64,000 nt of DNA from Epiperipatus broadwayi (taxonomy: Eukaryota > Animalia > Onychophora). Where the stretch lies: NCBI GenBank assembly GCA_028023455.1, contig JAQFVV010000001.1, forward strand, positions 7,812,001 through 7,876,000, written 5' to 3'. Made by a program: the position numbers and the translations under genes. The notes under the pieces were generated by a model. It ran no database searches. It was given only the letters and a program-made list of their open reading frames with translations, and was not told the origin of the DNA. Below are positions 1 through 64,000 of the stretch, one piece after another (position 1 is the stretch's first letter; every line of letters starts with the position of its first letter).

Positions 1-152
1 ATGTTATTAGTAACAAGTTGTTTGTATTTGAAAAGTTTAAAATGTTCTATACATTCAACATTTACTGATAGATAATGGAAACAGTCCAACATATTATCAC
101 ATATAACAATTCTCATGTTCACATAATAATAATAGAAAAAACAACAAAAAAC

Positions 153-272
153 CTTGAAGTAATCTTGTTAATTTAGAATCTCGATAAGGTACAAATCCTC
201 TACGTCCAGCATCATCTCCTAAAGCACTAATTACATTCCCAAGAGCTAGTAATCCTTTATTAATATTGACAC
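153..272 (-). CDS. KIF4: KIF4-like coding exon 6 ([39 protein letters not shown])
   Basis: 120 nt; microtubule-binding motif [13 protein letters not shown]; acceptor CTATAG, donor G|GTTTTT. Confidence 0.94.
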
Positions 273-3200
273 CTATAGTAAATAAATAATATATTCAAAA
301 TTACATATTAATTAAAAACTCATAAAATTAATTACATGTAATCAAAAAAAAAAACTATTATATTTTAATAAATTTGATATAGTATTTAATAAAAGCATTT
401 ATCAGCACAATAATTGTGAAATTCACAGAAAATTTAAATAATACATTTTTTCTAACCTTCTTTGAATCTGTCTCCTTGAGCTTGAGTTTTTTTGGCTCTT
501 TCTGATCCTGCAAGATCCACTAAATGAAATTTAGCTTTAAAAAGGTTTTCCCTAAAATAAAATAAATTTCTGCATTAAAAAGTGTATTGCTTTACGTTTT
601 ATAATGTTATTTTATAAAAGTCTCAAATGACAACAACCATCCAAATTCTAAAAAGAAAAAAAAAATTAAAAGATAGGTTTTATGATGACTATACAATTCA
701 ATACATTAACCACAATTATGTCCATATATATTGCAGAGTAGCTGTTTAATTTAAATTTTACAATATATATAATGTAAGCAATTTTCATGTTTGCAGAAAA
801 CTGACTGGAGTTTAAATGGGAATAAACTGGTGATATATGACTAATTAGTGCACGAGTGTTCAAAATTGAAGGGTTATTACATTTAAATATAATGATAAAT
901 AAATAAAATTTTAATAAGAAATCAATATTTAGTGAGATAACCAAAATTATTTAAACTAGCTAAAAATATAAAACATAGATGAACAAAGATCAACATATAT
1001 TTGAACACTCCAGTATCTACAAAAAAATCCAACATGGATTCTACAATCAGAACATTTATGGCAACCTATCAATTTAAAGCCAGATTTCTGATGTGAATAT
1101 TATGACAAAAAAAAAAAAAGACTGTATAAAGAGCATAATAACTATACAACCAATGAATGTAAGCTTGTAATATGAATTAGATGAATCAAGGTTTATACTT
1201 TACCTAACTAGTGGAAATGTTAATATCTTGCCATCATCAACTATACTGCGTCCAACTGCAAATTATGTTGGTAAAAACTGTACTACACATCATGGTAATT
1301 CCATAAACTACTATTTTTCAACAAATCACAACTGACATTGAACATTTTAAAAAATCATATAATGCAAGAGTTATTTCTGGTCTAATTGTCATTTTCCAAA
1401 ATAATAATGCTTCACATTATACAGTATATTAGTTTAAAAAGCTACAAAAAGAATGTAATACATCTTCTACTACCTTACTCATCGCTTGATTTAAATACTG
1501 TTGAGCTTTGCATCAAGAGCTTACAGCCTTTCCCAAGAACAATGGCATTATATTTTCTACATATTGATCAAATGCCACATACTTCTATTTCAAAGAGAAG
1601 ACAAGTAATCAGTGATTCAAATAATACCTTAAAGTCATTAACAAAGATATTTTAAATGTTCTTATAAAGTTGGTTAATTTCCAATTTGTGTGGCTGTGAT
1701 AAATTAGTTTCATCTACTTTTTATCATGATTAAACCAGTAAATTAATGAATACTTCTATTAATTACACATTAAAATAAAACAATTCACACAGAATATTTT
1801 TAAGAATTTATTCCATTATTTGCAATCCATGATATCTCCACATTATTTTTTCAGAAAATTTCTATCACATACCTGATCTCTAAAAATCAATTAGGATCTA
1901 ATTTAGAATTTTAATTATTTACTTTCATCTATTACTAATCAGCTTCATTTTAATCTCTTAATTCTTTTGATGTCAATAATGCTTGTTTATTTTCTTTTGT
2001 ACATATTTCAAATTTTCTTTCTTAAATATAGTATACATTTTTATATCTTACAATGTTGTCTTTAAACTTTTTAGTAAGAAGTGGGTCATAATTGCTAAAA
2101 ATATTTCTTTTTATGTATATAGGTCAGATTTCTTTCAATATTAAGTTTTTTAATACTATTGATTTTTATTTTTCTCTGAAAACCCAATGAACATAACTTT
2201 ATTCATCTTACTTTATGATTTCAAGCTGTAGCAATTTTAACATTTCCCGTCGGTCTGAAGCATTATTTGTAAATATCATCTGCAAAATTCAGATAGCTTA
2301 AGTCATCTCCATTTATTTTTATTCAAGTTGCTTTTCATTTGAATGTGTAAAATATTTCCCAGACAACTTCTATAAAAAGTTTTAGATAAAATTACCTTCC
2401 ATATATTCTGAATTTTCGAAGATAAAAAAAAAAAAAAATCAATTATATTTAATCAGAAGCTAAAAACTATTAAGTATTTTGTGCAAACTAATATATGGAG
2501 ATAAATCAGAATAGCTGAAATTAATCATATTATTAAACTCAGATAGTGTGTTTTGACAAAAAAATATTGTGATTAAAGCTTTGTATTATCATGATATAGA
2601 TTATTGTCAAATTATTAAGAAAATTTCTTAAAATAGCAATCTGCATTCACTAATCCTTTCTGTAATTTTCTTAATACTTCGCTGTGCTACTACCATCTTA
2701 TCGTTTGATAAACTTGAGTCTAAAATTCTCTTTTAGACTAGTTATTGATTTATATATTAATGATACAAGACTGACAGTTCATAATTCCTAATATCAACTT
2801 CTTTACATGTCAGTATCACTTTTTGATATTTCTAATCATCTAGTATACTTTAGCTATTATCTATTTAAGGTATAATTTTTCCAATTACTGAAAATTTTCA
2901 TCTTTTAAAATATGATTCCAATATTTTTTCAAATTTTTATGTTGTTCTTATATTTAAATGCATATTTTACTGTATTATTTAAAATAATTGGAACTTCAAG
3001 TAATATTATTATTGTACAAGCTTTTGTTTTCCTGTTCTTTACTACAATATAATTAATTCATTATACAATTATTACCCATAATTCATGATTTCTTTCTGTT
3101 TATAATACACATATCATTTTTTTATATTTTTTTTATTGTTGAAATAATATTGCTTCCAATAACAAGATGCTGGTTTGTAATTTTGATATTTTTATTTCTT

Positions 3201-6200
3201 TCTATAAGTTTCCTCACTAATGCTACAGTCTAAAAATGATTTCTCTAAATCTCACATTTTCCAATTCTTAGAAGTAAATTATTATTTAGTTTTGATATTA
3301 TTCCCCTTATCATTTAATCAACATCTGTAATAAAAAAACAAAAATAGGATATTGAAGATGTTAATGATCATTTAATTTAACAATAACTTTGTTGGAAGAA
3401 TGTTTAGTAACTTATATTTTGACCCAAATCAGGTTTGATAGATCTCTTAACTTTGCAATCATAGACTTCAACATTATATAAGTAAGACTCAAAGTTTTAT
3501 TTTTATTTACTAACACCATAAAGTGAATAAATATTCTTTTATCATAAAATTAATTTTTTTAAAAAAAATATTTCATTTAGTAATAATTAAAAAAAAAAAA
3601 AGGTAGATAGCCTGGACACATCGAAATTCATCTCTTTCTTTAATATTTTCCAAAATATATGATTTTTCTTATTATTCCCATTCTCATTAGAAAAATTAGA
3701 AAAGATGCTTCTTAGTATTAATAGTACTAAAGTTCAACAATGAGTCCACAATTGGTTTTTCCATTAATAAAAATCAGCCAATTTATAAATTTTATAACTG
3801 TCATTTCATATGCATTTTGCAAACTACTATAAATGTGATCAAGTGTTAACACTTAGTTGTAATATATGCTGCTTAATTAGGCGATTTTATCTTCAATATG
3901 GGGGAACTGATGTTAATTTGCAGTATTATCTGATAAGATCCCTGTTCTGGGATAAAATACTGTATAGAAATAAAATTATTAGTTTTTCTCTGTGCATTGA
4001 TATAGCTATTTTTTCATTTATATGTTCATGTGTGGGGGAACTGATGCTAATTTGCAGGATCATCTGATAAGATCCCTGTTCTGGGATAAAATACTGTATA
4101 GTATTAAAATGGTTACTGTTTCTTTGTGCATAGATACATATGACTAGCTATTTATTCATTTACATGTTCATGTGTGGTTTGATTAACCAACTATATTATA
4201 TATATTTAAGCATGCTTTGACTTATGACTTGGATTTATTATTTATATCTGTGGATTTTATAATTACATATTAATTAGCTTTATAAAATTCATTTTCTGAC
4301 ATACTATTTATAAATTATAATTTAAATATAATTTTTTTTTTCAAGAGTTTTATTATTATTATTTATTCACTTGATTAGAGTCAAGCATTTTTGATTTTAA
4401 TAATTGCATATATTAAAGTTACATATAATAATTAACTTCATGGAATACAGTCCCTGGCATGCTATTTGTAATATATATTTAATTATGCTTTTTTTAAGAA
4501 CTAATTTTTTCCCTCTCTCATTCCTTCTAATGAAATCACACATTTATAATTTAAATATTAAAAATCACAATGAATATATATATATGGAAGAAGGCAGAGG
4601 GAGGGACATGTTAATTTTTAGGATCATTTGATGAGAGCTCTATTGAGAGTATTTATTCATTTACACAATTGTATGTGTGTTGATTAACCAATTTTGTTAG
4701 AATGTAACTTATGAATATACTTTATATATTAAGCACATGATGATATAATAACATAAATTGGATTTTTTTGGAAAAATTGGATAAAATTATATGGCATATT
4801 TTGATAATAGAATCCATTATTATAATTCAAAAGTGAAATTATTTGAAAAACTTTTCTGAGAATATGAATATTACTCACACTATCATACTTCTTCTCTGCT
4901 CACCCACAAAAAATTAATACAGTGCCTTTAATTGTTATTTGCTTTAAAAACAACATTAAATATATGAACAAATGGTTTTATTGAAAACATGAATAAAAAC
5001 TAATAGCCTCAAGATTGTGCCAAGATGCAAGAAAATATATCATGATTATTTTTGATTTTATTTTTTGCAATGTGTTAACCTTATTTATAAAAATCCCAAC
5101 TCAATGAAAATATTATCAAGATAAAATAAATCTCACAACTGTATACTTTAATTAAAAATTAAAATAACTAATATATAGAATTATAACTAAATTTCTAAAT
5201 ATAAATTCTGATTCATTTGGCTCTGCTTTTATCAGAAAATTAAAAAAAAAAAAAGCCATTCAAAATTTTGTAAAAATAATAACATATATCAAACATTATG
5301 TTAGTGTTTTTCCATATCCTTTGAAAAATGTCACAAATCTGTGTCTATTTAACGAATGATAATGAGATTTGTATTAATTTTCTGTTTGTGATAAATAATG
5401 GAAGAAAGTGACAAACTAAAGTTTACTAACTGGTTTAACTATGCATCAGGTTTGCAAAAACAATACCTGACCAATACTATTCTTATGTATATGAAAAACA
5501 AAACAAACATCAAATATGGATTTTATATTTGAAGTCTATAATGTAATTTGGGTATCTTACGAAAAAATTATTTTGCTATAACTATTAATGTTATAGGAGT
5601 CAGAGTCAAATATTTAAATCCTCTTGAAATTATCTTTCAATAAATTTTTATTTTATAAAAGTAATGTGATAATGAAATTCTAACTGTAAAATCATGTGAT
5701 AACATTTTAACATGACCAAATTTATCCAAATAACAGAAATCCCAGTTTTGACAACTATTATCGATAATAATGAATTTATTAAGACAAATAATTAGGTTCT
5801 GAAGTAAATGCTTCTTATTTAAAGATATATGTTATGGATGTTACAATATATACAAATTTAAAAGTCCAAAGTGAAGCAATGGATCTGAAGTCCAATCCAT
5901 GCTTCACATCTTCCTATAAACTTAATTAATATTGTAGACCTAAATTAAGTTTATAGTTCAATATCAGCAGGGTTTTGCATTAGAGTTAAAAATAGTTATG
6001 CTTATTAAATGTGTATTACAGTTAAATATTTTATTTTAAATAAATTTCATTCTATTGATCAAAATTGCTTAACCTATTAGTCAAACATATATATACATCT
6101 AGCGTATATATATGAGGTAATGCAAAATTCTGCTGAGATAAAATGCTTATTCTATTGTAAAATAATAATATGTTGTTCAAATTTTATTAAAATATTTAGT

Positions 6201-9200
6201 ATGATTTGATTTTGAGATAAGCCCACCAACATTTCTGAAAGAATGTATATTTTAATTAGTGAGTCGTTCAAGTCTAATTAAAGATGGCATTTTCTTTCTT
6301 GCTTTTTAATTAATAGAATTCCAACTTTAAAGTAAGAAAGTTAGAGTAAAAAAATTGAAGTTATTTTTAGAACGTGTTGTTTTAAAACAAAGCAGCAAGG
6401 GGGGGCTTATCAAGATCTCAGATCATACAAACAATGGAAGGTAGCTGTCAGAGAAAGTATAAATAGTAGGGAGAACAAAAGAGATAATTATTCAGACTTT
6501 TCTTTTTGAAGGAGTCATTTGATTCTGATTTTGCTTGTGAAGGCGATTTATTAAGATTTTTCTTGCTGTTTTATTTCCAAGCTTTCTGGAAAGTGCATTC
6601 AGATTTCTCTTGGGAGAAATCCGTCAGATTTTGCTTCACATTTAGCTTGTGCTTCAAAAAAAGTTATACAGCTGTCATTTTCAAACAATGGAGAAGTTGG
6701 AACCTGCTCCAGTTAAAACCAACCGTATTTTGAGGAAAATGGATATGCTTGGCTAGGCAAATCATAGCTTTGCCTATCGCCGAGGTTCCTAAATACCATC
6801 CAAAATGCCTTAACATCCAATCAATAACCATATGAACTCTATGCCGTGTCTGGAGAACTTTTCATGGAAGCCATACTTCATATTTTCATTGTCCGGACAA
6901 ATACCTATCGTCGGTCGGATCAAGCCACGGACGCCGTAGGAAACATCACGGAAAAAGGACGGTATCGTATCTCCTAAATTAAACTATCTCGTATGCTACT
7001 AATGATTCATATTGTTTTATTGTTGTATTGAAATATATGTTTTTGCTATGTAAACATTTTATGAATTAACCTTAAATATATTTTGGGATCATCTAGCTAT
7101 ATGTAACCTTTTTACCTTCGCTATTCTTCCTTACTAACCATTGTAAATATTTAGTATTTCGTTGCGGTTAAATTTAATAGTTAATTTTTGTCATTTGAAA
7201 TCAATTTCCAATTTTATTTATGTTGTTAATTAAATCCAAGTCAGTTTCTTTTGTGTGCCAACTTGATCTTTTTGATAACACCTCTTTTTTGTCCGCCATT
7301 AGCTAGTCACGTATATTTGATTTAGCTATATACGTTCTAAGTCAATTGTAAACCCGGTTTTTCGCGCAAAGCCATAAGAAATGCTTTGCGAAAGGTTTTT
7401 ATTATCTATCGTACTTTATCGAGAAGATCGAGTTGGATATTTTTAATAAAATTGGGAAGAAAAGAATTTGACCGCAAACCTATTAACTTGTTTTCTTTTT
7501 ATTGTCTAATTAGTTTGTTGCAGTAATTTAGGGGAATAGCGGAGGCCCATTAAAGCCTTATTCATATTTTAAAGCCATTAATTAAACATTATTTAATCAT
7601 CAAAAACTTGAGTTTCTTAGTTATATTAAATGCTTTATTTTTACTTTTCAATGATCCAGGCACGCAAAACGCAAACACCAACACATCTTTTTATGTACTT
7701 TACACATTTAGCTTTTAGCTCTTTAGGATTTCCCGTCCATGTCTCTACCGCTGTTGCTAAGCTTTGTGGCCGGTTGAAAAATAATTTATGCATGGCTCAG
7801 ATGGTGTTGTTTGTTTGTGATCAGGCCTCGAGAACAGGCGAATGGGCAGAGGTCATAAGTATTCTTGATTTATATCTCGCGTATGGTTGGCTTTGAGGTA
7901 CTTTCGCCTAGTATTCGAACTGGGTTAAATCTACACACATCATCTGACTGTCACAAAAGAATAATTAAAGCATTGGAAAATTTTTCTGAAGCAATTTTGA
8001 TCTTACAAAATTGGATAACATTTATAAAATATTTGTTATCACAATTATTGTTATCTTATGAATAAGACCAAATTGTTTATTAAATCTTGCATTATGGAAA
8101 TATTAGCTTCTTTATCAAAATCATATGTTATGGAATCTGAAATTTCTATTAACTCTGAATACAATTTTAAGACAAGCAAGAATAAGTGACTAAGAAATCT
8201 CAAAACACCAAACACATAATCATAATTTATATTAAATGCCATCATTGTTTTAAAGACAATGCCTATTTCACTCCTGTTGTACATTTACAATTGTCAATAG
8301 AAAAATATTAACAGCAATTAAAATTCACATCAAATTTAACAAAACATTTGTATTTATTTTCAGGATATAAATTGTGGCAACAAAATATATTTAAGCAAAG
8401 ATTAAGAAATTTTAAGTCACTTTTGGATAATTACTAAAAATAAGTGTAGATATAAATCTACAATAATAATACTGATCAAAGTAGATTAATATCAATATTG
8501 TATGAAACAGTTATAAAAACGAGTGCTCAGATAGTACCTATATTTAAATTCCATTAAAGTCACAAAAAAAATTACATCAAGATGCATTAGACACTAAAAA
8601 AAAAACATCTTTGGAATAATAATAACAATTAAAAAGCCTAAAATTATATTAGAATGATAGAAATTATAAAAAAATTATAACTAACTAACTAAATAAATAC
8701 CTTTTTTTAAATTGACATATTAATTCTTATAAAAATTATCATCTACATACTCCTTATTATCATTTTTTCTTTTTACAAATTGTTTATTCTATGAACCAAT
8801 TTTACATAAATGTATATACAGTATAATAAAAGAATATCGTCCAATAATTCTATCAATGTTTCGATTATAAAATAATACAGTATTTGTATAAAATAAGAAT
8901 TGGAAATAGAACTGAAAGATTTGTAAAAAAAAAAATTAAGTTTGCCAATGATAATTTTTATGTATCATAAAAAATTAAGTAGGGAAAATCCCCTCCCTAA
9001 CAAACTAAAACAATTCCAGATTGGGGGTGGGGGATGGGCTGTCTCAGCAAATGTTATTCAATATGTTAACAAAAAATCTGTAAAACAATGAAAAATTGAG
9101 TTAACAAGTTAATAAAATTAACTAATCTCATGATTATGCTATATTCAACTTTTATTATCTCCTTAATCAGTAATAATGTGCAACAGTAAATTTTTTACAT

Positions 9201-12200
9201 TAAAACGTTTTCTTTGCATGATTATACAATCATAAACAAAGTGAATACAAGAAATATACATAACTAAAAAGTAATTTTTATATTTTTTAAATGTATAAAA
9301 TAAATCAGATAACAGATATGTTTACTATATTTACAGAAAGACTAATAATTTGCTGACAAGGTACAGAAACAATTATTCTAATATCTTATTAGATATTAAA
9401 ATATTTATCCTATTGCTATAGACAAGACAAAATATTACCTCATTCTCAAAATTATTGTATAAAATAATTATAATGGACAGAATAATATCAGATAAAATAT
9501 TGATTAAAAAAAATATTTTCCCTATTTCAATTCATTTATCAATTTGAACAATTAAAAAAAAAACATCTTTTTTTACAAATTACAATATTTCATTGAATGA
9601 CTTTTAATCAAAACTAATATAGAAAGACTATTCACAAAATCTAGGGGCAAATATTCTAGGTTAATATTAATTTCATGGGGAGTTTACTCATAATTAAAAT
9701 TCACTATTCTTAATACTATAAACCTTTGGAAATTTATAATATAAGATAAATACTGTCATACAATTTTTAAATTGTGGATAATTAAAAAGTATAAGATTTC
9801 TTTTATTCAATTGTTCTATCATTTAATTAAAAAGATTTAAAATGTGTTGACAAATTATTCGCTTTTAAAAACTGAATCTATAATTTTCAGTTTCTAATTA
9901 ATCTTAAGTTTTTTTCATTATTAACAATAATGATAGTATTATCTTTTAGTTTGATTTAAAAAATTTACTTATAAGCATAAATAAAGCTTAATAATTTGCT
10001 GTTTAATTGAAGCATGTGTCTTGAGATAAATAATTGTTTGTTTGGGTTTTTTTTTTTAAAAATCCTTTATTACATCTACTTTTAGATTAATATTTTTTCG
10101 AAGCAGATATGAATTTATTGAAATCATCAATTTGGAATAATAAAAAAAATCCTCAAATCTATAAGAAATCTCAATTTTTTCTACATGGGATAAATCTCAT
10201 AGATTTTTTTGCCCTAGCAGATGTTAGAATTGATTGAGAAAAAAAACAAAAAAAACTAAATGTTTTCTTAAACAAATGATTCTTGGAAATTGAAGATTTT
10301 ATTACAATATTTAAAATGAAAAATGATATTAAAAGAAAAGCATAGTAAAACAAAGTTTAAATGATAAAAAATATTCTAAGAATAATTGGAAAGAAAAGTG
10401 TGTACAGAAATAAATAGTGAAATAAAAAGATAAAATAAATAAATAACAAAAAAAAAAAAGAGTTCAGTTTAAAATCAAATCTTAGCTTCTTTCCTAAAAT
10501 GTTTGAAAGATGTATTAAATCATCTGAAACCTTTTTTTTCTCTCCATCTTTTTAACCTTTTAATAGACAAAACCATTCATATTTCTAGAAATAAAATAAG
10601 CCAATAAAACAACACATAATCTATCACATGTCTTTAGCTTACATATTGTTGTTTTAATACATGCTTTTCCACTTTCTTTTTTACCACTTACAATAAACTT
10701 TAAAAAGCAATGATAGTTGCCAGATGACAATGCTTAATAAATTCCTATCCTGTGAAATGTATGTTACTAAACAACAATATGTAAACTGAAGATGTGATGT
10801 TTTATTGCCTTATATCAAATCCTGACCATGGGAAAGAATTTAGTTATTAAAAAACAAAGAACATCATAATATATAGAAATTGAACTGATTTCAGATTTAT
10901 ACAAGCAAGTTGGCATAGTCTGAAAACATTTATGTTTTCAATTTGGGCATAGCTTGATAGTATAAAACAAAGGTAAATGATAGGAACTGGAAGGAAAGTG
11001 CATTAGATCCTAAAGTCCAGATGCATTTTTCCAAGATTCAAAACTCCTCACTGATGAAAGCCATAAGCTTGAAACTAGTTGAGAGATTTTGGATAAAAAG
11101 GCATAGAACAGAAATTTAATATGCACTGTCATCTGGCAACTATCACTGCTTTCTAAAGCTTGTTGTAAATAGCAAAAAGGTGAAAAAGTAAGCTATTAAA
11201 AGAGATAAAATAATTAAATTAAGCTCAATTTCATATGCAACTATATTATAAACTACTGAAGCACAATTCTTTTAGAATGAAACAAATAGGACTGTTTTAA
11301 ATACAATATTATAAAATTTATTTTAACAAGATTACATTGGTAAACTGAACATTAATATTAAAAATTATAAATGCTAGCAAACTCTCATTATGATTTCAAT
11401 CTATTTAATGAGATTATAAAAAAAATGGTTTGAAACAAAAATACTTATTAAATCAAGTAAGTTACAACTTGCAAGTTGCGCAAACAAGTGAAGCTCAATA
11501 TCAAGAGAATTATCAGGCTGAGCGCTTTCGGTAGCCTATCTTGGGAAGGTCAGCTTGAGTGTGATTCTAAGCAACTGGGTAGTAATTTATACAATTTTAT
11601 TCAATGTCTAATCCAATTTCTAGAGATGGAAAAGCACGATTCTTTACGTTTATTGCATTGTCGTCACTTGCAATGAAGCACACTTCTTTTATTTTGCGTT
11701 TAGTATTGTTGTGCTATGTGCACAGTGACTTTGCTATTGTGGGTTCGAATAACTGGCCCGTGGATGCTTCATTGCAAATGACAACAATGCAATAAACCAT
11801 AAAAAATCATGCGTTTCCATCTCTAGAAAGTGGACTATATGAAGATATTGAATAAATTTGCATAAATTACTACTTAGTTGCTTAAAATCACAACTCAAGC
11901 CGACACTCCCAAGATAGGATATGAATATGGGATCTAAAGGTTCCCGAAAGCACTCAGCCTGATAATTCTCTTGATATTGAGCTTCACTTGTTTGCGCAAT
12001 GCGCAAGTTGTAATTTACTGTTGGCAGGTGAAGTAGAAACAAGGATTTTATTTCAATATTATAAATCAAGTAAGATACTTTACCCATCATCTAAAACTTT
12101 GGTTGTTTCTAAGTGAATAGTAAATATAGCATGAGAACGACTGGAATAGCTATTCATTGCTGTTGCACCTGTTGTTCGGCAAGAAGATCCTCTTTCCAAA

Positions 12201-15200
12201 CATTTCATGGTTTCCTCTACATTATGTACTATGATTTCCTGGAGGCCAGCAATCTAAAAATGACATAAGTATATGCCAACGGAATTGTCATGATTACTTA
12301 TTTCAATATCAGACAGTAATGATAGCCAATTAATGCATATTAATTAAATCAATGCTTACACAATTAGAAATGGGTAAAACTATCTAACAAAAAAATTAAA
12401 TCTTATTTTTATTATTGTATATTAATTAAATTCATGAACACCTAATATCAAATTATATATACAAAAAGAAATTATCTAACAGAATATAAAAATACACATT
12501 TCTAGATTAAAGAAAGTTAGTTATAGAATTTTTATCAAAGAACTGATAAGTATAAGGGAGGGGGATAATGTCAAATTACTCAGCATTATTTTAGAACATT
12601 TTATTTTATATTGTCATTATGATTGCTGAGAAAAATGAAATAAAAAATAAGGAAATATATTTATGCACATAAAAAAAAAAAGTGAATATAATTAAATATT
12701 GTAGCAAATTACCATAAAAAAAACCCTGACAGAATATCTGTGAATGCAGACAAAAATATCAAAATTAGAACATGCAATAACATAGATCATATACATAAAA
12801 AAAAAAAAAGCACAGAACAAAATGAACATAATTAAATATTCTAGTAAATTTTTCTTCAGGGCTAGGATGTCCTCAATCAAGACTATCATATTTCCCCCCT
12901 CATATCATTTGACTTTGACAGACCATTCCTTCGCATGTTCTTTATTTTCTTGATCTCCTTTTCCTCCCTTTGGCCTCCCAAAAAATCAAATCCTTGGTAT
13001 TCTGTTCTCATTATTTTTTTTAATATGACTATATCATCTTAATTTTTTCTTTAATGATTGCTATCACTTTTTTCCTACTCCAATCACTCCTATGATCATT
13101 TGTTCTTTTCTCCGATCTTTATCTTCTTGATGACATCCAATAATTTATTTTAGTTGCCAACAAAATCTGATTATTTTCCTTTACCACTATTATCCATAAA
13201 AGTGAATTGAGTATTTTTGTATTGCCTGCCTTGTTTTACCAATTTTACAAATCTCTTTTTGATGCCACATTTTTCAATGACTGATTATATGTACTGAAAA
13301 CTATCTACTTTCATACTTTTTTTTCCCTATTAATGACAATCATATTATTTCTTTCTGATGTCAAATAATCTGTCTTTTTAAAGTAAGTTTTTACATAATA
13401 TATTCATTATCTTCCACATTCTATATATATAAATACCATTACAAAATCATGTACCCATTTTTTCATATTTCTTTAAAGATTTAAATTATCATTAATAAAA
13501 AAAGATTGTACATAAGTGTGAAATCAGACAAAAGTATAAAAATTGTAATGTGCAACAGCATAGATAAGTATAATGAACTTTAGTAGAATTAAAAACTATT
13601 CTTTTTTAGTGATGACAATCTAAAACTTATTTAAATCACACTCACACAGACACAGAAAAACACTTTTTTTTAAAAAAAAAAAAATCTGAATTAATAGAAT
13701 TTTTATTCTTTTTATTTTCATTTTCCAGTTGTTTTTTTTTATTTGGAAATTCAAACTGTAATTTTTTTTTTTTTTTGCAATTTTTATTAATGAAACTTAT
13801 ATTTCAAGTATTACTTTTCTGTTTTACAAAATTAAGATTTTGTTAAGTTCTTTATATATAGTTATATATAGCAATCCTCAAGAGCTTAATAACTATTGAT
13901 TTCAGATTTACAAACTTCAGATGTAATAACTAGATGTAATTTTTTTCATTTAGTAATTACAACTACTGTCTCATATATGGAGCAACAATGGTAGTGACAA
14001 ATGATAAAAGTTATATCAATAGCAAAACTCATTTCAAACTGTCTAGAAAAAAAACAACTATAAATTATATTGAAAATTTTGTGAATAATTAGAAAAATAG
14101 AATGTTATATTATTGGACGGTAAGAAGATACTCAGTAGAGATCAAGAAGAAAAAAAAATTTCCCTGTATTGCTGACTTATAGGTCACACTTAGATTCAGG
14201 CTTTGAACATTTAATTTCTGTTGTTACTATGACAGAAAAAAAAAAAGAAACTGCAAAAAGATCATTAATAATATATAAAGTATCAATTAAGGAAAGTTTG
14301 ATGAGTGAAAATGGAATGCTTAAGTATTTCTAATTTAAAAGTCGGCAAGATAAGATAGAATATGGATTAAAACATACTGGCTACTAACTAATCCATGGGC
14401 GAAAAAAAAGTTTGCCTTTCATGATCAAACAACAAGGTCTATCATTGTAACAATTGATCAATATCTATTTGATTTTGTGAACACCTATTCAACAATAAAT
14501 CATGATTATGTCCCAACAATTCAAGCAAATAAATAAATAAATTGCTGAGAAAAAAACAAAAACAAATCAAAAGATCAAAATTTAATTTAAAAAGCATACA
14601 AGTTAGAAAGCATATTTTCAGCAAAGATTTTAGGGTTAAAAATTGTTCAGGGCTTGAAAGGTATTAGCTTAGTATGGCTGAATAATTTTATAACATGTCA
14701 CTCAAGGTAATTTACTTTATTAAGCTAAATATAAAACTTGGCTGGTTTAGATTACAAATCTGCATAATTGTAATGAAAAAGACCAGGATTTTGGTTTTTA
14801 TAAGTTGACTATGTGAGATATAATTCAATATATGGTTTTCAAAGTAATAAAAGTGAGGTAAAACTTAAAAGTTTTCCCATTGCATGAATTCTCTTGAAGT
14901 TATTTCTATTCTTCCTAATCATAATTTTTCTATATGATTCTTGCACATTTCCTTATCTCATGCAACCATCTTACATGAAATCTTTTAAAACATTTTTGGG
15001 ATCCCTTCTAAAAACACTCCAGTTGTCTAATTACTCAGTCTAGTATTCTAACATTTAACAGAAACAATAAAACTATCTTTAAGATACATAAAAAACAAGA
15101 TGGACAATTTTATCTCTAATTAGAGTAATTCCATATCTTTTCCAATTGCAATAGTTATTAATACTTTCAAGATTGTCATTTTAGCCATACACACAAATAA

Positions 15201-18200
15201 ATAAATTTTACAAACAAGTTTTGAAGAAAGACTTTGATCACTAATCTTGTTTTTGTTTTTCCAAATATTTTTCTGAAAGTTTTTCTTAGATAAAATTCAT
15301 TTATAGCTAACAATTATTTCATTATCAGGCTCAGATAAGTAAGTTCTTATGTTTATTTTTTTTTCAGAATTTCATCTATTGCTTATTTATCTTCAATTGT
15401 TTGTAATTTCCTGCTTCATAAGTATAAAAAATTTCTGTTGACAAAGTCTCATAAATTTTTTTGACATAATCTTGCATTTATACTGAAGTATCATGATCTT
15501 AAGTTGTAATTTTTGAATTTAAATCTTCTATCATTTATACTTTCAGTTTATACGTCTAGTAAATTCTTTCACATAAAATCAAGTGGTTATGCTGAAAATC
15601 TTTAGAAGTTTTCATATTCTGAAGATGTTTATTTGAGGCATGGCTACTAACAATCTAGATTTAAATTGTCTCTCTAATTTATCATGATCTTTTATAAGAT
15701 AAGTATTATATACACCAAATATTTTAAGTTTCAATAGTTATCTTTTTTCTGTACCATATAATGGCCAAATTTTTCAATACTCTTTAAAGAAACTAATAAA
15801 TGTTCTGTTTATTATATATGATGCTGCACTAATGGTCCCAATTAAAAAAAAAAAAAGTCAACATTTGAATTGATTGGTAGAAATTTTATAATAGTAATTA
15901 TATATTGGACTATTTCCATCATCTAATATTAAATGACTTTAGAAAACTTTAAATTACTTAAAAACTTTCAAATACATTCAACTGTTAATAATAGCATACA
16001 TATTAGTATATAACACAAAGTTTGGAGTGATATTATTCTCTCTTCTTCAGATGTTAATAGCGTGGTCAATGATAAATAGTTCTAGCATGGAAATCTAACT
16101 TGGATCTTTCCATTTGGGAATACTGAATTTAAAGTGACACTCTAATCAATTAAGTTATGAGCCAAAGATAACAGACAGTAGAAATTTCATTATATATACA
16201 ACAAACCATGCACAAACTTCTTTATAAATCTTGATTTATTATATGAACTATTATAACGTATAAAAATATACTCCAATGTTTTGACTATATTCTTTTATAG
16301 TCTTTATCAAGGAACAACTAAAAAATACATAAAAAGCAATAAACCCAAATATTCTATAATTGATGTAACAAATATCTCTTACCTTAAAACTCTTCTACCA
16401 CAAATAATCTTAACTTTTCATTACATTCGTTACCTTCCTTAAAATAACTCCCTATAATTATTTAATTTAATAATTATAGGGGATTACTTTAAGAAACAAA
16501 TATAATGAAAAGTTAAGATTGTTAGAAAAGTTTTAAGGTAAGAGGTATTTGTTACTTGAATTATGGAATATTTTTGTTTATTGCTTTTTAAGGTATTTTT
16601 TAGTTGTTCCTTGATAAAGATTATAAAAGAATATAGTCTAAACATTGGGATATATTTTTGCATGTTATAATAGTTCATATAATAAATCAAGATTTATAAA
16701 GAAGTTTGTGTGTGGTTTGTTGTATATATATATATATATTGAAATTAATGGACTGTTTTTAAAATAGAAGATTGTATTTATTTGTTGTTTTTTTTTTTAA
16801 AAAATTTATTTAGAAATTTCAAATACTTATCTATAAGAGCCTTGCTGATTTCTTGACTTTTTCATTAGAGCAAGGTTAATTGGTGGCATCCAAACGTTAT
16901 GGATTATCACACTAAGTTGACTTATGGGTTATTTGCCATTGTCATGTGAACAGCTTCTTTGAATTTTCATTTTTGCATTTTTTCCACTCTATCCATTATT
17001 TTTTGTCTTTTTCCAATTTGTCATATGTTCAATGATATATTCATGATCTGCTACTTTAGATATATCTGTTTTTTCTTTTCTAATAACCAGTGCATGCTCT
17101 TTCAATCGTTTTTCAGTGGGGCAACAGGTTTCATAAATATACATCTTTGCATATTTACATGGTATTTCATAAATGCAGTTCTTGCTTTTCAGCATTTCAA
17201 GTTTTGTATTAAAATGCCATCATTACAAACTCTCAAACAAACACATTTTACAATGTTCATTATATATAGAGGATTTGAATACTGACATTCAAGCACCCTT
17301 CAACTATCCACACTATCTCATACCACTGATACACATGACCACACACGTGAAGAAAAGATAAATAATCACCAATACACGTATTTTGTATGGATCAGCACTC
17401 ATCAGTTGATATATATATATATAATTAGTGCTCAATAGGATTTGGGCTTTCCATTATCAGATTTTCAATGGCATGGATGGCTGAAGATTTGGAGTAGATT
17501 GAAGCCTGTCCATTAAGGGATGAAGATTTGCTTCTTAATATAAACTGATCACTGATTATAGATGTGTGAGGGAGATGATAATCTGGTCCAACTGATGAGT
17601 GCTGATTCAGCAAGAAATATGTATATTGGTGATTATTTATATTTTCTACACGTGTGTGGTCATGTGTATCAATGGTATGAGATAGTGTAGATAGTTTGAA
17701 GGTACTTGAAAGTCCGTGTTCAAATCCCCCTACATTTACAATTAAGTTCCAGATATATGAAGAATGCCTGTATTCACAAGTTCATTAACGTTACATTAAC
17801 TCACTCACATATTCCATTTGTTCTGAATTTTATAATATATTGTATTTTTCCTATTTTAAATGTCTTCAATTTTTTTTATAATATATTTAACTTCAATATC
17901 ACATCAAATTGATACATTTTATTTTAATTATGTTGATATAAGATTTTTATACTTTTTGAAACTTCAATACTTTTGTACATTAACAAATGGCACATATAAA
18001 TTAATAATAATTTATTACTAAATGCAACTATATATATCATATCATGCATTGGATTACTAAAAACTTCTGTTACAATACATGCACCAATTTTTCTTGTCAT
18101 TTTATCCTCATAAAGTTTTGAGTTGAATCCCTTATGGAAATCCCTAAAATGATTTTGCAAAAAAATATGAAAAATTTCCTGGATATCAATTCAGTAAATT

Positions 18201-21200
18201 TAGAAACTTCTGAGATATTCACACATACTCCTGCTAGATATTCACATTTTAATTTTCTATTTTATAAACAGAAATAAATGAGTTACAATCTTATTTTCTA
18301 TAATGTTCTATTTTATAATGGTAACAACTTTTTTTCCAAATAACTAGTCTTTTTTTTAGCTGGAAAAACTTTACTTTTCTTAGTTATATTAATAGTAATT
18401 AACTTCTTTGCATTTTTTAAGTGTCCACCAATACTTGAATTTAGTAGATGAATGATGATTCTGAATCTATTATATAAGTTAATTCAGAACTGAGAAAATT
18501 TCTTACTTATCATAAAAAAATGTATTTTACCTCTCTTAATTTGTTAATGAATTTTTTTTCTCAAGGGTTATAGATTTTTCATTAAAGGAACAATAAAAAT
18601 ATTTACAATCTTGTTGATATGCATAGCATTTATAAAGAAAATTATTTTACTAACCTTCATAGTTTTAATAATCTTTATATTTGCAATCTTTTCAAAACTT
18701 TCAGAGTTAATATGATATTCTTTAAGCTAAAAAAATATTAAACAAATTAAAAGAGTAAGAATCAGACATATTTATTAAGAGAACTATCTCTTCTATTTTA
18801 CCTTCTCCATTTTTTACCTGTTTTTTCAAAAACTTTATGGAAGACTTCCAAAAATGAATTCACAAAACATTTCCTGAATAATTTTCTTTCATAAACTAAT
18901 CTGATATTGTTTCAATTATTGTAACTATTGATGATAAAATTTACATTTATTTTGTTTATGACACTTTTTCTTTTTTAAAATATTATCCATTAATTATTGT
19001 GTATAATATTTTATGTTTTCTTATATTGTCTATTAAGTTTTCAATGTATATGAATACATATTATTCAAAATATTGTTTAAAATACAGAAATAAAAGAAAA
19101 AGATATTCTCTGAGCGGTTAATTTATTCGCTTTTAAAATGACTGATCTAAATCAAAGAACTGTTTGATGATATTAAAATAAACAGATTATAAGAGAACAA
19201 TACATCTATATTTTGTGATTTTCCCTCCAAATATTGCGTATTTACCTATAGGATGATTTAATTATTACTAAAATACATTACTGATGTCATTTAAATTCAT
19301 TATCATAGATTGACTAATTTAATGCCTATCTGATATTCTTTGTAATAATTTGCCTTTTTCTCACTTCACAGATTATCAAATGTGATATAATGCTAATCTT
19401 AATTCACACTTATGGATTGACCTTAATTTTCATAAACACAATTTAGTTAAAAAAACAAATAAACTGTATTTAATAAAAAAAATTTTCATAAAATGATAAA
19501 TTCTTACAATAGGACTTGTAATACTATTAAAAACACATATAAATAAATTTTCTGCCATTTAAAGTCAATATTAAATTTTCCTATCAATTCTTTGATATAT
19601 TTCATAGATTTTGATTCAGATTATTATAAATCAACTAACATTAAAGAAAGGACATAAAATCAATTCATTCATTAAATTTAGAGATTTGCATCAATTTAAA
19701 CTAATATGGGTTTATTATCAGTCTACCAATATCCTTGGAATACTGGGGAAAAAAAAAATTCAGAAACAGATGTTGCAACTGAAAGATTGTTTTTAAAACC
19801 ATTTATTATACAATTTTTTTTTCATCAGCTACACTTCCTTATATCAGTAAGAAATTAATTACTTCCATGTTCTGAGGATGATTCTAATTAATTAATATTT
19901 TTAATCTATAAAATGTAAGTATTAAAGATCTATGATTTTTTATTTTATTTTCTGATCTTTGTTCTAGACTTCTCTCTAACTAATTAACTTATTTAAATTT
20001 TAAAAACTGATTCTGTTTGCTGTGATAATATTTTTCCTTGTAAATATATACCAACATGACAATAAACTATCATATTCACTAGAACTAAATCCCTTCAATG
20101 ATAAATTGACTAATTTATTAAATTTAAAAAATAAAGTTTGTTTACAAATATACATTTTTAAAATAAATTATTTTAAAAACAGATTACAACTGTTTGTATG
20201 AATGATTTATATTTCAATTAAAATACATTTAGGTTAAAAAAACTAATTAAATCTATTTATTCACTTCTTTGGTGCTCACGACTACAATTTATGAATTAAT
20301 CTTCACTATAAATCATCATCATAAAATATACAGATGAAGAATGAAATTTCTTCATTAAAATTCTATTTGAATGGATTGAAGATTTATCAATGTGAACAAT
20401 TATTTGAATAACTATGTGGTTATAAAACTATTTTTCAGATCGTATCACTAGACCACACTTCCACCTTTTAATATTTTGATGGTTACTTTAAATCTTTATT
20501 ATATTCTTTTCACCAATATTTAAAGAATGATGTAACAACAAGAAACACCTGTTTTGAAAAGCATATCTTGATAGCCACATAAATCTTGACAGTGATAAGA
20601 CAAGCTCTTAATTTCTTATTGAAAACAATATTATAATCTGATTTAAATTATTAGAAAGAAATCTTTGATGTGCATGAAAAAGAACCTCTTTTCTCATCTA
20701 ACAGTCTCTGACTTAGCTTTTCTTACATATGCTTAAGAATCGTTCCCAACAAAATAAATATTAATTACTAATTTTTTTTCTTTCAAGGATTTATTTAATA
20801 ATGACATTTATAAAAATGGAAAAACAAAATATATTTAACTGAAATGGGTCAATTACATATGCATATGTATTGCATACATAATTATTTGGATAATTTCTTT
20901 TAAAACATACAAACTCTCCGTACAGTAGTGCCACTCAGTGCAAGTCAGAGTAATCAATGGACGCAAGAAGGTTTGTGCATAAAATCCTTATCTAATGCCT
21001 ACTCATCCAATATCTCCAGACTAGTTTCTAGCTTGTGGCTTTCATCAGTGAGAAATCTTGGATCTGAGAGCATTGCAACTAGATCTTAGGATCTAATGAA
21101 ACCCTCCAGCAGCCACTTTTTATCTCTACTTAACTACAAAACTATGAGTCTAAAATTGAAAGCACAATAATATTTTAAATCCAAGCTCACTAGCTTATAT

Positions 21201-24200
21201 AGTCATATAGGTCTGAACTCAGTTCAGTATCCATATATTTTGGTGTTTTTGGTTCTTTAATAACCATAACCACCACTATTCTATTAAGCAGAATTGATAT
21301 TAAACCATTAAACATCACATGACAGCTATTTCTTATGCTTGCTCATAAGAACAGAGTTCAGACCTATATAACTATATAAGCTAATGAGCTTGGATTGAAA
21401 ATATTATTATGTTTTCAATTTCAGACTCATAGTTTTGTAGTTAAGTAGAGATAAAAGGTGGCTGCTGGAGGATTGGATTAGATCCTAAGATCTAGATGTA
21501 GTGCTCTCAGATTCAAGGCTCCTCATTGATGAAAGCCATAAGCTAGAAACTAGTCTGTGCATTTTGGATGAGCAGGCACTAGATGGGGATTTTATGCACA
21601 AACCTTCTTGCATCCATTGATTACTCTGGCTATTGTATGGAGAGTTTTGCCTGTTTTAACACCTGAGCAAGCATAAGAAATGATGATCATGTGATGTTTA
21701 GTGGTCTAATTTCTTTTATAAAGTAATGTTTTAAAATATAATGAAAATTATGAAACATATTACAACTGCAGATCACTTTCAAGTGAAGGAAGATTGCAAG
21801 AATTAGAAGAACTCTCTTATATTAAATGGGATATTATTGAACTTTGTGAAGTTAGAAGAAAAGGTGAAGAGACAATTGATTTAAAAAGTGGACATATATT
21901 CTATTATAAAGGCACAAATATTGGAAATACAAGTGGAGTAGGATTCATTATAAATAAAAAGTGGAAGAACAATATTGTGGAGATTGATGGTGTATCAGAC
22001 AGAGTGGCAAGATTAGTTATACAACTTAATAGCAGATACCAAATGCAGATAATTCAGGTTTATGCCCCAACAAGTTCTCATAGTGATGAAGTAGTAGAAG
22101 ATTTTTATATGGATGTACAAAAGGCTTTTGATCAGAGTAAACAACATTTTAAAATTGTTATGGGAGACTTTAATGCTAGAATTGGTAAACAAATGAAAGA
22201 TGAAAGTGCTGTAGGTAATTTTGGTTATGGTAATAGAAATGAGAGAGGACATAGACTTGTGGAGTTTGCAGAAAAAGAAAAACTTTATATTATGAATTCT
22301 TTTTTTGAGAAAAATGCTAAAAGAAAATGGACATGGAAGCATCCAAATGAAGGTACAGCAGAATTGGATTATATTTTGACTAACAGGAAATATATATTTC
22401 AAGATTGTAATATTCTTAATAGATTTAACACAGGAAATGATCATCGATTAGTAAGATGCAAGATACATGTTAATGTAAAACTAGAAAGACAAAAATTGTT
22501 AAGAAAAACAATATTTACAGTTGATATTCCTAATCTTCAGAAACATTCTAATGAATTTAAATTAGAACTTACAAATCGGTTTCAAGTATTAGTAGATTTT
22601 GAACATGATTCGGATTTGAATGAAATTAATATGAAAATAACTGATACACTTTTAAAAACTGCAAGAAAGATAGCTGGTAGAAAAAAGCAGCAATTGACCA
22701 ATAAAATTTCTAATGAGACTAGAGAATTTATGAAGAAAAGAAGAAATATGAAGATATACAAAAATGATGCATTAAAAAGAATTGAATATCTCGAATTTTG
22801 TAAAATGGTGCGGAAAAGAGTTGAAAATGATATAAGAAAGTATAACTGTGAACTAGCAAGAAAAGCTGTAGAAGAAAATAAAAGTCTTAAGAATGTAAAA
22901 CAACATTTTGGTATTGGTAGGATATTTATATCTGCAATAAGAAAAAAAGATGGAATTATTACTAAAAAGAGAGATGACATCATGAAATTGGTAGAAATTT
23001 TTTATCAAGAATTATATAGTAATAAAGAACAAGTACCTCCTATATCTATTACATCTTCCGAATTGCCCAGAATTTTAAATGAAGAAGTGAGAAATGCAAT
23101 TAAATGTATGAAGAAAGGAAAGGCTCCAGGTAATGATGGAATTATAATTGATATATTAAAAGAAGCAGGTGAAGAAACATAATTTTTTTTAGCAAAGTTA
23201 TATACTAAATGTCTAAATGATAAAGATGTACTGGATGATTGGAAGAATGCAATAATAATATTAATATTTAAAAAGGTGATAAAGAAGATATTAGAAATTA
23301 CAGACCTATCAGCCTTTTATCAGTTTTATATAAATTTTTTACCAAGATAATTACAACTCGTCTACAGAGAACATTGGATTTCCACCAACCAAGAGAACAA
23401 GCTGGATTTAAAAGTGGTTTTAGTACAGTAGATCATATTCAGGTATTGAGAGAAGTTATAGAAAGGACAAATGAATATGAGTTGTCATTATGTTTTGGAT
23501 TTGTAGATTATGAAAAGACATTTGATTCTATAAACATTTCTTCAGTGATTAAAGCATTGGATCATCGAGGTATAGATCCAGGATATTGCCATATTTTAAA
23601 GAATATTTATAAAAATGCAACAGCAACAATTAGATTACATAATGATACTGGGAAAGTCAACATTGAGAAAGGTGTAAGACAAGGTGACTCCATATCTCCA
23701 AAACTTTTTACAGCAGTGCTGCAAGAAGTATTTTGTGGATTAAAATGGGAAACTAAAGGAGTGAAAGTAAATGGAGATTATTTAAGTCATTTAGATTTCG
23801 CAGATGATGTAGTTGTTTTTGCAAATAATGCTTCAGAGCTGCAGGAAATGTTGCAGGAGTTATCAGATGAAAGTAGAAAAGTAGGACTAAAGATAAATGT
23901 TAAAAAGACTAAAGTAATGTTTAATCAATTTGCTCAAAATATGAAAATAAAGATTGATTATGATGAATTAGAAGAAGTTAACAGTTACAAATACCTTGGT
24001 CAGATTATTAATACAGATGGAAACATAATGGAGGAAATTAATCATAGAATTAAACTTGGTTGGAGTGCTTTTGGTAGAAATAACTTGATACTAAAAGGAA
24101 ATATGCCTATGTGTTTGAAAAGGAAGGTTTTTAACAAATGTGTTTTACCAGTTCTTACTTATGGATCTGAGAGTTGGACACTCAATAGAAGAGCAATACA

Positions 24201-27200
24201 GAGACTTCAGACCACTCAAAGAACTATAGAGATATATATGTTGGGAGTAACAAGAAGAGATCGAAAACGCAATGTATGGGTAAGAGAACAAACAGGTGTT
24301 ACTGGTCTCATTGAAAAAATTAAAAGATTGAAGTGGAGTTGGGCTGGACATATTGCTAGAAGAGATGATAATAGATGGACAATTGAAATTTTAAACTGGA
24401 TTCCAAGAGATTGTAAAAGACCCAGAAAGAGACCACATGTGAGATGGACGGATGAAATAAGAAAGTGTGCAGGGGTGATGTGGAGAAGAGAAGCTAAAGA
24501 TCGAAAAAGATGGATTAAACTTGGAGAGACCTTCATCCTGCAGTGGATTGATAATGGTTGATAATGATGATAATGTAAAAAATACTTACCTCAGCTCATC
24601 TATGAATTTATTTTAATTCTAATAAGAATATCTGTCTATTTTTTCTTTCTATAAATATATAAAAATTAACATAAACATTCGCCACTGTTGTAACTCCAAA
24701 ACTAGAAGTCACAGTACCACATTCGATATCTCATAAAAAAATTATAGATTATCTAGAAGTGGTATAATATACTAGTAAAAAAAAAAAAATTAAAGTCTCT
24801 AAACTGACATAAGTGCATCAAGCTCATAGAAAAGTCAATCTAATATCATCCTTCTCCTAAACATAATAAAAAAGTTATGCATGTGTAAGTCAAATCATCC
24901 AATAAAAAATTCAATTTTGGTCAAAATCGTGACAACTGCATGATTATTCATCTTCTAGATTTTTTCAAAAATATTTTATACAAGAAAAGTGATCATTTGA
25001 GAAGGAATTGATAAGATAATTTCTGAACAAGTAAAAGTAATAATAGTTGTAATTTTTAGTAATTTGAAATTATTAAACATTTATATCTTATTATAAATAT
25101 ATATAAAAGATTTATCATCAGTTTGTGAAAGACATTGATGATATATATTAAATGTTTATGGATGTGAATATGTATTTATATGCGACTATCTATAAATTGT
25201 CCAATTGTACTTAGTAATGTGTACTTGTATTTCCAATAATATATTTCAGTAGAAAAGACTCCTTGCCCTCAAACATGTTTTCATAGATAAGTATAGATTA
25301 AAAATAAAATCACAAATCAATTAATATTTTAAAAATATTTAAATTCTTTATTTTTATGTTTTATAATAATTATTATAATTTCTATGCTTTACTGTTTTTT
25401 ATGGTATGTTAGCTTTATGGGATAGAATTATAAAAACTGTTTTTTGTGAAAAGTGCATCTTCAATGAAATGCATAAATATGCCCCGTGATTTGATTTCAA
25501 AATTTCACTGCAGCACAGATATAAAAAGCACACCACATTACATTTAAATATATATTATATATGACAGATCTTTATACTTTACATTAAACAAATTTGATAA
25601 ATCTCATTGCTCCATTTATTCAAATAGAAAAGACATCACCTCAACAAATATGAAAAGATTAATATCAAAGAAATTAACACTTATTTTACTATAACTCAGA
25701 TTAACAAATTAGCTAAAAAACTTAATGTGAACCAATCTCAGTTCATTTTTAAATTGGGAGCTTCAATATTTTATAAAGAATAATCTCAATTTATTCCAGA
25801 AAACATAAAAAAACAAGTATTTATATGTTTATTAATACCAATTATTGTCTATTTAAATACAGCAATTGTGAGCATAGCATGCTATTAAATCCATGAATAG
25901 AAAATAAATAGCTTTAAAGGAAATCTACCACTAATGATTTTATTTATTATTGAACTGGATTTAGTTATAAAAATATTGTAATTATTGAAATGATAAAAAA
26001 AAGTTCTGATTGAGATCTACTGTTGTGCTTGGTCTGAATTGCAGACTTAAATCAATAGTCACAAAAAATATAAACACCTGAAGTTCAATTAATATGATTT
26101 ATTAGGATTAAGTATATTTACATAATATACAACATCAATGAATATACTACCATGTATATAATCCCAATTAATGTAGGGCCGGTGGTACCTGAAAGACTAG
26201 ACTCACTTCCAGCTATATGTAACAGCCTGCCTCATGAGTTTGTCTAATGACTTTTCCGGCTGTACCAGACAGCTTGTATTGAGTCGGTTTTGGTCTTTAG
26301 CAATTCCCAGTCCTATCATGGACTTGCCTCAATGCTTAGACCGATAGCATAATAGCTATAATGGAAATGTTTACTGTGGTTTTAATGGAGAATACGTACC
26401 GCCGCTTAGGTTAGACAGATGTTCTCCCCTTATCTCCAAAAAGGCTGATTATTTATTGCCAGATCCCCAATCTTACTGGAAGCAATCAGATTCAGAAAGC
26501 ATCACTGCCTATTGACCCACACTAACCATCGGCTGTGTTTTATCTATATGTTTACACATTGCTTAGTGGCAATGAATGCTCAATCCGATAAGGAAGGAAT
26601 ATATATGGGCTAGTCTACTTCTGAAGACAAGGTGAGGTATAATATCTACCATGCTGAGGATTCACTGATATAGATAAATCAGATAATTTGTGGAAATTTA
26701 TTCAAGGTACATATCCATGATATGTTTATGAATCTAGTAATTAACAAACTTATCCAGATATGAGTACCAATAATTTTTTTCTGAGAACTAGAACAATTAA
26801 GATTTGAAATTTCTATTAAATCAGAAGTAAAAAGAACAGAGGAGATTCTGAACAAACTCCTAAGGTTTGAGAAAATCTGAGAAAATATTGTACTACAATT
26901 AAGCTATTTTTAACATAATTGATTAGATAAATATGGATGGACATTACAGAATGAGATAAAGAATTTTCCAGATATTAGTAAAAAAAAAAAAATACACTGT
27001 TTATTTATTATATGATCAGGTGGCGTTCTAGCACTAAAGCACAATGCAGGGCACAAATTTCATTCAACTAAACAATTTTTTTTTCTATCCTTGGAAAATT
27101 TAGTATTAGAATTAATCACAAACCACTGAATTAAATCATACAGAGCATTAATTTACATGTCATATCAATCAATCAATCTCTTATATTAAAAATTATTGCT

Positions 27201-30200
27201 TAAAGATTATTCAAGTCAATAGGTTCTCTAAAAAAAAATTTACAGCTAAATTAAATATCTATTAGGCAAGCATTATCAAACAATAATATTATCAAGATTT
27301 TTAAAAACCTCTTTACACATGATAACAGTAAAAAAAGACATTAATAAAAATTCCAGATTTTCAATAAAAAAATTTGAAGAAATAATCAAAGTTTAAAAAA
27401 AAAAAAAGTAAATGTTTTTTAAACATTAATTTAAATCAGAATTGCTGAATCTAAAAAAATCAATATGCAAATTAAAAAAACCAACTTACTTTAATTCCTC
27501 CGGTAATATCTTCTCTAATATTAATGTTTTCCTTTTTAGTTGATGGATTTAATAAATCATGAATTTCTTCATTGTGTATCTAAATAAGAAGATATGATTT
27601 ACTAAATACAATCAAAATATTTTTTTGTATATATCCAATTTCTTAAACTTTAATTTTACTCACTTCTAGAAATGAAATTTTAATTAAAAACTGAGTATCT
27701 TCTCTTTCTGCAACCCCTTCAAACATATTATGAATAACTCTGGGAATAATTCCCATTTGATAGTCTTGTTCAAGAATTAAATTATTGAAAGCAGTACCCA
27801 TAGAGAAAGTCTTCCCAGAACCCGTTTGACCATAAGCCAAAACTGTTGCATTATAACCTGGGATAAAAAAAAAAAGAAGACAAAAACATTTTTATAAATT
27901 TTTATTATTATAAGAGTAGATCTAATATATTTTAGAAAAAAACAAAACAAAATTTCAATAAAATACAATCAACAAAAAATGATTTACTTAAATTATTATA
28001 TATAGAAATTCTTATATTTTTTTAACAATTGCTTAACTGATTTTATAATATATATCGAAATACAGAGAATCAATCTAATAAGTAGCATAAGAGTGATATG
28101 AATTTGTTGTTGTGTAAAGTATGATTTTAAAAAACCCAATAATATATATGGAATAAAATATTTTTACTCCTGATAGAAACTTCATATTTAGTGGAAGCAG
28201 GATTCAGTGTTATGAACAAATTTTTGACTAAAGAGGGAAACCGCTTGGCTGTACAAGAAATGGGGAAACTTTTTTTGATTATTTTTGACAAAACTAAAAT
28301 CAAATATAAACTATTTTCTTAACCAAAATCAAGCACAAGATTTTTACACTAAAAATAATTTCTATTAAACATTTATTTTTTATATATATATATTGTAACG
28401 CTACTGAGCGTTCATTAAAATTGTGTTTATAATTATTAAAAATAAAATTCTCATAAAACAACGTATAGTTTAAATTTGATAATAAATAGTTAAAAGTTTA
28501 AGAAAGGGAAGTTAATGTAAAAGTTTAGAGTTTTAAAAATAAAAAAAGAAGAAAATACTGTTAGCCCAGGGGAAAATGAAACCCTGCATCATTCATAAAG
28601 TTTTACGAATTAATTTAAAAGTAATTCGGGAGAGAGAATTTGGCTTAGAAAAGGTTAAAACTATAGCGGTTTAAGTAAATCTTTTACATAAAATTAAAGA
28701 ACATCTCTCTTTTCGTTTAAATTATTAAAGAAAAAAAAAGGAAAAGTAATTTTAAAAACTAAATAACAAATAGATTTTAAATATATATGTGGGTGTTAAA
28801 AATATTTAAAAGAAAAACCAATGAAAGTGTGGAAGTGGAATGTCTTTCAAAGATTTAAATATTGTATATGCTCGTAGGTGATATAAAACAGAATTTGCAA
28901 TGGCTACTAAGTAATAAATCCACAAAACAACAAATTTGCAATGGCTACTAATTAAAAGATCTCAAACAACAGGACTAAAATATTATCAAAGGAGTGTTTT
29001 CAAAAACAGTGGAGGAATTTCAACAACAGATATAGCTGGAGGACATAAAACCAATTAATAAAGTGACAACAGGTCATTACATAAATAGACCAGTTTTTTA
29101 TCGTTCAATCAGTTGAGATCACAATCAGATTAGTGCAGTTCAGTTCAGTCTAAGAGATCAGTCAATCAGTCAATCGATCAGTTGACAATGCAGTGTTAAA
29201 AGCCTCAGAATTAACAGCTTTGCTCCAGCCTGAGTCCGATGAAACAGCAATTTGCCCGGTAAAAGTGATGCATGCCTAACAACTTAAAAATCCGCTTTCG
29301 ATATCTAACTGTCTCAAAGAATAGTGCCACAGAATAGTATGCATAGAAACCTCGAATCCAACCAGTTGGTTGGAAGGATTTTCACATGAAGCAGAAACCA
29401 GCAAGAAGACAAAATCCTATTGGAAATAAATTTCACAACAAACAGCAAGAAGTATCCATGTTTTGAAATCCTAGGTAATAAATAACATTTTCTTATTTAC
29501 ATTTCTAATTAATGTAGCCATTGCAATCCTTAAAGCCCCCAGAGTCAATTAAAAAAATGAACTCTATAGCATACATAAAGAACTATTGATGTGTGTGTTT
29601 TTAAATGCTATGTATTATTCAATGCTTTTGTTATACATTACTTTAGTGTATGAATTCAGTGTGTGCATGGTCATTATATAAAAATACCATTGTTTATGTT
29701 AGTTAAGATTTATAAAAGTAATTAAAATTAGAATAAGAAGTGTTTAATTAAAATAAATTATCTTTAAACGTAATATTTGTCGGTCAATTCTTTTACCACT
29801 AATTGAAGCAATAATTTATTGTATTACTTTTGATTGAGCTAGTTGGGATATTTTAGGCACTGAATTAGTTTGCCATCATTCAAAACATGTTAGTTCTTGT
29901 AGTTAACTGGTGCCAGGGGTTTACTCCGAAACAAAAGTGCTTTGAATGATAGGTGTTAAATTTGGCAGCCGAGAAGGTCTGTGCCCTTCAAACATGGTCC
30001 CAGTTATATATATTTTATATATAGCTCTGGCTTGGACACAGGTGCCTTCTGGGCATTATTCTTCTCTGCATAAGGGGCTGTGGTGGAGTAATATTTAAAT
30101 TGCATTGGTGTAGATCAAATATATAAATTATAATATCATGTTTTGTATAAAAGTTTTACAAGTTATATTTCATAATATTATTTTATTAAAGAGTCAAAAG

Positions 30201-33200
30201 TATATAGATTTTGTTTACTCCCTCAGCAAGTGATCTGATTAACACACCACCCGATTCAATATATATATATGGGCAAGGTTCAACTTAATCAATAAGAGAT
30301 ACGTTTGGCTAATTAATTCGGGAAATAATAACTGTAAAAGAAATTTTTCTTTTACATGCTTTAAAATCTTTTAGTTTTTTACCTTTTTTTTCTCTTCCAA
30401 AAACAACGTTTACCACCATATACATGTATGCCAATTAAAATATTTACCTATACCCATCATTCCAGCAAATATACGTGCATTTGTCTGTGTGACTTTTCCA
30501 ATAATAATTATAAAATAATAATAATAATAAAAATTATCTAAAATCTACATTTTCTCTCCCTTTGTAACAGGGTTTGAACCCAGCTACTGTTACATTATTA
30601 TGTTTAGATGGTGTGTTTGTGTTTACTCTTGCTTGTTGTATAACAAGTAATGATTTACATACATAAAGCAGTGCAATGTAAATTTTAAAAATATAATCAA
30701 ATGTACAGAAAGGTTGCAGTTGATAAAGCATTCACAAAATTTACTGGGCATAGTACCATGTGAAAATATGAACACTTAAAAACAATAAGAGAGATTTTAA
30801 ATAATGTTTGTGTAATAGTATCCACAATGGTTATGCATATACCACATGGAATTGTATGCAGACAAAGAATCATTCTGATTCTTGCCTATGCCTTGATACA
30901 CATGCTGTGGAGTCAGTTTTGCCATATCTTGCATTGAATTATTTTCAACTCTATAGCTAGAAAGTGAGCTATATGCAAATAAATTATATCTTTATGAGAC
31001 AATAAATATAACAAGATAGCATCATTAATGTGTATAAAGAATATAAACAAAATGAAGAGATGAAACTCATTTTATCAGTGATATAGACAGTAGCCTACAA
31101 TTTCTAGTTTTAGATAGACAAGAAGCCAATTGCTATGATGATAAATGCATATCTATCTTCTGGAAATGATTTGTTTTGTATCTTTTATTAAGATGAATCT
31201 TTTTCTTATAGATGCCTTTGAAATTTGGTAACTTTTGGGGGTATAAGATAAAAATGAAGAATTCATATGCGACTTGTTTTGGAGATTCTGAAGCTATGGA
31301 TTATCTCAGGTAAGAAGTATTATATATGGTTTGAAAGATAATTTTGCAAGGAATACAAAGAAATTATCACTGAAGATGTAATTTAAAGTTAGTTCATGAT
31401 AAATTAGAAATTATGAACAAACAATAAAGTAATAATTATTTCGGATGTTGAAAATTTATTTTTCCTTATTTTTTAAATGATTATCACTATTTGTCTTAGA
31501 TTTATTGTTTTCCTTTGTTTTTCTAGTTTCTAATAATGTAATTTTTTTTGCTCTAACATGATTAAAACTGAAGTTATTGTGAAAATTGTGTCTCAGGTCA
31601 GTTTTTAAAAAATTCAATATGGCACCTGAAAACTGCACTAGTTAAAAGACAGATTCAAATTAAGATAAAAATAAACAATGAGAGAGTTAAGATATAAAAG
31701 AGTAACTTGGTTACTGTTCTTTTGTCGGGTTTGTGATAAACAATCAGGATTGCTATTAGTGTTATTGATTACAGTTTGCATTGCTATTAGTCTAGTCAAT
31801 TCGGATTATTATTATTCAGTTCGGACAGAATGCAGAATATTCGGAAATTGTAAACACAATAGTAAAACAGTCATTACTGTTGCAGTCAACATTAATGCAA
31901 AAGCTGCATTAGTCATAGGAATATCCGATAGGGCTTCATGCCCCAAACCCTCAACTATCCCACCTGAATCAATACCTGGAACCAATCCTGAGATTGTGAA
32001 GAAGCTGCTACATACTCTCTCTCCCCCCATTGTTCAGCAGAAATCTATAAAAGGAAGGCCATGAAACCATCGATGGAGAACCAAAAAGCCAACTGGTAGA
32101 AAAATATACACAAATGAAATCCTAGGTAAAGTTACTTCAATTAACTAAATACAATTGATTTTAAATAAAATGAACTTTAACGAAGGACTATTATAATTAT
32201 AGCCTAAAGTTATCAATTATATTTTCTTGTGTAAAACTCATTGTTATATTATGTTAAATATATGTGTGCATAATTAAATAATAATGCTTGTTTGTTATTT
32301 TGTCTATTTTCTCTCTCTCTCTCTCTTGTCCCTACACCACCAGTAAATTAGTATAGAATTATTAAATAAATGCACTGGAAAAGAATGAGCTAGCCTGGGA
32401 TATGTCAAGCGCTGGATTGTATGCCTGTCATGCCGACTACATAACATATGATTGGCTGGCACTAGAGTTTAATCTTCAAAACAAATAAAATGCTTTGGAT
32501 GGCAAGGATTTGTTCCAGCAGTCGAGGTGGGCCATGATCAGCAAATATGGTCGTGTTATGCTTTGAATAGCTTGATCTGGCTGTGGGAATCATTGATGGT
32601 TATGCTATCAATGGTATTCTTCCCTCTGCTTGAAGGGTCGGTCCATTCCCGTGTTTTTAAAATTATTATAAAAGGTATTTAAACCCGGTTAAATAAATAC
32701 AACTTCAAGGGACTCGGTTTAATATATATATATTTTTATAACATATATTGGTATCATAATTGACTGTAAAGATGGATTCTTCCAATCTTTACACAATATA
32801 TATATATATATTAGTTATTAAATAAATATGCAATTATTTCTTATTTTTATGTTATTATAATTATCATAATATATACATAATAATTAGTTCTGCTCTTAAA
32901 TTTTATTTTGCCTTTAGATACGATTATCATATTTGTATTTGTTACTTCTTATATCTTATTCTGTGGTTATTTCTCAATGTTATTTTTGAATAAAATTATG
33001 TTCTGTAAGAATATTATCAAATTTTATGTTAGGAGGGCAGTAGACATATTGTAATCTCTCCAAAATATGTTGAAGTGGGGGGGGGGGGTAACAAAAGAAG
33101 GTTGAAGATCCCCTGCTCTAGAGCGAAAAAATGCAAAAAAAATGGCAATTATATTATAATTATTAAAAATAAAAAGCTAAAGGGTGTATATTTTTGAGAA

Positions 33201-36200
33201 AATAATTGAATTCTTAATAAACATAATAAATTTAACTATTGCTTTTGTATTTTTTAATGTAAATCCTACTTAACAATAAAAAAGAAGACTATTTCACTAG
33301 CTATAACTAGTATTAATATAATCTTCTATCATTGGTGTAGATAATCTACAGACACTTAAAGAAGTCATCAATTCTTTATTAAAACATTAAATTTCTAATT
33401 TTGTATCTTTTTATAAAAATACTGTGGCAGTTAAAAAAAAGATATTTCTTCAAAACATATAGTTTAAAAAAAATTCTAAAAGTATTATTATGTATGAAAA
33501 TGAGGGGAAAAACAATTTCTATACTTGATTAAATATTCCAGAATTAATATGAAGGGGGTGCATTTTAAAGCAAATTTATATATTTTCCAATATCTTCAGT
33601 TCATTCTGAGTGTTTTTAAAAATGTTATAATTTTTACAGGTATAGATGTTATTACTATAATTTTTTAACAACAAATATATCATTTAATTTCCAGTGTATG
33701 ATGAAAGTGACTTCATAGACAATGTACAAATAATACTACTTATATATGAGATTGGGGACTAACCATTTTATATCTTAAAAGATTTCTCAATATTCAATTT
33801 ATAAGTATATATAGGGAGCATACCAATAACTCAAATAAGCTCTTATTTAATAAGTGCAGTAAGAGAAAATATTTAAAATCTTTATCTAGAATATTCCTAT
33901 CCCCAGACCAATTGGTTTCGAGCTTATGGCTCACCACAGTGAGGAGCTAGAACATTCAGACCCTAGATCCAAAATACAAGCATTTTAAAAGCAATGTCAC
34001 ATTGTATATGACTTGCTTTAATGATTTTATATATTAATATATATTAAACCATAAATTACTGATAACTAATTGGCTGCAAATATAATTCACAGCACAGTAG
34101 CCAAAGCTTAATAAACTAATAGAAAATCCATAATTTGTTGTGAAAGTAACTTCCATGGATAAAAAATAGACTCCTCTACCATCTTTTACCTTGATTTAAA
34201 ATCTTTAAGTAAATGAAGAGTTAAGATATGACTATAACAAATTGAGATTTTGATCTGCATTGAAATTTTAAATAAATCTCATTCAACAGGCAAAGATAAA
34301 CTGCTTGGAAGAAGATTAATAAATAATTATTTTTATAACCTTTCAAACAAATTCCTATTCAATACTTTAGATATAATAAACTGTAAGTTGCCAATAGCTG
34401 TTTTCTAAATATAATTCACAGTTTTAACAGCCAAAGTTTAAGAATCAATAAAATGTCCACAATTTATTTTCAATACAAACTCAATAGATTCCTCGACCAA
34501 GATCTTCGATTAGATAAAGAGTGAAGACACATAGTTTGTAGCAAATTGAGAATGTCTTACTTATAGAGATTACTTTGAAAACAAATTGTGAATATTCTAT
34601 TGGTTTATTAAATTTTGGTTGTTGTGCTATGAATTACATTTGGAAACCAGTTAACTATTTGGCAATTTGTAGTTTATTATATCTAAAATATTGAGTAGGA
34701 GTTTGTTTAAAAAGTTGTAAAAATGATTATCTATCTTTAGGCAGTTTACCTTTGTCTGCTGAATGGAATTTATTTAAAACTTCAAGGCAAATTAAAATCT
34801 CAAAATCTAATACAGTCATATGTCTACACTCTTTATTTAAAGATCCTAGACCAGGGTAAAAGATAGAAGAATCCATCTTTTATCAAGTGGTTGTCTTGAC
34901 AATTGATTTATTAAGCTTTGGCTATTGTGCAGTGTATTATATGTATATTTATATAAATATAATGGAACACAGTCATCCTTAAAGGATTGCTGAAATAAGT
35001 CTTTAGCTACATCCTTTAATGCAGTACCACAATTAATGCTATTTTCACAATTGTTATATCTACATATAAAAACTGCCAACTTTTTGTTCAATTTTAATGA
35101 CTGATAAAATAAAAAGGTCATAAATGTAACTTTATCAAAACAATTTCACAACCTTGATTACCTTAGGTGCAATCACTTCACAATAAAGACATACATTCAG
35201 ACCAGGAATGGAAAAATCACAATACTTTTCATAGTTTGCAAAGTACTGCATTAGATTGTCTATATTGAATTTTGGTCAATAAGAGAAGTTGATAACAAAT
35301 GAAAACAGATAATTAATATTTTATTCTAATAACAAATTCTGTTCACAATATTACTAGCTGATTAAATATTACAATGCAAATAAGATTAACCTTTTTTCTT
35401 AATGCATATGTTGGTAGAAACTAAACTTTATGAACCACAATTAATGGAAATAAATTTCTGTAAAAACTCAAACTGTTTGTTATTAAACCTTTGCACAATA
35501 GAGGAACTGATCATCATATGTTCATTTTTTAGATAACAATAAATTGCTATAAAAATTTAATTGCTTCCACCCTCTTTTAAAACAATGGCAATCTATGGAT
35601 TATATTATAGTTAAAGGTCAAAATGTAAAAAAAAAGTCAATATATATGGTCAGATTACAAATTAATATGCTTCAAAGTTAAATTGCCAGCAGAATTAAAA
35701 AATAAACTCTAGGAAAAGAAATTGATATTTGTTATTTAGAAGCAACTGCTGTTTGTGTAAATTTTTAAGAGCTGTTAAACACTAATATTGAAGAATAATA
35801 TTCTCTTTAAAAATATGATATGAATAAATTTGTTTTGGGTTCTCTAAAAAAAAAAAAACTTCAGGCAACTCTGACTGAATAAGTGATGAAATGAAAATGA
35901 TTGTAATCATTTTTTAAGTATTATAAAAAATATATCACACTCCTATTAAATAATCAAATAATATCCATTTATAAGAATAGAATTTTGAATAAATAATCTA
36001 AGAATTTAGTGATCTTGTTGATTCATTTACATTTCAAGATATTTAGCTTGAAATGAGCTAGTTGAGACATTTAATAGAATCTTAGGAGAAAATTTTTAAA
36101 TGCCAGTTTCAAAACTATTGAATGAATAGTTTAGGAATATTTGAAATTATGACATTGTCCACCTGAATAAAATTTAACATATTTCAAATGTGAAAAATAA

Positions 36201-38003
36201 TGACGATAAAAAAGATTGCAGTAATTATTGTGGAATCTCACTGATGTCCATTAAGGCAAAAATCCTTTTAAAATGAGTGGTTACTAGTTTGTAGGATTAA
36301 GAAACATTGTAGATAGGATTTTTGTTATTAGACAAAAAAAAGACAATGCCAAAAAGAAATTTGGTTTGTTTAAGTTAATTTTATTCTTTATTTTCTAATA
36401 GTGTTTTTATATTATTTATATATATATATATTGTATTTAGTGTATAAATTTGACAAAGTTAATCAAGATTTGTAGCAGAAATTAAAAATAGCTGTTTGAC
36501 CAAAAAAGTTTATTCATTATTGCGTAGCTGCAACATAATGGCATGAAAAAAAATCATTATTATTTATTAGCAGTGAAAAATTAAAGACATTTGAAATTAA
36601 AATTTGTCAGTGATTTTTGGAAGTGGCTTTACAAACAGGAATAAAGATGTGATATAGGTTTTTGATTTGAATCAATTAGCAAAAACTTAAATCTTCATAG
36701 TTTCTAGATTTGTAATATGCTAATATTGTAGTATTAATGCTAATCTAAAAGATTTATAAAATATTTAAAATATAAATTATAATTTGATTTAATATTAAAT
36801 GTTTTTTAAAAAAAAATCAGGTACTTTTACTACAAGTTAAAAAATATAGTATTTCATTAAAGTGATACAACTATTTTGACAAAATTAGTTATATACTGGA
36901 TTATTTACAAATTTATTCCATGAAAATATAATTAAAGTTGCTCTATAATATTTTGAAAATATGATGACAAGATTAATTAATATGCATTTTATCTTGCCAG
37001 ATATGATAATATTAAATTTACAAATGTAAATTATTTTTATTTTTAAGGATGAGTATAACTTTCATGAGATTATCTCAGTGATATTCTAAATAGATATAAT
37101 TTTGATTGATTTTACTAGGAAAATATAATCAAAAATATAATAGATCAGAAAGGTGCTACAGATGAGATTAAAAAACATTATCATAAAATTTTAGATGTAT
37201 TAAAAAATAAATTTGAAATATGAGGACATAGTAGTAGATGCATTGGGTTATATAATCATCATAAAATTTATTTCTAACTTTCATTTTGATCTCTGAGTTT
37301 ATTTTGGTTTTAGCTGGAATTTGACTATATACATTTATGAATGGCTGCATAATAAATTAAAGAACATATGCATGTGAAGTATAAATTTATTTTGCAAATA
37401 ATTATAATGAAAAATCTACATTTGGAGCAGAGTGGGAGGCATTTCATTGCCAGAATAAAAACCATGGGGTTAAATTAAAATTTTAATTAGAGTTGTATTG
37501 TTTTCTTTAAATATTTACATATTTAAAAGCTCCTAACATATTCTTTAAAAAATTAATCATTTAAAAATTTTAAAGATTCATTAATTCTCTTATAAGGAAG
37601 CTCAAATTATTATATTAAATTGTGATAACAAATATCAATAATTATCTCAACCTGCTTTCAGAAAATAACTATATATACATGCATTCATAAATACATAGTT
37701 CAACTGTTTAAAATCTTTTTTTTTTTTTTTGCCATTCACACAAGCATAACCAGGTAAATAAAAAAGAAAAATCTCACCATTAAATACATTTTTAACTAAA
37801 GAAGCAATGGTTAACTGATAAACTTCTTCTTGGAGAGTATCTGGTCCAAAGACATAATCATATGTAAAAGCTTTATCTTTCCCTACAATCACTTGAGATG
37901 ATTCAGGCAAAAATTCCAAACATATTTGACAGCCTTCACCAATTTCCTTTTGAATCAATGGTCTACAGCGCAATGCAACTTTAACAGGAATGACATCTGA
38001 CAT
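153..38003 (-). CDS. KIF4: Chromosome-associated kinesin (kinesin-4 / KIF4-like), 5' part of a spliced gene: six coding exons, continues beyond the left window edge
   Basis: Joined exons give one uninterrupted frame: [16 protein letters not shown]...[20 protein letters not shown] (P-loop)...[10 protein letters not shown]...[14 protein letters not shown] (switch I)...[15 protein letters not shown] (switch II)...[14 protein letters not shown]...[14 protein letters not shown]. The N-terminus ([16 protein letters not shown]) and [13 protein letters not shown] are typical of the kinesin-4 family. All introns are GT-AG with compatible phases (1,0,0,2,1). Confidence 0.93.
457..551 (-). CDS. KIF4: KIF4-like coding exon 5 ([31 protein letters not shown])
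   Basis: 95 nt; switch II DLAGSE; acceptor TTTATTTTAG, donor G|GTTAGA. Confidence 0.94.
1900..3000 (-). mobile_element. Heavily degraded RTE-type LINE reverse transcriptase fragment
   Basis: Broken minus-strand frames read [31 protein letters not shown] and [22 protein letters not shown]. These match, in order, motifs of the LINE at 21.7-24.6 kb. Boundaries approximate. Confidence 0.6.
3899..4176 (+). repeat. ~134-bp tandem duplication (2 copies; diverged partial third copy at ~4605-4695)
   Basis: GGGGGAACTGATG.TAATTTGCAG.AT.ATCTGATAAGATCCCTGTTCTGGGATAAAATACTGTATAG is repeated with a period of 134. Confidence 0.9.
6113..7955 (+). mobile_element. CpG-rich LTR-like element (ends uncertain)
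   Basis: Higher GC and CpG than the flanks; starts after a (TA)n run; TATAAATAG at ~6459 followed by TTCAG ~30 nt later; possible end ...CTGTCACA. No TSD confirmed. Confidence 0.35.
10640..11190. repeat. MITE/pLTR-like element with ~100-bp inverted repeats enclosing a hammerhead motif
   Basis: AAAGCAATGATAGTTGCCAGATGACAATGC (~10703) is the near reverse complement of GCACTGTCATCTGGCAACTATCACTGCTTT (~11124). Confidence 0.65.
11044..11085 (+). ncRNA. Degenerate minimal hammerhead ribozyme motif (C17 missing)
   Basis: CTCA-CTGATGA-AAGC(CATAA)GCTT-GAAA-CTAG-T-TGAG. Core and stem II are intact; the cleavage nucleotide is absent relative to the copies at 21.0 and 21.5 kb. Confidence 0.6.
11456..12020. 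repeat. Foldback/MITE palindrome: arms ~11462-11680 and ~11765-12013, ~85-nt spacer
   Basis: TTACAACTTGC..TTGCGCAAACAAGTGAAGCTCAATATCAAGAGAATTATCAGGCTGAG reads from both ends inward; no TSD identified. Confidence 0.85.
12084..12253 (-). CDS. KIF4: KIF4-like coding exon 4 (IAGLQEII...[15 protein letters not shown]...VLDD)
   Basis: 170 nt; switch I motif NxxSSRSH; acceptor TTTTTAG, donor GG|GTAAAG. Confidence 0.94.
12880..13420 (-). mobile_element. Degraded 3' fragment of an RTE-like LINE
   Basis: Broken frames resemble the post-RT region (KEI..IGK.RQA; LR*..H...NENRIPR...GRPKG). Many stops. Confidence 0.45.
14875..15100 (-). mobile_element. Old 3'-end fragment of the same RTE family as 21.7-24.6 kb
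   Basis: Minus frame [14 protein letters not shown]...FMQW versus [14 protein letters not shown]...FILQW in the near-intact copy. Confidence 0.65.
16183..16746. repeat. Near-spacerless AT-rich palindrome, ~280-bp arms, 6-nt loop at 16463-16468
   Basis: Centre CCCTATAATTATT-TAATTT-AATAATTATAGGG; the arms align as reverse complements out to AATTTCA..TATATACAACAAACC. Confidence 0.9.
17369..17408 (-). ncRNA. Degenerate minimal hammerhead ribozyme (GAAA>AAAA)
   Basis: Minus strand: CAA-CTGATGA-GTGCTGATCCATAC-AAAA-TACGTG-TA-TTGG. Confidence 0.55.
17588..17629 (+). ncRNA. Near-canonical minimal hammerhead ribozyme
   Basis: CCAA-CTGATGA-GTGCTG(ATT)CAGCAA-GAAA-TATGTA-TA-TTGG. Stem I CCAA/TTGG, intact core, AUA cleavage triplet, near-palindromic stem III; the stem II closing pair is G.A instead of G-C. 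Confidence 0.7.
21014..21052 (-). ncRNA. Minimal hammerhead motif with intact core (stem II closing pair A.A)
   Basis: Minus strand: CTCA-CTGATGA-AAGC(CACAA)GCTA-GAAA-CTAG-TC-TGGA; GUC triplet, palindromic CTAG stem III. Confidence 0.6.
21521..21559 (+). ncRNA. Degenerate minimal hammerhead motif (C3>U)
   Basis: CCTCA-TTGATGA-AAGC(CATAA)GCTA-GAAA-CTAG-TC-TGTG. Confidence 0.5.
21740..24575 (+). mobile_element. RTE-type non-LTR retrotransposon, single APE endonuclease + RT ORF, near full length but inactivated; antisense in KIF4 intron 3
   Basis: APE motifs [35 protein letters not shown] motifs [49 protein letters not shown]. In-frame TAA at 23180-23182 and a 1-nt deletion at ~23272 (FKKGD) explain the two track ORFs. 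Tail GATAATGATGATAATG. No TSD found. Confidence 0.95.
27490..27579 (-). CDS. KIF4: KIF4-like coding exon 3 ([30 protein letters not shown])
   Basis: 90 nt, below the ORF-track cutoff; acceptor TTCTTATTTAG, donor AAA|GTAAGT; an 84-nt intron separates it from exon 2. Confidence 0.92.
27664..27857 (-). CDS. KIF4: KIF4-like coding exon 2 (P-loop GQTGSGKT)
   Basis: 194 nt; acceptor CAG at 27860-27858; donor GAA|GTGAGT at 27663. Confidence 0.95.
28394..30258 (+). mobile_element. 1865-bp solo-LTR-like element in a (TA)n tract
   Basis: ATAT|TGTAACG...CCGATTCA|ATAT; TATA-like CATAAATA at 29080, TCAGT repeats downstream, donor-like CCTAG|GTAAT at 29475; no ORF. Confidence 0.6.
30270..32795 (+). mobile_element. 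~2.5-kb LTR-like element or composite, adjacent to the previous one
   Basis: Bounded by (AT)n on both sides with TG...CA ends; TATAAAAG at 31693; CCTAG|GTAAA at 32126; patchy similarity to the 28394 element after the donor. An internal (TA)n at ~32722 suggests it may be composite. Confidence 0.45.
33901..33945 (-). ncRNA. Degenerate hammerhead motif (core damaged)
   Basis: Minus strand: CCTCA-CTGTGGT-GAGC(CATAA)GCTC-GAAA-CCAATTGG-TC-TGGGG. Stems I-III and GUC are present, stem III is a perfect palindrome, CUGAUGA is altered. Confidence 0.5.
34050..34945. repeat. ~330-bp unit present as ~1.5 tandem copies (+) and one inverted copy (-)
   Basis: AATTCACAG....AGCCAAAG recurs at 34084 and 34413. 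The reverse complement of 34600-34930 aligns to 34084-34440 (TTTTAAATAAAT..CATTCA.CAG.CAAAG.TAAACTGC; TTTAGATATAATAAACT). Confidence 0.75.
37778..38003 (-). CDS. KIF4: KIF4-like coding exon 1 (ATG at 38003; MSDVIP...VKNVFN-G)
   Basis: 226 nt coding. Donor G|GTGAG at 37777. An acceptor (TTTTTTACCAG|AAATG) lies 2 nt before the ATG, so a non-coding upstream exon is implied. Confidence 0.93.
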
Positions 38004-40623
38004 TTCTGGTAAAAAAATATATATATACTTTTTAATTTTATAAAAACTAAATAAACAAAAAGCTTAAATTAACTAAAAACATATATCACAACATTATCTA
38101 TATATCAACTGCTTCATTTTCAGTTACAATACTTTACTTTAAGATATTAATGCTAACATCTAGCAATGTTTTCTAAATTCGCGTATTAGATTTTGTTTCA
38201 ACAACCTTGCACTCTCTCTGGAATTATTACCATTTATCACAAAAAAATATTTTTTAGCACAGAGAAACTTTTTCAAGCTGCTCTTTAAAATAGGTACTAT
38301 CTAATAGTTCTATAATGGTAATTAATTATTTTGGACAAAGTTGTAGATATTTTATGTGCATGCAGAATAATATGTAAACAATTTGAAGAATACCAATCTC
38401 TCCAAATTATTCAAGTAAACTACAGATTCTAAAATTATTTAAATCAAATAAATAGAAAATCCATAGAATATGTGAAAACGATCTTCATTTTTTTCCAAAA
38501 TAATTTTTTGGCCATGAGAATTATAGTAATTGAGGAATTTATTATCTCGAAAAAATGTTATCTGGAAACAATATTTACACCACAGGTTAAATCTGGTATT
38601 CTAGTTTCAAATAGCCAGCACTTATAACATATTTATGCACAATAAAGACTAAACTAGAAAATATATTGCTTCTCAAATCATAATTCACAATGTTTCAACA
38701 GATAGGAGAAAGCAAGATCAATATGACATTTGTGGTGATATCCACATTAGCTTTCAAACTGTTGTTACAAAGTATAAGCAATGATACATCTGATCACGTT
38801 ACATGCCTCCAGTTATTTCATTTAGCACTTATGCTCAAGACACTACTGTTTTAGTGTTTGTAGTATTCACAGAAGAAATCAATGGGTTTAAAATTGCAGC
38901 TTCTCATAAATATTTTGTTTTAGTAAGCAATAGAATTTTTGTTTTTTCACAAGGACTTTTATAATCAAAAAGCAAGAACTCCAGTGCTTATTAAAACAAG
39001 CAGATCATTTATAACAAACCTTTCTCAGTAAATTTAAATTTCTGATATCTGGCTTTTGCAGATTGCATTTCTGTTTCAGTGAATGCAATCATCAGTCTTT
39101 AAAACAGAATCTTAAGTATTAATTGCATTAGCAATTTATTAAGTGCTACATTTGATCCATCATAAACACAGAAAGTTTTGATATGTACTCACAGGTTTAT
39201 GAATAAATGTTGACTTTCTGACATATATTCCCTAGGGATCTATCTGTACACACAATTTTTTATATCAGTATAATTCCATATTGTATGCTATATGATATCA
39301 AGAAATATAATATTTAAATTCTCATGTGAAATAGAGCTACAGTAATTTAATCTATCATCTATTTAATGTCAATATATATCTTTCTAAATTACTTCATCTA
39401 TACTTTTTGAAGTTATTCTAGGTCTTCATAAGAGCATCCAAATCATATTTAGTTTAGAGTTTACTTTAAATATGTTTTGTTCTTTATAGTTTATAATACA
39501 TACATTGTGCCTTTGTAATTGATGACACATTAATTTTTAACATTCTGTTGAATAAGTTTTTGCAATTTTCTTTCTACTGTTCATTCATTTATTAGTATTC
39601 TCAACCATCACAAGCTCAAAAATATGCAATAGTGCATATTTATAGCTTCTGAGATGACCAATCAGTTAATTTTTAAATTTCATGTTCATGCAAATCAGTC
39701 TTTGTATCTGAAAAGATTTATGATTATATTTTAACTTGTAATTTTGAATATCTTGATATGTATTCTGATTTTGATGTGTTCTGCACCTTTATTTCAGGTC
39801 TTTAAGTTTCCCAAATGTCATATTTTGTCCAACATTGTTGACTGTCAATGTTAAACTATATGACAGCAGTGACATAAAATTTAATCATTTATTTGCTAGG
39901 TTCAAGCTTCATTAATTAGATACTATCCTTCCTTACATAGAGCAGATACAAGCCCCCATACAATCTGGATCTTTCAAGACAGTTGATAGCAAGCTTATGG
40001 ATATCCTTGATTTACAATATAAGTTTTAAAATCTTTAATTTAATATACAAATATAAAATGTTGATTATTACACCATTTCAACATTTTCATATCTGAAGTT
40101 TTTATCACATTTCAAACTCTACAACTTAAATTACCTATTATAATAATTAAGAGGATCCTTCAAATTAAATTTTTTATTTTAAACAAATATGCCTAATTTT
40201 TTAAGAAGTATTCAATAGCTAAGATAATCATCATTATAGTAAAGATTAGAATATATTTCTCTATTATTAAAAATAGTTTTGATCCTTAAAAGATCACTAA
40301 ATATTTTTTATTTCATTTAAAAAATGCAGTAATTATTAAATAGACAACATAAACATTTAAAGCAATGATTATTTTTCTAAGTGATAGTATAAATCAGATA
40401 ATAAAATAGAAAACGTGCATAAATTACAATACTTTAGTAAGTTTTTGTTGAAAGATGAATACTTAAAAGAGCTCCCAAATTTACTGAGTTTAATCATTTA
40501 CTCATTTATAAATATTTTTTAAAGCTACAGATACCAAATTTGCAACTTATTGTTCCAAACTAGTTCTTTGATCATGAATTTAAATTAAACAAATTATATA
40601 TATGTATATTTTCATATGTCAAA

Positions 40624-40712
40624 GCATCAGCCGGGAAGCGAACCTGTGACAACCGTCTGCAAGCAACTGCTTGCTTGCAAGGCAGCTGCGCTGACCTCTC
40701 AGCTACCAACAC
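40624..40712 (-). mobile_element. tRNA-derived SINE head / tRNA pseudogene (Ala-TGC-like)
   Basis: Minus strand: A-box-like GGTAGCTGAGAGGTCAGCGC, loop CTTGCAA, B-box-like GGTTCGCTTCCCGG; ~25 extra nt in the variable region; no CCA. Confidence 0.55.
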
Positions 40713-42104
40713 TTGACAACAAATTATATTTTATGATATTTATAGCACTATGTTTTATTTTCTCATAATAAATTTTGCCATTGATTAGATATTTTATAAA
40801 CTTTGCCAATGATTAGATATTTTATTTTCACTATATATATAATTAAAAAACTGGTCTGATTATTGAACAATAGACAGTAATATATTTTGGGAGTTAAATT
40901 GATCTGAAATTTTAAAACTTCTCATATAAGATCACACATGAAAACAACAACAGAATTGTACTGATAAAGACAGTTACAACATCAGTTTTGTATTTGAAGA
41001 ATTCTGACTGATAAATATTATAAAGTACTTATTTTTATTATCAGAATTATAGCAGTGCTTTATATATAATTTCAGAAGTGTTGGATTGATTTCTGTAGCA
41101 TTTATCATATTTCATTAGTAAATATCAGTAAATGATACAACCTGTAAGTAAAATTAACTTATGATCGATTAGCTTCTGAAAACCAGCTTCAGTGGCAAGT
41201 AGTGTTTGAGATTTCAATTCATCATTTGGCAGGAGGGAAGATTTAAATAATCAGTTCTTAGAACAAAAATAGATACAATTTCAGTAAATGAGAATTTTTA
41301 CATTCTATGCTCATAATTAAAATAAAATGAAAATAGTAATAAAAATTAGAGATTGGACCCTGACATACATGATGGAAATGTAAATAAATGTGTAATAGTG
41401 CTAGACTTATAAAATAATAATATGAAAGCTATTCATTATTCACCCTTAAAATAAATATACAAGTAAAAGCTTTAATGCACTTTCTATTTAGTTAATAATT
41501 ATCATAAATAATTTTGGTACTTTGTTATTAAACCTACAATGTAGGAGGCCTTTTCACATATGCAATAAATGTGTAATCCTGTACTGATATCAAATTGAAA
41601 AGAAATAATCCCTGCAATGTTATTCAATCTCATGTGAAAACGTGTTTATCTTTATCAACGAATCTTTTTTTTATAATATTTCGACATTTTCAGTTATTGC
41701 CCAGATTTCTTTCTGACAAAGGATAGCATTTCTGTGAGGAATCCCAGCATACCTTGTGCAATCACATATTCAATAAAATTCCATTTTGGGGAGAAATTTT
41801 CAGTTGAAATCTCCATTTTATATGTTACAAGTAAATATCAAATCTGTGGCTTCATCGTGACAATTCCTGTTATATATTACATGATAAGTAGCATGTATGT
41901 GTATTTTGTGTTTTTATAAATAATATTTAAAAAAAAATTATAATTTAGCGATTGTTTTGTGCGTATTTAAAGTAACATTTTTTTGTGTAATGGTGTCATT
42001 TATTTTAGGATTGCAAATCAAATTTTTTTTGGTTTAAAATGTTGTTTCTAATATCGATTTATATATCGTTATATATTTTAAAGTTGTAAGTGTGAAAGTC
42101 ATAT

Positions 42105-42400
42105 AAATTTGTTTTAAAGTGCTGTTTTTAATATTATTTCTTATACTTTAAAAATGGTAATTTTTAATATCCACTTGTTTCTCAAAATTTGTTTTAAAAT
42201 GCTGTTTTTAATATTATTTTTTAATACTTTAAAAATCGGTCTTTTTAATATGCACTTGTTTCTCAAAATTTGTTTTAAAATGCTTTTAATATTTTTATAC
42301 TTTAAAAAGTGGTCTTCTTAATATCCATTTGTTTTTAATATTCACTTGTTTCTCAAAATTTGTTGTAAAATGCTGTTTTTAATATTATTTTTTATACTTT
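42105..42400 (+). repeat. ~80-90-bp tandem repeat (~3.5 copies) inside the Merlin element
   Basis: CACTTGTTTCTCAAAATTTG recurs at 42172, 42253 and 42343. Confidence 0.85.
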
Positions 42401-44611
42401 TAGTTATTTATTATTTCTGCAAAACAGAGCATGTATTAAGACTTGCTGCGCCTTTTCACGTTCATATCAAGCTGCCAATAACTTTGTAAATGTTGCGAAA
42501 ATATCATGTACAAGATCCATGTATATATTATTATTTTTGGTAGTGTTTCTGACTGTCATGCGGCCGTTAGGTGACACTGCGGAACCATCAACAACTGCTC
42601 AGAAGCCTGTAAGTGATAAATTTCTATCCAAAAGTGGCTTAAATCGACAAATTAAAATGCCTAAGCAAAGTAAATCGAATAAATCCTTTGAAAATACAAA
42701 TTAAAAAAAAGAAATCAAGAAAACGCTATGAAATTCCAATTACAGAAACAGAAATCGGTGAAAATATGTCAAACACAAACCCACCCAGAATGAAGAATTC
42801 TTTGCTGAAATGGACAAAGTAAAATACCTAAAGCAAAATAAATCGAACAAAATCTAAAATACAAATTAAAAAAAAACCCAAGAAACCGCTATGAAATTCA
42901 AATTACAACAAAAACAGAAAAACTTTAATGGTAAATGTAAAAAAAAATTAACGAAGCTTCATTAATGGCGGATGAGGTTCATTAATAGCGGGAATTATAA
43001 AAACAGAATTTCATCAATATTTAGCTTTCAACATTTGCAAATATGCATCTGCGATCAGATTCCAAAGTAGCGCAAAATACAAATTAAAAAAAAAAAGCTA
43101 TAAAATTCGAATTACAAAAACAGAAATCGATGAAAATGCTTCAAACGCAACACCCTCCCCCCCCCCCAATGAAGAATTTCTATCCAAAAATAGCCGAGAT
43201 GGACAAATTAAAATGCCTAAATCGAACAAATCCTCCTAAAATACAAATTAAAAAAACAACAAGAAAATACTATGAAATTTGAATTACAACAAAAACAGAA
43301 AAACTTTAATGGTAAATGTCAAAAAAATTAACGAAGCTTCATTAATGGTGGATGGGGCTTCATTAATAGCAGGAATTACAAAAAATGAATTTCATTAATA
43401 TTTAGCTTTTAACATTTGCAAATATGCATCTGTGATCAGATTCCAAAGCAGCGCAAAATACAAATTGAAAAAAAAAACCAAGAAAATGCTATAAAATTAG
43501 AATTACAAACACAGAAATCAGTGAAAATGCTTCAAATGCAATCCCCTCCCCCAATGAAGAATTTCTATCCAAAAATAGGCTGTTTGCTGCCATTTGATTT
43601 ATCAAATTTATTATTCTCTGCTTTGAAATTATGGCATATTTAAATTCATCAATATTTAAAAAACAAAAAGCAGTAATAACATTACATAAAAAATAATATT
43701 ACCAATTTCCTTCCAGGCTTTTGTAGTGGACACTTGGATGTTCGCAGCTTTGTCGGCCCAAGAAATTGTATTTTTCATGTGAAAAGTATATTATGTCACA
43801 TTTCATTTTGAAAGTACAAACTATGATGTGTAATATATTAGAGTATGATTATATTTCTCCTTTTAAATCTTTAATTGATATATTTTGCCCGTTTTAATAA
43901 ATTGCAATCTTTGCAGTGCCATTTTCCATTCACTTGGGAATCACCTTTTTTGCTAGCCAATGGATTTTTATGCTGGAAATAACCTTTTTCTATTGTTAAA
44001 CTTCTTAACTTAGCTCAACAAAGGCGATTCCCAAATGAATGGAAAATGACACTGCGAAGATTGCATTTACCTTCACTGCAAATAAAATTTATTTTTAAAA
44101 TTAACATTTAACCTATATGCAAAAGTTAGAAACTGGTAAATAGTTGCGAAAACATTTCATTATATATGTATGTTATATGAGATTTTTAGAAAAATATGGA
44201 ATTAAATCCATACACATATACCAATTAAGATTTAAAAAGAGAAATATAATCGTACCAAAATATATTACCCATCAGTTTGTACTTTCAAAATGAAATATGA
44301 TGAAATAGACTTTTCATATGAAAATATAATTTCCAAAACTGACAGATTTAATCAAAATGTAACTGAATTAGTCTTTTGAAATACCTGCTTAGTTTTATTA
44401 TGACATATTAATAATTTTGTACTGCTAGAAATAGAAGTTGTTGAGATTATTTTTATTTTTTGACAAGGTTAATATGTAATTTTTTTATGCAGATGAATAC
44501 AACATTAAACATGCACAAACTTTCAGGCAACATTTCAAAATCCCGTGCTGAAATATCAGTAGCAGCTGAAATTTAAGTAGCATCCATCTTCTCGGTAATT
44601 TTTTATTCAAA

Positions 44612-45464
44612 ATGATAAAAATTTGGAATATCCCAAAGATAGAACATGAGGCAGTGGAGTTCCTTCAAAGTAAAAGTGTTCTGCCCTCTCAAAAACTGTA
44701 CGTCAATGGCCATCAAAAGAAACTTTATGGGAGTCCAAAGGCACAATGGAGGTGCAACATCTGTGCATGTCAAAGTTACATAGCACTTCGGAAAGGAACC
44801 TGATTTGAAGGCTGCCAATTGTTATTTCATCACAACCATCCAAATCATTTATTATTGGAGTAAAAACCAATTGACCTAGAATCGGGACTAAATGATTTAG
44901 ATTTGAACAGGGATTGTCATTGCGTGGAAGCAATATTTAAGAGAAACCTGTAAAGGAAGACTGCTATCTCACCCATCCCGCAAAATTGGAGACCCAGGAA
45001 AAATTGTAGAGGTAGACAAAACTGTATTCACTAAACGTAAAATCCAAAGGAAGAATTCTTCCACAAGTGGTTATTTGTTGGTTTATGTAGAGAAACAAGT
45101 GTTTCATTGTTGCTATTCCAGATCGAACAGCATCTGTTCTTCTAGATGCCATTAAACAAAATGTAGCATCAGGAGCCTCCATATATTCTGACTGCTGGAA
45201 GACCTACAAAAGCGATGAATTGAATGCTGCAGGTTACGAGCATTTCAAAGTAAATCACACTTATAATTTTGTTGATCCTTGGACTGGTGCACATACACAA
45301 AATGTAGAAAGACTTTGGGGGCTATTAAAATGATGCAATAAAAGAGGGGGACTGATCAATATCACCTGAAATCATACTTAGCCAAACTCATGTGGCAATG
45401 ACTGCATCATGATGAAGATATATACGATGCGATATTGCAAGCCATTACTATATCATCGGTGTAA
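44612..45464 (+). pseudogene. ISXO2/IS1016-type DDE transposase pseudogene
   Basis: Frameshifted frames: EAVEFLQ...WRCN...LRKGT; KIG.PGKIVEVD.T.FTKRK; CFIVAIPDRTA..LL..IKQNV..G..IYSDCWKTY; GYEH.KVNHTYNFVDP.TGAHTQNVERLW; YL...MW. Several stops and frameshifts. Confidence 0.92.
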
Positions 45465-47210
45465 ATTTTAAAATTTCTAAATTGCAATCTGTTAATTTCT
45501 GCCATCTTTGTCATATTTTTTAAAATACCAAATAATCACCATTATTTAATCTGTTGTTACTATTCAAGTGTGTTAAAATCTGTTCTCTGTAGTTATTATT
45601 CAAGTCTGCTGCAATCTATTTGAAAAAAGGCTTCTTCAAATAATTTTGCTCTAATAAGCTTAAAAATTTGAATGTTTCTCTAAATAATTTTGCACCCAAA
45701 ACCTAAAAATTTGAATTTTCTTTTTACGTATTTTTTTGTGGAACTATAATTATTTGCTAATTGTAATCTGCTGATAATTTCTGCTATTTTTGTCATATTT
45801 ATTAAATCATCAAATAACTACTGTGTGCTGCTTTGGAATCTGATTGCAGATGCATATTTGCAATGTTGAAAGCTAAATACTGATGAAATTCTGTTTTTGT
45901 AATTCCTGCTATTAATGAACCCTAATCCGCCATTAATGAAGCTTCGTTAATTTTTTGAACATTTACCATGAAAGTTTTTGTTGTAATTCGAATTTCATAG
46001 CGTTTTTTTTTTAATTTGTATTTTAGAAGATTTTGTTAATTTATTTAGCCTTATGCATTTTACTTTGTCTATTTCAGCAAAAAATTCTTCATTCTGAAAA
46101 AGGAGGGGTGGTTGCATTTGATGTATTTTCACTGATTTCCGTTTTTGTAATTCGAATTTCATAGCGTTTTCTTGTTTTTTTTTTTAATTTGTATTTTCAA
46201 AGGATTTATTCAATTTACTTTGCCTTAGGCATTTTAATTTGTCGATTTAAACCATTTTCAGATAGAAATTTATCACTTACAGGCTTCTGGGCAGTTGTTG
46301 GTGGTACCGCAGCATCACCTAGCGGCCACATGACATAGTCGGAAACACTATCCTATTTTTTTTTTGCAAATTTTGTGAAAAATATCATGTACAAGATCCT
46401 TGTATACATTATTTTGGTCAGATCACAAGATTATAAAGTTATCAGTGGATTGATATGAATGTGAAAAGGCGCAAGTCTAATACATGCTCTATGTTGCAGA
46501 TCTAATACCAAAGTACCATAATTTTTAATTATTTATATCTAGAAATTAACAATTATAAAATCCAAAAGAACCTTAGTTTAATTGTTAAATAAAAAGAAAA
46601 TCATTAACGCTTTACAAAATAGTTAAGTGGATTATATTTTTCATTAAAATTTGCCTGAAGTAATTAAATAGATAAATACTGAATATAAGTAAATAATAAT
46701 AATGGAATGACTTATTATTCAGAAGTTTGAGCACTGGAAGTGATGAGTGATCTACATAGATCTTGAACGCAAGAGTTCACCACTCTACCACAGATATAAA
46801 CTATGCAGCGCATAAAATAATAGATAGTTTATTGCTCAGGTGCTCATAAAAAATTCAAACATTGGAATTAATTCTGTCTATCTACTATAATATTTACAAT
46901 ATATAACAACTTATAAAGATATGCTAAAAAACTATGAGAAAATACTAACCACTAGCCACATATTAAGAAATAAGTCCTTATTAATTTTTTCTGATCTATA
47001 TATATTTAGTTAATCAAATTTTTCAAATTTAAACCCCACTTTTCCATGCTTGTTATATATATATGTCATTACCATCAAGTTCAAAAATTAGTTTCTCTAT
47101 AAATGAAATTTTATTTATTTTTACCATTTGATCTAGTATATATATATTGTGTCGGTCACTCTTGGAGTGGCCATACAAAAGATAGCTGTAGTCGAAGCTA
47201 CAGTTCATAT

Positions 47211-49330
47211 TGTAACCGTGAACCTCTATATATACCCCGAGATTACGGGCTTCGAAATAAACATGACATAGCGTAAGGCTTTATTTTTTTTCTTACATCG
47301 ACAGTTATTCACGATCCACATAAGGGGGCGCCAGATACGATTATTTAAGTTGATTTTAACTACTCGCATCACCTTACATCATGTCAAAACGATTTCGAAG
47401 TCTAATCCCACCCACTAGCTCAAAACTCTCAGCATGGACCAATAAGGTGTCTCAAGGTTGTTACATGATTGTTTCTAGAATGACTCCTCCCGGAGAAGAC
47501 GCGTTGTCCGCTAATGAAGATCAGCAAGGTTTTCTAATAAGTCGATCACGGCATAAAGATTATTTATTGGTTATCACTGACCTATGAGGTTGTTCGCTTA
47601 CGCCCGAACACAAGGCTTACAAGTTCATCCCCCCGCTTTATTGTATATAACATAATTTATTGACGTTTACTTTGATTATAGACCCGCCCGCTCTTAAATC
47701 TATCTTAACTAAGGTGAAATAAGAAACATCGTGACTTACGGCACGATGGTGACATAATTAATAAAATAACTAAATGAAAATTAAAATTAACTAAATCTAC
47801 TTCAAAGATAAGTTATCAAAGCATAAATAAATTACGGTTTCGATTGTGTGTGAAAAGATTTGAGATATGCTCGACTTGATTAGATATTGAACAAGTTTAT
47901 TAAATATGAAAAGAAAACATTATTAATTGATTTATTACAAAACATTATTAATTGATTTATTACAAAACATTATTAATTGATTTATTACACACGCGCACAT
48001 ACATTCACGCCCACAGAGAACCATAAGTATTCATGACACAATTTGAATAACGAGAAAGTTCCTTTCTATTTGATAAATATATAATCTTTCCTTAGCTTCA
48101 CTTAAGTTCAAAGTTCATGTTTACAAAGTTCAGTAATAAAGATAAACTATCATGACGAGGAAAGTCTTAAGATTTATTTGAGTAAATTTATGTTGGTTAA
48201 TTACGAGATTGCCTTAAGAGTTTATTAATTGAGTGAGTGAACAGAATGAAAAAAAAACATAATTACCTAGGATTTGTCTTGGTTGCAACGAAGGTCGATT
48301 GGTCTGGACGAGTTTGGGTGTTTTACGGAACATTTCTTTTATGAGGAGCATTCACTTAACGCGACGATGTTATCAGAATTTCATAGCTTCGGAGATATTT
48401 CAGTAGCGGAGCGCCGATCAGTCACTGAAGGGTTTATTAGCCCCTCATGACGGTCGACGCTCTTGGTATTAATTTCATGATGATCATTTTAAATATTGAG
48501 GAATAACCAAGCTAATTCAGAACAATTCTAATTTTAAATAAAAGCATAAGCATCGGAATAAATGAGCCGGTGGTAATTCAGCGTACTGAGAATTGGAAAA
48601 TAAAAAAAACACAATAATGAGAATGTATCACTCGAAATGAATCGAATCGACTGAATCCAACCAATTCTTTCCAAAATTAAACATTGAATAGGTTTTGACT
48701 AGTATTTATAAAGGTTGATCCATATCTTGGGATCCAATCTACCCCCATAGTTCCCTGTTCTTGGAGTTGTCGTTCAGGTCCGCGTTTGAGGTACCTGCTC
48801 ACTCACTCTTTGTGCTAAAGGCAATATTTATTTTGGGACAATCTCATTTTGCAATCTCACTCAACCAACCTTATTCCTTCACACCTCGAAGGCATGCGTG
48901 TGTGCGTGTGTTTTACTAGAACAATACAAGTTATTTTACATTTAGAAGTCGAGCATTTATCTTTTCCTCAAATCTTTTCTATAAGTTTTATTCTAGTTAA
49001 AATTATATTTCTAAAATAAACATTTTTTAATTCCCGTGGTGATTTTGATTGATAATTATTTTTATTATTTTAGGAGTGCATATTATATTTTATTATTTAG
49101 GAAAGCAAATTATTTTTTGTTATTATTTTTATTATCTAAAGGCTTTAATCATTTAATTAGACGTTTTACCGTCTGCATTTTATCAATGTGTTTTATAAAT
49201 GTATTTATGAGAGAAAGAAAACTATTACTAATTACGAAAATAAAGTTACGAGTGTTTTATGTTGCTTGCTGGTGTGTGTGTTTATCGATGTATCCTAGAT
49301 TTAATATTGATGTAACGCTGTCTCGTTACA
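47211..49330 (-). mobile_element. 2120-bp solo-LTR-like element nested in the 5' LTR
   Basis: ATAT (47207-47210)|TGTAAC...GTTACA|ATAT (49331-49334). The site is empty in the 3' LTR. On the minus strand: TATAAATA 48710-48703, donor CCTAG|GTAATT at 48266, AATAAA 47285-47280. Confidence 0.78.
47914..47988 (+). repeat. Perfect 25-bp tandem repeat x3
   Basis: AAAACATTATTAATTGATTTATTAC three times. Confidence 0.95.
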
Positions 49331-51107
49331 ATATATATAATTAAAGTATTGGTTTAGGTTTATGTATCATTATATATATTCACAATAATTAAACAGGTAT
49401 GAACTACACGTATTATAAAATGGATGGGGTTGGTCTGTGTATATAATTTTTACCTCCCACACATAAAGAAAGCTAAATATTAAAGCTAAAATCTGTAATT
49501 TTATGCATATGAATGTATTATATATGGGTGTAATATTTTTTATTTTATTGCTTTTTACATAAATGCAAATGTCTCACATTTGTAATTTTATTCTTAAATT
49601 TGTTTACGTGTTGGGACAAGTTATAAAGAAAAAAAAAAAGAAGAAGATAAAATGATTGAAAGTAACTATAAATGTTCCAATGTGTCGATATTTTATTTTT
49701 AATTTTTATCAGTTATTTTCTCTACTAATGCTTTAAGCAAAGTCAGGTGGCCATTGTCTTACCAAATGTTAAAACGCACTAATGTATTAATGGCCACTCT
49801 GCTTTGTATTTTTATTTTTACAAACATAAGAGTTCGAGGAAATTGGATGCCAATACTTGCAGAGAAAAATCTGATTTATTTGTTGGATTGGTATTTTTTT
49901 TAGTTTCAAGCCTTTGTAATAAAAAGTTGCCTTTGAATTCAAATTTTAAATTGATGTGTATCAGTTAAAGTGATCTCGGATAACCTAGGATAAATATTAG
50001 AGATAAAAATTCTTTAGAGATGTAATAGGGATAATAATAGAAAAATGTAAAAAAAAATTATGTGCATTGTCTGAATCCATTAGCCATTAAGATAAAAGTT
50101 GGCTGACACAATAGTTCCACGATTTATAATGTAATGAGTGGGCTATATAAACTGTTCACTAGATGCCGGGAAAAACTTGATACCCTATTCTGTCGTCATG
50201 GTCTTTCATCACTCCCAAAGTTTTACTTTCAAGCGAATGATACTCATCAATATTATGATTCTCTTGTATTAATATACTTAGCACTTTGATAGTTGTTGCT
50301 GTGGTCATCACAGAATTAGAGGCTGCCAAAATCTTGCGGTGCTATAACACGATACTGTCATTAGTCTGATAATTACCAGCTATTTGCTGCTGAGGCCATA
50401 TATCCTGGCTGCAATTGCTGATTGTATAATCCTATACAAATTAAAAAGGGTACAAATCCAGACTGAGTCTCCAGTAAAAGTCCCTTCTAGTTAATCTAAT
50501 AAATAGCAGTTTTATTGATACTGTCATAGCAAGGAAAGTATTGGATACAAAATTCAAGATGAAGAAAACATATATCGGTTAGCGAGATGGTTATGGGATA
50601 AAAGACCGCTCCTGTGCACCCGTCCAGCTCCATCCCAACCATTAACATGTAGTCGACTAAGATCCAGCTAAGGATGATGATCAAGATTGCCATTGTCAGA
50701 CTAATGCCTTGTTGAAGTGAAGTCCCTACCACCTGCTGATCAGATGTATAGCATATACAGACATCCCAAATCCGGATGAAGTCTGAAGACACTGGAAGAT
50801 ATAATTTTTTTTATTTATTTAATATTTGTTTGTTTTCAATAAAATTTATGTTCTTTATACAACTCATAAAAATCAATTATATTGATACAGAGATTTTATT
50901 TCTTGGTTTAGTACATATAGGTTAGATCATTAATCTGCCAAGTCCAGGTGTGTTTTTTTCATGCTAGACATTTATTCACATTAAGCTAAAGATATATGTA
51001 CATTATACAGACACGTATGTTGTATCATATTTTTCTCATCTTTATATTATACATATGCGTATAGATTCAAGAAAGATGAAATGCATTAAAATAATTTTAC
51101 TTTATAT

Positions 51108-54100
51108 TGTAACAGAATAAGTATATGCCTACATTTCTTTCAAATAAATGTGGAAAAATATATATAATTACCCTCAGGTAGAAATATATATAAAAAAAGA
51201 AAATTTAATAATTTTATTTAAATTAATATATATAATGCACAGATGGCAAACTAATTATATAAAGTTTAAAATCTAAAAACAAGATTGTTTTAATATAAAA
51301 AAATAATAATAAAAAAAGCTGCTAATTAGTTATTTTAATCTTAGAATGGAAATGATTTTCTATATTGACATAATAGCAAGCAGGTCCTTAGGCATAGTCA
51401 GATAAAAGATAAATTAAAAAAAAAAATTAGAGATAAAATTTTGAGTTCACACTCTAAAGAAAACTGACCAATAACAATAGACATAAACACACAGTCCGCA
51501 GAGAAAAGTCATCAGAACAGCACCAAGCCAGGCAAGATTGATCCTGGAATTTGATAAGACTTTACAAACATATAAAAAGTAAACTTTGAAGTTGAGATTT
51601 AGATTGGGATTCCTCTTGATGATTATTTAAATATATTTATAAGTGTATTGTGGATCACCAAAATGTAGGGATCAGAAATAATTTACGTTTGCCATGTTTG
51701 CACCAGCTGAGGCAATCTCCAGAGTATGATGGTTCCCAAAAACTGGCCAGCAACGGATTTGTCCCCACCTAGAACAATATGAAATGTAAAGAACTTTGAA
51801 TTGTGTGATGCATAAGGACTGCAAAGATAGACTTTACCTATAGCATTGGAAAGTATTAACTTTTGTTTTAAATGAAATATGAACATTAATTATATAATAC
51901 AAACTTTTCCAAGTATTTTAAATGCCACTTAACTTCTAAAAGAAATCTCTCTTATCTGACTAAAATTTTAATTTACATTTTTTTTATGTGTTTAATATTT
52001 CCATTCTTGTAAATTTCTTTTAAATTAATAATTTAGAAAGTAAGCGTAAGTGGCTGCATAGATTTGCAAGATTATGTTAGTTTAAGGTGTGCTAATTTTG
52101 GGCTAATTGTTTTGTAGTTAAATCAGTGTTAGTGGATAATGTATAGATGTTTTGTCAATGTAATCTGAGTAGGTATATTGGATACTTGCTCCCTTGTACT
52201 GCGTTAGCATAAAGATCGTAATACCCATCTGAACATATAGCACAAAAGTATAGCTCAATGGACATAGATATATTTCCTACACCATTGATTTTCTTACACT
52301 CTGGTTGGGACAGTAAATATTCACATTTACAGACAATTTTGTATATATATATATACTTAGAATAATTTCATTTTTTTGTATCACCAATTGAGCAGTGGAT
52401 TGTTCCTGCCTGTTGGTGGTTTATTAATGATCATGGGGAAGATGCTCATTCATTCCCACCATGATTCTTTCTTTCTCAAATGATATTATGGAACAGACAA
52501 ATTCCTGTTAGCATGATTGTTATGCTAATAATCTCATTTTGTATTAACCACTTTGGTATACCAGTAAGCTACCGTTCATTTAAATGTGAGATTTTAGCCT
52601 AAGGTTAAAAGGAATTGGATTGGTTATATGCATAATCTATGTAGCATATTCATGCTTAGTAAAATATTGATATGGTAAAATCTATTAAATGCTTCCATCT
52701 GTGCATATAATTCAAATCAAACATATTCACTAGTTAATTTAATAATCAGAATTTTCCTTTTAATGTGTGTGCATAATAATAATAAAATGTTTTGTTTAAT
52801 TAAATTTTGGCAGTAATTTGTTTTATTAATATTTAAAATTAAGAATTAATTTGAATATACAATGTGATATTTTAAGCTGTTTCTCCCTGAGCTAGTGACT
52901 GGGGCTTTCGGTTCAATAAAAGAGTAACCTCTCCCGTGCGTATCTGCCTATTATAAAACTTTTCCAGGTTCAAATGGCTTGGTGGTGCTTGTACAGCAGA
53001 TTAGGTTAGGAAGGTTCTGTCAACCATTACCTCCACCATGGTTGTGTTGAAAACATTATTTCTAAAGATTTTTTTTTTTTAGTAATTATACACCCAAAAA
53101 ATTTAAGACTATTTTCCCCAGCTTTTTACATCAGCTGAGAATGCACCTCCCATTAAACAGTTCCCAACTTACTTCCTTTTTTTCTTTATTAGTCAGACTT
53201 TCCTAAAATTACTTTGTTAATATTATATTTTATAAGTTTCCTTTCTCACATGTATGCGTATGCATGCAATTTACTTTCTGGCAGTACTTTTACATCTGCA
53301 TTTAAAAAAAATTTTTTTTTGTTACTGACATAATTTTCTTCTGAAATTCTCAGGGTACTCTTGGTTAAAGGGTATCGCACATGTTGGGCACCAATTATAA
53401 TGATTGACAGAACCTCCCTAACCTAATCTGTCAAGCCACCAGGATATTTGAACCTGGAAAATTTATATAGTAAGCAGATACGCACGGGAGATGTTACTCT
53501 TTTATTGAACTGAAATCCCTAATCACTAGCTCAGGGAGAAACAGCTTAAAATAGCACATTGTATATTCAGATTAATTCTTAATTTTAAATATTAATAAAA
53601 TAAATTGCTGCCAAAATTTAAACAAAAATTTTATTATTACGCACACACACATTAAAAGGAAAATTCTGAAAATTAAATTAACTAGTGAATATGTTTGATT
53701 TGAATTATATGCACAGATGGAAGCATTTAATAGATTTTACCATTTTCAAGCTTGAATATGTAACATAGATTATGCATATAACAAATCCAATCCCCTTTAA
53801 CCTTAGGCTAAAATTTTGTGTTAAAAACCAATGCTAGCTGACTGATATACCGATGTGATCAATGCAAAATGAGATTATTCGCATAACACAACCATGCTAA
53901 GAGGAATTTATGTCTGTAGCATGTCATTTAAGAAATAAAGAATCATAGTAGTAAGGAATGAGCAACTTCCCCATGATCATTAATCAACCTCACCCAACAT
54001 GCAGGAACAATCCACTGCCCAATTGGTGATACAAAAACAAAATTATTCAAAAAATATATGAAATGCTCTGTAATGGGGATAGCGGTCTTTGCTGGCTTAC

Positions 54101-55295
54101 TGTTCCAAAGAGAATAAGAAAATCAATGACCATTAACAAAGTGATGGCTATACTTTTGGGCCTTATGTTTAAGTGGGTATTATGTCCTGTATGCTAACAT
54201 GGTACAAGGGAACGAGTATTCAATGTTCCTATTCAGATTACATTGACATAAAACATCCGTACATCCATCAGCACTGATTTAACTACGAAACAATTAGCCC
54301 AAAATTAATACAGCTTAAACTAACACAATCCTGTGAATCTATGCTGCCATTTACGCTTATTTTTAAATTATTAATTTGAAAGAAATTTACGAGAATGGAA
54401 ATGATATTAAACACATAAAAAATATATATAAATTAAAAATTTTAGTCAGATAAAAGAGATTTCTTTTAGAAGTTAAGTGATACTTAAAATACTTGGAAAA
54501 GTTTGTATTATATAATTAATGTTCATATTTCATTTAAAACAAGTTTATACTTTCCACTGCTGTAAGTAAAGTCCGTCTTTGCAGTCCTTGATGCAGCACA
54601 CAATTCAAAGTTCTTTCCATTTCATATTGTTTTAGATGGAGACAAGTCCCTTGCTGGCCAGTTTCTGGGAACCATCACACTCTGGAGACCGTCTCTGCTG
54701 GCGCACACACAAAAAATGTAAATTATTGCTGACACTTACATTTTGGTGATCTGCAATATTTATAAAATATATTTAAATAATCCACAACAGCAATCCCAAT
54801 CTAAATCTCAACTTCAAAGTTTTCTTTTTATATCTTCGTGAATTCTTATCATCAAATTCTAGGATCAATCTTGCCCGGCTTGGTGCGGTTCTTATGACTT
54901 TTCTCTATGGACCATGTGTTTATTTCCATTGTTATTGGTCAGTTTTCTTTAGAGCGTGAACTCAAAATTTTATCATTAATATTTTTTTTATCTTTTATCT
55001 GACTTTATGCCCAAGGACCTGTTTGCTATTATGTCAATATAGAACATCATTTCCATTCTAAGATTAAAATAACTAATTAATAGCTTTTATTATTATTCTT
55101 TTATATTAAAATAATCTTTTTAGATTTTAAACTTTAAATAATTATATAATTAGTTTGCCATCTGTGTATTATATATATTAATTTAAATAAAATGATCAAA
55201 TTCTCTTTTTATATATTTCTATCTGAGGATGATTATATATTTTTTTTCCACTTTTATTTGAAAGAAATGTAACGGCTTATACTTTTTCCGTTACA
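51108..55295. mobile_element. 4188-bp insert of two inverted ~1.9-kb LTR-like arms (51108-53030 and 53396-55295) with a 365-bp spacer
   Basis: ATAT|TGTAAC...GTTACA|ATAT. The homologous site in the 3' LTR (62450-62453) is empty. Arms align as reverse complements along their length (~80-90% by eye). tRNA-Lys-like PBS 2 nt behind the right arm. Confidence 0.9.
53377..53393 (-). promoter_or_regulatory. tRNA-Lys-like PBS behind the right arm
   Basis: Minus strand ...CATTATA-AT-TGGTGCCCAACATGTGC; 12 of the first 14 nt match TGGCGCCCAACGTG, both mismatches at CpG. Confidence 0.7.
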
Positions 55296-56084
55296 ATATC
55301 TATATGTGCTTGAAGCGTATATTAGCGCATATCTATAAAATATTAAATAGCAAAATGGATATACATATGGACATACATGTACTACTAGATTTTCATTGAC
55401 ATTATGTGAACTAATATAATGCCTAATATATATGTGACGATAAAGAACTCAGATCACTTCATTCAAAGACATTTTAAGGAATTAAGGAGGGTAGGAAGTT
55501 AGAGAATATATTTTCTTTATTGATACTTGTAGAATTGGTGATGGGTTATGTGGGGGTCATTATTATTTATTCGTTTACTTTTAAAATTATTTGTGGTATA
55601 TTATATATTCCTGAAAGCAGCTTGATCCACATAAAATAACCAGAGATAAAGAGAAGACTGAACTTAGTCTAATGGGATATTGCTTTATGAAGGTTAAATA
55701 TTTAATGTCATGCGAATATCTATTGTCCTCTAAATTGGTTATATAATTGGTGTAGCGGCTTATCCTTTTGGAAGGGGATTTTCTTTCTGAGAGTGGCATG
55801 TAAAAGCCAGGTTTAAATAGTCTTTCAAAGGCATGCACTGAACCAACACTTTGATATCCGTCAATATGGCAATGAAGTTTTAACAAGGAAGAACAGAATA
55901 ACTAGCGAGTGTTCAATCTCTTGCTCAATTAACAATCCAGTCAGATGATTTTAAAAAGTATGAAGTACATATTTCTAATGGAATTGTTATCAATGCCTTA
56001 CTCTGATGCATAATATTTATTTCATGTTCAATATGCACACATGGAAAGGACCCAGGTTGAGGCTTGCTTGGTAAAAAAGAAATT

Positions 56085-56102
56085 TGGTGCCCAATGTGGG
56101 GC
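56085..56102 (+). promoter_or_regulatory. Primer-binding site, tRNA-Lys(CUU)
   Basis: TGGTGCCCAATGTGGGGC versus the tRNA-Lys(CUU) 3'-end complement TGGCGCCCAACGTGGGGC: 16/18, both mismatches CpG>TpG. Confidence 0.85.
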
Positions 56103-57485
56103 CTGATCCAATGGCAGTCAGCATAGAAAAATATGGCACCTAAACATAAGTAAATAAATAAAAAATGAAAAAACTCTCAAATGGGAAAAGGTTGTTTTGA
56201 AATTAAATTAAGACTTTAACATTGATTAAAAACATATAAGTAAATTGTTGGACCAAGAAATAAAATGTCCCCCATATATACAAACCACACATAAGAGTAA
56301 AATGGATGGAAGATCAAGAAGAGTGTTAGATCAATATTATTTGAGCTCAGATGAGATTTTGTTTAATAGTAGCATGTAGATCGAAAGTTTTGTTTAGATT
56401 TGTAGTGTTTCTTGATGCATAAAGTAAGCGTATGTAAAAATAAAAATAAAATAAACAGCTGGAGCAGTGTGGAAGGATAAACAGTGAGCAGAATAGGAAG
56501 GAGCTAGGTGCGTGGTGCACTGAATATTCAGATAGACAAATAAAGTAGTAATAAAATAGCTTCAAATCTTAGAGTTTCAAAAATACATGAATCATGAGTA
56601 TAATAATGTGGCACAGCAAATTAAGATTGTCCTAAATACAGGGTATTTTACATGTGAAGATCGCGTTCAAGAAAAATGGAGCAGGAACATATAAGTGAAA
56701 AGGATGACACTGAATGGAGAGGCAATGGAGGAAGCCTGCCTGAAAGACAGTAAAGCATAATATAAGCAGATAGCGAACCACAAAGTGAAGAAAAACCCAG
56801 AAGGAAAAATGAGTTTATTAACAATGATGGAAATTTTTTTTATTAAGTATGAAAACAGATATCACAACAGATAAGAGATGAAAGATAGGTCTGATGATTT
56901 GGCACAGAACATAGCAAAAGATATGTACTGAGGCTAAATAATCTGAAAACTGAAATATCACAAGAGATAGAAGCAAGACTTCAAAGTATGGTAGAAACTA
57001 AGCAGCAACTAATGAAAGAAAAGTATGAGGGCATGAGGAGAGAAATCAACCAAAAGAGTGAAGTAATAAAAAGTTGCAGCGGAAGAGGAAGTAGAAACTG
57101 GTAGCAGGAAATAAAATAGGTCTTCAACAGACAATCAGCAGGATTGAACAGATGGTGAACTATCAGTTGTTGAGGCCATTAAAGAGCAGAATGTGATAAT
57201 TGATAAAGTGGAGATCAGAGTGAATGAGTGTAAAAGAGAAGGCAAACAAAGCTCAGTCAAAATCAAGAGCAATGAATGAACTAAAATAACCAGGTATGTG
57301 AAAACAATAGGGGGATATAAGATAAGTAAAATTAATTGAGGGATGTAAAGTTCAGTGTGCTATGGGCGAGACAAGTCAGGAACAAAAAAGTTGTTAGCTA
57401 GGAAAAGAAAACAGTAGTTATGATGAGTCAAAGAAGAATAGGAGGGAAGGACCATTCCCTCAGTCTAACATCAATCAGTTCTTAA

Positions 57486-59284
57486 CACATTTTAAAAAAT
57501 TTTATTTTTATATTGGTTCACAAACTCTCAATTTTGAAATGTATAACCTAAAATTACAATTTCATAGACAGCTTCATCACATTCGTTATAAAATGCAGAA
57601 AAAAAAAAAAAAAATAACATGACCTACCTGAGTTACAGTTTGTTGGAGTAATGTGGCAAAAGGTGACAATTTCAGTTTCACTTTTTTACTAACCAACCTA
57701 TATGTTCAATTTTTGCAAGCAGTTGTTTTTCTAGGCCCTCTATGCGGGATATCTATTAGAAATGCAAGGTTTTAGTGTGGATCAAAAAAAAATAACAGTA
57801 ATAACTTTAGTAAAGTGTAAGTTATGGGGGTTAAAAATACTATATTATTGGAATATCATGGGAGAAAGGGCGAGCTAAATTATGCATTATTTCATAGGAG
57901 ACCATAATAGCAAAGTATGCTTCAAAGTAATTAAAAACTTATCTACAATGAAATGAATAAAAACATAGTAAATTCTAAGTTATGAGTGTAAAAAATAATT
58001 ACTATATCAATGAAATATCATGAGAGTGAGCTAAATTATGCATTATTTCATAGGAGACCATAATAGCAAAGTATGCTTCAAAGTAATTAAAAACTTATCC
58101 ACAATGAAATGAATAAAAATATAGTAAATTCTAAGTTATGAGTGTAAAAAATAATCACTATATTATTGGAATATCATGGGAGGGAGGGCGAGCTAAATTA
58201 TGCATTATTTCATAGGAGACCATAATAGCAAAGTACGCTTCAAAGTAATTAAAAACTTATCTACAATGAAATGAATAAAAACATAGTATGTGATGAAATA
58301 AATTAAAAATTTGTCTCTAAAATAAAATGAATAAAAACACAGTAAATTCTAAGTTATGGGTGTAAAAAATAATTACTATATTATTGAAATATCACGAGAG
58401 TGAGCTAAATTATGCATTATTTCACAGGAGACCATAATAGCAAAGTATGTTTCAATGTAATTAAAAACTTATCTACAATGAAATGAATAAAAACAGTAAA
58501 TAAAAAAAAAAAAATAACCCAAAGGAATTACAAGCAATTATTATATATCAGTGGGAGATGATGATGATGACTGTTGATTCAGCATTGTAAATTATTTAGA
58601 ATACCAAAAAATCGATCTCGGGTCATAACTCTAGCAAGTTAGCAAGTACCGGTTGATGCAAATATTCATTTTTAGACCAAATAAATTTTAGTTTTGATAT
58701 GCGTAATATAGTAAAAACATGAATAATCATACCAAAAAATGCATTCAACTCAGCGGGTGACAGACCAACCTACTTCGGTAATGCCTTCTACTCTTAAACA
58801 TACCTATTGCTTTCAGTGCAAATATATAATTTTGTATAAAAAATAAATGAAATAGATCAGCTTCAAATATATAATTTTGTATAAAAAATAAATAAAATAG
58901 ATCAGGAATTGAAAACTCATGGCTAATGGTGAAATATGACGAAACCTCAGAATCAAACGCAAACAAAAAAGACTTTGACAGAATCAATCAAAATTACATT
59001 CAGCGGCGAAAGAAGCCATTTGTGCGGTTATTTTGTTTATACATTGATAAAATCTAGAAAGATAAAAAAATTTATAAAATTTTAATAACGTACTTTACAA
59101 AAATTGCTATAAAAAATCTAATTTTCATCGCACAGAAAAAATTTTTAGACGTACAAAAAGATAGAAAAATGGTGGAGAGAAAGAAAAAAAAATGTAACTG
59201 TGACGTGTACGGTTTGCACACTATTGTGGTCGAAATTGCAAACTTTTTTTAATGTGGAAAAAAGCGGTTTTCAGTTCTAAAGGG
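57486..59284. mobile_element. 1.8-kb non-autonomous piggyBac-like insert at TTAA
   Basis: TTAA at 57482-57485 and 59285-59288; removing the insert restores the gag frame. Right end ...CTAAAGGG|TTAA is piggyBac-like; left end TTAA|CACATTTT does not form a clear TIR. No transposase seen. Confidence 0.6.
57835..58500 (+). repeat. ~160-bp tandem array, 4 units with A-B-A-B alternation
   Basis: GAGCTAAATTATGCATTATTT at 57872, 58028, 58190 and 58402. Confidence 0.92.
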
Positions 59285-60673
59285 TTAAATATCAGAGTAT
59301 TGGAGGGATAAATGGGGGAAGCTCCTTTAGAGTACCTAAACAGCTTGGAAAAATATTTCCGGATAAATCAAATGGTTGAAATAAGTAAAAATACCCATCG
59401 CTTGCAGTCATCTTCAAGGCGATGCACAGGCATGATGGGAACCCTTATTACACCACCCTGTAACATTTGAGGACTATAAAAATGCTCTCTGGAGCAAAGA
59501 CCACCTGGAAACATACTGTATCGAGTGATGTAGAAAAGATATAATGCAAGTGACAGCGAGCATTATTAAAAGTTCTTTGGGAGGCAGACGGCCAAGCTTA
59601 GAACAATAACTGCATGCCACATGTTGGAGGGTCAGATTAACAGGATAATCCACCATAATATGCCCTTTAGGATTGAGCAGATGCTACATACAGCTAGCAT
59701 AAATTCAATAGAAAAAAATGGTGGAATTATTAAATGGGGTGGATATGAGTCAGCAAGGCTGACCACCAGATAAATCTTGGGAGAATATAGGCATCAATGC
59801 TTTGAGCTGTAAAGAAAATAGTGGCCCATATGAATGCCTCCAGCGTATAAGGCCCAACCTAGAAGCCCCAGCCCAGTGCTAGATGACAACCCTACATGGA
59901 ATAGGATCAAGGACCTGCTATATAAAGGAAAGAGGGCCAGGCCATCTTCACCTAGGCCAGGGGTAGTAAAAGTCACAAGTAGATAATTATTTGAGTCAGA
60001 TGAGTACAAGGCTTGGAGGTTGGGTGCAAAGTGGTAATTTTCCAGGTGTTGTGTATGAGGGCATCTCAATATTTTTGGAACTTTAAGGTTGGAGATGGAT
60101 AGTGCAAGGATTAATGGGAGATCCTTATCTAATTTATAATCTCTGTGGCCCTAGGACAAAGTATATACTCCACAGGAAGATTGGAAATACTTTAACTGCA
60201 GGGATGAAGATTCCTCTGGGACTAATACCTTAAACGCAAAAGATCCTGTAAGCCTCAAATAAGGAACGAGCATGGGTGCATTTATTTAAGGTTGTATTTT
60301 TTTATATAGGGCTCTTGGTTAAAAAAAGCCCTTAGTCTTTCGATGCATAAGATCCTATAAAGCTCCAAATAAACAAGCATGCATGCATTGGTTAGATTTG
60401 TATTTTTACTTTGCATAGTTGTCATGAGATTGTAGATAAAGTAGGGGTCTCTAAGATGGTGTTCCATGTCTCTTTATTTCTAGCTCAGGGGCTGGAACAA
60501 TGATATGCTCTTGGCCTGGCATATCGATGCCTGGGGGCTGAAGGTTTGTACCTTAGGCTGTTATGTCAACAGTACTCTAATAAGTAAGACTAGGGAAAAA
60601 TCAAACATATGTCAGCAAAATATAGCGTATTAGTGAATACATTAAATGGCTGATCCTATTTGAATGTCTCATC

Positions 60674-60681
60674 GGAGGGGG
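60674..60681 (+). promoter_or_regulatory. Polypurine tract
   Basis: GGAGGGGG immediately before TAT|TGT, the start of the 3' LTR. Confidence 0.75.
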
Positions 60682-60684
60682 TAT

Positions 60685-63285
60685 TGTGCTGGGAACTCTT
60701 GGAGTGGCCACGCACAAGGTGGCTGTAGTCAAAGCTAGTTTTTATATATAATAAAAGTAATGGTTTAGGTTTACTTATCATTATATGTTTGCAATTAAAC
60801 AGGTACGAACTATAGATGTACTATAAAATGGATGGGGTTGGTCTGTGTATATAATTCTTACCCCCACACACTAAAATGTGTAATATTTTTTATTTTATTG
60901 CTTTTTATATAAATGCAAATGTCTCATATTTGTAATTTTATTCTTAATTAAGTGTTGGGAACCATAAAGAAAAAAAAAAGAAGATAAAATGATTGAAAAT
61001 AACTGTAAATGTTCCAACATTTCTATATTTTATTTTTAAATTTTTATCAGTTATTTTCTCTGCGACTGCATTAAGCAAAGTCAGGCTGCCATTGTTTTAC
61101 CAAATGGTAAAATGTACTAATGTATTAATGGTCACTCTGCTTTGTATTTTTATTTTTACAAACAAGAGTTCAAAGAAATCAGATGCCAATACTTGCAGTG
61201 AAAAATCAGATGTGTTGGATCGGTATTTGTATTTATTTTCAAACTTTTGTAATACAAAGTTGCCTTTGAATTCTAATTTAAATTGATGTGTATCAGGTAA
61301 AGTGATCTGAATTCACCTAAGATTAAAATTAGATAAAATTCTTTAAAGATGTAATACGCGATAATAATAGACAAATGTAAAAAAAAACTGTGCATTGTCT
61401 GAATCCAGTAGCCATTAAGTTAAAAGTTGGCTTCCAAGGGGGCTACCCAGACTCATAATGTAATGAGTGGGATCCAGATTCCTAATGTAATGAGTGGGCT
61501 ATTTAAGCTGTTCACAAGATGCCGGGAAAAACTCGATATGTTATTTTGTCATCGTGGTGGTCTCTCATCACTCTCAAAGTTTTACTTTTATGCTGATGTT
61601 ACTCATTAAGATTGATTCTCTCATATTAATATACTTAGTACTTTGATAGTTGTTGCTGTGGTCATTGTGAAAAATTAGAGGCTGCCAAAATCTTGCGGTG
61701 CTATGAGCCCGACGTTAATCTGATGAGTACCAGCTATATGCTGCTGAGGTCATATATCCTGGCTTTAATTAATAAGATGTTCACTGTATAATCCTAAACA
61801 AATTAAAAAGAAAGAGTACAAAGCCGAGCTGAGTCTCCAGTAAAAGACCCTTTTAGTTAATCTAATAAAGAGCAGTTTTATTGATACTGTCATAGCAAAG
61901 AAAGTATTGGATACAAAATTCAAGATGAAAAAAACATATTGGTTAACGGGATGGTTACGAGATAGAGGACTGCTCCAGTGCGCCTGTCCAGCTCTATACC
62001 ACCTGTTTACATGTAGTCGCCTAAGATCCAGCTAAGGATAATAAAAATCACCAGACCAACGCCTTGTTAAAGTGAAATCCCTTCTGCTCTGCTCAGATGT
62101 ATAGTGCACTCAGACACCTCAAGTCTGGATGAAGTCTGAAGATACCAAAGGGTATATTTTTCTTATTTGTTTGTTTTCAATAATATTTGTATGTTCTTTA
62201 TATAACTCGCAAAAATGAACTATATTGATAATTTTATTTCTTGGTTTAGAACATGTATGTCAGATCAGATATTTATCCACCATGAGCAGGAGTTTTTTTT
62301 TCCTGCTAGACATCCTTTCACGTTAAGCTCAAGATATATGTACAGTATACAGACACATGTGCATGTTCTATCATATTTTTCTCATCTTTAAATTATACAT
62401 ATGTGTATAGATGCAAGAAAGATTAAACGCAATAAAATAATTTTACTTTGTATCTGTGTGCTTGATGTATATATCAGCGCATGTCTATAACATATTATTA
62501 AAGTGGAATGGAGGTACATATGGACATAGATGTACTACTAGATTTTTCTTGACATGCGAACTAATATAACAACTAAAATATACGTGTGTGGGTATAGAAC
62601 TTAGATCACTTCAAAGATATTTTAATGAATTAGGGCAGGGATTTTCCCCAAGTAAATGGCTCTGCATATTATGAAGAGGGCAGGAGGTTAGAGAATGTAT
62701 TTTCTTTATTGATATTTGTAAAATTGGTGATGGATTATGTGGGGGCTAATAAATATTTATTTATTTATTTTTAAAATTATTTGTAGCGTGTTTTATTTAT
62801 TTTATCCTCCCAATGATTAAAAGAATTATATATTTCCGAAAGCAGCTTGATCCACATAAAATAACCTGAGATAAAGAGAAGACTGAGCTTAGCCTAATGG
62901 TATACTACTTTATTGAGAGTTGAACATTTAATATCATGCAGATATCTATTTTCCATTATATGTGTCACATAATTGGTTGGTAGCAGCATATCCTTTTGGG
63001 AGAGGATTTTCTCTTTCTGGGAGTGGTGCGTAAAGACCAGTTTTAAATAGTCTTTCAAAGTTATGCAGTGGCCAATATTTTGACATCCGTTGGCATGGTA
63101 ATGAAGTTTTAACAAGGGAGGGATTACAATAACCAGCTATAGTTCAATCTCTTGCTCAATTAACAATCAAGTCAGGTGATTTAAAAAAATATGAAATACA
63201 TATTTCTAATGGAATTGTTATCGATGCCTTACTTTGATGCACAACATTTATTTCATGTTCAATATGTACACATGGAAGGGATCCA
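60685..63285 (+). repeat. 3' LTR (uninterrupted reference copy, ~2.6 kb)
   Basis: Begins TGT 3 nt after the PPT; homology with the 5' LTR ends at CATGGAA.GGA.CCA. Confidence 0.85.
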
Positions 63286-63487
63286 TAGTTTGGAAAATTG
63301 CAAGATGGAAAATGTGTGTAGCCAAATGAACAATAATGCTCTACATCTAATGAGAATGTAATTTAAAAATGCCATTATTAAAGTGAATCATTATGCATGG
63401 CTCTACTATATTTAAAAATTCTACCTGTGTCACTGTATTTTTCATACACTTATCTTGAATGACAAGTACACAATGATATTTTATATA

Positions 63488-64000
63488 CACATGGATCTCG
63501 TTTTATGGGGTAGATAGGTTCTACAAAACACGCATAAAAGAAATCGCACAAAAATAGACTTAACTTACATTGAAAAATGTGGGATATGTTCCATAATTTT
63601 CGAAAATCGCATAAAAGCAAAGCAACAAGGTAAAATTACTTTAAAATTCGCATAAAAAAAATAAGGAAATAAAGTATGACTAATAAAAAATTGATACAAG
63701 ATAAACTTTTTTTACTAACTATTTAATTTTATTCAAAACAATATGTTTTTATGTCTAATTTATTTTACATTTTTTCAAACATATTTCAATCATTATCGCT
63801 ATTTGACAATATGGGGATATGTTTGAAAACTGATAAGAAATCACATTCGTCACAAGAGGAAATACAATTAGCGCCATCTTCAGTCTTGTGCTGCGTTTAA
63901 TAAGTGCATCAATTGAAAATTTTGGTTCATGGCTTCAAGTCGCTCTAAAAATATCATTATTGTAGAAAATTGACAGTCTTTTTTAAAATGTACCGTAAGG
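63488..64000 (+). mobile_element. Left end of a pogo/Tigger-like (Tc1-mariner) element, runs off the window
   Basis: TA|CACATGGATCTCGTTTTATGGGGTAGATAGGTTC...CGCATAAAAGAAATCGC resembles Tigger/MER2-type termini; CpG-rich promoter-like segment with GCGCCATCTT. Second end not in the window. Confidence 0.5.

Follow-up and report, generated by a model that had tools for sequence, protein, structure and literature searches.

A retrotransposon copy with a reversed LTR in Epiperipatus broadwayi, best read as a rare copying accident

A 4.2-kb unit in the genome of the onychophoran Epiperipatus broadwayi carries two long terminal repeats (LTRs) that face each other across a short spacer. It lies at positions 51108-55295 of a 64,000-nucleotide stretch of contig JAQFVV010000001.1, hereafter the window. 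The locus raises the question of whether such a unit is a new kind of mobile element or an aberrant copy of an ordinary one. It is best read as a dead, non-coding copy of an LTR retrotransposon that arose by a rare copying accident.

Structure of the unit and its insertion site

The sense strand of the element is the minus strand of the window. Read in this direction, the unit begins with the normal 5' LTR (the right arm, 53396-55295, minus strand, TGTAAC...CATTATA), followed by an AT dinucleotide (53394-53395, minus strand) that is kept in canonical copies, the 18-nt primer binding site TGGTGCCCAACATGTGCG (53376-53393, minus strand), a non-coding internal region of about 340 nt (53039-53375, minus strand), a 9-nt junction filler TGGTGGAGG (53030-53038, minus strand) and the reverse complement of the LTR 3' end. 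The last of these parts is the inverted LTR copy (the left arm, 51108-53029), which lies on the plus strand and has its U3 start, TGTAAC, at the outer end. The outer ends of the unit read TGTAAC and GTTACA, each directly against one of two unstranded ATAT copies (51104-51107 and 55296-55299). This order of parts, with a tRNA-Lys-type primer site beside the LTR end, had been described in an earlier sequence-only reading and was confirmed. Facing arms of about 1.9 kb had been claimed as well, and their global alignment bears this out, with 1609 matches and 243 mismatches (86.9% identity, K2P 0.146).

The inner end of the left arm reads CCATTA, then CC, and stops 2 nt short of the ...TTATA end usual in the family. 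In the alignments the filler is absent from canonical copies, and it is not the polypurine tract of the family. The GGTGGAG motif, proposed earlier as a short polypurine-like tract, belongs to this filler; the family tract lies in the final ~60 bp of the internal region, which the window copy lacks, together with an internal stretch of ~40 nt. Compared with the reverse complement of the primer site, the filler agrees at 7 of 10 positions; the reversed arm might have brought along part of that site, but the resemblance is too weak to claim.

Coding capacity is minimal: the unit holds a single open reading frame of at least 60 aa (67 aa), the spacer measures ~370 nt, and there is no gag-pol. An Rfam scan of positions 49000-64000 returned no match at E ≤ 0.1, and hence no hammerhead ribozyme. 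Penelope-like elements and retrozymes have hammerhead-bearing pseudo-LTRs, direct or inverted; the unit does not belong with them, and its primer site and 4-bp duplication point to insertion of the integrase type.

The unit sits inside the 5' LTR of a host element and splits it into two parts (49331-51103 and 55300-56084, plus strand); the host 3' LTR occupies 60743-63286 (plus strand). The Lys-type primer site of the host follows its 5' LTR at about 56085-56102. The 4.6-kb host core, searched for an autonomous partner, has no open reading frame of at least 80 aa on the sense strand. In the host 3' LTR a single GTAT (62450-62453) occupies the insertion point, with homology continuous on both sides. 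Because ATAT stands on both sides of the unit and the paralogous host LTR holds a clean empty site, the 4.2 kb entered as a single precise insertion, as had been proposed.

For a single event the divergence between the arms was expected not to exceed that between the host LTRs, and this holds: K2P is 0.146 for the arms and 0.158 for the host LTR pair (confidence interval of the difference, -0.038 to +0.015). The two arms are each other's nearest relatives in a tree of 53 arms (support 99/91). As a control, four of five canonical LTR pairs were likewise recovered as sisters.

Palindromic chimeric reads can occur in long-read assemblies, and a chimera of this kind or a collapsed repeat could produce facing arms. 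The chance that this happened here is negligible. The arms differ by 14%, so they do not stem from a palindromic read, and they are separated by 30 indels. Short-read unitigs at single-copy depth (~30x) span the junction between inverted arm and spacer (52961-53170), and in the allelic contig C4523 this left outer junction is also present, at 98.6% identity.

The family and its direct-LTR norm

A canonical copy of the family starts with a 1.9-kb LTR, the AT dinucleotide and the tRNA-Lys-type primer site; ~450 bp of non-coding sequence and a polypurine tract then lead to a second LTR, which is direct with respect to the first. The internal region of the window copy is homologous to this ~450-bp region. 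A purine-rich stretch, GAGGAAG..GGTGATA, adjoins TGTAAC in canonical copies and belongs to the ~60-bp region missing from the window. In about 30 further copies, as in the two arms of the window unit, the LTRs start with TGTAAY and end with GTTA(C/T)A; the termini form a short inverted repeat (TGTAAC / GTTAYA). Duplications of 4 bp (ATAT, ATAG, ATAC) flank many solo LTRs, with ATAT as the favoured target.

The primer site TGGTGCCCAACATGTGCG starts 2 nt past the LTR end and is conserved among copies. It is the CpG-decayed form of an 18-mer which we take to be complementary to the 3' end of tRNA-Lys(CUU). The genome contains 1137 occurrences of the CpG-intact 16-mer and none of a control, and in both of two loci inspected the 16-mer adjoins the ends of other LTRs. 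A search by ARAGORN detected no tRNA either in the window or at two loci with the CpG-intact 16-mer, both of which are primer sites of other LTR elements.

The genome was searched with the spacer, which gave 558 first-look matches, 40 of which were scored; the family runs to thousands of copies, and the census covers about 58 loci. Orientation was determined at 29 spacer loci other than the window: both LTRs are direct at 18, nine are one-sided but canonical, one is complex and one is inverted. Full LTR pairs of canonical copies were compared over 920 shared columns. Among the loci scored, the nearest relatives of the window spacer (86-88% identity) are L037, L038 and L044, all canonical, with both LTRs direct in L038 and L044 and a one-sided structure in L037. 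One further locus, L062, was considered as an autonomous partner and rejected; it has a 185-aa open reading frame without a Pfam match, and its LTR is unrelated to the window arm.

Since direct LTRs are the norm, the family is a non-autonomous LTR retrotransposon, similar to TRIM and LARD elements, and the window copy is an aberrant derivative of it. The earlier identification of the arms as LTRs of a miniature non-autonomous element is thus supported by the family comparison. The family shares with TRIM and LARD elements the primer site, purine-rich tract, direct LTRs, TG..CA termini, 4-bp duplications, numerous solo LTRs and the lack of coding sequence, and lies between them in size (1.9-kb LTRs, 0.45-kb core). 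The window copy itself departs from these elements in two respects, having neither direct LTRs nor a polypurine tract before the 3' LTR. By superfamily, the family may be either Ty3/Gypsy or BEL/Pao.

A different reading takes the inverted arrangement as a true mobile form, a distinct non-autonomous family that is moved as DNA in the manner of Ginger transposons or is replicated as such. Termini of the same type at both ends (TGTAAC...GTTACA) together with a 4-bp duplication would suit a DDE enzyme, and the architecture is present at least twice in the genome. Each inverted junction, however, occurs once in 5.6 Gb, the two units differ in junction and clade and are scattered among direct-LTR and solo copies, and the closest scored spacer relatives of the window copy are canonical. 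A mobile inverted form is therefore extremely unlikely, and the suggestion of a family that presents two U3 ends is not sustained by the 18 direct and nine one-sided canonical loci among the 29 sampled, nor by the unique junctions.

Comparison with established inverted-repeat elements leads to the same assignment. DIRS elements share inverted terminal repeats with the window copy, but they use a tyrosine recombinase, contain an internal complementary region and have neither target duplication nor tRNA primer site. The window unit, with its 4-bp duplication and empty site, its primer site, its direct-LTR relatives and its lack of coding capacity, is not a DIRS element. Ginger DNA transposons have TGT..ACA ends and 4-bp duplications. 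Their terminal inverted repeats are short and family-wide and they move by cut-and-paste, whereas in the present family of retroelements the inverted form is a by-product that occurs as a singleton. Nor does the window unit behave as a Ginger or other terminal-inverted-repeat transposon, its junctions being copy-specific and its relatives direct-LTR or solo.

Recurrence of the inverted arrangement

A second inverted unit, L025 on contig C6476, has ATAT on both sides and arms that are sisters in the tree (100/97). It belongs to a clade different from that of the window copy and is the younger of the two by arm K2P (0.097 vs 0.146); both are nested among direct-LTR and solo copies. Its junction keeps 15 nt more internal sequence than that of the window, has lost ~100 nt of the LTR end and shows the duplicated microhomology ATTCTTTT / TCTTTT. 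A possible third case, L009, is a U3-out unit with CTAT on both sides. Its junction lies 2 nt into the primer site, and its inverted LTR is without about 1000 nt of its end. The arms of L009 were not grouped as sisters, and with an AU p value of 0.16 their sisterhood is neither shown nor rejected.

Queries spanning the junctions of the window copy and of L025 matched over their full length only themselves in the 5.6-Gb genome. The junction-spanning search returned mostly plain LTR ends, and it measures the uniqueness of a junction rather than the number of inverted copies. The empty site is evidence for the window copy, and L025 and L009 rest on their flank matches; an ATAT/ATAT match alone is weak because ATAT is the favourite target of the family. 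With different junctions in different clades, the inverted architecture arose independently more than once. The sequence-only reading had held that uniqueness of the arrangement would mark it as a local accident. The inverted form recurs in L025 and possibly in L009; the junctions of the window copy and of L025 are each unique, and most of the sampled spacer loci are canonical.

Several other loci resemble inverted units. C6205:13441604-13442030 was dropped, being just a 66-nt fragment behind a TA repeat. L006 was also rejected, with opposite LTRs that lie 950 bp apart, have their own ATAT flanks and lack a primer site between them; these are independent solo LTRs. L019 consists of a full LTR and, behind it, reversed pieces of 110 nt and 34 nt from its own 3' end; the far end is not U3. 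On C201 three spacers (L035, L037 and L046) lie inside 10 kb, with an internal LTR inversion.

Facing LTRs could also result if two independent insertions hit one ATAT hotspot in opposite orientation and the sequence between them was later deleted. The strong preference of the family for ATAT-like targets favours this, and unrelated neighbours that face each other do exist, as at L006. The window arms, however, are sisters in a family of thousands of copies, as are those of L025. The second insertion would have to strike the same 4 bp, and the deletion would have to end at most 2 nt from the LTR end; the empty site in the host shows that only one ATAT was duplicated. Two insertions with a deletion, one of the origins offered earlier, are very doubtful in view of the sister arms and the independent recurrence of the architecture.

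Origin of the reversed LTR and its implications

The window unit probably represents one aberrant copy from an abundant non-autonomous family. Its second LTR would have been reversed before integration, during reverse transcription, and the unit would have integrated once. During plus-strand synthesis, the plus strand (U3-R-U5, primer site and internal region) would halt ~60 nt before the polypurine tract. It would then switch to a second plus-sense LTR strand or anneal to one, 3' end to 3' end, and each joined strand would be extended on the other to give a linear duplex with the U3 end (TGTAAC...) at both termini. Integrase would process and join the two U3 ends and produce the usual 4-bp duplication, which it could do because the LTR termini of the family are short inverted repeats. 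The product would then decay in place and never be copied again, since further reverse transcription would need a polypurine tract and a 3' R-U5 in the correct orientation, both of which are missing. As the intermediate cannot be observed, we infer from the product both that the inversion took place during reverse transcription and which template switch made it; the 9-nt filler at the window junction, in place of clean microhomology, counts against such a switch. That integrase would join two U3 ends in vivo is suggested by the symmetry of the termini and by general knowledge of retroviral integrases.

Rearrangement after insertion would start from a direct-LTR copy at ATAT, whose 3' LTR was later flipped by an inversion with a precise deletion, or by a chromosomal template switch. 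A normal insertion also predicts sister arms and a matching duplication, and long repeats are prone to replication errors. After a simple inversion, the ~60-bp segment that precedes the LTR should separate the U3 start from the flank. Since TGTAAC directly abuts ATAT without these ~60 bp, a flip in place is excluded by geometry. The earlier suggestion that the 3' LTR flipped at its own boundaries fails likewise, the ~60 bp with the polypurine tract being missing from the internal region and absent at the outer end too. A second deletion would be needed, with both breakpoints base-exact, and the same would have to be repeated in L025 and perhaps L009. Rearrangement in place is accordingly improbable.

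Retroviral autointegration can put an LTR in reversed orientation beside internal sequence, and classical studies of retroviruses described inverted autointegration circles. Here the processed U5 end of the cDNA would attack its own internal region ~60 bp upstream of the 3' LTR, giving an inversion circle with two U3 ends facing across about 60 bp, which integrase would then insert via these ends. This topology gives exactly the order seen in the window (5' LTR, primer site, internal sequence as far as the break, reversed LTR from its U5 end). It also fits the inner end of the inverted LTR, which lies at most 2 nt from the normal processed end. The inner end, however, reads CCATTA and CC instead of ...TTATA, which would require either two substitutions or the loss of 2 nt. 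An integrase-joined end cannot account for the ~100 nt and ~1000 nt of LTR end missing from L025 and L009, and the variable, non-terminal junctions of these two do not fit autointegration products, which are circles and normally dead ends. A circle with about 64 bp between its ends is also hypothetical as a substrate for integration. Autointegration is thus unlikely as the source of the window unit.

The preferred origin, a reverse-transcription error integrated as a unit, has published parallels. Three-LTR insertions were described as template-switch cDNAs that integrated as a unit, are flanked by target-site duplications and have outer LTRs that are closest relatives (Sabot and Schulman 2007, PMC1950507). 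The window copy resembles these complexes as an aberrant cDNA of one round, and the same logic of recognition was applied here; the tandem analogue is therefore already known. In those complexes the LTRs are direct and in tandem (LTR, core, LTR, core, LTR; PMC1950507), whereas the window copy has a reversed second LTR, has lost the polypurine tract and presents a U3 end at each terminus. The cited part of a study of HIV-1 describes integrated defective proviruses with genomic inversions or asymmetric LTRs, with inversions in about 1-3% of sequenced proviruses (PMC9278108). These are likewise integrated errors of reverse transcription, to be set beside about 1 in 29 sampled spacer loci here. 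The proviruses reported in that part have internal inversions and LTR deletions, with no whole reversed LTR with two U3 termini among them (PMC9278108), and they are somatic, whereas the window copy is the fossil of a non-coding element in the germline. A search of the literature found no description of an LTR retrotransposon copy with a reversed LTR plus a target duplication.

The result removes a false lead, as the locus does not represent a new class of mobile element with inverted LTRs. Software for LTR detection that needs direct repeats will miss or mis-split inverted copies of this kind. At least two inverted-LTR cDNAs, and perhaps three, formed independently and entered the genome with the usual target duplications. 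By implication, the integrase of the family may join two U3 ends in vivo, and reverse-transcription errors of the inverted type would pass into the germline often enough to be measured, in this small sample at about 1 in 29 spacer-bearing loci. More tentatively, the family may preserve a fossil series of a recurrent accident, in which plus strands of varied length were joined to a reversed LTR and integrated via two U3 ends. The strands would have stopped 2 nt into the primer site in L009 and after ~340-390 nt of internal sequence in the window copy and L025. If this is true genome-wide, it would be in vivo evidence that the integrase of an LTR element readily accepts U3/U3 substrates, and the series would be a natural record of the sites at which plus-strand synthesis stalls. 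The 1.9-kb inverted repeats could, in addition, give rise to hairpin RNA and make the locus unstable; transcripts that run through the intact and then the reversed LTR may fold into long hairpins and feed small-RNA silencing of the family.

Structure and insertion site of the inverted unit

The unit at 51108-55295 consists of two LTR arms around a spacer: an inverted LTR copy on the left (51108-53029) and an LTR on the right (53396-55295), both delimited by repeat search and global alignment. The arms are 86.9% identical in the global alignment (K2P 0.146, 30 gap openings). The outer termini are TGTAAC and GTTACA, flanked by ATAT at 51104-51107 and 55296-55299. On the minus strand, which is the sense strand, the order is an LTR ending in ...CATTATA, AT, TGGTGCCCAACATGTGCG, about 340 nt, TGGTGGAGG, and the reverse complement of the LTR 3' end. 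Alignment and minus-strand reading confirm the layout described in the sequence-only reading, namely facing arms, TGTAAC ends, ATAT flanks, primer site and spacer. The unit has no ORF of note and no Rfam match.

The unit interrupts the 5' LTR (49331-56084, minus the insertion) of a larger plus-strand element, the host, whose 3' LTR lies at 60743-63286 on the same strand. In the alignment of the two host LTRs, homology extends to ...TTTACTTT(A/G)TAT and picks up right after a single copy of the tetranucleotide, so that the 3' LTR holds a clean empty site at 62450-62453. This site and the ATAT on both sides support entry as a single clean piece, as had been proposed. The host is non-coding and has a separate Lys-type primer site near 56085, some 28 nt past the end of clear LTR homology. 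Its 4.6-kb core (56085-60742) lacks any sense-strand ORF of at least 80 aa, and the host is therefore also non-autonomous and LARD-like; the core includes a 156/212-bp tandem array (57839-58495). A 20-bp mini-palindrome (TGTAACGCTGTCTCGTTACA, 49311-49330), with the same end motifs as the arm LTR family and with ATAT after it, immediately adjoins the beginning of the host 5' LTR. The flank of L018, a locus elsewhere in the assembly, contains a similar 26-bp sequence (TGTAACG...CGTTACA). Both sequences may be all that extreme deletion has left of LTR copies or U3/U3 units.

Short-read unitigs, built from four runs of a single sample that is probably the source of the assembly itself, span 52961-53170 at about 30x, equal to the depth of unique flanks, and bridge the junction of the inverted arm with the spacer. 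A palindromic-read artefact was ruled out because the arms differ by 14%. The allelic 5-kb contig C4523 has the same left outer junction (ATAT followed by TGTAACAG) at 98.6% identity. It also carries two younger insertions absent from the window (locus L065, C4523:1-1500). One, of about 205 bp, coincides with the left outer junction, where a CTTTACTTTATAT-like flank is duplicated; the other, of about 450 bp, interrupts the arm, and its translation is a LINE-like C-terminal tail of a reverse transcriptase. Both look like retroelement insertions that postdate the inverted unit and vary between haplotypes.

The LTR family and its canonical form

The 5.6-Gb AT-rich assembly, in which the window occupies C1:7812001-7876000, gave 5256 first-look matches to the arm and 558 to the spacer. 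The best 28 arm loci of the 5256 are mostly solo copies with TGTAAY...GTTATA ends and 4-bp duplications (e.g. ATAT, ATAG, ATAC, or versions with one mismatch). A census of 29 other spacer loci, taken from the best-scored of the 558, found direct LTRs on both sides at 18, a single LTR within reach in canonical position and orientation at 9, one complex locus (L035) and one inverted like the window unit (L025, also listed as L040, contig C6476). After its 5' LTR the canonical element has AT, the primer site and a non-coding stretch of about 450 bp; a purine-rich GAGGAAG..GGTGATA closes this stretch, directly ahead of the TGTAAC of the 3' LTR. The nearest relatives of the window spacer among the scored loci (86-88% identity) are all canonical, L038 and L044 with direct LTRs on both sides and L037 one-sided. 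Because the direct-LTR layout prevails, these relatives included, the family is an ordinary non-autonomous LTR retrotransposon, in size between TRIM and LARD.

Loci L035, L037 and L046 (C201:1420388-1430406) are three internal-region copies within 10 kb, a nested or rearranged cluster in which L035 has a reversed LTR segment (~1042-1863) just ahead of the last 8 nt of its 5' LTR. At locus L019 (C6202:11731063-11735962, ~1395-1504) two reversed fragments (about 110 and 34 nt) of the 3' end of a full LTR come directly after that same end, joined head-on (..CAACCATT to CAACAGAACC..). This looks like snap-back extension of the U5 end, but L019 lacks a U3 end on its far side and no duplication was seen. 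A 16-mer complementary to the primer tRNA, with its CpG intact, is found 1137 times genome-wide, versus 0 for the reversed control. At both loci inspected (L062, C1:21731927-21734942; L063, C1:24078388-24081403) it is a primer site beside the end of a different LTR (e.g. ...GGTTACA TT TGGCGCC...), and many LTR families of E. broadwayi appear to share one primer tRNA.

Inner junctions and recurrence of the inverted form

In the window copy, homology to the canonical internal region stops at ...TTTTCAACACAACCA, about 60 bp ahead of the expected 3' LTR start. Next come nine unrelated bases (TGGTGGAGG) and the reversed LTR, which lacks the last 2 nt of its normal end. The copy therefore has no genuine polypurine tract of the family, and what had been taken for a short PPT-like motif is junction filler. 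Nor was the 3' LTR inverted at its own ends. Had the stretch from the break to the LTR end been turned round in place, these 60 bp or so would now separate the flank from the U3 start, but TGTAAC adjoins the ATAT duplicate directly. A simple inversion after insertion is thus excluded, and any in-place model requires an extra, base-exact deletion.

L025 likewise has ATAT on both outer sides. Its internal region extends about 15 bases further than that of the window copy (...AAGTAAATTCTTTT), and the join to the reversed LTR lies about 100 nt inside the LTR 3' end, at a duplicated ATTCTTTT, with TCTTTT common to both partners. Neither copy is derivable from the other by deletion, and junction-spanning queries from both matched only themselves at full length among the matches listed; the inverted form was therefore made at least twice and never copied. 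These unique junctions, with 18 of 29 spacer loci direct on both sides and 9 more canonical on the one side within reach, do not support the proposed new inverted-LTR family. Locus L009 (C105) has a full LTR, AT, the first 2 nt of the primer site and a reversed LTR from ~918 down to the U3 start, with CTAT on both outer sides. Its arms were not recovered as sisters, and sisterhood was not rejected (AU p = 0.16); L009 is a possible third inverted unit.

In a maximum-likelihood tree of 53 arms (920 shared columns), the two window arms are sisters (99/91), as are those of L025 (100/97), and the two pairs belong to separate major clades. Another tree, from the first 874 columns, gave the same outcome. 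Among the canonical controls, the LTR pairs of L042, L043, L053 and L057 are sisters. The LTRs of L047 (C12593:735630-739019), a canonical direct-LTR copy, are not, unlike the four others, and it may be a recombinant of two elements or a mixed-template product. The window arms do not exceed the host LTRs in divergence (K2P 0.146 and 0.158; difference -0.012, bootstrap 95% CI -0.038 to +0.015), as expected if the host was already in place when the unit entered it with identical arms. The arms of L025 are younger (0.097).

Probable origin by reverse transcription

Single-unit insertion, sister arms, U3 at both termini and variable inner junctions, with filler or microhomology at the joins, fit DNA that had the inverted shape before integration. 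The reversed arm of the window unit holds a complete U3-R-U5. No RNA template is known to contain a complete LTR, so this arm must have been copied from plus-sense LTR DNA. In the simplest route, a plus strand still being extended, made up of U3-R-U5, the primer site and internal sequence, would jump to a second plus-strand strong-stop DNA, or anneal to it 3' end to 3' end; each strand would then be extended on the other to a blunt duplex with two U3 ends. Since the two termini of the LTR form a short inverted repeat (TGTAAC / GTTAYA), integrase would probably take these ends as a near-normal U3/U5 pair. An autointegration circle yields the same order as in the window but does not account for reversed LTRs that are truncated, as in L025 and L009; a variant in which broken cDNAs were joined end to end would look the same as template switching. 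The window product is a dead end, because the polypurine tract and a sense-oriented 3' R are missing, and this matches the unique junctions.

An identity as a DIRS, Ginger or Penelope-like element was rejected, the unit lying outside these groups as they are defined. Three-LTR complexes, with flanking duplications, near-identical outer LTRs and template switching as the explanation, are the tandem counterpart (PMC1950507), whereas the window unit is inverted. One study puts integrated HIV-1 proviruses with inversions at about 1-3% (PMC9278108). A literature search, thin for older subscription literature, found no account of an LTR retrotransposon in which a reversed LTR occurs together with a target duplication. 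The unit is probably an accident of reverse transcription, of a known kind and recurring at low frequency in this family; what is new is the reversed-LTR variant of an already published type of accident.
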